From Nostoc punctiforme PCC 73102 (GTDB lineage: Bacteria; Cyanobacteriota; Cyanobacteriia; Cyanobacteriales; Nostocaceae), in contig NC_010628.1 in NCBI RefSeq assembly GCF_000020025.1, forward strand, positions 2,340,001 through 2,372,000: DNA of 32,000 bases, in the 5' to 3' direction. The translations under genes and the position numbers were made by a program. Below the pieces are notes generated by a model. That model was not told where the DNA came from and ran no database searches. It was given only the letters and a program-made list of their open reading frames with translations. Each line of letters opens with the position of its first letter. Positions within the stretch are counted from its first letter, which is position 1. Positions 1 through 32,000 of the stretch are shown piece by piece.

Positions 1-290
1 ACGTCAACTTCTTGGCTCTTCTGCTGGGCTATTGTGTTTGAATCACCACTATTTATTAGGGCCAGTCTTACTAACAATTTTTGCTAAACCTCCGATTTGA
101 AAATAGGAAATGGGAGGGAGTAAAAGATTGGAAACAGCTTGTATCAGTCATTCTTCTCTAAGTAAGTTGGCACAATAAAATCAAAATATGTAAAGAAAAA
201 TAAACTAGTCTAAAACCCTTATACCTATTGTCTATTGCCTTATCCCAACGACAATTATTTACGCTCACTTACTTGTATCTTAATTACGAA

Positions 291-788
291 TTACGAATTA
301 GTATGACCTCGATATTCCATAAATACCACAGGAACTTTGAGCAGCTTTTTAGCTAATTGCGACAATCTAAATTTATCGTTGAGCGTAGACAAGCCTGTTG
401 TTCTGGGAAATTGTGGCAAGTCTTCAAAAGATATTGGTACAAAATTAAACCGACTGTAAAACTGTGCCAATCGTTCACCTAAACATTCAAGATAAAGTGG
501 TTGCGTTGCTGTATTAATCAAATGCTGCGTTAGCAAAGTACCCAAACCGCGACCTCTCCAAGCTGATGCAACGACCAAACTACCAAGTTCTTGTGCCCCT
601 GAAAAATTACGTAACTGTCCGCAAGCTACGAGATTATCACCGCATTCAATTACCCAAAATTGCTGCCAGTTTAATTGGGTTGGGTCGAGTTTCGCTGAGA
701 ATACCAGCAATCGAATTGACCACTTATCCCCAGAGGTTGCCTTGCGAAGCATACACCCAGATGGTAACGATAGATTACTCTGGTTCAT
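291..788 (-). CDS. GNAT family N-acetyltransferase
   Basis: 165-aa ORF with an acetyl-CoA-binding motif-A-like segment 'LVVASAWRGRGLGTLLTQHLI'. A shorter start at M13 (nt 752) is possible. Confidence 0.8.
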   Translation of the reverse strand: MNQSNLSLPSGCMLRKATSGDKWSIRLLVFSAKLDPTQLNWQQFWVIECGDNLVACGQLRNFSGAQELGSLVVASAWRGRGLGTLLTQHLINTATQPLYLECLGERLAQFYSRFNFVPISFEDLPQFPRTTGLSTLNDKFRLSQLAKKLLKVPVVFMEYRGHTNS

Positions 789-1082
789 TAATTACACTTT
801 GATAGTTTGGATCGTAATCATCACATCATATTATTCACCTAGCCAGGCTCAGATGCAAAAGCATCTTAGACATAAAACCGATTCCAAGTTCTCCCTTAAC
901 CATAGGAAGCGTTGTAAGGTTAAAGAACTCTACATTTCTGGATTTTTTCAGTATACATGAGTAGTACTAAACAATACTTCCGATAGAGGTAGAAATCAGC
1001 CATAACTATATCTGGATAGATGCACTCACACCCCTAACCTTTTTAGGATAATACCAACAATAAGATTATTAGGAATGTAATA

Positions 1083-1274
1083 ATGACTGAACCACAAAAA
1101 GCTGGTAGCCAAGAAAATACACCCAGTTCTGGTAATTACGAAACCACTCTTGACGAAAGTAAGCGCAAAACTGGCGATGATGAAAAGAGCGATGCTAAAC
1201 CCACTGCTACACCAGAAGCACCAGAAAATGATTCTGTAGCAGGTAGCCCCAATCAGGGAACTGAGTCACGTTAA
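1083..1274 (+). CDS. small acidic low-complexity hypothetical protein (63 aa)
   Basis: ORF only. Composition is rich in E/D/K/S/T/P and no family is recognised. A weak hairpin (tgggttt-N7-aaaccca, 1310-1330) lies downstream. Confidence 0.35.
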   Translation: MTEPQKAGSQENTPSSGNYETTLDESKRKTGDDEKSDAKPTATPEAPENDSVAGSPNQGTESR

Positions 1275-1415
1275 TTGGTTTGAAGTTTGCCAAGTTTCAA
1301 TAATCTACTTGGGTTTTTCTAGTAAACCCAATTTACTAAACTTTGAGTGGATGGTTGTGGTTTATATCACGATTATTCACTCATTTTTGTTGTGTGAGAA
1401 CGTGGTGCGGTAAGT

Positions 1416-1444
1416 TCGTAGGCGCAGCCCAATCTAGGCATAGC
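1416..1444. repeat. degenerate copy of the 29-nt Nostoc-type repeat GCGTAGGCGTAGCCCGYCGTAGRCATYGC
   Basis: tcgtaggcgcagcccaatctaggcatagc resembles the copies at 9748-9776 and 19649-19677. Confidence 0.45.
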
Positions 1445-1514
1445 TTTTGTATTCTGGCATTGTTATGTATTTTATTTTACTTCGTACTAAAAAAATGATT
1501 TTCCTTGCGCTTAG

Positions 1515-1650
1515 TTAGGGCTTACACAAAACTATACGCGCTCAGGGGCAATAATTCCGTTGGAGAACTTGTAGAGTAAGCGCTTCGTGCCTACAGAAAT
1601 TGCCCCTACGGTAAATCAAGGCTTTCGCTGCTGTTTTGCGTAAGTCCTAA
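1515..1650. repeat. MITE-like palindromic dispersed repeat (~136 bp)
   Basis: Terminal inverted repeats ttagggcttacacaaaac (1515-1532) and gttttgcgtaagtcctaa (1633-1650) match 16/18 as reverse complements. Internal arms aggggcaat/attgcccct also pair. The element is non-coding. Confidence 0.5.
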
Positions 1651-1849
1651 TTAATATTTTTGAATATGATGTCTGAAGTTTGTCAGCACAGTGCTAAGGG
1701 AAAATCACCTATCCCTGAAAATCTGCTCAACTTCATGATTCTTAATCATGCCAGCTTCTTCTAGTGGCTGACAGAAGTCCCACAATCCAATAGGCTGATC
1801 TTAAAGTGGTGATTTTTCACTGAGTCGTTAAGAACTACCTATACAGAAA

Positions 1850-2179
1850 ATGTCTCTTAAAATAGTCCAGAACTTTGATGGCAGCTTCACTCTTGAAGCA
1901 CAAGCCCAAGAAACTTTGTTCAACTTATTGACAAGCGATGCTTTCTTAAATCAAATTCGTCAACAATTGCAGTGTGAACAAATTAAATTTACAGAATTAA
2001 TTTTCCAACCAGTTCCTTATAGCTTAACTACAACTAAAGGAATGCCAGCAGAGTTTGAGAAGTATCATGAATCTGATGAATATGCCATTATCAATGTACC
2101 ACCAAATTTCATGTTTAGTGCTAAGATTTTTAAACCCAGTCGCCTTTGTGCAATTTACCAAAAATTTGGTAATGGGTAA
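1850..2179 (+). CDS. hypothetical protein (109 aa)
   Basis: ORF of plausible composition on the same strand as downstream genes. No motif recognised. Confidence 0.45.
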   Translation: MSLKIVQNFDGSFTLEAQAQETLFNLLTSDAFLNQIRQQLQCEQIKFTELIFQPVPYSLTTTKGMPAEFEKYHESDEYAIINVPPNFMFSAKIFKPSRLCAIYQKFGNG

Positions 2180-2251
2180 TTTTAAAGATAGTTTTTCCCT
2201 AATTAGCAATTTTCCATTCTGAAGGCAAATAGTAAATTTAATATTTGATGT

Positions 2252-2800
2252 ATGGCTCTTGAAACAAATCTTTCTTCTTTGGCAGCCCTGGAATACATTC
2301 CTTACATTGATTATAGCGGTCAATTACCTGAACAATTTCAAGGTAAAATCGGGGTATATGCTATTTTTGACCAAGAAAAAGTGCTGCAATTTGTAGGATA
2401 CTCTCGTGATGTTTATCTCAGCCTCAAGCAGCATTTAGTCCGTCAGCCACAGCAATGCTATTGGGTCAAAATTCAAACTATTGAACGCCCTAGTCGCACA
2501 ATTTTAGAAAATACTGAAAATGCTTGGATTGCTGAAAATGGCAGTGTCCCTTGGGGAAATGGGGATAACAAGGAAAAATGGACTCATCCCATTGATGTCA
2601 AATTAATAATGACACCTGAAGAACAGGCAAAATATCAAAATCCAGCTAATGATGAATTAGCACAAATGAAAATTATTAAAAATGTGGCGCGGAGAGTAGA
2701 AGCAGAAATTTCAACGCAATTATTAGAAGTGCGTGGTTTACAAATGCAAATTCGCTTCAATCCTAAATTGAAAGAAGAAGGTTTACTAGATTTGAAATGA
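2252..2800 (+). CDS. GIY-YIG domain-like protein (cyanobacterial/plastid-type)
   Basis: 182-aa ORF. The N-terminal 'GVYAIFDQEKVLQFVGYSRDVYLSLKQHL' fits the GIY...YVG/YIG pattern. Confidence 0.6.
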   Translation: MALETNLSSLAALEYIPYIDYSGQLPEQFQGKIGVYAIFDQEKVLQFVGYSRDVYLSLKQHLVRQPQQCYWVKIQTIERPSRTILENTENAWIAENGSVPWGNGDNKEKWTHPIDVKLIMTPEEQAKYQNPANDELAQMKIIKNVARRVEAEISTQLLEVRGLQMQIRFNPKLKEEGLLDLK

Positions 2801-2847
2801 ATGTTGTTTTGGGAAAACTATCTTATGAATATCGCTTATAATCTCCC

Positions 2848-4353
2848 ATGACAATACAGCTGCTGAACGATCGCTATCAAGTTATCCGCACACTGGGTGC
2901 TGGTGGGTTTGGTGAAACCTATCTAGCAGAAGATACCTATATGCCCTCAAAGCGCCTTTGTGTGGTTAAACAGCTAAGACCAATTCACAATAATCCCCAA
3001 ATTTACCAGTTAGTGCAAGAGAGGTTTCAACGGGAAGCAGCTATTCTCGAAGAACTCGGTGGCGCAAATGACCAAATTCCAGCATTGTATGCCTATTTCT
3101 CCTCTGGTGGGCAATTTTACTTAGTCCAGGAGTGGGTTGAAGGCGATACCCTAACTGGAAAAGTTCAAAAGCAGGGGCTATTTAGTGAAGGCGCTGTCCA
3201 GGAATTATTCATAAATTTATTACCCGTCCTGGATTATGTTCACTCTAAGCACATCGTTCACCGCGATATTAAACCGGATAACATCATTGTGCGTCATCGT
3301 GATGGTAAACCAGTGCTGATTGATTTTGGCGCTATCCGGGAGTCAATGGGAACCGTAGTAAATTCTCAAGGCAATCCTACCAGTTCGATTGTGATTGGTA
3401 CACCTGGCTATATGCCGAGCGAACAAGCCGCAGGTAGGCCAGTTTATTCGAGTGATTTATACAGTTTAGGAATGACGATAATTTATTTACTTACTGGTAA
3501 ACAGGCGCAACAACTAGAGACGGATTCCCAGACGGGTGAAATCGTGTGGCGACAGTATGCGAGTCATGTTAGTCCAATCATAGCAGGAGCGATTGATAAA
3601 GCGATCGCATATCATCCGCGCGATCGCTACCCCACAGCTAGAGCAATGCTGGATACTTTGCAGAACATCGCAAATCCAATTCCACCAACGCAACCCATCT
3701 TGACTCAACCAACTATAGTTTCTGCACCACCACCTCAGACAGTGGCTGTCAAACCACAGCCAAATCCTCAAGGTAATAGTCAAAATAATATCCTTCTGGG
3801 CAGTTTGATTGCAGGTGGGCTAATCGGTGCATCTGTGATTATTAGCCAGGTATTAACAAAACCTACTCAATCTACAGCAGACAAAACGGTATTACCTTCA
3901 GAAACTCCGTCAAATGTCACCAGCCCAGTGAGAGAAACTCCTAAATTTATACCAACTACCTCATCTGTTCCTACTCAAACCCCATCTGCTCCTACTCAAA
4001 CCCCATCTGTTACTACTCAAATTACACCCGCCCCAACGACATCAATACCGCCAGTAGGTACCACGACTGCCAACACTTATTTATGGCTTTCCCAAAGACT
4101 TGTAAATGATGCAGATTTGGATGGTAAAGACGGTTTTGAACTAGATATTATGCGAAATTCGATTTTTGCTAGTCACGGCCGCCGTTTTGATACTCCTGGA
4201 TTACAAGATTATTTTGACAACCTACCTTGGTATAAACCTATATATTCACCAAAAGCGTTTCCATCTAAATTACTGTCAAAATTAGAGCAACAAAATATCG
4301 AGTATATCAACAAATATCAAGAACGTTACGGCTTGAGATATTTTAAGAAATAA
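2848..4353 (+). CDS. Ser/Thr protein kinase with Pro/Thr-rich linker, one TM segment and C-terminal YARHG domain
   Basis: Kinase motifs: Gly-loop 'LGAGGFGETY', 'VVKQL' lysine, 'HRDIKPDN', 'DFG', 'GTPGYMPSEQ'. Hydrophobic segment 'ILLGSLIAGGLIGASVIISQVL'. C-terminal 'MRNSIFASHGRRFDTPGLQDYFDNLPWYKP' matches the YARHG signature. Confidence 0.9.
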   Translation: MTIQLLNDRYQVIRTLGAGGFGETYLAEDTYMPSKRLCVVKQLRPIHNNPQIYQLVQERFQREAAILEELGGANDQIPALYAYFSSGGQFYLVQEWVEGDTLTGKVQKQGLFSEGAVQELFINLLPVLDYVHSKHIVHRDIKPDNIIVRHRDGKPVLIDFGAIRESMGTVVNSQGNPTSSIVIGTPGYMPSEQAAGRPVYSSDLYSLGMTIIYLLTGKQAQQLETDSQTGEIVWRQYASHVSPIIAGAIDKAIAYHPRDRYPTARAMLDTLQNIANPIPPTQPILTQPTIVSAPPPQTVAVKPQPNPQGNSQNNILLGSLIAGGLIGASVIISQVLTKPTQSTADKTVLPSETPSNVTSPVRETPKFIPTTSSVPTQTPSAPTQTPSVTTQITPAPTTSIPPVGTTTANTYLWLSQRLVNDADLDGKDGFELDIMRNSIFASHGRRFDTPGLQDYFDNLPWYKPIYSPKAFPSKLLSKLEQQNIEYINKYQERYGLRYFKK

Positions 4354-5021
4354 GTTTAGGCAAGAGGCAACTGGAAAGAAGGCTTTTTGAATTTTACTGA
4401 GTTTTTTCAAAAATCAATCAAATATGAGCCTTATATGTTGGTAGGGGCGTACTAGTGTAAGCGGTTACACTCGATACATTTATTGCAAATGTTCTTGTAA
4501 ATGCTATAACTTCTAAGTATATTAGTTTGAACTTATCAAAGGATTTATTGCTACTTATTAGATAATATCTAGGTTGTCTAGTGTAATATACCAGACAAAT
4601 CGCTAGATATTTAATAACCTAAAATCGCTAGATATTAGAGACTAGTCCTACCGAAGCCTATATAGAGTGAGAGCTAAACTGTTTTTTTCTACGCCAAATT
4701 CCATCTCTAGATACTAGGCCGTTTCAGAACCAGGCATTTATATTTAATATATAAAATTGCTATCTCGAACATTAGCAATCCATAAGTTAAAGAAATGCCA
4801 TTTTTATAATTTCTTTGTTATTTTGTATTTAACGGGACAGTTCTTCCCGATTTGGTGGGCTTAAATAACAATTAGTTAGACAATTTCCCTCCAAAGATCC
4901 ATGTAAATTCTTTGCATTGTGCTTATTTTTCTGCATAATTTCCAAGCATAATGCAAATTGGCTCGACAGATTAGATGGTAATATTCCATTCGGCAAATAG
5001 TTCATCTACACAAGGAAAACC

Positions 5022-5393
5022 TTGCCTACTACTATGCTTAAAATCAAGAATCAGCGTATTTTTTTGCCTGCGTTTATTCAACCTTTAGGACAAAATAATC
5101 TAGCAGATAGCAAAAAGGAATTAGCTAAACCTAAATTAGATTTATTGCAACCATTACGTCAATGGCTGGATGAAATTGAGATTCAGAATCAGAAATTAGC
5201 GAAATTTATTGCTAAACTGATTCCTGCTCAGTGTCCATTCGAGCGTGATATCAAGCTTTTTGGTCGCAAAATAGGACACATTCCGCCAATGTGCAAACTC
5301 AATCCACTTTATAACGAACTTGTCTATTTGCGTTTTCGCGCTTTGTGTTATTTAGTAGATCAGTGTGGAGAGGATATTCAATCCTACTGCTGA
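5022..5393 (+). CDS. Mo-dependent nitrogenase C-terminal domain family protein
   Basis: 'KLIPAQCPFERDIKLFGRKIGHIPPMCKLNPLYNELVYLRFRALCYL' matches my recollection of the Mo-nitro_C family. The ORF starts at a TTG; the ATG at 5034 is the more likely start. Confidence 0.7.
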   Translation: MPTTMLKIKNQRIFLPAFIQPLGQNNLADSKKELAKPKLDLLQPLRQWLDEIEIQNQKLAKFIAKLIPAQCPFERDIKLFGRKIGHIPPMCKLNPLYNELVYLRFRALCYLVDQCGEDIQSYC

Positions 5394-5414
5394 ACATAAC
5401 TAGAAAAACGCAAC

Positions 5415-5687
5415 ATGGAAATTCAAATTGAGCATCAGCCCAGACAAGAACGCCTCAATGAATTGGGTGTCTATAAATGGGATATTTGGAGAAAGGAAGT
5501 CTCAAAATTCCCTTGGACTTATGATTCTCAAGAAACTTGCTACTTTTTGGAAGGCGATGTGGTTGTTACTCCTGATGGTAGACAACCAGTGCAAATGGGT
5601 AAAGGCGATTTGGTGATTTTTCCGGCTGGAATGTCCTGCATCTGGGAAATTACAAGCGACGTGAAAAAACATTATTACTTTGATTAG
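5415..5687 (+). CDS. cupin domain protein (DUF861/Cupin_3-like)
   Basis: 90-aa ORF. 'ETCYFLEGDVVVTPDG...GDLVIFPAGMSCIWEI..VKKHY' is typical of small cupins. Confidence 0.8.
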   Translation: MEIQIEHQPRQERLNELGVYKWDIWRKEVSKFPWTYDSQETCYFLEGDVVVTPDGRQPVQMGKGDLVIFPAGMSCIWEITSDVKKHYYFD

Positions 5688-5958
5688 TTAAGAGTTAAGA
5701 TTGATCCCCGTTCTTTTCTTGATGATCTACAAAATCAAAACCTCACAACATCTCATAAATTTAGATTTTTATTATAGGTGGGGTTCGCAACGAGTATCGC
5801 AGGATAAAGTAACATATTTGGTAAATTGCTTATATCCATATCTGTCAAAACTCGTTGCGACTCCATTCCCTAAACAATCTTCATAAAAATAGATAGCCTC
5901 ATTTTCTGCATATTTGGCAGAAAGTTGATGGCAGATATCTGAAAATATGAAATTCATT

Positions 5959-5990
5959 GATCCCCGACAATTTTAGCGAAGTCGGGGATC
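5959..5990. repeat. perfect 10-bp stem hairpin gatccccgac-N12-gtcggggatc
   Basis: Inverted repeat read directly from the sequence. This hairpin type is dispersed in Nostoc genomes. Confidence 0.5.
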
Positions 5991-6137
5991 TTGTTATTGA
6001 AATTTATCATAGCGATCGCCACTACTGGGAATCTTAGGAGTTCATAATCAAGTTAGTGGGAGTTTAGTTACAGAAGATGCTGTTCAGCAGAGAAATATTT
6101 CGTTTTACCGCAATTTTATTGAGGAAAATCATTAAAA

Positions 6138-6884
6138 ATGTTACTGCATTTGAGTACTTGGCAAGAAGTCGAAGCTTATTTACAGCAGTCGAAGGGGATT
6201 ATTTTCCCTATTGGTTCCACAGAACAACATGGCCCAACGGGGTTAATTGGTACTGATGCCATTTGTGCAGAAGCGATCGCAGCTGGTGTGGGTGATGCAA
6301 CTGGCGCGATCGTTGGCCCTACAATCAATGTGGGCATGGCACTGCATCATACTGCTTTTCCTGGCACAATCAGTCTGCGTCCTAGCACTTTAATTCAAGT
6401 AGTTCGAGATTATGTAACTTGTTTAGCCAAAGCTGGTTTTAGCAAGTTCTACTTTATCAACGGACACGGTGGTAATATTGCCACCCTCAAAGCGGCGTTT
6501 TCCGAAACTTATGCCCATTTAGAAGATTTGCAGATTGCCAATGCTCAACAAGTGCAGTGTCAAGTGGCAAACTGGTTTATGTGCGGTTCTGTATATAAGC
6601 TAGCTAAAGAGTTATATGGGGATCAAGAAGGTTCTCATGCAACACCAAGTGAAGTAGCCCTCACCCAATACGTTTATCCAGAGGCAATTAAGCAAGCACC
6701 CCTTTCACCAGAAGTTGCAAGCGGACACAGGATTTATAGCGCAGCTGACTTTCGAGTGCGTTATCCAGATGGACGTATGGGATCAAATCCTGGTTTAGCA
6801 ACACCAGAACACGGAAAGCAATTTTATGATTTAGCGGTGAAAGAACTCAGCAATGGATATTTGGAATTTGTGAACGCAGATTGA
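6138..6884 (+). CDS. creatininase (creatinine amidohydrolase) family protein
   Basis: 248-aa ORF with 'FPIGSTEQHGP' and 'FINGHGGN' motifs characteristic of the family. Confidence 0.85.
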   Translation: MLLHLSTWQEVEAYLQQSKGIIFPIGSTEQHGPTGLIGTDAICAEAIAAGVGDATGAIVGPTINVGMALHHTAFPGTISLRPSTLIQVVRDYVTCLAKAGFSKFYFINGHGGNIATLKAAFSETYAHLEDLQIANAQQVQCQVANWFMCGSVYKLAKELYGDQEGSHATPSEVALTQYVYPEAIKQAPLSPEVASGHRIYSAADFRVRYPDGRMGSNPGLATPEHGKQFYDLAVKELSNGYLEFVNAD

Positions 6885-6885
6885 A

Positions 6886-6910
6886 GGGGACAGGGGACAG
6901 GGGCAGGAGG
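6886..6910. repeat. STRR-like heptamer tandem repeat (GGGGACA)n
   Basis: ggggaca ggggaca ggggcag gagg lies immediately after the creatininase stop codon. Confidence 0.6.
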
Positions 6911-7015
6911 TAGAAACTCTATTTAATGTGTGAGTCCTGCTGCATTTGTACCCTTTCCCTTTCCCCCTTAACCGAAAAGTATTGGGGCTACGCCTACGCA
7001 CCAATTCCTACAAGC

Positions 7016-7618
7016 TCAACATTTATTTTTTAATTGCCGCAATTGCCACATCTTCCAGAAATAGCTAGAAATCCAATTGGTAATCATGTGAGCGACAATC
7101 GGCACTAATAGGTTGCCCGTAAGCAAGGCACTATATGCCAATATCATTCCAACAATTGTTGCCCAAATCACATAAGGCCATTGTTGAGAACCACTAAAAT
7201 GCAAGATGCCAAAGCAAAAACTAGATACAATGACAGCCGCATGATCTAAGCCTAAAGCTGAAAGCATTACACCCCGAAATAACAATTCTTCACTCAACCC
7301 TGGTAGTAAACCGAGCCAAATTAAGTCTGGTAACGCTAAGGGCTTCAGTACTACTTCTAGATAATAATCTGCACTTTTTCGATAGGGAGTCCAAACGCGA
7401 TAAGCTATGCCACTTAAGGCTGTAATGACAAACCCCAATCCCACACCCAACAGCAAATCTTTCTCGTCCCACTTCCAGGAAAATAGGGAAAAGTTACCAA
7501 AGTGCAACGACAGTTTGGCGACTATCAACAAAATGATTGCAGTCGCTCCCATCGCGCCAAGTACTTGGATGCGTGTCAGATATGGAATTTCTGGCTCTTG
7601 TTTTTGTTGTTCAACCAC
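7016..7618 (-). CDS. CPBP family intramembrane glutamic endopeptidase (CAAX protease/Abi-like)
   Basis: Multi-TM 200-aa ORF with 'SEELLFRG', 'FGILHF' and 'AHMITNW' motifs. Confidence 0.85.
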   Translation of the reverse strand: MVEQQKQEPEIPYLTRIQVLGAMGATAIILLIVAKLSLHFGNFSLFSWKWDEKDLLLGVGLGFVITALSGIAYRVWTPYRKSADYYLEVVLKPLALPDLIWLGLLPGLSEELLFRGVMLSALGLDHAAVIVSSFCFGILHFSGSQQWPYVIWATIVGMILAYSALLTGNLLVPIVAHMITNWISSYFWKMWQLRQLKNKC

Positions 7619-7627
7619 GGGTTTTTA

Positions 7628-7682
7628 GGGGAAGGGGCAGGGGGAAGGGAGCAGGGAGCAGGGAGCAGGGGACAGGGGGAAG
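7628..7682. repeat. STRR-like purine-rich heptamer array (GGGAGCA x3, GGGGACA)
   Basis: Tandem heptamers read directly (7647-7674 are the cleanest). Confidence 0.6.
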
Positions 7683-7700
7683 ATAGAACTCCTTCTGTAC

Positions 7701-7720
7701 AGACGCGATTAATCGCGTCT
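7701..7720. repeat. 20-bp perfect palindrome agacgcgattaatcgcgtct (copy 1)
   Basis: An identical copy sits at 8861-8880. Both are followed by ctc-ctaactc-type sequence. Confidence 0.75.
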
Positions 7721-7730
7721 CTCCTAACTC

Positions 7731-8795
7731 CTAACTTTTAATTACTGGCTGCAAAGGTGATAGTTTGGGACGGAGAGCGGAGGGGTTGATGCCTGCTTTG
7801 TGTGCTACTAATACGCCTACTGCTTCTAAATACGAGTTTACCTGTATAACTTTGATCCCCAACGGTTGGGGAGGAACTTTGATTAGAGTTTTATTTTCTT
7901 CTACTGTAATTATTTGGCATCGTCTTTGGCTTAAACTCAGTAAAGCACTGCTACCACAAGCATTTGCAGGTGCGATCGCAGCATCCACTTCATCTGCCCA
8001 AATATCTCCTTTTTCTGATGCAATCGCTCCTTTATCTATTATAAATTGTGGGGCACGACTTAATCCGACAAGGACGCACGGCAAAAAGGTATAGCCCAAT
8101 TCTTCGGCGGCGGAACGGGGTGATAAATCAGGTTGTGGAGGTTCGCTCAAAAGGGCGGGAGAATGGGCGCAAGGAATTTGAAAGGTTCGCACTAGCAAAT
8201 GACTAATTACGGCTTCTGCACCCGCTAGGGGATCAACGCCTTCACCGTGGCGGTATTTTTGTACTGCTTCTGAGTCCATATCATCGGGGAAACGGGCAAC
8301 AACTGCGATCGCTTCTGCCCCCGCTTTTTTTATTAATATCTCAGCTGCTCGTAATAAGCTATCTGGGTTGCCAATTGTTCCCCAACTCGCTCCCGATGCT
8401 GTAGTCCGTAATTCTACATTTAATGGTGCATCTGTAATTACATAATCTGTTAAGGCCAATCCCAGAGTTGCTCTGACTGCATCGGCTGCTTGTATATGCC
8501 GTAGCCGCAACTCTGGCTCAATAGCTTGGTCTAAAAGCAAACCTACTTTGTTGTTGCGGACTGGACGCAATCCCCAGCATCCAGAGGCGAATTTGTCAAG
8601 CCCGTAACCTTCAACATAGAAAGCATTAGGGAGATTCCAATACAAACTTGCGCCATTCAGGACATTGGGGTGAGTAATTAGGCGATCGCAAACCTGTGCT
8701 ATAACTTTGGCAACAGGTAAAGCATCTCCTGCATAACCCCCAATGGCAGCCCCAACGCCAGTTGGTACAATTAAAATAGCAGTGTATGGACGCAT
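7731..8795 (-). CDS. DUF3326-like conserved cyanobacterial/plant protein
   Basis: 'MRPYTAILIVPTGVGAAIGGYAGDALPVAKV...ITHPNVLNGA' matches my recollection of DUF3326. The ORF extends to 8834, but the ATG at 8795 fits the conserved N terminus. Confidence 0.65.
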   Translation of the reverse strand: MRPYTAILIVPTGVGAAIGGYAGDALPVAKVIAQVCDRLITHPNVLNGASLYWNLPNAFYVEGYGLDKFASGCWGLRPVRNNKVGLLLDQAIEPELRLRHIQAADAVRATLGLALTDYVITDAPLNVELRTTASGASWGTIGNPDSLLRAAEILIKKAGAEAIAVVARFPDDMDSEAVQKYRHGEGVDPLAGAEAVISHLLVRTFQIPCAHSPALLSEPPQPDLSPRSAAEELGYTFLPCVLVGLSRAPQFIIDKGAIASEKGDIWADEVDAAIAPANACGSSALLSLSQRRCQIITVEENKTLIKVPPQPLGIKVIQVNSYLEAVGVLVAHKAGINPSALRPKLSPLQPVIKS

Positions 8796-8860
8796 ATTGA
8801 GTGCTGAGTTATGAGTGATGAGTTTATGAATCAAAAGCCATCAAATACTAACTCTTGTAT

Positions 8861-8880
8861 AGACGCGATTAATCGCGTCT
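8861..8880. repeat. 20-bp perfect palindrome agacgcgattaatcgcgtct (copy 2, with partial duplication taatcgcgtctct at 8885-8897)
   Basis: Identical to 7701-7720. Confidence 0.75.
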
Positions 8881-8901
8881 CTCTTAATCGCGTCTCTTTT
8901 C

Positions 8902-9081
8902 CTAACTCTTAACTGTAGTCACCACAGCTTCAACTGTAGCTTTTTGTTCGTCAGTATCCACAGAAGTAACTGCCCAACGCAGAGGTTCGCCTTGTTTCTT
9001 TAACTCTGTTTCAATTACTTCTAGTAACTCTGCGGGAGTTTCTTGTAAATCAATTTCTGCGGTAATAAAATGAGTCGTCAT
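8902..9081 (-). CDS. small conserved-looking hypothetical protein (59 aa), below the ORF-track cutoff
   Basis: Hand translation gives MTTHFITAEIDLQETPAELLEVIETELKKQGEPLRWAVTSVDTDEQKATVEAVVTTVKS*. It has an ATG start, lies on the same strand between the ferredoxin and DUF3326 genes, and has non-random globular composition. Confidence 0.55.
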   Translation of the reverse strand: MTTHFITAEIDLQETPAELLEVIETELKKQGEPLRWAVTSVDTDEQKATVEAVVTTVKS

Positions 9082-9174
9082 TTTGGTAAATCCTGTTGAT
9101 TTGTAGTTACTAGAATAGCTGATATTAGTTGCGATGAAATACTTATGTCAACTCTCAAATTTGGTAATGTTAGC

Positions 9175-9224
9175 GAACAGTTATTCAGTTATGAATAATC
9201 AGCCGATATACTGAATAACTGTTC
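9175..9224 (-). terminator. 15-bp perfect inverted repeat (gaacagttattcagt-N20-actgaataactgttc) just downstream of the ferredoxin stop
   Basis: Read directly. No U-tract follows, so it could be a terminator, a processing site or a stabilising hairpin. Confidence 0.4.
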
Positions 9225-9229
9225 ACTGA

Positions 9230-9550
9230 TTATTTGTCTTTGCCAAATTGTAACTGATAAACTATGTCTTCCTTTTCTGTTTCAAGTTTCAAATCAGAAA
9301 GGGGTTTCGCAACACAAAGCAATACGTAACCTTGCTTTTGTAAATCTGGACTAACGCCCATGCCATCAGTTTGATCCACAGTTCCCTGGCTTATTTGACC
9401 GGCGCAAGTTGTGCAAACACCTGCATTACAAGAACTCGGCAGTTCCAAACCAGCAGCATCGGCAACTGATAAGATCGTTTCATTTTCAGGAACTTGCAAG
9501 GTATGAATTTTGCCTTGATGATCGATTTCTACGGTGTAAGTTTTGGGCAT
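9230..9550 (-). CDS. plant-type [2Fe-2S] ferredoxin paralogue
   Basis: Cluster motif 'SSCNAGVCTTCAGQISQGTVDQ' plus the distal Cys in 'YVLLCVA'. The ATG at 9550 is preferred over the upstream TTG at 9556. Confidence 0.9.
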   Translation of the reverse strand: MPKTYTVEIDHQGKIHTLQVPENETILSVADAAGLELPSSCNAGVCTTCAGQISQGTVDQTDGMGVSPDLQKQGYVLLCVAKPLSDLKLETEKEDIVYQLQFGKDK

Positions 9551-9685
9551 ATACAAAAGAAGCGTGATGCAACGGACAAATGTATTAGTTTATCTGAATT
9601 AGTTAAAAATATCCAGATGTTACTATAAAAATTTAGGTTAAAGATTGATAATTATAGCAACTAATTCTGAATAAGTTATAGATTA

Positions 9686-9699
9686 GTAACATTATTTAC
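9686..9699. promoter_or_regulatory. exact GTA-N8-TAC (NtcA-type) palindrome in the divergent intergenic region
   Basis: gtaacattatttac; a TAN3T hexamer (taaatt, 9724-9729) lies 24 nt downstream on the + strand. Only six positions are fixed, so chance hits are expected. Confidence 0.2.
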
Positions 9700-9747
9700 T
9701 ATACAATACACAAATAAATTAGTTAAATTTGCTTACTATAAATGTGC

Positions 9748-9776
9748 GCGTAGGCGTAGCCCGCCGTAGGCATCGC
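9748..9776 (+). repeat. 29-nt dispersed repeat gcgtaggcgtagcccgccgtaggcatcgc
   Basis: A near-identical copy lies at 19649-19677 in the same orientation. A half copy in reverse orientation lies at 6987-6999. Confidence 0.75.
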
Positions 9777-9824
9777 GTTTCTTTAGAGACTGTATCTGTA
9801 AGTCTGCCTTTTGGCATTGGTTCG

Positions 9825-10256
9825 ATGTCGTGGAAAGTTGACACCACACAAAAGAAGGCGGCTTGGTCGCTGTATGTGGAATTGGTGACGCGCATTGCTG
9901 TGCAACTATTAGAAGTTGACCAGGGTTTGGTACGAGAAGCGATGAACTCTCTTTATAGTTTATTTGGCACTACCCGCGAAGTTCTCAAAGCTGCCGGGCC
10001 TGATGTGGGTGCTTCTCGTGATTCAGTGGGGGGAATTGCGATCGCTGTGTTGAATAATGGGTTAAGACCGTTTTTGGCTAAATGGCATCCGTTGTTGCAA
10101 GCGTGGGAAGTTAGGCGACCTGTGGGGGTGAGTCCCAAGGAACATGAGCAGAGTTGGTCTGAAGAAGCGACGGTGCGAAGTGAATTAGACAAGTTGCGTG
10201 TGGATTTAGAACAGTATGCCAAGGCGTTGGCGACTATCGCAGGCGTGGGAGAGTGA
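9825..10256 (+). CDS. hypothetical helical protein (143 aa), first gene of the TIR-GUN4 pair
   Basis: The ATG at 9825 (MSWKVDTTQKK...) is chosen because the ORF-track N-terminal extension (from 9729) is encoded by the dispersed repeat. The stop TGA-TAA directly abuts the next ATG. Confidence 0.6.
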   Translation: MSWKVDTTQKKAAWSLYVELVTRIAVQLLEVDQGLVREAMNSLYSLFGTTREVLKAAGPDVGASRDSVGGIAIAVLNNGLRPFLAKWHPLLQAWEVRRPVGVSPKEHEQSWSEEATVRSELDKLRVDLEQYAKALATIAGVGE

Positions 10257-10259
10257 TAA

Positions 10260-11219
10260 ATGGAACAGTTTGATGTGTTTCTGGCTTATAATAGTTTGGA
10301 TAAGCCGGAAGTTCAAGACATCGCAGCAGCATTAAGAAGGCGTAATTTAGAACCCTGGATAGACGATGAGCAAATTCGACCAGGACGACCATTTCAAGAT
10401 GAAATCCAACAGGCAATTCCTCTAGTAAAATCTGCTGCTATCTTCTTTGGTGTGCTTGGTTTAGGACGCTGGCAAAGTTGGGAATTGAGATCCTTGATTA
10501 ATCAGTGTGTAAACAGAGGGATTCCGGTAATTCCTGTTTTGCTTCCTGGTGTTAATCAACTGCCTGACAACTTAATTTTTTTGAATGAATTTAGATGGGT
10601 CTGTTTCTCTCAAAGCATTGATGATGGGCGTGCTTTGTCTTTATTGGAATGGGGTATTACTGGGATAAAGCCAGAGTCACAACCTATTATTCATCCTCCA
10701 GTATTTGAAAGACCATCAAAACCACCAAAAACAATCCCAGAAGCACCCACTCAGACAGATGACCTATCCTCAGAAAAAGGCATACACTATACCAGACTAC
10801 GCGACCTACTAGTAGCAAAAAACTGGAAAGAAGCCGATAAAGAAACTTATCTGGTGATGATTCAGGTTGTAGGCAAAAAAGATGGCGACTACTTTTCTAG
10901 AGACGAACTTTTAAATTTTCCTTGCATTGACTTACTCACAATTGACCGCTTGTGGGTCAAATACAGTAATGGACACTTTGGCTTTAGCGTCCAGAAAGAA
11001 ATATACTTGAGCGTAGGCGGTAAAGCTGACGGCAATTATTATGAAGAAATTTGGGAAAAATTTGGTGATCGTGTGGGATGGAAATTTCAAAATATGTGGA
11101 TATTTGCTGTAATTTATAGTACAAATAAAGCTCCGAAAGGACACCTGCCTTTTGGGGAATTTAAGTTGGTGAAAGGAATTGTATATCTCTTCTTTCGCAT
11201 CGAGACTTGTAAACTGTAA
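10260..11219 (+). CDS. TIR domain - GUN4 domain fusion protein
   Basis: N-terminal 'FDVFLAYNSLDK...' with 'RWQSWELRS' (candidate catalytic Glu75) and 'IPVIPVLL' fits bacterial TIR_2. C-terminal 'WKEADKETYLVM...NFPCIDLLTIDRLWVKYSNGHFGFSVQKEIY' is a clear GUN4 core signature. A Pro-rich linker spans aa ~140-175. Confidence 0.85.
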   Translation: MEQFDVFLAYNSLDKPEVQDIAAALRRRNLEPWIDDEQIRPGRPFQDEIQQAIPLVKSAAIFFGVLGLGRWQSWELRSLINQCVNRGIPVIPVLLPGVNQLPDNLIFLNEFRWVCFSQSIDDGRALSLLEWGITGIKPESQPIIHPPVFERPSKPPKTIPEAPTQTDDLSSEKGIHYTRLRDLLVAKNWKEADKETYLVMIQVVGKKDGDYFSRDELLNFPCIDLLTIDRLWVKYSNGHFGFSVQKEIYLSVGGKADGNYYEEIWEKFGDRVGWKFQNMWIFAVIYSTNKAPKGHLPFGEFKLVKGIVYLFFRIETCKL

Positions 11220-11259
11220 TATTAATTATTTCCCAGAATTTACTCAATATTAAAATTGA

Positions 11260-12144
11260 ATGACGCGTTTCATACATGATCAATTCGCCAAAGACTATCT
11301 AGAAGAATTATTAAAAGATTACGGTGAAGTCAAAGCATCGGAAAAAGTCTCAGGAGAGATTAAAGAAATAGATGTTTTATTCACTCCTGCCAAACAACAA
11401 AGCTCTAATATACAAATACTGGGTTTGCTAGGAAGATTTGCTGAAAATCCTGCAATAATAGAACCCTTTCGGAATCCAGCTTCTACCGATGAAATCTGCG
11501 ACTGTATTTTAAAATTATTAGAAATCAAGGCTCTCTTACGACGAGAAGCTAAAGCTAATAAAACCAAACTTCAGGACTCAGAAATTCCCAAATTGTGGGT
11601 TCTTACACCTACCATATCTGAAACCAGATTGTCTAGCTTTGTAACTATGCAAAAAGACGGTTGGTTATCAGGAGTACATTTTCTCCCAGATGCCTTACGG
11701 ACAGCAATTGTAGCAATACACCAACTACCGCAAACACCGGAAACATTATGGTTGAGGCTTTTAGGTAGGGGAAGTGTGCAGTCACAAGCGATTATCGAGT
11801 TGCAAGCGTTACCATTAGATCATCCATACCAGAAAGCAACCCTAGAATTAGTTTATAACTTACGCGAAAACTTGAGAGTAAATCAAGAATTAGAAGCAGA
11901 TGATAGGGAGTTAATTATGCGACTAGAACCACTTTATCAAAGAGACAGAGAACAAGCTGTACAGTCAGGAGAACAACGTCTAGTTTTACGCTTACTCAAT
12001 CGCCGTATTGGTGAGATTGATAAGTCATTAATTGAGCGAATTCAAGGCTTATCGATTGAACAATTAGAGAATTTAGGAGAAGCATTGCTAGATTTTTCTA
12101 GTGTTGCTGATTTAGAAACTTGGTTAAACCAACAATCAATCTAA
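11260..12144 (+). CDS. Rpn/YhgA-like (PD-(D/E)XK) putative nuclease with C-terminal DUF4351
   Basis: N-terminal 'FIHDQFAKDYLEELL...EIKEIDVLFTP'. C-terminal 'GEQRLVLRLLNRRIGEIDKSLIERIQGLSIEQLENLGEALLDFSSVADLETWL' matches the DUF4351 consensus as I recall it. Confidence 0.7.
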   Translation: MTRFIHDQFAKDYLEELLKDYGEVKASEKVSGEIKEIDVLFTPAKQQSSNIQILGLLGRFAENPAIIEPFRNPASTDEICDCILKLLEIKALLRREAKANKTKLQDSEIPKLWVLTPTISETRLSSFVTMQKDGWLSGVHFLPDALRTAIVAIHQLPQTPETLWLRLLGRGSVQSQAIIELQALPLDHPYQKATLELVYNLRENLRVNQELEADDRELIMRLEPLYQRDREQAVQSGEQRLVLRLLNRRIGEIDKSLIERIQGLSIEQLENLGEALLDFSSVADLETWLNQQSI

Positions 12145-12153
12145 TTTATTATT

Positions 12154-12286
12154 ACTACACTTGGCGACTAGAAGTCGCGGCTATACAGACTTGTGTTGAG
12201 CGGAGTCGAAATACAAAACCCACCTGCGTGGGTTAAAAATTCTTGATTTACTCTTAGTCCACGGAGGTGGACTTTGTTTGTGTAGT
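12154..12286. repeat. MITE-like Nostoc dispersed repeat with three hairpins
   Basis: Hairpins: gcgact-aga-agtcgc (12164-12178), aacccac-ctgc-gtgggtt (12217-12234), agtccac-ggag-gtggact (12256-12273). Short terminal inverted repeats: actacac/gtgtagt. Confidence 0.55.
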
Positions 12287-12456
12287 AGCGAATTCTATTC
12301 ACCTCCTACTTTTCAAACTTTCAGTATAAAAAAAGTTACTAATAACCGATTACCAGTAAGGCTTTCATTATAAAAGTAAGCTAAACTCTTATAGCCAAGT
12401 ATTGACTAAAAATATTTCATAATTAAAGATAGAACATCCCAATGGAGAACATAAAA

Positions 12457-15120
12457 ATGCTAGAACAATATCGTAAACACGTTGCTGAAAGAGCAGCACT
12501 CGGTATTCCCCCTTTACCATTGGATGCGAAGCAAACCTCAGAATTATGTGAATTACTGAAAAATCCGCCAAAGGGTCAAGAGGAGATATTATTACATTTA
12601 TTGCGCGATCGCGTTTCTCCTGGTGTCGATCCAGCAGCTTATGTCAAAGCCGGATTCCTCACCGCGATTGCCAAGAAGGAAATCACCAGTCCCTTGGTTT
12701 CGCGCATAGAAGCAGTGCAATTGCTGGGCACGATGATAGGTGGTTACAATGTGCAATCTTTAATCGATTTGCTGCAATTTCCCACTGTATCCGTCTCAGA
12801 CTCATCTGAAACACCTTTAGTAATGGGTGGGCAAGGAAAGGAACCCATCGCCGCTTACGCCGCCAACGCCTTAAGCAAAATCCTCTTGGTGTATGACGCT
12901 TACCATGATGTTTTAGAGTTATCTAAAACCAATCCTTTCGCCAAGGTAGTAATTAACTCTTGGGCGGAAGCTGAATGGTTTACCATGCGCCCCACTGTCT
13001 CAGAAGCGATTACTGTCACCGTTTTTAAAGTTCCTGGTGAAACCAATACCGACGATTTATCCCCCGCCCAAAGCGCCACAACTCGCCCAGATATCCCCTT
13101 ACACGCCTTGGTAATGTTAGAGTCACGGCAACCAGGAAGTTTACAAACCATTGCCGAATTGAAGAAAAAAGGGCATCCTGTAGCTTACGTGGGAGATGTA
13201 GTTGGTACAGGTTCCTCGCGTAAATCTGCCATCAACTCGGTGTTGTGGCACATGGGAAATGATATACCTTTTGTGCCAAACAAACGCGCTGGGGGTTATG
13301 TTTTAGGTGGTGCGATCGCGCCAATCTTCTTTAACACAGCAGAAGATGCCGGTGCTTTGCCTATTCAGTGCGATGTCACCAAACTCGAAACCGGCATGGT
13401 AATTACCATCCATCCCTACAAAGGCGAAATTACCAACGAAGCAGGCGAAGTTATTTCCACCTTTGCCCTCAAACCTGATACCATCCTCGATGAAGTCCGC
13501 GCAGGTGGACGCATCCCCCTACTTATTGGACGTACCCTTACCGATAAAACTCGTCTTGCACTAGGTTTAGAACACAGTACTGTCTTTACCCGTCCCCAGC
13601 AAGCCTTTGATACAGGCAAAGGCTACAGCCTAGCACAGAAAATGGTCGGTAAAGCTTGCGGATTAACTGGTGTGCGTCCCGGCACATCTTGCGAACCCAT
13701 CATTACTACCGTTGGTTCTCAAGATACCACAGGCCCCATGACCCGCGACGAATTAAAAGAACTCGCTTGTCTTGGTTTCAGCGCAGACTTAGTGATACAA
13801 AGTTTCTGCCACACAGCAGCTTATCCCAAACCAGTAGACATCCAAACTCATCACGAACTCCCCGATTTCTTTGCTTCTCGTGGCGGTGTCGCTCTCCGTC
13901 CCGGTGATGGTATTATCCACTCTTGGTTAAACCGGATGCTGCTACCCGACACTGTGGGAACTGGCGGCGACTCTCACACCCGCTTCCCCTTGGGTATTTC
14001 CTTCCCCGCCGGTTCTGGATTGGTAGCTTTTGCAGCCGCCTTGGGTGTCACGCCTTTAGATATGCCAGAGTCAGTTTTGGTAAGATTCAAAGGAGAATTG
14101 CAACCAGGTATTACCCTGCGGGATGTTGTGAATGCCATTCCCTACGTAGCAATTCAAAAAGGTTTGCTGACAGTAGAGAAGCAGAACAAAAAAAATGTCT
14201 TCTCCGGGCGAATTCTGGAAATAGAAGGTTTGCCAGATTTAAAAGTTGAACAAGCCTTTGAACTCACCGATGCTAGTGCTGAACGTTCTTGTGCCGGATG
14301 CACAATTAAGCTGAGTGCAGAGACAATTTCTGAATATCTGCGTTCTAACGTAGCATTGCTGAAAAATATGATCGCACGGGGCTATCACGATCCGCGTACC
14401 ATGTTACGCCGTGTAGCAAAGATGGAAGAATGGTTAGCAAATCCTGTGTTATTAGAAGGCGATGCCGATGCGGAGTATGCCGAAATAATTGAAATTGATT
14501 TGAACGAAATTAAAGAACCAATTGTTGCTGCTCCCAATGACCCCGATAATGTTAAATTATTATCGGAAGTTGCTAACGATCCAGTGCAAGAAGTATTCGT
14601 CGGTTCTTGTATGACAAATATTGGTCATTATCGGGCAACAGCGAAAGTTTTGGAAGGTGCAGGTGAAGTAAAAACTCGCTTGTGGATAGCACCACCAACC
14701 CGCATGGATGAACACCAATTAAAAGAAGAAGGTGTATACAGCGTCTTTGGGGCTGCGGGTGCTAGAACAGAAATGCCAGGATGCAGTCTGTGCATGGGTA
14801 ATCAGGCACGAGTTGCTGATGGCACAACAGTATTTTCTACCTCTACCCGCAACTTCAATAATCGCATGGGTAAAGATGCGCGAGTGTATCTTGGTTCAGC
14901 AGAATTAGCCGCAGTTTGTGCGCTGCTAGGGCGGCTGCCAACAGTGCAGGAATACTTGGATATTGTGGCGAGTAGAATTCATCCTTTTGCAGATGATTTG
15001 TATCAGTATTTGAACTTCGATCAAATCCTTGGTTTTGAGGATGAAGGGCGCGTGATTGCGTTGGAAGATATGCCGAGGCTTGAGGATATTTTGGGTATGC
15101 CAGCTAGTAGTTTGCGTTAA
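12457..15120 (+). CDS. acnB: aconitate hydratase B (bifunctional aconitase 2 / 2-methylisocitrate dehydratase)
   Basis: Near-colinear with E. coli AcnB from '[19 protein letters not shown]' through 'GSCMTNIGH', '[11 protein letters not shown]' and '[12 protein letters not shown]'. The ATG at 12457 is preferred over the ORF-track start at 12442. Confidence 0.95.
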
Positions 15121-15136
15121 TAGATAATTAAAGTAG

Positions 15137-15153
15137 GGTGGGCGCTGCCCACC
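15137..15153 (+). terminator. GC-rich hairpin ggtgggc-gct-gcccacc after acnB
   Basis: 7-bp stem 17 nt after the stop codon. No T-tract follows, and it is also a known style of dispersed repeat. Confidence 0.35.
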
Positions 15154-15343
15154 TGACACCATCTGGTAGAACTTTAGCAGGTAAATAAAATAAGATTTTA
15201 TTAAGATTTATTATTAAAAGGTTATGAATTATCTAATAAAAATAGTTGCCTTTTATACTGTGATAGCTAATATCAATTTTTATACCTACAAGTCTAACAA
15301 GTTTCCTCTCTTATCGTAAAAATACCTTCAAAAATAAATACTT

Positions 15344-17257
15344 ATGCTAACTAAATGGACTCTTCAGTACTTTAAATCAGTGTGTGCTAAAACCACACTT
15401 GACATGGCTCCGCTAACTATATTTACTGGAGCAAACAGTTCGGGGAAAAGTACTATTATTCAAAGTCTTCTCTTAACTGCTCAAACTTTACAAAACCCTG
15501 TCTCATCTAGGTCTGTTATATTAAATGGGCATATTTTAAGAATTGGAGCATTCAATGATATTGTCTCAAACAATGATGAATCAAAAAATATTTTCATAGG
15601 GTTTGAGCTAACTCCAAATGTAGATGAGCGTGAGAGTTCTATTACAACATCTATGCGTTTTGATATTCCCCGTAGAGTTGAAGCTTTAACATCTATAGAT
15701 TGCTCTTTTAGCTTTTCAGCAACTGGCTCTGAAAAAGAGAGAGAAATAATACAACTACAACCACGCTTAGAAGAGTCTAGACTTAAAGTAAATTTTAAAT
15801 TGGTAGGCTCACCTAAAGAAGAAGAAGTTTATATTCGCAGAAGTAAAAAAAGTATAAAACAACGTCTACAAGAATATCAATTATTACAAAAAAGCCTTCA
15901 CAAAGTAGAGGTTGCATCTTTAGAATATGAAGTTAAGAAGCTAAGTGATTTGACAAAGGCAAGATATCGTCGTTATTATCGTTTTCATGCAATCGGGCAA
16001 CCAGTAGGGGCATTGCTCAACCACTTCTTACCAGGAAAAATTTCTATTGTTTTCGATTCTGTTGAAGAACAATCAAGACAGTTAGTTGATTTTCTAACTA
16101 TTCGAGAAGATGAAGATATATGGTTTTATAGAACAAGAGGTATCAGTATAGAAGAGATAAATAGTTTATTAAATGAAAGTGTTCAATTTATTATTATAAA
16201 TACGCTTAAAGAAGCATCTGAACATATTTATAAGACAGAAAGTTCCAGCAGTAAAAGCTTTATGAACAATATTATAAATCTAGAAAATGACTTTACCATT
16301 CAAAACTTATCAAGCTGCTATAAATTACCTACTGCTAAAAAAAGAACATTAGCTCAAAGGCTAGCTGAAAAATATGATAATATCCTCAATGCTGTCAGAG
16401 CTAATCGTCCTATAGATAACAGGGTTTCGTATTTTCCTCTACCCGATATTTCGGAACTTGCTGTTGATTATATTCAGGGCTTTTTTACTCGTTTTGTGAA
16501 ATATTTAGGGCCATTACGAGATGAGCCAAAACCAGTTTATTCTCTTACTGGTACAACTGATTCTAAGGATATAGGTTTTAGAGGTGAACATACAGCTGCT
16601 GTTTTGGATGTTAATCGAAATACAAAAGTAGAGTATATACCTAGTAATCAACTAAAATTTGGTAGCAATGAAACTATCACTAAGGCTGATTTTTTACCAA
16701 TTGCAGTACTAGATTGGTTAAATTATATGGGAGTAGCTAGTGATGTCCAGACATTGGATAAAGGTAAGCTAGGTCATGAACTCAAAGTTGCTACTACAGG
16801 TTCTTTATTATTGCATGATCTTACTCATGTTGGAGTAGGTGTGAGTCAAGTTTTACCAATTTTAGTACAATCTTTGTTAGCAGAAAAAGGTTCTACTTTA
16901 ATTTTTGAGCAACCAGAATTACATTTACATCCTCGTGTTCAAACACGTTTAGCAGACTTTTTTATATCAATGACAATGCTGAAAAAGCAATGTATTGTAG
17001 AAACCCATAGTGAATATTTAATAAATAGACTTCGCTATCAGGCTGCTGCTTCAGAAGGGGAAGAGATATCTAAAAACGTTCTTATATATTTTGTAGAAAA
17101 ACAGAGTGGTGAATCTAAATATAGACCTGTAAAACTTAATAAATTTGGTGTACTTGAAGACTGGCCAAAAGGTTTCTTTGATGAAAATGAAGAAAATGCC
17201 AGAGCTATTATAAAAGCTGCTATGGAAAAAAGAAAAAACGAGTCAAGTAAACAGTAA
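15344..17257 (+). CDS. ABC/OLD-type AAA ATPase with DUF3696-like C terminus
   Basis: Walker A 'GANSSGKST' (aa 29-37), 'YLGPLRDEP' (aa 387-395), signature-like 'HVGVGVSQVLPIL' (aa 495-507), Walker B 'TLIFEQPELHLHP' (aa 518-530), 'ETHSEYLINRL' (the HSE motif of DUF3696) and 'WPKGFFDE'. A ~450-aa insertion between Walker A and B contains a charged, coiled-coil-like stretch. Confidence 0.9.
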   Translation: MLTKWTLQYFKSVCAKTTLDMAPLTIFTGANSSGKSTIIQSLLLTAQTLQNPVSSRSVILNGHILRIGAFNDIVSNNDESKNIFIGFELTPNVDERESSITTSMRFDIPRRVEALTSIDCSFSFSATGSEKEREIIQLQPRLEESRLKVNFKLVGSPKEEEVYIRRSKKSIKQRLQEYQLLQKSLHKVEVASLEYEVKKLSDLTKARYRRYYRFHAIGQPVGALLNHFLPGKISIVFDSVEEQSRQLVDFLTIREDEDIWFYRTRGISIEEINSLLNESVQFIIINTLKEASEHIYKTESSSSKSFMNNIINLENDFTIQNLSSCYKLPTAKKRTLAQRLAEKYDNILNAVRANRPIDNRVSYFPLPDISELAVDYIQGFFTRFVKYLGPLRDEPKPVYSLTGTTDSKDIGFRGEHTAAVLDVNRNTKVEYIPSNQLKFGSNETITKADFLPIAVLDWLNYMGVASDVQTLDKGKLGHELKVATTGSLLLHDLTHVGVGVSQVLPILVQSLLAEKGSTLIFEQPELHLHPRVQTRLADFFISMTMLKKQCIVETHSEYLINRLRYQAAASEGEEISKNVLIYFVEKQSGESKYRPVKLNKFGVLEDWPKGFFDENEENARAIIKAAMEKRKNESSKQ

Positions 17258-17283
17258 TAAACCTATATATCAAAATATAAAAT

Positions 17284-18342
17284 ATGTATAAAATATACGT
17301 AGATCCGTATTTACTTGTTTATCCTCAAGCAAATTCGGGAATTGATGAATTTGAAAACTATATTCATAGCCTAATTTCATGGGGCGAGGAAATAAAAAAA
17401 ATAAAGGAAGCTAATTTAGCTACATTATATTTGTCTGCAAAAACTCCTGAAATATTAGCTAATATTAATGGATATCCAGAAAGAAATGAGTTAGAAAAAT
17501 TAATTGTAGATTTAAATTTACAAAATGAAATAGATCCTCATGATATATTAATTTTAATTGAAAGCTTCTTAAAACTTCCTTTTGTTGAAGACAGACTTAA
17601 TATAAATGCAATATTAATCGATAATATACAGTGTGACCCTGTTTTTTACCTTGATGGAAGAAATGAGATTTTTGTACAAATTTATTATGAATTAACAGTT
17701 TTAATATTTTTGTTATGCAAAATCGAAAATTTATCCAATAAACATCAAATCATAGTTACCCGCTATATACAGGCAGAAAATACACAGATTTTAATAGAAT
17801 GTGAAATAGTAGATTGTGAATTTTGTAATAATTCATGCCATGTAAACATTCCGTATGATGTTAGTATTTCTTTGCAATCCTTTGTCAATCCGAATAGTTT
17901 ACATAATTATTTTGATGCTTTAGATATTTGGATTAATGCTAATCAGTGTGAAGAAGTTTATAAAAAAGCTATTACTATTTTTGTTACGCAGACAAATAAG
18001 CAATTAGAAAAGCCAAAACCTATCAATGAAATTACTTATTGGTTATTTGGTAGCCGTTTATTAAAAAGCTTAAAAGATTTAGGTTTTCTAGATGAACATA
18101 TAAAAACTAAAATGTTACTTCGTACTTGTGCTGAAATAATTTTAAAACAAAATATGGGTGATACTCATTGGTTGAGAACAGGTAAAGGTGCAAATAATCC
18201 TCAGAAAAAGCGTAAAAAGGATGGAACCAAAGCTTGGAGAAGAGATATTGATCACGAATATCATTTACATTATTGGGAAACAGAGCGTGGTATAGAATTC
18301 GCTTCAGTTGTAATTCATAATGATATGAAAATTCCTGAATAG
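17284..18342 (+). CDS. orphan protein (352 aa), putative effector partner of the ATPase
   Basis: Long ORF 26 nt downstream of the ATPase on the same strand, with the same AT-rich composition. Cys cluster 'CEIVDCEFCNNSCH' (aa 172-186). Basic patch 'KKRKKDGTK'. C-terminal 'AWRRDIDHEYHLHYWETERGIEFASVVIHND' is reminiscent of RelE/YoeB-fold toxins. Confidence 0.8.
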   Translation: MYKIYVDPYLLVYPQANSGIDEFENYIHSLISWGEEIKKIKEANLATLYLSAKTPEILANINGYPERNELEKLIVDLNLQNEIDPHDILILIESFLKLPFVEDRLNINAILIDNIQCDPVFYLDGRNEIFVQIYYELTVLIFLLCKIENLSNKHQIIVTRYIQAENTQILIECEIVDCEFCNNSCHVNIPYDVSISLQSFVNPNSLHNYFDALDIWINANQCEEVYKKAITIFVTQTNKQLEKPKPINEITYWLFGSRLLKSLKDLGFLDEHIKTKMLLRTCAEIILKQNMGDTHWLRTGKGANNPQKKRKKDGTKAWRRDIDHEYHLHYWETERGIEFASVVIHNDMKIPE

Positions 18343-18379
18343 CTTTACAGTTTTGCGAAAGAGTGCTGGTTACTAGGTT

Positions 18380-18565
18380 GCTTTATGCTTAGAAAATAGA
18401 CTGATAGGACTAGGGATAAATCAAGAAGCAGCAATCAAGTAACTTAATGAAGCGATCGCATCTTTTTTGGAAGTCTATAAAATAGAATCTGATATTTACT
18501 GTACTTCAGTAAGTACAGAAGAATTACATGAGTTTTTGACAGTGGAAAACACTAAATTCATCTGA
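18380..18565 (+). pseudogene. possible degraded HicB/UPF0150-like antitoxin fragment
   Basis: Hand translation gives ALCLENRLIGLGINQEAAIK*LNEAIASFLEVYKIESDIYCTSVSTEELHEFLTVENTKFI*. 'QEAAIK-LNEAIASFLE' resembles the HicB 'EEAlxNlkEAIelyLE' helix. There is an in-frame stop at 18440-18442 and no N-terminal part. Confidence 0.25.
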
Positions 18566-18853
18566 TAAATCCATACTTTGAATCAAGCTAATCGCCTTTA
18601 ACTACACATTATACATTGAATTGAATGTATATTCTGAAACACAGCTATTCCTGGTAATCAAAGATAAATACTTGCTTTCCTCACAAGTTCCTCAAATTGT
18701 TTTGCTATATATAAATATGGGGCGAAAACCTTTAAGAATATTTAAAATTCAAAAATCGCTAAACATAGTTGAGGAATTAGTCATTTTTGACAATCCAGCA
18801 TTTGGAAATCTGAAACAGTAAAGACCAATTACCAATGAAATAGGAGGTCTATT

Positions 18854-19393
18854 ATGATGTTTAAAAAGATTTTAGTTGCATTAGATCGCTCGGAAATAGG
18901 GCAACAGGTTTTTCAAGAAGCATTGAGTTTAGCAAAGTTAACACAAGCTAGCTTAATGTTAGTCCATGTCCTATCTCCAGAAGAAGAGGGTAGTCCTTAT
19001 GTACCTATGATGTCTAATTTTGACTACTATCCAGGATTGAGTAGTCAAAGCTTTGAGTTATACCAAAAGCAGTGGGATAACTTTAAAAATTTGGGAATCC
19101 AGATGTTGCAATCTTTCTGTGCCCAAGCTAATACAGCAGGTGTAAATACAGAATTTACACAAAATGTTGGTAATCCTGGCAGGATTATTTGTGACTTAGC
19201 CCATAGTTCTGGCACTGACCTAATTGTTATGGGGCGGCGGGGTCATTCTGGGCTGATGGAACTATTTCTTGGTAGTGTGAGTAACTACGTTCTTCACCAT
19301 GCTCCTTGTTCGGTTCATGTTGTGCATCTTTCAGCTGCTGTTAAAAAAGATGAAGTTGTCAAAGAAACTACAAGTACTTTAAGCGTTAACTAA
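18854..19393 (+). CDS. universal stress protein (UspA family)
   Basis: 'FKKILVALDRSE...' and 'VMGRRGHSGLMELFLGSVSNYVLHHAPCSVHVV'. An aggagg Shine-Dalgarno sequence lies 6 nt upstream. Confidence 0.9.
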   Translation: MMFKKILVALDRSEIGQQVFQEALSLAKLTQASLMLVHVLSPEEEGSPYVPMMSNFDYYPGLSSQSFELYQKQWDNFKNLGIQMLQSFCAQANTAGVNTEFTQNVGNPGRIICDLAHSSGTDLIVMGRRGHSGLMELFLGSVSNYVLHHAPCSVHVVHLSAAVKKDEVVKETTSTLSVN

Positions 19394-19426
19394 CTACTAC
19401 TTTGTCAAACTAGTTTTGAGGGTTTG

Positions 19427-19473
19427 TAGTAAGGACTTTAGTATTTAGAAAAGAAAGACTAAAGTCCTTACTA
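19427..19473 (+). terminator. 16-bp perfect hairpin tagtaaggactttagt-N15-actaaagtccttacta downstream of usp
   Basis: Read directly. A related motif, aggactaaagtcc, recurs at 20281-20293, so it may be a dispersed repeat rather than a dedicated terminator. Confidence 0.45.
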
Positions 19474-19648
19474 GTAACTTGCTTACCATCAATTTAAACT
19501 TGACAGACTACTAATATTGCATAAATCATAGCCAGCCAAATTCTGAATTTGGTTTATTTTCAACTACCCAATTACCTCAATTAATGGCCTCTATAGAGTT
19601 AAATCGCTACAGACTATCCTTAACTGCACGGTATTAGGCTAAAATTGA

Positions 19649-19677
19649 GCGTAGGCGTAGCCCGTCGTAGACATTGC
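19649..19677 (+). repeat. 29-nt dispersed repeat gcgtaggcgtagcccgtcgtagacattgc
   Basis: Matches 9748-9776 with few mismatches. It lies 64 nt upstream of the probable start at 19741. Confidence 0.75.
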
Positions 19678-19740
19678 TTTTTCAGTGAAGAAGAAAAAGT
19701 CCTCTACCCAAAATTAGAGTTGAGAGCAAAAAGTGGATCT

Positions 19741-20106
19741 ATGAAAGAAGATACCATTGAGATCGCTGGTTTTCATGCTCATGTTTACTTCGATGCTGCG
19801 AGTCGGGATGTCGCTGCGCGTGTACGTGAAGGATTGGGCGCTAGATTTGAAGTGCAACTCGGACGCTGGTTTGACAAGCCTATTGGGCCCCACCCAAAAG
19901 GGATGTATCAAGTTGCTTTCTTACCGAATCAGTTTGATAAAGTCGTTCCTTGGTTAATGCTTAATCGTGAGGGATTAGATATTCTTGTCCACCCTGAGAC
20001 AGGCGATGCTGTCTCAGACCACGCGGTTTATTCTCTCTGGTTAGGAGAACAGTTAGATTTGAATATTGAGTTTCTTCGACAACTTAGTTCGACTTCATCC
20101 AATTAA
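19741..20106 (+). CDS. DOPA 4,5-dioxygenase family protein
   Basis: 'IAGFHAHVYFD...GPHPKGMYQVAF...VPWLMLNREGLDILVHPETGD...DH' fits the family. The ATG at 19741 is preferred because the upstream extension is repeat-encoded. Confidence 0.8.
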   Translation: MKEDTIEIAGFHAHVYFDAASRDVAARVREGLGARFEVQLGRWFDKPIGPHPKGMYQVAFLPNQFDKVVPWLMLNREGLDILVHPETGDAVSDHAVYSLWLGEQLDLNIEFLRQLSSTSSN

Positions 20107-20145
20107 GGGAAGTAGCGCACTTTGTTGGGTAAAAGTTATGGGCTA

Positions 20146-20259
20146 ATACCGTTTTTTTGTGAAGCTGCATATATTTACCCCCCGGCTGTCGCCGTCCCCC
20201 CTTGCCAAGGGGGGACTACAGGGGGTTTTGTTATGTGCATCTTCATAGAGAATTGGTAT
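20146..20259. repeat. MITE-like palindromic repeat with a central G/C hairpin
   Basis: Central hairpin gtcccccctt-gcc-aaggggggac (20194-20216). The imperfect terminal inverted repeats ataccgtttttttgtgaagctgcatat / atgtgcatcttcatagagaattggtat match about 19/27. Confidence 0.5.
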
Positions 20260-20312
20260 AAGGCGTGAAACTTGATGATGAGGACTAAAGTCCCGACTAC
20301 AAACTTCTGATG

Positions 20313-21701
20313 TTAATTTTCATATAATTCAACTACGGGTAAACCTTTTTTGGGAATACTGCTGAGAAAGCGTTCTCGAATTGAATCTAATTTATAACTA
20401 CAAATTAAACTTAGTATGCCAATTAAAACTGGTGTGATGACTATGTTTATAGGTAGATTAATTACGATTAGTAACAATGCTAAAATCGTCAATCCTAGCG
20501 TCAAAGTTTGACAAAAACTTTTGACTTTATCTATCATAACTAGAGATTGTCGACAACTAGGGCAATGCTTTGTATGTCTGTGCCAGATATCGTATAATTG
20601 CTCATCACTTAATTCTTGAAAAGGTGCTTCTGCTACTCCCTGCAATGCAGGTTTACCACCGGCAAATTCATCTAACCATTTCCGAAAAGTAACAATGCCA
20701 ATATCAGCTACTGAAGGCATAAAATATGACTTTTGCCAAGTTTTATTCACCACAGATTCGTTAACAGCTTGAGAGTGCATCATTGATAAATCTTGGTTAC
20801 TCAACTTATAGCTAGATGAATGTTTTAACCCAGTTTGCAAATATTTTGGCAGAAGCTCAAACCAAAAATTCCCTTTTTGTGGAAGGCTATCAGCAATAAA
20901 TTTACCAATTTGTTTACAATAACCTGACTTGGTAGGCACAAAATACAACTGGAATAAAGCAGATTTACCGTTAGAATATTTATAGCTTGTTGTATTAGAA
21001 CAAGGTGGAGTGAACTTCCTAGTCGCATCCATATCTTTGTTAAAAATATTGTAACCAGAATGTTCTAACGTAAAACCATCTTCAGCAGATATTTCTCCAA
21101 ATACTTCAAAATTTTGTATAGGTATTGCTCTTTCTGGAGAAAATCCAGCAATTCCTTTATGCAAAAATTGAGCGTGAGAAGGATCAAAACTACTTTCAAC
21201 CGAGACAGTGTAACCAACAGGAACTTCTGACATAAACCAATCGGTCAACGAGCTATCAAGTTGAGATTCTGGCATCAGGGCAGGTTGCTTGGAAGTACTA
21301 TCTTTAAAGGCAGTAGGACTATTATCTGCCCAGATCCACAGTAATCCTTGTAGTACTTGAGTTGGGTATGTTGTTACTTGCGATCGCTCACTATTACAAG
21401 CAGCTTTTAAAGCCTTTTCGTCACTCAACATCGGAATATTTGTACATTTTCCTGCCCCATCGAAACACCAACCATGATGGCGACACATTAGGTTTCCATT
21501 TTCATTAATACTTCCTAAAGATAACTGCGCCAATTTATGGGGGCAACTATCATCCATTGCTACCCACTTTTGATGTTTGTCTCTCCAGATTACCAGCTTT
21601 TTTCCAAGCAAAGTCATAGGGGTCGGATAAGAGGGTTCCAGGTAGCTGACGGGAGTTATTGGATACCACTGTTTAGTCCAAGAGAAGCTAGTTATCATCA
21701 A
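20313..21701 (-). CDS. Rieske [2Fe-2S] non-heme iron oxygenase of the PAO/Tic55/Ptc52 family
   Basis: Rieske motif 'CPHKLAQLS...CRHHGWCF', mononuclear iron motif 'DPSHAQFLH', family-typical 'HCPSCRQS' CxxC, and C-terminal TM helices. Confidence 0.9.
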   Translation of the reverse strand: MMITSFSWTKQWYPITPVSYLEPSYPTPMTLLGKKLVIWRDKHQKWVAMDDSCPHKLAQLSLGSINENGNLMCRHHGWCFDGAGKCTNIPMLSDEKALKAACNSERSQVTTYPTQVLQGLLWIWADNSPTAFKDSTSKQPALMPESQLDSSLTDWFMSEVPVGYTVSVESSFDPSHAQFLHKGIAGFSPERAIPIQNFEVFGEISAEDGFTLEHSGYNIFNKDMDATRKFTPPCSNTTSYKYSNGKSALFQLYFVPTKSGYCKQIGKFIADSLPQKGNFWFELLPKYLQTGLKHSSSYKLSNQDLSMMHSQAVNESVVNKTWQKSYFMPSVADIGIVTFRKWLDEFAGGKPALQGVAEAPFQELSDEQLYDIWHRHTKHCPSCRQSLVMIDKVKSFCQTLTLGLTILALLLIVINLPINIVITPVLIGILSLICSYKLDSIRERFLSSIPKKGLPVVELYEN

Positions 21702-21766
21702 ATTAACTAATGTATTTAACTTTTTTAATTAGGTTTGCGTCGCCTACCCGCAACACCATACTGATA

Positions 21767-22651
21767 CTAAAAGGGATTAGCCTCTGTCACCACTTCTGGC
21801 AGTGGAATAAACTCTGTTTCTTCTGACACGTTAGCAAAGCGGCAATCTTGCCAATCGGCTTTTGCTTGCTCTATCCGCTCTGGTCGGCTAGAAACAAAAT
21901 TCCACCATTTGTAGCGTGTACCCAATGGTTCACCACCAATAACAATACACCGAGCAGGAGCAGCAGCAGAAACCCTGATTTCATCTGCTGGTTCTACGAT
22001 GGCAAGGCGATATGGTTCTAGCGGTTGCTCATTAATGCTCAAACCTTCTGTGACGCTGTATACTGCCCTCTCTGAATAACCAGTGGGGATAGTAAACTGA
22101 GCATTGGCAGACAGTATTACATCTAAATAGAGAATAGGTGAGAAAACTTTGACTGGTGAGGTGTACCCAAGTGCAACTCCTGCAATGAGTTTGATGATAG
22201 CGCCATTTTCTTCCCAGGTAGGAAGGGTTTGGGCAGGATAGTGAGTGAAGCTTGGATCGATTTCTTCGTATTCTACAGGCAAGGCGACCCAGGTTTGAAT
22301 GCCATGAATGGTAGTTTCTTTTTGACGATCGCTGTCTGGCGATCGCTCCGAATGTACAATCCCTTTTCCCGCCGTCATCCAGTTTACAGCACCCTGTTGA
22401 ATTTCCTGCACAGTACCTAAACTATCGCGGTGCATCAAAGCACCATCAAATAGGTAAGTTACGGTGGCAAGATTGATATGAGGATGTGGTCGGACATCGA
22501 TACCTTTGTTGGGTGGCAAAACAGACGGCCCAACATGATCAAAGAAGATAAACGGCCCAACCATTTGACGATGAAGATATGGCAAACTGCGGCGGGCAAC
22601 AAACCCACCCAAATCTTTAACTTCAGGTTCAATCAGTTGAAGTATTGCCAT
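21767..22651 (-). CDS. pirin family protein
   Basis: 'RPHPHINLATVTYLFDG...HRDSLG...WMTAGKGIVHSE'. The ATG at 22651 (MAILQLIEPEV) is preferred over the longer ORF reaching 22702. Confidence 0.9.
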   Translation of the reverse strand: MAILQLIEPEVKDLGGFVARRSLPYLHRQMVGPFIFFDHVGPSVLPPNKGIDVRPHPHINLATVTYLFDGALMHRDSLGTVQEIQQGAVNWMTAGKGIVHSERSPDSDRQKETTIHGIQTWVALPVEYEEIDPSFTHYPAQTLPTWEENGAIIKLIAGVALGYTSPVKVFSPILYLDVILSANAQFTIPTGYSERAVYSVTEGLSINEQPLEPYRLAIVEPADEIRVSAAAPARCIVIGGEPLGTRYKWWNFVSSRPERIEQAKADWQDCRFANVSEETEFIPLPEVVTEANPF

Positions 22652-22721
22652 AAGTGATGGGGGGTGATTGGTAAATGCTGGAATCATTATAAGTAGATCC
22701 ACCAGAAAAAAGCTAACCTTT

Positions 22722-23063
22722 ATGAGTTATTTGTTTGTGCGATCGCTTCTGGCGGGCGCTTCGTGCCATCGCTCCCTTGCAAATCGCGATCGCGACAAGT
22801 ACCGCCATCCCGCCGAAACTCTAAAATTCTTTGGTTTACGCCCCAACATGACCGTGGTTGAATTATGGACAGGGAGTGGGTGGTATACCGAGATATTAGC
22901 CCCATTTCTAGCATCAAAGGGACAACTCATAGTTACTAACTCTGCCACTAGCAGTAAACCCACCTTGGCTTTTCAACAGAAGCTAGCAGTTAATCCAGAG
23001 GTTTTTGGTAAGGTCAAAAGGATAGGGAACGCGTCGTTACTATTGGAGAGAGCGATCGCATGA
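22722..23063 (+). pseudogene. N-terminal fragment of a class I SAM-dependent methyltransferase-like protein (likely truncated)
   Basis: 'RDKYRHPAETLKFFGLRPNMTVVELWTGSGWYTEILAPFL' resembles the N-terminal half of ~250-aa secreted methyltransferase-like proteins. The ORF stops after 113 aa, before the expected C-terminal half. Confidence 0.45.
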
Positions 23064-23249
23064 CCCTAAAGTTTGTCAAACCCAAAGCCCCGTAAAGAAG
23101 GGAAAAGGCAGTATTCCAACTGAGCCTACTGCTTCAGACAAAGGCGATCGCACTGAGACTGCATTCAAGCGCACATATAGCGTTTTGTAAGGAAGCTTCT
23201 CGTAGAGAAAAGAGAAAAAATCGAAGCTGCCATGAAATAACAATTCAAC

Positions 23250-23277
23250 TTAATAGTACCCTTGAGGGTACTATTAA
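23250..23277 (+). terminator. 12-bp perfect hairpin ttaatagtaccc-ttga-gggtactattaa followed by a T-rich run
   Basis: Read directly. 'atacatttttta' follows the stem. Confidence 0.5.
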
Positions 23278-23496
23278 ATACATTTTTTAGTTGATATCGT
23301 AGCTTTGAAGTACAGCGATGAAGGCAATCTTTTCTCTAACTAGCATTAAAAATTACAGGTTCAACAAAATAACCAGTTTCAAGTGTAATTACAGCCACAA
23401 ATCTTGTGAATAAGTGGCTCTAGCTTTTATTCCAGGTACAAATTATCTTTATCAGCTTCATAACTCAATATTTGTGCTTTGAATATATGAAGCTAT

Positions 23497-24204
23497 GTGA
23501 ATACATTACTTATGTCAATAATTTATCCCCTAACACATTTAAGTCTTGCATTGATCGAATGGGTGTTAATAGGCTGGGCAATTCGTCTGTGGCAGCAATC
23601 AACCAGCTTTGCAATGATGGTCTTGCCTATAGTGCTATTGAGCATTAGCTATGACAATCTCATTCTTTCAATAGGAAGTTTTATTGGTGCAGGAGAGCTT
23701 TTGAAAACTCTCAGTATGCTGCGCTTTCTATTACATTATTTAGTTGTACCGCTATTCATTGTGATTGGTGTTGAACTCGCTCACCGCGCCGGAGCTAGTT
23801 GGGCCAATGGAGTAATGCGGGTTTTATCTGCGATCGTTGCATTGGGACTTGCAACGATAGATATTGCCACTCATTATATAGGACTGGAACTAGTTCCAAT
23901 AGAGTTTGCGGGAATTCTACGCTATCATGTTGCCAACTTAAGTGGCCCGCCAATTATCACAATTGTAGTTAATATATTTGTCCTACTAATTGGCATTGGT
24001 ATTTGGTTCCGACTGAAATTGCCTTGGTTATTTTTGGGAACGTTGATTTCCTTTTTTGGTAATGCTTTGCCCTCAGATATAGTAGGTACACTTGCTGGTA
24101 GTGCATCTGAATTTGTCATGGCTATAGGTTTACTGTTAACTGAGGAGTTTTCCCAAAAAACGAAACAAAAAATTATAAGGGAAAGTCTGTTGATAAACAG
24201 GTAA
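23497..24204 (+). CDS. polytopic membrane protein, unknown function
   Basis: 235-aa ORF with about 6-7 hydrophobic segments. It has a GTG start; an alternative ATG lies at 23512. Confidence 0.6.
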   Translation: MNTLLMSIIYPLTHLSLALIEWVLIGWAIRLWQQSTSFAMMVLPIVLLSISYDNLILSIGSFIGAGELLKTLSMLRFLLHYLVVPLFIVIGVELAHRAGASWANGVMRVLSAIVALGLATIDIATHYIGLELVPIEFAGILRYHVANLSGPPIITIVVNIFVLLIGIGIWFRLKLPWLFLGTLISFFGNALPSDIVGTLAGSASEFVMAIGLLLTEEFSQKTKQKIIRESLLINR

Positions 24205-24207
24205 ATT

Positions 24208-24333
24208 ATGAAAAAAGTAATTATTATCCGTGGTGGAATTGGCAGTGCTACAACTGCGCTTGCCCTGAGTCGTGCTGGTCTTGAGCCTGTTGTATTTAAT
24301 GAGGTTAATTGTGTAAATATTCTTTACATTTAA
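24208..24333 (+). pseudogene. N-terminal remnant of an FAD-dependent monooxygenase (41 codons)
   Basis: Hand translation gives MKKVIIIRGGIGSATTALALSRAGLEPVVFNEVNCVNILYI*. This is a Rossmann dinucleotide-binding beta-alpha-beta unit with a degraded GxGxxG (IRGGIGS), ending after 41 aa. Confidence 0.5.
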
Positions 24334-24422
24334 TTTGATTTCATTCATTGACTCTTAATGCAGCTCGCTACAATAAAATATAGTTTTTCTCTCTGAAATC
24401 TGAAAGAAATCTAAGGTTTTAT

Positions 24423-24767
24423 ATGATTATGCGCCTTCCCATAATTGCTATCACCTTTCTGGTTGCCAGTCTTACTACAGGTACAATTTTGAGTGTTGCT
24501 GCTCCAGCTTCAGCTCAGGAAATAATAACTTGTTCAAGCCAGAATAATCGAAGGAATACTTGTTCGATAAATACAAGAGGCAGAGTGAGGCTTGTCAGGC
24601 AATTTTCTAACGCCAGTTGTAGAGGAAATTGGGGCTATGGAAGAAATCGTATTTGGGTGAAAAATGGTTGTCGAGCTGAGTTTTCAGTTGGCGGTCGTAG
24701 AAACGGCAGATATGACATAAACGACAGATATGACAGAGATAGCAGATATGACAGAGATGGCAGATAG
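24423..24767 (+). CDS. secreted DUF3011-like protein with C-terminal RYD repeats
   Basis: Signal peptide 'MRLPIIAITFLVASLTTGTILSVAAPASAQE'. 'CSSQNNRRNTCSI...VRLVRQFSNASCRGNWGYGRNRIWVKNGCRAEF' fits DUF3011. The tail is 'RYDINDRYDRDSRYDRDGR'. Confidence 0.75.
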   Translation: MIMRLPIIAITFLVASLTTGTILSVAAPASAQEIITCSSQNNRRNTCSINTRGRVRLVRQFSNASCRGNWGYGRNRIWVKNGCRAEFSVGGRRNGRYDINDRYDRDSRYDRDGR

Positions 24768-24935
24768 TCAAATGGGTATCTCATCAACATATAGGACTCA
24801 TATTTGATTGCGTGAAAAAACTCCGTACAACTCAAAAAGCCTTCTTTCTTATTGCCTATTGCCTTCCCACGCAAGTAAATATGGCTACGCTCCCGTGAGG
24901 GATACAAAAATCAAATCCAGACTTTTTCTCCATAA

Positions 24936-24965
24936 AAAAGCCCAGCATCTTTTAACTGGGCTTTT
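24936..24965. terminator. bidirectional intrinsic terminator between convergent genes
   Basis: aaaagcccag-N10-ctgggctttt forms a 10-bp stem including A/T tracts on both sides. It sits between the DUF3011 (+) and hsp20 (-) genes. Confidence 0.7.
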
Positions 24966-25013
24966 AGATATCTCAATCAATTATTGAAGGTAGAGTAGTT
25001 TCATCAAAATCAA

Positions 25014-25463
25014 TTAAGCAGTAGTTTGCTCTAGATTAACCTTGACAACTTTGTTCTTTTCTCGCTCGGACTTGGGCAGTGTCAAATTCAAAATACCGTT
25101 TTTATAATCTGCGGTGACATTAGTGTTTTGAACCCGAGCAGATAGAGGAATTACACGTTGGAATTTACCATAGTAGAATTCACTCTTGGTAGTGCCATTG
25201 TTTTGGATTTGGGTTTCAGACTTGCGTTCACCGCTAATGTGAACAGCGTCTTCTGTAACTTGAATATCTAGGTCTTTAGCTTCCAGCCCTGGCAGTTCTA
25301 GCTTCAGATAAATTGCATCATCAGTTTCTTGTAGTTCAGCAGCCGGAACTTTTACAGAGCCTTTTTCAAACTGTGTAGATGGGACTCTAGTATCTCCCAA
25401 TAGGCCGTTGATGTAACTTTCTAAAGTGTTGAAATCTTGTGCAGAGTTGTAACGAAATAACAT
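25014..25463 (-). CDS. Hsp20/alpha-crystallin family small heat-shock protein
   Basis: 'LELPGLEAKDLDIQVTEDAVHISGERK...GKFQRVIPLSARV...ADYKNGILNLTLPK' is a classic alpha-crystallin domain. Confidence 0.95.
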   Translation of the reverse strand: MLFRYNSAQDFNTLESYINGLLGDTRVPSTQFEKGSVKVPAAELQETDDAIYLKLELPGLEAKDLDIQVTEDAVHISGERKSETQIQNNGTTKSEFYYGKFQRVIPLSARVQNTNVTADYKNGILNLTLPKSEREKNKVVKVNLEQTTA

Positions 25464-25814
25464 ATTAATTTATCCCTTGTATCAGTAGTAGTTTTTGGCT
25501 CAATCAACTTTGGATTTAAATCTTTGCCTTGATGTTTACCATATTATTAATAAATAACAAGTTTGTAAATTCGGTTATTATCACCAAATCATGGATGATT
25601 CCCACACCAGGTTAGCTAGTAAAAAATATATTACGGTTTACTCGCATTTCTCGGTTCGGTAAACCGAACAATAATTGTTAATACAAATAATAGCTGTTAA
25701 AGGGGATTTGCTTTAACACTATAGCTTTACTTTTTTCTACCCAAACGGTTATCCCAGGGCTACCAGTTTTCTTTATTGAACGGACTGCGCTACTTCAAAA
25801 CTAAGTTCAATTTC

Positions 25815-25941
25815 AATTCTTGGCGTTGCTGAATATGAGGATGAAAATTAAAATTTCAATCTCTCAAACTCTTATTCTTTGCGCCTCTGCGTCTCTGCGT
25901 GAGACAAAAATCATCCCACTAATCAGCAACGCCCAATTCTT
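25815..25941. repeat. possible MITE-like repeat with gcgcctctgcgtctctgcgtgagac core
   Basis: Imperfect inverted ends: ggcgttgctga (25822-25832) and tcagcaacgcc (25923-25933). The core resembles a common Nostoc intergenic repeat. Confidence 0.35.
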
Positions 25942-26580
25942 TTAGTGATCTTTGCTTGTATGGGCGAGTACCAAACTCATTAAACTATCTAAAATGCGAT
26001 CGCGTGATAATGGCATCATTTCTTTGCCATATAGCATTTCCTGCACCATCACATAGGATACCAGTGAGCCAAAAAAGATTTGCGCTGTTGCTTCTGGGTC
26101 ACTAATGCCTAATTCTGGGTGAGAAGCTAAATACTGGCTCAGTAATAGCCGTCCCCGTTGAATTACGGTTTGAGTATATAATTTTGCCAATTCTGGAAAG
26201 CGTTGCGACTCGGTGATAATCAAGCGGAATAATGCTAAGTATTCAGAATTCTCGGCAACTTTTGTTAAATAGGTTTCAGCAATTTCACGCAACAAAATTG
26301 CTGGCTCACCATGCAGATCTTCTGTACAAAAAATCCCCTGAAAACTAGCAATTGTTACTCTTTCGATCAACGCCTTAAATAATCCTTCTTTATCTTGAAA
26401 GTGACTGTATATTGTCTGCTTAGATACTCCGGCTTCCGCACTTACCCGATCCATACTGGTTCCAGCATAGCCATCCCTCAAGAATACCTGCATGGCTCCT
26501 TGCAAAATTTGCTCCTGTTTTTGAGTCATGGCTCTTAAACGAGATAAAGTTTCAGGTTGGGAACCAGAGGTTTTGGGCAT
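25942..26580 (-). CDS. TetR/AcrR family transcriptional regulator
   Basis: HTH 'TSMDRVSAEAGVSKQTIYSHFQDKEGLF'. It is divergent from the exporter operon. Confidence 0.9.
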   Translation of the reverse strand: MPKTSGSQPETLSRLRAMTQKQEQILQGAMQVFLRDGYAGTSMDRVSAEAGVSKQTIYSHFQDKEGLFKALIERVTIASFQGIFCTEDLHGEPAILLREIAETYLTKVAENSEYLALFRLIITESQRFPELAKLYTQTVIQRGRLLLSQYLASHPELGISDPEATAQIFFGSLVSYVMVQEMLYGKEMMPLSRDRILDSLMSLVLAHTSKDH

Positions 26581-26622
26581 ATTTGACGTAAATTTTTTTA
26601 CATATTTCTTGTTTATTGGAGA

Positions 26623-26647
26623 ATCATACCATACAGTCTAGTATGAT
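26623..26647. promoter_or_regulatory. candidate TetR operator palindrome atcatac-N11-gtatgat
   Basis: 7-bp inverted arms in the 109-bp divergent intergenic region between tetR and the HlyD gene. Confidence 0.3.
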
Positions 26648-26689
26648 AGTTCCAGTAAATATTTAATGATAAAAATATAGGGTGGTATC

Positions 26690-28069
26690 ATGTCTCAGAC
26701 TGCCTCGACATCTCCAGAAGGGATTATAAATGTTCCTGTGCCACCATCTAAGCAGGAACGGAAGAAACTGATTTTTTTGTTCCTAGGGTTGCTGGTTATA
26801 GCAGGTGGTATCAGTTATTTACTGTGGCATAGTCAACAACAAGGAGCAGCAAATGTACTGAAGGTGAGTGGAAGGATTGAGGGTTACGAAACTGAAATTG
26901 GGGTGAAGCGTTCGGGAAGAATTGTTGCAATTGCAGTCCGGGAAGGGGCAGCAGTAAAAAAGGGGCAAGAATTAATCAAGTTGGATGACAGTAACGACCA
27001 ACTGCTACAAGAACAACTGCGGGGTGCTGAGGCTAGGGTTGCATCTGCTCAATCTGATGAACAGCAAGCAATTTCCGATGCTACTCAAGTAGAAAGTGGG
27101 ATTGAACAAATTGATAGCCAAATCAGTGAGGCAAAACTTAATTATCACCAATCCCAAGGAGATACCCAAGGACGAGTTCAACAGGCACTATCTAATGTAG
27201 CGACAGCCAAGGCACAATTATTACAAGCGCAGGCACAGACAAAGCAGGCACTAGCAGAAGTAAAATTAGCGAAAATGAATCGCGATCGCTATGCCAAACT
27301 CGTAACAGAAGGTGCTATTAATCAACAACAGTTTGACCAAGCACAAACCACCTTTGACACAGCAGTAGCCACATTAGAAGCACGAAAAGCAGCCGTAAAT
27401 GCTGGACAAGAACAATTACGCGCTGTTGCCGGGGCATTAACCCAAGCTAAAACTACAAGTTTCAATCCTGGTATTCGCAATGCCCAAATAGAAGCATTAA
27501 ACAGAAAAAAAGATCAGAGTTTTGCTCAACTAAAATCTGCCCAAGCAAAGGTAAAATCTGCTCACGCCAAAGTAAAAGATGCTTTAGCATCAAAACAGCA
27601 AATTCTGACCCAAATAGCAGACTCGAAAAAAGATTTAAATGTTGTTAGTCCTTTAGATGGGGTAGTAACTGCCCGTAGTGCAGAGATCGGGACTGTAGTT
27701 AGCAGCCAAACCAAAATTTTGACAGTAGTTGACCCTAATACAGTGTATTTGCGAGGTTTTATTCCCGAAGGCGATATTGGGAAAGTGCGCTTAGGACAAA
27801 CAACCAAAATCTTTCTTGATTCTGCGCTGGAAAAACCCCTTATGGGCAAAGTGATTGCTGTCGATCCTCAAGCCTCTTTTACCCCAGAAAATATCTACTT
27901 CCAAAAAGATCGGGTTAGGCAAGTAGTAGGTGTGCGGATTCAGTTACAAAACCCTCCTGGCTGCTTTAATCCAGAAAACCCTTACTCTGGTTCAGATTTG
28001 CCCTGTGCCAAAATTGGAATGCCAGCAGATGCAGAGATTGCGTTGCAGGATAAAGAGGTCAGCAAATGA
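26690..28069 (+). CDS. HlyD-family periplasmic adaptor (YbhG-like)
   Basis: N-terminal TM segment, long Q/A-rich coiled coil and a beta-barrel C-terminal part. It overlaps the next gene by ATGA. Confidence 0.9.
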   Translation: MSQTASTSPEGIINVPVPPSKQERKKLIFLFLGLLVIAGGISYLLWHSQQQGAANVLKVSGRIEGYETEIGVKRSGRIVAIAVREGAAVKKGQELIKLDDSNDQLLQEQLRGAEARVASAQSDEQQAISDATQVESGIEQIDSQISEAKLNYHQSQGDTQGRVQQALSNVATAKAQLLQAQAQTKQALAEVKLAKMNRDRYAKLVTEGAINQQQFDQAQTTFDTAVATLEARKAAVNAGQEQLRAVAGALTQAKTTSFNPGIRNAQIEALNRKKDQSFAQLKSAQAKVKSAHAKVKDALASKQQILTQIADSKKDLNVVSPLDGVVTARSAEIGTVVSSQTKILTVVDPNTVYLRGFIPEGDIGKVRLGQTTKIFLDSALEKPLMGKVIAVDPQASFTPENIYFQKDRVRQVVGVRIQLQNPPGCFNPENPYSGSDLPCAKIGMPADAEIALQDKEVSK

Positions 28070-30018
28070 AATTATCAACTCCTAAACCACTGCAATTATC
28101 TAATCACTCAACCACTACTATTAAAGTTAGTAATTTACATAAACATTATGGACAACTAATCGCTGTCCGGGGAATTGATTTTACTGTCAATCAGGGTGAG
28201 ATGTTTGGGTTAATTGGCCCTGATGGTGCTGGTAAAACTACTACCTTTCACATCTTAGGCGGGGTGATGGAGGCGACGGCGGGAGAAGTGCAAGTATTTG
28301 GTCAGCCGGCAAGGGACGCACGTTTAAGGACGGGATATCTCACACAACAGTTTTCCTTGTACTTGGATCTCAGCATTGATGAAAACTTGCGTTATGCGGC
28401 GGGATTGCGCCAAGTGAGTGATGATTTATTACGAGAACGCCGCCAGAAATACTTAAAATTAATGAGTTTGGAACAATTTGGCGATCGCTTGGCGGGTCAA
28501 CTTTCCGGCGGGATGAAACAAAAGCTGGCGCTGTGTTGTGCCTTGGTTTCCCAGCCCGACGTACTGTTACTAGATGAACCTACTACAGGGGTTGATCCAG
28601 TTTCGCGCCGGGAATTTTGGGATGTATTAGCAGAACTTTCTGCCGATGGGATGACAATTGTTGTCGCCACACCTTATCTAGATGAAGCCGAACGCTGTGA
28701 TCGCGTCGCACTGATGTATAGTGGTCAAATTCACGAAATTGGTACACCCGCAGCATTACGCGCCAATTTAGGCTTACATCGCCTAGAAGTCAGAACAGCA
28801 AATCTGGAGATAGCCGAGAAACTTCTTTTGCAGAATGTGCAGACAAATATAGTCGATGTACAGACATTTGGCGATCGCTTGGATGTTCTCGTTCAAGATG
28901 TGACTCTCGGTGAAACCCAGGTAAATCAACTACTACAACAGCATCACCCCAGTATTGAACGTGGCGAACCCACCCTAGAGAACGTCTTTGTCACCCGTCT
29001 ACGACAACAAGGTTCAGCACCAGAATTTTTGTCCTTTCCTCGTTCTCGTGGAGGAAATAGGGAACAATTCAAACCTCAAAATTCTCCCGATCAAATTGCT
29101 ATTTACGCTCACAATCTCAACCGTGTATTTGGTAACTTCCAAGCAGTCAAAAACGTTAATGTCGAAGTACGCTATGGCGAAATATTTGGGCTTTTAGGTG
29201 CCAATGGAGCCGGAAAAACAACTACCATCAAAATGCTGTGTGGATTACTAGCAGCTAGTGGCGGTGATATTTCCCTCGGTGGTGAAACAGGAAATCTGCG
29301 TAGTCGTGACTTACGGCGACGTATCGGTTATATGAGCCAGAAATTCACTCTTTACGACGATCTGACAATTCTGCAAAACTTAGAGTTTTATAGCGGGATT
29401 TACAGCGTACCCCGCAAACTGAGGCGAGAAAAGATTGATTGGGTAATTGCTACCTGTGGCTTAGAGGGACAAGAACAGATGCTTACCGGACAATTACCCG
29501 GTGGTTGGAAGCAGCGAGTAGCTTTTGGCGCTTCTGTCATGCACGAACCAGATATTTTATTTCTCGATGAACCGACATCCGGGGTAGATCCTTTAGCCCG
29601 TCGTCAGTTTTGGAAGCTGATTAATGACTTTGCCCGCAATGGTACAGCTATTTTAGTGACAACGCACTACTTAGAAGAAGCTGAACAGTGTAACCGCATG
29701 AGTTTTATGGTAGCCGGGGAAATCGCCGCCGAAGGTTCACCTAGTTCTATCAAAGCTTCTCAACCAGGACAACTTATAGAAATTATCGTTAACCAAAATC
29801 AAGCCGCCTCCAAGATACTTAAACAGCATCTTGATTCGTGGCGTGTCTCGATTTTTGCCGATAGTTTACACATTGTTCTTGATCGCCCGGAAAAAGAAAT
29901 TCCCGAAATAACTCAGCTTTTAAAATCAGCACACCTGACTATTGAATCTCTGCGTCCCATTCCTTTCTCTTTGGAAGATGCTTTTATTGGTATCGTTGAA
30001 CGTGCGGTAAGAGATTAG
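28066..30018 (+). CDS. ABC transporter ATP-binding protein with two fused NBDs (YbhF-like)
   Basis: Two full sets of motifs: 'GPDGAGKTT'/'LSGGMKQKL'/'LLLDEPTTGVD' and 'GANGAGKTT'/'LPGGWKQRV'/'LFLDEPTSGVD'. Confidence 0.95.
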   Translation: MKLSTPKPLQLSNHSTTTIKVSNLHKHYGQLIAVRGIDFTVNQGEMFGLIGPDGAGKTTTFHILGGVMEATAGEVQVFGQPARDARLRTGYLTQQFSLYLDLSIDENLRYAAGLRQVSDDLLRERRQKYLKLMSLEQFGDRLAGQLSGGMKQKLALCCALVSQPDVLLLDEPTTGVDPVSRREFWDVLAELSADGMTIVVATPYLDEAERCDRVALMYSGQIHEIGTPAALRANLGLHRLEVRTANLEIAEKLLLQNVQTNIVDVQTFGDRLDVLVQDVTLGETQVNQLLQQHHPSIERGEPTLENVFVTRLRQQGSAPEFLSFPRSRGGNREQFKPQNSPDQIAIYAHNLNRVFGNFQAVKNVNVEVRYGEIFGLLGANGAGKTTTIKMLCGLLAASGGDISLGGETGNLRSRDLRRRIGYMSQKFTLYDDLTILQNLEFYSGIYSVPRKLRREKIDWVIATCGLEGQEQMLTGQLPGGWKQRVAFGASVMHEPDILFLDEPTSGVDPLARRQFWKLINDFARNGTAILVTTHYLEEAEQCNRMSFMVAGEIAAEGSPSSIKASQPGQLIEIIVNQNQAASKILKQHLDSWRVSIFADSLHIVLDRPEKEIPEITQLLKSAHLTIESLRPIPFSLEDAFIGIVERAVRD

Positions 30019-30042
30019 GGACATAAAAACTGAGAATAAATA

Positions 30043-31149
30043 ATGAAAAGAATTTTTTCCCAATGTGTAAAGGAAATAGCGCAATTTCGGCGCGATCGCT
30101 TAACTTTAGGTTTAGCATTTTTATTGCCATTTTTAACTCTATTAATTTTTGGGTTTGCGATTCGTTTAGAAAGTAAGGATATTCCCCTGATTGTGCAGGA
30201 TTTTGACCGCACAAACCTGAGTAGCAGCTATATTGAGCGTTTATATGCTACCAATCAATTTACACCTAAACAATGGTCAGGTGGTAATCCGGCACGAGAT
30301 GCAATTGACAGGGGTATTGCAAAAGCGGCAGTGGTTATTCCTCCCCAATTTAGCCGAGATATTCAAGCTGGTAGAAATGCCAAGGTGCAAGTATTAATTG
30401 ATGCCACAGATGTTAATAATGCTCGTGTAATTAGAGGTAGCATTCAAAGAGTAACTAATTTCTTCATGCGAGACCAAGGATTAATACCAGATACAAATAT
30501 TGTTACACCGCGAGTCCGCTTGTGGTTTAACCCTGGTAGATTGGAGTCGTTGTACATTGTGCCGGGAACCTACGGTGTAGTCTTGTGGATTTTTCCTTCA
30601 TTGCTAACAGCGATCGCAATGGTACGTGAAAAAGAAAAAGGTACAATTTTACAAGTCTATGCTTCTAGCATTAGTGCAACCGAACTGTTACTTGGCAAAG
30701 GACTAGCTTATCTGCTAATTGCGATTACAGAAGCCTTAATAGTCATGGGATTAGGGTCAATAATTTTTCATATCGGCATAATTAGTAACCCGATCACTTT
30801 ATTAATAGGAACTCTACTCTTTTTAATAGATAGTGTTTCCTTTGGTTTACTTGTAGGGGTACGTAGCAGTAACCAAAATTCCGCAGTGCAAATTGTTTCT
30901 CTTGTCGGTTTTATTACATCTTTATTACTATCTGGTTTTATTTATCCCCTGAGTAATATTCCTTTTCCCCTTTCACTAACACCTAACGTATTTCCTGCGC
31001 GTTATTACATTGATATCACCCGTGACGCTTTTGTGCGTGGTACGGGATGGACAGGAGTTTGGTTTGACTTACTCATGCTTGCAGTTTTGGGATTTGTATT
31101 TTTTAACGTAGCGCGTCGGCTTTTAAGTCGAATGCAAATTAGTCAATAG
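30043..31149 (+). CDS. ABC-2 type transporter permease (YbhS-like)
   Basis: N-terminal TM segment, large periplasmic loop and a C-terminal 5-TM ABC-2 domain with 'REKEKGTILQ'. Confidence 0.9.
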   Translation: MKRIFSQCVKEIAQFRRDRLTLGLAFLLPFLTLLIFGFAIRLESKDIPLIVQDFDRTNLSSSYIERLYATNQFTPKQWSGGNPARDAIDRGIAKAAVVIPPQFSRDIQAGRNAKVQVLIDATDVNNARVIRGSIQRVTNFFMRDQGLIPDTNIVTPRVRLWFNPGRLESLYIVPGTYGVVLWIFPSLLTAIAMVREKEKGTILQVYASSISATELLLGKGLAYLLIAITEALIVMGLGSIIFHIGIISNPITLLIGTLLFLIDSVSFGLLVGVRSSNQNSAVQIVSLVGFITSLLLSGFIYPLSNIPFPLSLTPNVFPARYYIDITRDAFVRGTGWTGVWFDLLMLAVLGFVFFNVARRLLSRMQISQ

Positions 31150-31182
31150 TCAATAGTCATTTGTCATTGGTCATTGGTAGTT
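31141..31182. repeat. STRR-like heptamer array (AGTCAAT/GGTCATT)
   Basis: agtcaat agtcaat agtcatt tgtcatt ggtcatt ggtagtt spans the stop codon of the permease gene. Confidence 0.6.
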
Positions 31183-31203
31183 AGTTATCAGCCTTAATCA
31201 TAT

Positions 31204-32000
31204 ATGAAATATATTTGGCAATTATTTGATAGTCCATTGTGGTCATTAGTGCGTAAAGAAATTAATCAAATTCTGCGAAACAGGCAATTGATTGTTTTAT
31301 TAATTGTGCCACCAACAGTACAATTATTGCTTTACGGATTTGCACTTAACCCGGATGTACATAATTTACGACTGGGTGTAATTGACTATGCTAATATCTC
31401 CGCCAGTCGAGAACTAGTTTCAGCAATGACATCCAATCACACTTTTAACTTAGAAAGTGTACCAAAAAGTGAAAAAGATTTAAGCCGTCAAGTAGAAGAA
31501 GGTAAGCTAGATGTAGGACTAATAATTCCACCAAATTTCCCCCGCCAACTAGCTAATAAATCAGCAGAAATTCAAGTATTTATCGATGGAGTGAATGCAA
31601 ATACAGCCGGAATTGCTGCTAACTATGTTAATCAAATTATCCAACAATATAATTTCAGTTTGGCACAGGGTCAAATCAGTCCGCCAGTTTCAACCGAAGT
31701 CGTTTTTCTTTACAATCCTGGGCTTACAAGTAGTTGGTTTTTTGTACCGGGAGTTATGGGTTTAGTCCTGACATTAATCGGCACATTAGTATCAGCAGTA
31801 ACCGTTGTGCGCGAGAAAGATACAGGAACTTTAGAGCAATTGTTAATGACTCCCTCTAGCAATTGGGAAATTTTATTAGCTAAAATTATCCCGTTGGCAT
31901 TCCTGCTCATGGGAGATGTGCTACTAGCTTTAACCTTGGGAACAATCGTATTTAGCCTACCCTTCCGTGGAAGCTTTTTGCTCTTTCTTGCTTTATCAAG
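31204..32000 (+). CDS. second ABC-2 type permease (YbhR-like), 3' end outside the window
   Basis: Hand translation from the ATG at 31204 gives MKYIWQLFDSPLWSLVRKEINQILRNRQLIVLLIVPP...VREKDTGTLEQLLMTP... The frame stays open to the window edge. The ORF track omits it because there is no stop codon. Confidence 0.85.
   Translation, partial: MKYIWQLFDSPLWSLVRKEINQILRNRQLIVLLIVPPTVQLLLYGFALNPDVHNLRLGVIDYANISASRELVSAMTSNHTFNLESVPKSEKDLSRQVEEGKLDVGLIIPPNFPRQLANKSAEIQVFIDGVNANTAGIAANYVNQIIQQYNFSLAQGQISPPVSTEVVFLYNPGLTSSWFFVPGVMGLVLTLIGTLVSAVTVVREKDTGTLEQLLMTPSSNWEILLAKIIPLAFLLMGDVLLALTLGTIVFSLPFRGSFLLFLALS

Follow-up and report, generated by a model that had tools for sequence, protein, structure and literature searches.

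The window analysed is a stretch of 32,000 nucleotides of the Nostoc punctiforme PCC 73102 genome (contig NC_010628.1, positions 2,340,001 to 2,372,000). All coordinates below refer to it, and all features described lie on its forward strand. A two-gene unit is located at 9744–11219. The first gene (9744–10256) codes for a small protein of ~170 residues, with GTG at 9744 as the probable start and TTG at 9729 as an alternative. After a gap of 3 nt it is followed by a gene (10260–11219) for a protein of 319 residues in which a TIR domain is joined to a GUN4-like domain. This fusion, proposed in an earlier note on the same DNA, is real: the Pfam domains TIR_2 and GUN4 both score above their cut-offs, and all motifs quoted in the note are present in the protein. 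The junction between the genes, read directly in the sequence at 10254–10262, is TGA-TAA-ATG, exactly as had been described. No terminator-like site was found between the two genes in a sequence scan, and the 3-nt gap recurs in many related loci.

A further gene (11260–12144) starts 40 nt past the stop codon of the TIR–GUN4 gene, as had been noted. It had been taken for an Rpn-like nuclease gene; Pfam detects a C-terminal DUF4351 domain alone (residues 231–289). The gene is 85–94% identical in at least ten syntenic loci, at a varying distance from the pair. It is a conserved boundary of the variable locus rather than an established part of the module. The other flanking ORFs of the window are ferredoxin-like and aconitase-like, as judged by eye. 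Scans of the window for Rfam families and tRNA genes gave no hit. No MoxR, vWA, VMAP or iSTAND gene lies beside the pair in the window, and no EAD match was obtained for the window protein; in having no adjoining MoxR, vWA, iSTAND or EAD the pair differs from the ternary systems of Kaur et al.

The TIR domain and the GUN4-like domain

The TIR domain occupies residues 1–140 (10260–10679; Pfam TIR_2, E 1e-15), the PF13676 match itself covering residues 6–119 and scoring 58.7 bits, well above its cut-off (28). The AF2 model of the whole protein has two independent domains (pTM 0.50; pLDDT ~90 in the TIR domain). Between them lies the Pro-rich linker that had been described earlier, at residues 142–163 (10683–10748), which is disordered (pLDDT <50) as well as gapped and variable in the family alignment. 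A Foldseek search matched the TIR part to the TIR domains of SARM1, AbTir and BtTir (TM 0.6–0.77). Glu75, previously put forward as the candidate catalytic residue, is encoded at 10482–10484 as part of a W71-Q-S-W-E75 (WxxxE) motif. It is invariant across all 35 family members aligned and corresponds to the Glu of WTNYE in AbTir, which we take to be E208, and of WTEYE in BtTir, so the proposal is credible; from its fold and from Glu75 the domain is predicted to be enzymatically competent. The TIR–GUN4 protein has 2,414 relatives, with both domains present in 119 of the 120 best; one relative carries EAD1.

The GUN4-like core (residues 171–297; 10770–11150) ends with a GHLP motif. It was recognized by Pfam GUN4 with an E of 1.3e-37 (PF05419, residues 171–301, 129.5 bits against a cut-off of 29.2), and PDB GUN4 sequences match it at E ~1e-15. 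Foldseek alignment of the GUN4 part with solved GUN4 structures gave TM scores of 0.73–0.79 on core-only chains and an rmsd of 2.1–3.7 Å. With bona fide GUN4, the Mg-chelatase cofactor (Synechocystis Sll0558, PDB 1Y6I/4XKB), the domain thus shares the core fold, at 27–34% identity, and it retains GFSVQ, GHLP and several of the palm residues. Unlike bona fide GUN4, it has no LxNxLR motif (Asn211 and Arg214, Synechocystis numbering) after GHLP, where the window protein reads GHLP-FGEFKLVKG; Arg113 is changed to Tyr, and TIR stands in place of the N-terminal helical domain. The true-GUN4 lid with its LxNxLR is replaced by a tail (11151–11219) that is hypervariable in length and sequence in the family alignment and is followed by a conserved end, FxRIETCKL. 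Confidence of the AF2 model is low at residues 282–302. In blastn comparisons DNA homology to syntenic loci is lost from 11100 to 11232, the GUN4 tail being swapped between strains.

Arg214 is essential for porphyrin binding by GUN4 (PMC1084334) and Asn211 for bilin binding, and LxNxLR is lacking in GUN4 paralogues (PMC10156173). Of the clear GUN4 porphyrin-binding core announced in the earlier note, the GUN4 fold therefore stands and the porphyrin/bilin-binding motif does not. Judged by its sequence, the GUN4 part is of the paralogue type, with the fold kept and the motif lost.

These features bear on a model in which protoporphyrin IX, Mg-protoporphyrin or a bilin bound to GUN4 gates the TIR NADase, which would thereby report on the state of photosynthesis or of the tetrapyrroles, perhaps as disturbed by a cyanophage. 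The GUN4 fold and the retention of most hydrophobic palm positions (such as Phe160, and Leu for Val135, Synechocystis numbering) agree with it, as does the finding that GUN4-like fusions were seen only in cyanobacteria in this analysis (41 of 41 matching plasmid records are cyanobacterial). Such gating is weakened because the LxNxLR motif is missing; it is also at odds with a lid region that is hypervariable and swapped between strains, and with FGE-sulfatase, GTPase or HATPase domains that replace GUN4 behind the same TIR/small-protein pair. Finally, the PADLOC model of PD-T4-6, a system said to derive from E. coli, matches the GUN4-like domain with its C-terminal third (E 2e-41). We consider tetrapyrrole gating of the TIR enzyme improbable.

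The earlier note regarded a tetrapyrrole-gated TIR enzyme as not yet characterised. TIR–GUN4 fusions, a common architecture, were in fact described by Kaur et al. 2020 (PMC7159879), who proposed that GUN4 gates such enzymes allosterically, and the gating idea was repeated for NACHT–GUN4 proteins (preprint 10.1101/2022.07.19.500537); both the architecture and the tetrapyrrole-sensor idea are thus already known. With the GUN4-fused conflict proteins (kinase-, caspase-, trypsin-, TIR- and NACHT-GUN4; Kaur et al. 2020/2021, Kibby et al. preprint) the window protein shares, going by the available parts of these papers, the TIR+GUN4 architecture, the cyanobacterial lineage and the proposal of a sensory or regulatory role for GUN4. 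The small partner, the loss of LxNxLR and the cassette-like exchange of TIR domains are, in contrast, not described in those parts.

PD-T4-6 is an anti-phage system reported to come from E. coli (PMC11514479). The GUN4-like domain corresponds to positions 298–447 of the 450 in its PADLOC model (PDLC04062), a match at the level of the model. Membership in PD-T4-6 was rejected, since only these positions were matched and the N-terminal Ser/Thr kinase is absent according to Pfam, with TIR instead. Annotators should not assume porphyrin binding wherever a cyanobacterial multidomain protein carries a 'GUN4 domain'.

The small protein family and its linkage to TIR genes

The small upstream protein had been described as a helical orphan of 143 residues. 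The ATG at 9825 on which this length was based is internal. The 20–30 residues that precede it include the stretch VSVSLPFGIGS, which is invariant in relatives of 163–170 residues, and because of this invariance a start further upstream (GTG 9744 or TTG 9729) is likely, making the real length about 165–170 residues. Far from being an orphan, the protein has 1,266 relatives in 90% clusters, and the family comprises 1,306 clusters at 50% identity. Nor is it purely helical, since its AF2 model (pLDDT 92.8) contains a β-hairpin at residues 15–32, followed by four to five helices. Among syntenic orthologues dN/dS of the gene is 0.12.

Searches of 50 family members against the Pfam, NCBIfam, PADLOC and PHROG models gave no match, and assignment to DUF6650 (ThsG) or another family of these libraries was rejected on this basis. 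There was no fold match among solved or viral structures; no effector domain could be recognised in the small protein, nor, by eye, any long hydrophobic (membrane-spanning) stretch. Arg50, Arg78 and Trp114 are invariant in the family and Glu46, Arg64, Glu65, Asn104, Arg108, His115, Glu122, Glu135 and Trp138 nearly so; these residues may form a charged ligand pocket. An HEPN RNase was also considered. The protein does contain R108-x6-H115, with an invariant Pro after the Arg, and the best HEPN structure was found at E 1.6 with TM 0.25–0.30; the candidate was not adopted given the atypical motif context and the lack of structural or profile support. A phage anti-defence origin was rejected: a search of 50,697 phage genomes turned up no relative, and a single stand-alone member lies on a phage-like metagenomic contig.

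The two-gene module is conserved. In 80 cyanobacterial genome loci a TIR protein follows 72 of the 86 small-protein ORFs, being TIR+GUN4 in 52 cases, TIR with another domain in 14 and divergent TIR with GUN4 in 6. Among 45 evaluable metagenome loci, defined as those with at least 500 bp on both sides, 30 have an adjacent TIR ORF at most 300 bp away; the arrangement met most often there is a TIR gene of ~180 codons with the small gene 7–16 nt downstream. Members of the family adjoin TIR genes in Cyanobacteria, Actinomycetota, Pseudomonadota, Bacteroidota and Chloroflexota, and the linkage extends to Photobacterium, Streptomyces, Vibrio and three IMG/VR contigs. Aureispira has a run of four TIR genes with a single small-family gene behind it. 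The genomes of Mesorhizobium and Sinorhizobium contain groups of three to four short TIR genes around a gene for a protein of ~860–890 residues with an N-terminal small domain, annotated in Mesorhizobium as a patatin-like phospholipase (RefSeq).

The small domain also occurs fused to TIR, in both orders, to an Xre-type HTH (11 of 55 multidomain representatives), to EAD1 or EAD7, and at the C-terminus of BTAD-STAND. TIR partners of the small protein, in turn, may carry FGE-sulfatase, GTPase or HD-CE+HATPase in addition to the GUN4-like forms, or nothing. The small partner tracks TIR and not GUN4. A NUDIX hydrolase adjoins in two Streptomyces species, and one family member lies beside a TIR-APAZ + Piwi-like (SPARTA-like) pair. 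Some members have no nearby TIR gene; these include HTH fusions, tandem repeats and the one on the phage-like contig. Natural tandem repeats (2x–4x) would predict that copies of the domain assemble side by side.

Some of these architectures could be explained if the small protein acted upstream of TIR as a sensor or an adaptor (as guarded bait, or by sensing a ligand) and activated the neighbouring TIR protein, with TIR as the sole effector. The small domain does occupy a sensor position at the C-terminus of BTAD-STAND and behind HTH, the EAD1 and EAD7 fusions suggest recruitment to larger complexes, and extreme conservation would suit a conserved cue. Such an adaptor, however, would have to dock on TIR domains that are 20–45% identical to each other and do not co-vary with it, the TIR proteins already have variable C-terminal domains of their own in sensor position, and the patatin fusion places the small domain with an effector enzyme inside TIR arrays. 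We therefore hold this explanation to be quite unlikely.

Constancy of the partner and exchange of the TIR domain

At 22 syntenic Nostocaceae loci the small protein is 94.2% identical on average, the GUN4 part 73.4% and the TIR domain 44.5%, the last ranging between strains from 20.7 to 96.3%. Distances of the small protein and of the TIR domain are uncorrelated at these loci (Spearman −0.03, Mantel p 0.55). In blastn comparisons with syntenic Nostoc loci, DNA identity of 87–91% extends up to ~10258–10380, is lost, and returns at ~10745–10770; the replaced segment (10380–10745) covers most of the TIR domain and the linker. Thus, at the syntenic Nostocaceae locus the TIR domain is exchanged like a cassette beside a constant small protein. 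The same was observed in tandem arrays, in which small-protein copies that are 97.5% and 94.6% identical accompany TIR partners that are 49.6% and 38.9% identical. The pairing in Nostocaceae is 1:1, every TIR unit having its own tightly coupled small gene upstream even in tandem arrays. The sequence comparisons suggest that the small protein may be a generic rather than a cognate partner.

The coupling resembles that of type II toxin–antitoxin systems with an NAD+-consuming toxin, such as Xre–RES: a small upstream gene is tightly linked to the gene of an enzyme that cleaves NAD+ (predicted, in the case of TIR), and the small domain has HTH-fused relatives. TIR could accordingly be an NAD+-depleting effector and the small protein its brake, which might inhibit TIR, buffer the basal product or switch the response off by degrading that product, with TIR freed when the GUN4-like domain senses a trigger. 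The small-then-large order, the 3-nt gap or overlaps, the 1:1 pairing even in tandem arrays and the antitoxin-like look of the Xre-type HTH fusions fit such a pair, as do the member beside the SPARTA-like pair, where TIR is the effector, and the stand-alone member on a phage-like contig, where an anti-defence protein might be found. A direct inhibitor should, however, co-vary with its target, and no such co-variation was detected with TIR identities spanning 20%–96% beside a small protein at ~94%. Aureispira, moreover, has one small gene for four TIR genes, the small domain at the N-terminus of a patatin-like phospholipase looks like a sensor rather than an antitoxin, and relatives are absent from the 50,697 phage genomes. 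Several TIR genes per small gene, the missing co-variation and the phospholipase fusion all set the module apart from type II systems. Because of the missing co-variation and the four-TIR, one-small array a cognate antitoxin was judged less likely, and a toxin–antitoxin-like pair in general is in our view unlikely.

The genomic setting has its own alternative. The Nostocaceae locus is fixed and vertically inherited, with ferredoxin/DUF3326 genes on one side and DUF4351/aconitase-like genes on the other. Cyanobacterial copies elsewhere lie mostly amid housekeeping genes, and a defence-island setting found no support among 143 ORFs that neighbour 42 non-syntenic loci of cyanobacteria; HTH-fused members, too, occur in housekeeping contexts. 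All this would suit a non-immune module of filamentous cyanobacteria, for physiological NAD+/ADP-ribose signalling or kin recognition. We nevertheless consider it very unlikely. The TIR domain and the GUN4 tail are replaced like cassettes, as is typical of conflict systems, and there is the precedent of Thoeris; in addition, relatives are found in TIR arrays, on plasmids or mobile elements, and some distant ones lie near Cas6, a DUF4062 + ThsA_Macro pair or integrases.

A possible Thoeris-like module

We tentatively favour, at somewhat less than even odds, the explanation that the two genes form a TIR module organised as in Thoeris systems, with the small protein as receiver of a TIR-made signal. 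We prefer it to a porphyrin-gated enzyme because the conserved link is that of the small protein to TIR. In such a module the GUN4-like domain with its hypervariable lid would most likely be the trigger-recognition or regulatory end. Once activated, the TIR domain would cleave NAD+ and yield a product derived from ADP-ribose; the upstream protein of 165–170 residues, the constant component, would be its receiver (sensor) and would then perform or relay the effector step. We infer in this way not only the enzymatic activity, the signal and its binding by the small protein, but also an anti-phage role and an effector action exerted without an effector domain.

Several observations suggest this arrangement: the linkage to TIR in cyanobacteria and beyond, the four-TIR/one-small stoichiometry in Aureispira, the fusions of the small domain, and a partner that stays constant while TIR varies. 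The N-terminal small domain on a patatin-like phospholipase likewise suggests it, being in the sensor position of a known effector type, and so, at the sequence level, do the conserved charged residues, the Streptomyces NUDIX neighbour and the invariant Glu75. The recent validation of many operons of TIR and an unknown effector as Thoeris types V–XI points the same way. Other observations count against it. The small protein has no effector domain, membrane stretch or structural match, and the tight 1:1 coupling with an upstream gene in Nostocaceae would also be expected of an antitoxin or of a subunit in a complex. The products of swapped TIR types might differ, and one receiver would then need to accept them all. 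The cyanobacterial loci lie amid housekeeping genes, with no support for a defence-island setting, some family members are without TIR, and PADLOC holds no model for the small protein.

A more far-reaching version of the Thoeris-like reading, which we regard as doubtful, is that the 165-residue protein founds a new and widespread receptor class for TIR-made, NAD-derived messengers and that an abundant, unnamed Thoeris-type pathway exists. In filamentous cyanobacteria, infection would be detected by interchangeable recognition domains (the GUN4-like one with its hypervariable lid, an FGE-sulfatase/lectin-like one or a GTPase), and the swapping of TIR cassettes would be a way round the counter-measures of phages. 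The GUN4-like domain might conceivably sense tetrapyrrole or bilin pools perturbed by phage.

Bacteria, plants and animals share TIR signalling in their immunity, and the discovery of each further receiver of a TIR product has, to our knowledge, brought new chemistry or a new way to stop the cell. A family without a profile in four libraries (~1,300 clusters at 50% identity) is here tied to TIR genes in at least five phyla, and it offers a specific candidate, open to testing, for a new receiver fold. The Nostocaceae locus, where the partner and the GUN4 core stay constant and TIR is replaced, is a natural experiment that can show what drives TIR diversification.

Compared with Thoeris (types I–XI; a ThsB TIR protein and a signal-activated effector), the module is alike in that a TIR gene with the catalytic Glu adjoins a constant second gene while the TIR genes vary, that TIR arrays can share one partner, as in Aureispira, and that the partner domain also occurs on a phospholipase-type protein. 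It differs in that the small partner matches no tested family (SLOG, SLOG-SIR2, Macro, Macro-TM, caspase-like, DUF2270, DUF6650, SLATT and others), in the large C-terminal GUN4-like domain of the TIR protein, and in the 1:1 pairing in Nostocaceae at a housekeeping locus. Neither the TIR type nor the partner is among the entries listed in the available part of Table S1 of the Yirmiya et al. 2025 preprint; the module may nevertheless overlap with one of the 29 types predicted there. Many operons of TIR and an unknown effector were recently validated as Thoeris types V–XI (preprint 10.64898/2025.12.03.692087), and many of the recently validated effectors are, like the small protein, domains of unknown function.

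Domains of the TIR–GUN4 protein

In the 319-aa ORF at 10260-11219 (+), Pfam search identified TIR_2 (residues 6-119; 58.7 bits against a cut-off of 28) and GUN4 (residues 171-301; 129.5 bits against 29.2). Both Pfam domains were found in 119 of the best 120 of its 2,414 relatives. In an AF2 model built with an alignment of 35 relatives, the TIR domain (residues 1-140, pLDDT ~90) and the GUN4 core (170-275) were modelled with confidence, the linker at 142-163 was disordered (pLDDT <50), residues 276-302 were ill-defined and the last helix spanned 303-316. The pTM for the whole protein was 0.50, and as modelled the TIR and GUN4 parts are two independent domains. Foldseek matched the GUN4 part to experimental structures of GUN4 (rmsd 2.1-3.7 Å, with TM 0.73-0.79 for chains that comprise the core alone) and the TIR part to the TIR domains of SARM1, AbTir, BtTir and MyD88. 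The fusion described in the earlier note is real, though the observation was misdescribed in part. The TGA-TAA-ATG junction with the upstream gene and the 40-nt gap between the TIR–GUN4 stop codon and the next ORF were also confirmed in the sequence.

Glu75, named earlier as a candidate catalytic residue, lies within W71-Q-S-W-E75 and is invariant across 35 aligned family members. By alignment its counterpart in AbTir is the Glu of WTNYE, which we take to be the catalytic E208, and in BtTir the Glu of WTEYE. The W-x-x-x-E motif is also kept by the divergent TIR types that replace the window's type in other strains. The candidate is thus upheld, and judging from the alignment the TIR domain looks competent for catalysis.

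The GUN4 part had been taken for a clear porphyrin-binding core. Its alignment to Synechocystis Gun4 (1Y6I) stops at GHLP, which in true GUN4 is directly followed by LxNxLR, whereas the window has GHLP-FGEFKLVKG. At the position of Arg113 in Synechocystis Gun4, the window protein has Tyr. Arg214 of LxNxLR is described as “absolutely essential” to porphyrin binding (PMC1084334), and bilin binding requires Asn211, a residue that all members of the GUN4 paralogue clade have lost (PMC10156173). The sequence places this domain, which has no LxNxLR, with the paralogue type of GUN4. The stretch after GHLP varies in both length and sequence within the family and is followed by a conserved end, (L/F)(F/A)SR(I/L)xxC; a lid this variable would speak for differing targets and against a single tetrapyrrole. 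Gating by tetrapyrrole is now less well supported. Nor is it new, as had been supposed, since both architecture and hypothesis are already in print: Kaur et al. write of GUN4-fused proteins that binding of a tetrapyrrole “likely allosterically regulates” them (PMC7159879), and the same has been proposed for NACHT-GUN4 proteins.

Window 10737-11216 also matched positions 298-447 of the 450 in the PADLOC model of PD-T4-6 (PDLC04062; E 2e-41). PD-T4-6 is by description an E. coli-derived system (PMC11514479); the model match could not be traced to an actual E. coli protein. A tblastn search with the GUN4-like domain matched cyanobacterial records only among 72,556 plasmids and gave no match in 50,697 phage genomes.

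The upstream small protein and its TIR partners

Of greater interest is the gene upstream (9744..10256 from its probable start), whose family is TIR-linked across phyla and stays constant beside a cassette-like TIR in Nostocaceae. The earlier note called its product a 143-aa orphan starting at ATG 9825. Its relatives are 163-170 aa long and the residues ahead of that ATG, VSVSLPFGIGS, are invariant among them; the start is therefore GTG 9744 or TTG 9729. Far from being an orphan, the protein belongs to a family of 1,266 members in 90% clusters (1,306 clusters at 50% identity), and its syntenic orthologues show a dN/dS of 0.12. Fifty members were searched against Pfam, NCBIfam, PADLOC and PHROGs, and none of them matched a model. 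AF2 predicted a beta-hairpin followed by 4-5 helices (pLDDT 92.8), and Foldseek found nothing similar to this model in PDB and BFVD. Arg50, Arg78 and Trp114 are invariant in the family; Glu46, Arg64, Glu65, Asn104, Arg108, His115, Glu122, Glu135 and Trp138 are almost so.

The gene pair had been proposed as a conserved module. Pairing with TIR does recur: across 80 cyanobacterial genome loci, the small-protein ORF (86 in all) precedes TIR+GUN4 in 52 cases, TIR with another domain in 14 and divergent TIR+GUN4 in 6, the remainder being at contig ends or degraded. The alternative C-terminal domains include FGE-sulfatase, Septin/MMR_HSR1 GTPase, HD-CE+HATPase_c_3, GUN4x2, GUN4+DUF1349 and unknown ones. 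The conserved partnership is therefore with TIR rather than with GUN4.

The linkage of this large, unannotated family to TIR extends across phyla. Among relatives from soil and other metagenomes, local jackhmmer, whose counts are lower bounds, detected a TIR ORF within 300 bp in at least 45 of 80 loci, and in at least 30 when the count is restricted to the 45 loci flanked on each side by 500 bp or more; most commonly a TIR of ~180 aa is followed after 7-16 nt by the small gene. Annotated records show the small gene before an 821-aa TIR protein in Photobacterium, after TIR in Vibrio, and between NUDIX and a 933-aa TIR in Streptomyces cynarae. An Aureispira sp. CCB-E plasmid (L106 1-4444) carries four successive TIR genes and then one small-family gene. 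In Mesorhizobium and Sinorhizobium plasmids (L103 3947-6538; L107 3857-6526), 3-4 short TIR genes cluster around a protein of ~860-890 aa whose N-terminal part is the small domain; in RefSeq the Mesorhizobium one is annotated as a patatin-like phospholipase. Fusions of the domain with TIR occur in either order. Xre-type HTH is the fusion partner in 11 of 55 multidomain representatives, EAD1, EAD7 and the C-terminus of a BTAD-STAND protein are further ones, and the domain also forms tandem 2x-4x repeats.

Several of these loci have further neighbors. IS4 transposase and Cas6 genes lie close to the Aureispira array. On Streptomyces plasmids of two species (L105 3170-7356; L100 3842-5167) a NUDIX hydrolase gene adjoins the small-family gene, and one Streptomyces locus has the order NUDIX-small-TIR with a 4-nt overlap. 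At L087 248-4032 a small-family gene is transcribed divergently to a SPARTA-like short-Argonaute pair, a 507-aa TIR_2 protein and a 514-aa protein that matches Piwi weakly. A TIR–small-domain fusion of 345 aa that occurs naturally at L098 1474-5335 adjoins DUF4062 and ThsA_Macro proteins, with HTH genes, a PIN gene and an integrase nearby.

Variation of the locus in Nostocaceae

About 28 Nostocaceae genomes carry the pair at the window's locus, between ferredoxin/DUF3326 genes and the DUF4351 gene. The latter (11260-12144), earlier read as an Rpn-like nuclease, gave a C-terminal DUF4351 as its only match; it is 85-94% conserved in many Nostoc genomes and forms the far edge of the variable locus, at a varying distance from the pair. 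In an all-against-all comparison of 22 syntenic loci, the small protein was 94.2% identical, DUF3326 89.8%, the GUN4 part 73.4% and TIR 44.5% (range 20.7-96.3%). DNA homology to the window is 87-91% up to ~10258-10380, absent until ~10745-10770, regained over the GUN4 core to ~11100, lost again and back at 11232. In the comparison with L001-L045, the small gene, GUN4 core and DUF4351 gene are 80-92% identical to other Nostoc loci, and for the TIR segment (~10380-10745) and the post-GHLP tail (~11100-11232) no DNA homology was detectable in most strains. Over window 10258-11232 the DNA homology is a mosaic, with the TIR replaced like a cassette beside a constant small protein.

Some Nostoc and Tolypothrix genomes carry two small + TIR-GUN4 units in tandem, ~3 kb apart (L002 4007-7432+; L019 4001-7368+). 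Within tandem arrays the two copies of the small protein were 97.5% and 94.6% identical, and their TIR partners 49.6% and 38.9%. Three contigs of Aphanizomenon flos-aquae FACHB-1287 carry three copies of the small gene: TIR-GUN4 follows one, TIR-FGE-sulfatase another, and no TIR ORF was detected downstream of the third.

Distances of the small protein and TIR were uncorrelated over the 22 loci (Spearman -0.03, Mantel p 0.55), as were those of TIR and GUN4 within one polypeptide (-0.05). The small protein does not co-vary with these strongly divergent TIR domains, which makes it unlikely as their cognate protein inhibitor. A small molecule shared by all of them, or conserved TIR chemistry, would be a better-fitting link.

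A possible receiver of the TIR product

The arrangement matches that of Thoeris, where TIR genes vary beside a constant second component, as in the small–TIR pair. A recent preprint predicts 29 effector types beside TIR genes, with seven new ones validated; several are functionally uncharacterised domains, modelled as oligomers whose inter-protomer pockets carry positive charge (10.64898/2025.12.03.692087). The small family may coincide with one of the 29. From this layout and these effector types we infer that the small protein may be the receiver of the TIR product. Trigger recognition, or regulation, would fall to the GUN4-like domain, which is interchangeable with the FGE-sulfatase (lectin-fold) domain and others. 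Reception by the small protein is best backed by the array of four TIR genes with one small gene, the small domain ahead of the phospholipase-type protein in TIR clusters and the Streptomyces NUDIX neighbor. Against it, no effector domain was found in the small protein, and in Nostocaceae the tight 1:1 coupling of the pair resembles that of a toxin–antitoxin. The cyanobacterial copies are set among housekeeping genes rather than defence islands, and some family members (an HTH fusion, a tandem repeat and one on a phage-like contig) have no TIR nearby, which argues against a Thoeris-like reading.

On the phage-like metagenomic contig (L088/L089 4001-4537) no TIR was detected near the lone small-family gene, which is accompanied by DNA polymerase A, ThyX, thymidylate kinase and many small ORFs; here the domain may have been put to anti-defence use. 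At L096 1832-5203, the gene for a tandem-duplicated small-domain protein of 400 aa follows a radical SAM gene and one encoding a 303-aa protein of unknown function, with an nSTAND1-WD40 protein and an IS21 element nearby.

Follow-up and report, generated by a model that had tools for sequence, protein, structure and literature searches.

A pair of adjacent genes in Nostoc punctiforme PCC 73102 raises the question of whether an ABC ATPase and the protein encoded directly downstream of it form an anti-phage system, and whether that system is one already described. The pair lies within the stretch of 32,000 nucleotides that was analysed (NC_010628.1:2340001-2372000, referred to as the window), and the two co-directional open reading frames were found on the + strand, 26 nt apart, at exactly the coordinates given in the original prediction, which had proposed them as a candidate undescribed defence operon.

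Gene pair and its conservation

The layout of the locus in the window is as follows.

15139..15155, + strand: GC-rich inverted repeat GGTGGGCgctGCCCACC just 3' of the acnB stop codon, read from the sequence
15156..15343, + strand: very AT-rich upstream region of 188 nt, presumed to be the pair's own promoter or leader
15344-17257, + strand: ATPase gene, an ORF of 637 aa
17258..17283, + strand: AT-rich intergenic spacer of 26 nt, read from the sequence
17284-18342, + strand: partner gene, an ORF of 352 aa of an unannotated family, putative effector

The inverted repeat is likely to be the 3' boundary of the acnB transcript; with no T-run behind it, it escaped the terminator scan. A scan of the + strand gave no terminator-like hairpin between the two genes, as had been claimed, and a promoter scan of positions 15000-19000 returned 20 sites against 19.1 in shuffled sequences, which is no excess, so no specific promoter was assigned to the pair. 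The GC content is 0.27-0.34 over positions 15000-19000, compared with 0.45-0.50 in acnB and about 0.40 downstream, and the pair had been placed in a compositionally foreign island next to toxin-antitoxin debris. Neither part of that description held: the order of acnB followed by the pair is common to Nostoc, Calothrix and Nodularia, a synteny across the Nostocales that marks the pair as no recent arrival, and toxin-antitoxin genes were not found among the tested window ORFs of at least 90 aa. Immediately beside the pair in the window lie aconitase B (upstream) and a universal stress protein; these are housekeeping genes, with no other defence systems among them. Identity to the Nodularia proteins is 87 % for AcnB, 55 % for the ATPase and 45 % for the partner, and by sequence comparison the pair evolves fast relative to the flanking genes.

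Complete non-redundant ATPase-partner pairs numbered 29, from at least 10 phyla. Wherever a locus offered sufficient sequence for a decision, the pairing was kept, and searching in the reciprocal direction gave paired genes in all four of the four loci. Conservation of the pair in both directions thus disposes of the possibility, raised with the original prediction, that the two genes do not co-occur outside this genome. In the majority of homologous loci the junction is either an overlap of 1-20 nt or a gap of a few nt, with stop and start usually overlapping; co-inheritance of the two genes is strict, and they are as a rule translationally coupled. The family of long-form ATPases is similar in size to the partner family. 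A third gene conserved family-wide was not found among the neighbours, and the ATPase is the sole conserved neighbour of the partner.

ATPase and its insertion

The product of the first gene matched the Pfam models AAA_15 (2.6e-22), AAA_21 (1.2e-15) and DUF3696 (3.4e-09), all over the cut-off, with DUF3696 spanning aa 577-620 at 37.3 bits against a cut-off of 22. The best of its 86 PADLOC matches was NsnB (1.5e-70, 236.7 bits); further matches were to HEC-03B (1.4e-52), PDC-M55A (6e-47) and AriA (7e-27), and weaker models included PtuA (1.8e-07) as well as GajA and Old (E~1e-8 to 1e-9, core only). Among PHROGs it matched phrog_21420 (2e-108), and its AF2 model (pLDDT 80) gave Foldseek matches to SMC/Rad50 heads (E~5e-11) and to PtuA (~8e-9). 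From its sequence, the protein is assigned as a long-form DUF3696 ABC ATPase, closest to NsnB of the Menshen system. Motif invariance was scored in an alignment of 53 homologues, to which the term invariant refers in the following list.

15428..15454, + strand: Walker A/P-loop GANSSGKST, aa 29-37; G29, N31, G34 and K35 invariant
15584..16399, + strand: family-specific insertion, aa ~81-352, delimited by HMM blocks and AF2 secondary structure
16502..16519, + strand: YLGPLR, aa 387-392, at the Q-loop position with Arg for Gln; Y387, P390 and R392 invariant
16832..16849, + strand: GVGVSQ, aa 497-502, at the signature position with GxG for SGG; G497, V498, G499, S501 and Q502 invariant
16895..16912, + strand: Walker B TLIFEQ, aa 518-523, with an E-Q dyad for D-E; F521, E522 and Q523 invariant
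17000..17014, + strand: H-loop ETHSE, aa 553-557; E553, H555 and S556 invariant
17072..17251, + strand: C-terminal strands, WPKGFF and DUF3696 helix, aa 577-636 (Pfam aa 577-620; AF2 helix 616-636)

All of the ATPase motifs quoted beforehand are present in the translation, including GVGVSQVLPIL (aa 497-507), LIFEQPELHLHP (aa 519-530) and WPKGFFDE (aa 607-614). The ATP-binding and hydrolysis motifs read as intact, K35 and E522 both being invariant in the 53-sequence alignment.

The family HMM aligns to canonical NsnB at 1-86 and 370-616 only, and ~280 residues replace ~34. This insertion of ~280 aa is present family-wide in the long-form ATPases and absent from NsnB. It also has the lowest conservation within the protein, with a top-residue frequency of 0.24-0.45 compared with 0.74-0.98 in the core. 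An insertion of ~450 aa with a coiled-coil-like stretch had been predicted. The insertion exists, but Walker A and YLGPLR lie about 350 aa apart, the insertion relative to NsnB is about 280 aa, and the AF2 model gives a beta-rich module (~81-238) and a bundle of short helices (~239-352), with no long coiled coil.

Partner protein and its predicted domains

The partner gave no match to Pfam, PADLOC or NCBIfam, and its only match among PHROGs was phrog_19449 at a non-significant E=0.13. It had been described as an orphan, which the size of its family contradicts: a word search gave 48 clusters, and an exhaustive profile search gave 1,705 cluster representatives at 50 % identity that match the partner profile. 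The AF2 model of the partner (pLDDT 92.9, pTM 0.86) is divided into three regions.

17284..17883, + strand: N-terminal alpha/beta domain, aa 1-200, from DSSP of the AF2 model
17884..18093, + strand: helical linker, aa 201-270, a variable region, from DSSP of the model
18094..18339, + strand: predicted C-terminal RelE/YafQ/YoeB-like (BECR) domain, aa 271-352, from the AF2 fold, Foldseek and hhalign

In DSSP of the model the N-terminal domain consists of a beta-alpha-beta-alpha(3)-beta-alpha-beta unit and a beta-hairpin. It is variable overall (top-residue frequency about 0.3), with D7 and E102 conserved in at least 90 % of sequences, is possibly PIN-like, and is proposed to serve in docking or regulation; the single PIN match of the model in Foldseek was VapC 3zvk_B, at rank 47 with E=1.5 and a probability of 0.10.

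Conservation within the partner is highest in the C-terminal domain, which was modelled (pLDDT >90) as one helix (aa 272-286) and a four-stranded antiparallel sheet (aa 294-296, 316-321, 326-332 and 337-344). Foldseek ranks 1-11 in the PDB are all RelE-superfamily toxins, headed by YafQ 9lew_B (probability 1.00, TM 0.75), although the best E-value among these RelE-like matches is weak at 0.025; ParE2 (5czf) is among the top matches, and Cami1 8phj also appears. The top BFVD matches are ~100-aa proteins, one of them named 'cytotoxic translational repressor'. Alignment by hhalign to a YoeB profile was weak (P=0.0027, probability 11 %) and set partner Q307/H327/H345 on YoeB E46/R65/H83, with AWRRDID.EYHLHYW of the partner against FWSRRITEEHRLVYA of YoeB, plus a C-terminal His. 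Residues R298, R319, H329 and W331 are invariant, and H295, Q307, D323, Y330 and H345 are at least 90 % conserved; a distant E. coli/Klebsiella branch has RLMFW where others have HLHYW, and the candidate catalytic residues are not conserved there. None of the Pfam RelE, YoeB and ParE models was significant on the partner and its relatives, the sole coherent recurring weak match being YoeB_toxin (E=0.017 in two of 136 relatives). On the modelled fold, the partner is predicted to end in a RelE/YafQ/YoeB-like domain and is proposed to be an RNase toxin.

The last ~80 residues thus share the predicted one-helix and four-strand fold with type II toxins of the RelE superfamily (YafQ, YoeB, RelE, HigB, ParE). 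The partner differs from these toxins in that ~270 aa of N-terminal sequence precede the domain in the same protein and that the domain falls below every Pfam threshold for these families, from type II toxin-antitoxin loci in that no small antitoxin gene adjoins it and the ATPase occupies that place, and from YoeB in having Q/H/H rather than E/R/H as putative catalytic residues. Cami1 (CARF-RelE, cited in PMC12065111) is an example of a defence effector that acts on the ribosome through a RelE domain joined to a large sensor domain.

Defence context, related systems and proposed function

The pair occurs in E. coli and Klebsiella in the gpA-portal region of P2-like prophages, a defence hotspot as defined in PMC9122126. 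The E. coli version (WP_089570522.1 / WP_001676492.1) was catalogued among P2 hotspot cargo and is absent from the systems listed as evaluated (Rousset 2022). About a third of the loci are embedded in BREX clusters, the 101 nearest neighbours of 27 loci including nine PglX, six BrxH, four BrxC and two PglZ. In the majority of loci BREX genes are absent from the vicinity, as they are in the window, the P2 prophages and a conjugative plasmid. The pair also adjoins Gabija and AbiE, the plasmid copy lies between IS5 copies beside a plasmid-stabilisation gene and a RelE/RelB pair, and other loci are near Mrr, an SLFN helicase, an LXG toxin and recombinases. Across genomes the defence context of the pair is strong (P2 hotspots, BREX, Gabija/AbiE), and the P2-prophage hotspots and BREX company mark it as a probable anti-phage system.

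Menshen (Millman 2022) is made up of NsnA, NsnB and NsnC. The pair resembles it in having an NsnB-type ATPase with a C-terminal DUF3696 helix, followed by a ~340-aa partner which, like NsnC, has a variable N-terminal alpha/beta region and a conserved C-terminal BECR/RelE-like domain, and in its frequent BREX association. The effector domain of NsnC is most often BECR/RelE-like and YafQ-like, with which the RelE-like fold of the partner agrees, and YafQ is the best structural match for both. Domain analysis of Menshen, which treats it as an anti-phage system (Li et al. NAR 2025, PMC12065111), found that NsnB has EN in place of DE in Walker B, R in place of Q in the Q-loop and GxG in place of SGG, and predicted from AlphaFold 3 models that the DUF3696 element of NsnB docks the NsnC N-terminal domain. 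The ATPase shares R392 at the Q-loop position, G497-x-G499 and a Glu-first Walker B (E522-Q523), but its dyad is E-Q rather than E-N, and at about 630 aa it is longer than NsnB (345-370 aa) because of the ~280-aa insertion in the N-terminal lobe. NsnC has an inactive PIN-like (inPIN) N-terminal domain, and the N-terminal domain of the partner is a candidate for such a fold, with a negligible PIN structural signal in Foldseek. No NsnA (ParB-DUF262 plus ParBDB) lies upstream, where the window has aconitase B; jackhmmer searches with two genuine NsnA queries found no NsnA homologues within 10 kb of roughly 50 loci, with the controls matching each other at E~1e-190, and no DUF262 was present among the called neighbours. 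With the PADLOC NsnC models there was no match to the partner from the window at E up to 1, nor to its E. coli counterpart at E up to 0.01, compared with 6e-89 and 5e-39 for genuine NsnC controls, and hhalign of the partner against two canonical NsnC proteins gave below 1 %.

In PARIS, Septu and retron-Ec78, an ATPase sensor sequesters and then activates a toxic nuclease. The pair shares with PARIS (AriA/AriB) and Septu/retron-Ec78 (PtuA/PtuB) the two-gene design of an OLD/SMC-like ABC ATPase and a nuclease, putative in the case of the pair, and PARIS is also P2/P4 hotspot cargo, but the ATPase here is of the DUF3696 clade and its insertion is a different one. The partner has a RelE-like fold and lacks the DUF4435 Toprim of AriB and the HNH of PtuB, with no PADLOC AriB or PtuB match; the absence of HNH and Toprim domains, which had been claimed, was borne out in both Pfam and PADLOC. 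Gabija and OLD differ in that the ATPase has no fused Toprim (Pfam) and the partner is not a UvrD-like GajB helicase. HEC-03 (A+B) and PDC-M55 (A+B+C) likewise have DUF3696 ATPases in small operons without canonical NsnA, but these are shorter, at about 470 aa, and have just ~117 aa where the insertion would lie. HEC-03A is a 177-aa protein of another family, with an RNA-ligase gene following in the two examples seen, and PDC-M55B is of a different family from the partner, which matched neither the HEC-03A nor the PDC-M55B model in PADLOC (genuine Azotobacter HEC-03A, 9e-28; genuine Bacillus PDC-M55B, 2.5e-26). The predicted logic of a conserved two-gene operon with an ABC/OLD-type ATPase and an effector holds, and the partner matches no named system's effector model. 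The claim of an undescribed system stands insofar as the pair matches no named two-gene system, but it needs qualifying: the ATPase is related to NsnB and the RelE-like C-terminal domain gives the partner the overall design of NsnC, so the pair is a relative of a named system.

The pair is considered, with some confidence, to be an autonomous two-component anti-phage module of abortive-infection type, related to Menshen and working without NsnA. In such a module the ATPase would oligomerise and keep the partner inactive, its DUF3696 helix binding the partner N-terminal domain by analogy with the NsnB-NsnC prediction, and the variable insertion may replace NsnA as the surface that senses a phage product or phage-induced perturbation. 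ATP binding or hydrolysis would release or allosterically activate the partner, whose modelled RelE-like domain would cut RNA (with ribosome-bound mRNA as the most likely substrate, and tRNA or rRNA as possible ones), leading to translation arrest and aborted infection. A fuller proposal is put forward only tentatively: that the pair forms an immune system in its own right, autonomous, very widespread and deserving of a name, in which the hypervariable insertion replaces NsnA as phage sensor and the ATPase directly licenses a family of RelE-fold RNase effectors not recognised before, and which P2-like prophages and BREX repeatedly capture as a second-line abortive-infection layer.

A toxin-antitoxin or addiction module that stabilises mobile elements or answers stress, with the RelE-like partner as toxin and the ATPase as proteinaceous neutraliser, is thought unlikely. 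Such a role would suit the RelE-superfamily fold, the plasmid copy beside stabilisation and RelE/RelB genes, the copies in prophages and recombinase-flanked elements, the stable position among housekeeping genes in Nostocales, and the Pfam label of AAA_21 ('putative AbiEii toxin, Type IV TA system'). Type II modules, with their small labile antitoxin and its DNA-binding domain, differ however from the pair in gene order and sizes; the ATPase is far larger, is the better conserved of the two proteins and carries a hypervariable insertion; placement in the P2 gpA-portal hotspot and BREX is typical of defence cargo, and the closest relative, Menshen, is held to be anti-phage (PMC12065111). Because many toxin-antitoxin modules are abortive-infection systems, this explanation overlaps with the Menshen-related module preferred here.

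It is quite unlikely that the effector acts other than by RelE-like RNA cleavage, whether the C-terminal domain is a ParE-like gyrase poison or a mere ribosome or RNA binder, or the N-terminal domain, possibly PIN-like, is the real nuclease. ParE2 among the top structural matches and the E. coli branch without the His residues of HLHYW are in keeping with these alternatives, but the C-terminal domain is by far the most conserved and has many invariant Arg and His residues, like the RNase members of the fold. For the N-terminal domain, D7 follows strand 1 like the first PIN acidic residue, and a 2026 BREX paper reports OLD-ABC ATPases in pairs with 'PIN-endoRNases' in BREX loci; only two acidic residues are conserved, however, against four in active PINs, and the PIN structural signal is negligible. 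Very improbable is a degenerate or split Menshen that needs NsnA (ParB-DUF262) encoded elsewhere, or a non-autonomous BREX 'backup effector', as OLD-ABC and nuclease dyads have been described (PMC12839542). NsnB as best PADLOC match, the two-domain NsnC-like partner and the third of loci inside BREX operons are in keeping with these explanations, and they are opposed by the lack of NsnA homologues within 10 kb of roughly 50 loci, the family-wide insertion absent from NsnB, the failure of NsnC models that find genuine NsnC to find the partner, and the majority of loci without nearby BREX genes.

If confirmed, the autonomous module would turn a sizeable 'hypothetical protein' family (at least 1,700 clusters at 50 % identity, more than ten phyla), spread over prophages, plasmids and BREX operons, into a defined defence system. 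It would also provide a natural experiment on DUF3696/NsnB-type ATPases, in which one core relies on a separate sensor in Menshen and is joined to other partners in HEC-03 and PDC-M55, and here apparently acts on its own through a variable module that is part of the protein; comparison of these systems could show the route of the signal to the effector, which was left open by the Menshen analysis. Since E. coli has a native copy in a P2 prophage, the system is open to testing in a standard model, and in cyanobacteria, where phage defence is poorly characterised, the pair is a conserved candidate immune locus beside acnB in Nostocales. Several relatives of the pair were found to be pseudogenised.

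Layout and surroundings of the pair in Nostoc punctiforme

The pair consists of two co-directional ORFs with 26 nt between them, at exactly the coordinates of the original prediction, and all of the motifs quoted there were found in the window protein. The features concerned are listed below.

1850-2179 and 2252-2800, two ORFs without Pfam match, upstream of the kinase-YARHG gene
2848-4353, + strand, Ser/Thr protein kinase fused to a C-terminal YARHG domain
9729-10256, + strand, ORF without Pfam match (175 aa), 4 nt upstream of the TIR-GUN4 gene
10260-11219, + strand, TIR_2 and GUN4 fusion protein (319 aa)
11260-12144, + strand, DUF4351 protein (Rpn / PD-(D/E)XK-transposase-like), between the TIR-GUN4 gene and acnB
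15139-15155, perfect GC-rich inverted repeat GGTGGGCgctGCCCACC, directly after the acnB stop codon
15344-17257, + strand, ATPase (637 aa)
17284-18342, + strand, partner (352 aa)
18343-18853, AT-rich intergenic stretch (510 nt) between the partner stop codon and usp

At 0.27-0.34, the GC content of the pair is lower than that of the upstream gene (0.45-0.50) and of the downstream sequence (about 0.40). The terminator scan bore out the earlier observation that no hairpin separates the two genes, with no terminator-like hairpin found there on the + strand. The inverted repeat after acnB is terminator-like in appearance but has no T-run, and a strongly AT-rich stretch of 188 nt separates it from the pair, which probably has its own promoter. 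A consensus promoter scan gave counts equal to those of shuffled sequences and no informative site, as did the terminator scan, and Rfam gave zero matches in the window. The stretch between the partner and usp has no Rfam match, and its ORFs do not exceed 66 aa; the matching gap in the comparison locus L007 (Nostoc) is about 635 nt.

The Pfam-matching neighbours on either side (in order, creatininase, DUF3326, the TIR-GUN4 protein, DUF4351 and aconitase B upstream, and Usp, DOPA dioxygenase, Rieske oxygenase and pirin downstream) are housekeeping genes. Toxin-antitoxin debris had been described next to the pair, and this is unsupported, since no toxin-antitoxin family is represented among the tested window ORFs of 90 aa or more. 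A recent foreign island was likewise ruled out for the Nostocales by synteny: the pair comes after acnB in Nostoc, Calothrix and Nodularia, and in contigs with an identical Usp the arrangement is unchanged. Identities between the Nostoc window and Nodularia are 87 % for AcnB, 55 % for the ATPase and 45 % for the partner, which together with the synteny argues for a long-resident, fast-evolving locus and not for a recent insertion. A TIR-GUN4 protein, 55 % identical, is also present in a related Nostoc locus (L008), and the DUF4351 gene is kept in the same position in two others (L007 and L009). Many immune systems contain TIR domains, and their fusion to GUN4 is unusual.

A long-form ATPase and a partner with a predicted RelE-like domain

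The ATPase contains the Pfam domains AAA_15, AAA_21 and DUF3696, each scoring over its cut-off. The best of its 86 PADLOC matches was NsnB of the Menshen system (1.5e-70), followed by HEC-03B (1.4e-52) and PDC-M55A (6e-47), both ATPases of candidate systems, and then AriA of PARIS (7e-27), and the sole match in a PDB sequence search was an OLD nuclease (6e-5). The substitutions specific to NsnB are EN for DE in Walker B, Arg for Gln in the Q-loop and GxG for SGG (PMC12065111). Across an alignment of 53 sequences comprising the window ATPase and its relatives, E522-Q523, R392 and G497-x-G499 are invariant, as is K35. The AlphaFold 2 (AF2) model (pLDDT 80, pTM 0.80) matches the heads of SMC, Rad50 and condensin at E~5e-11 and PtuA, the retron-associated ATPase, at E~8e-9; SMC is likewise the solved structure reported to come nearest to NsnB.

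The ATPase family HMM aligned to two genuine NsnB proteins at residues 1-86 and 370-616 only, so that about 280 residues stand where NsnB has about 34, compared with about 117 at this site in the HEC-03B/PDC-M55A type. The insertion is modelled by AF2 as a beta-rich module (~81-238) and a bundle of short helices (~239-352), and this secondary structure rules out the long coiled coil that had been proposed for it. No other part of the protein is so poorly conserved, with top-residue frequencies of 0.24-0.45 compared with 0.74-0.98 for the catalytic core. The long-form family is large; nearly all of the 120 best database matches measure 590-655 aa, two being fragments of 520 aa, and identities run from 46 to 94 %.

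For the partner, Pfam, NCBIfam and PADLOC all gave no match, the one PHROG match was not significant (E=0.13), and a PDB sequence search with its profile gave only a spurious match to CASK. Its supposed orphan status was nevertheless refuted by a word-indexed search, which found 48 clusters, and an exhaustive profile search found 1,705 family representatives (clustered at 50 % identity, 482 of them with E<=1e-30), nearly all of about 340 aa and matching end to end. The AF2 model computed with the family alignment was confident (pLDDT 92.9, pTM 0.86). Foldseek against the PDB placed RelE-superfamily mRNA-interferase toxins (YafQ, ParE2, HP0894, YoeB, RelK) at all of ranks 1-11, with probability up to 1.00 and a toxin-normalised TM of 0.75; the best E-value of 0.025 is weak because the last ~100 residues alone match. 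A search of a viral structure library again returned ~100-aa proteins of this kind.

In the model, the C-terminal domain (aa ~271-352) forms a BECR core of one helix and four antiparallel strands, and is by far the most conserved segment of the partner. Among 136 relatives, R298, R319, H329 and W331 are invariant and H295, Q307, D323, Y330 and H345 are conserved at 90 % or more. The profile-profile alignment with YoeB is weak (probability 11 %, pairwise P=0.0027) and sets partner residues 301-345 on YoeB 40-83, with AWRRDID.EYHLHYW over FWSRRITEEHRLVYA, a register that is the one expected from the modelled fold. Q307, H327 and H345 of the partner align to E46, R65 and H83, catalytic residues of YoeB. 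In a permissive Pfam scan of individual members, YoeB_toxin was the only biologically coherent recurring family (2/136, E=0.017). In an enterobacterial P2-prophage branch, RLMFW replaces the HLHYW that is invariant in most of the family and the C-terminal HND is absent, so the putative catalytic set differs between branches. Partners of this branch are located as follows.

L061 (E. coli locus), 7551-8576
L058 (Klebsiella phage locus), 6931-7947

The branch difference parallels that among RelE, YoeB and YafQ.

Co-inheritance and genomic company of the pair

The two genes are strictly co-inherited, usually with translational coupling. In all four distant partner relatives (4/4), the gene just before the partner encodes a 615-634-aa AAA_15/AAA_21/DUF3696 protein, and its stop codon overlaps the partner's start codon. 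When one genome per species was scanned with a motif pattern that misses divergent branches, 43 loci in at least ten phyla were found, and the long ATPase was immediately upstream in every scanned locus with intact upstream sequence. The scan loci and the four distant-relative loci yielded 29 complete non-redundant pairs, the exceptions being decayed or truncated copies with fragmentary ORFs. Reciprocally, for four of four long-form ATPases picked regardless of partner, the next gene belonged to the partner family (HMM E=1e-93 to 1e-124), and co-occurrence outside this genome is therefore upheld in both directions. No third gene is conserved family-wide, and only lineage-specific neighbours (BREX genes, acnB) were found.

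Seven loci matching only residues ~253-352 (tblastn) prompted consideration of C-terminal domain shuffling, which was ruled out: intact ORFs all encode full-length partners, and the others are either fragments of pseudogenes or cut off by a contig end. Decayed relatives of the pair occur at L009 (10001-11059), L012 (7998-9954), L013, L037, L038, L043 and L048. The partner is split in Nostoc DedSLP01 (79 + 210 aa) and the ATPase in Planktothrix (132 + 408 aa), while other decayed loci keep fragments only, and the presence of several such relatives suggests that loss of function is frequent.

Outside the window the genomic company is strongly defence-like. The 101 nearest neighbours at 27 loci included nine PglX, six BrxH-type helicases, four BrxC/DUF6079 and two PglZ, so that about one third of loci lie inside BREX operons. 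One subclade (loci L005, L024, L025, L031, L034, L041, L042, L046 and L047) is inserted on the same strand within BREX-like operons, with BrxC/DUF6079 upstream and PglX and PglZ downstream, and shares more unannotated neighbours, such as 333-aa, 213-aa and 438-aa ORFs in L005. One locus adjoins Gabija and AbiEi, and neighbours elsewhere include Mrr, an SLFN helicase, MazG, an LXG toxin with immunity gene and serine recombinases. A conjugative Acetobacter plasmid carries one copy of the pair with IS5 copies on either side. P2-like prophages of E. coli and of Klebsiella, the latter represented by 12 phage records, carry the pair in the interval from the gene of the replication nickase gpA to that of the portal. 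Rousset et al. 2022 (PMC9122126) define exactly this interval as the P2 defence hotspot, and their table of evaluated systems does not contain the accessions of the pair. No mention of these accessions or of the pair's two PHROGs was found in the open-access literature searched. The relatives borne on mobile elements were recovered only via the ATPase and the family HMM, a tblastn search with the Nostoc partner giving no phage or plasmid match. In L014, an ORF of 611 aa that contains a DGQQR motif lies upstream of the pair on the opposite strand (5896-7731, -). It is possibly a restriction gene of the DUF262/GmrSD type; jackhmmer found no NsnA homology in it.

Relation to Menshen and possible mode of action

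The pair is real as a feature and a good candidate defence system, best classed as a relative of Menshen that lacks NsnA, has a long ATPase and brings a new putative effector family. Menshen comprises the ParB-DUF262 sensor NsnA, the ABC ATPase NsnB with its DUF3696 helix, and NsnC, in which an inactive PIN-like N-domain precedes a C-terminal effector; nine of 15 NsnC effector families are BECR, the archetype best matches YafQ, and in AlphaFold 3 models the DUF3696 helix docks on the NsnC N-domain (Li et al. NAR 2025, PMC12065111). The window pair repeats the NsnB-NsnC half of this design, but differs in having no NsnA, in the large ATPase insertion, and in a partner without sequence relation to NsnC (hhalign gave less than 1 % with each of two genuine NsnC proteins). 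The partner likewise matched no NsnC model in PADLOC, although genuine NsnC proteins score 6e-89 and 5e-39 there. The survey of Li et al. was seeded on NsnA (PMC12065111), and NsnA-less pairs would thus have been missed.

Membership of HEC-03 or PDC-M55 was ruled out using positive controls, which showed two other DUF3696-ATPase operons in the data to be HEC-03 and PDC-M55, with unrelated partners. These controls indicate that the DUF3696 ATPase clade anchors at least four partner modules, of which the window module is unnamed, a status that is provisional, as judged by the PADLOC-DB version used, v2.0.0 (2023), and the open-access literature. The pair is not categorically new, because the logic of a sensor ATPase with a toxic nuclease and the ATPase clade itself were already known.

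The proteins combine intact ABC ATPase motifs, a hypervariable insertion, a DUF3696 tail and a partner with a conserved predicted RelE-fold domain. By analogy with Menshen, PARIS and Septu, an ATPase oligomer would keep the partner inactive via DUF3696, the variable insertion would detect a phage cue in place of NsnA, and the ATP cycle would free or activate the partner, whose RelE-like domain might then cut RNA, stopping translation and aborting infection. The main rivals to this reading concern the role of the pair, its effector and its autonomy. The pair may have a plain addiction or toxin-antitoxin role, an explanation favoured by the predicted toxin-like fold of the partner and opposed by the BREX operons that enclose part of the family. 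The effector may be other than an RNase, either ParE-like, ParE2 standing with YafQ and YoeB among the structural matches, or a nuclease seated in the N-domain, readings opposed by the higher conservation of the C-terminal domain. Finally, the pair may depend on BREX, within which a minority of loci lie, or on an NsnA encoded in trans; no NsnA/DUF262 homologue was present within 10 kb in any locus, and two positive controls matched mutually at E~1e-190.

A 2026 BREX survey described backup suicidal effectors in which OLD-ABC ATPases pair with other nucleases, "PIN-endoRNases" among them (PMC12839542), and these pairs may include the BREX-embedded branch of the present family. In both HEC-03 loci in the data (L060 5755-6993 and L063 4749-5980, on Aeromonas and Azotobacter plasmids), HEC-03A is directly followed by a gene for an 'RNA ligase family protein', a possible third member of this candidate system.
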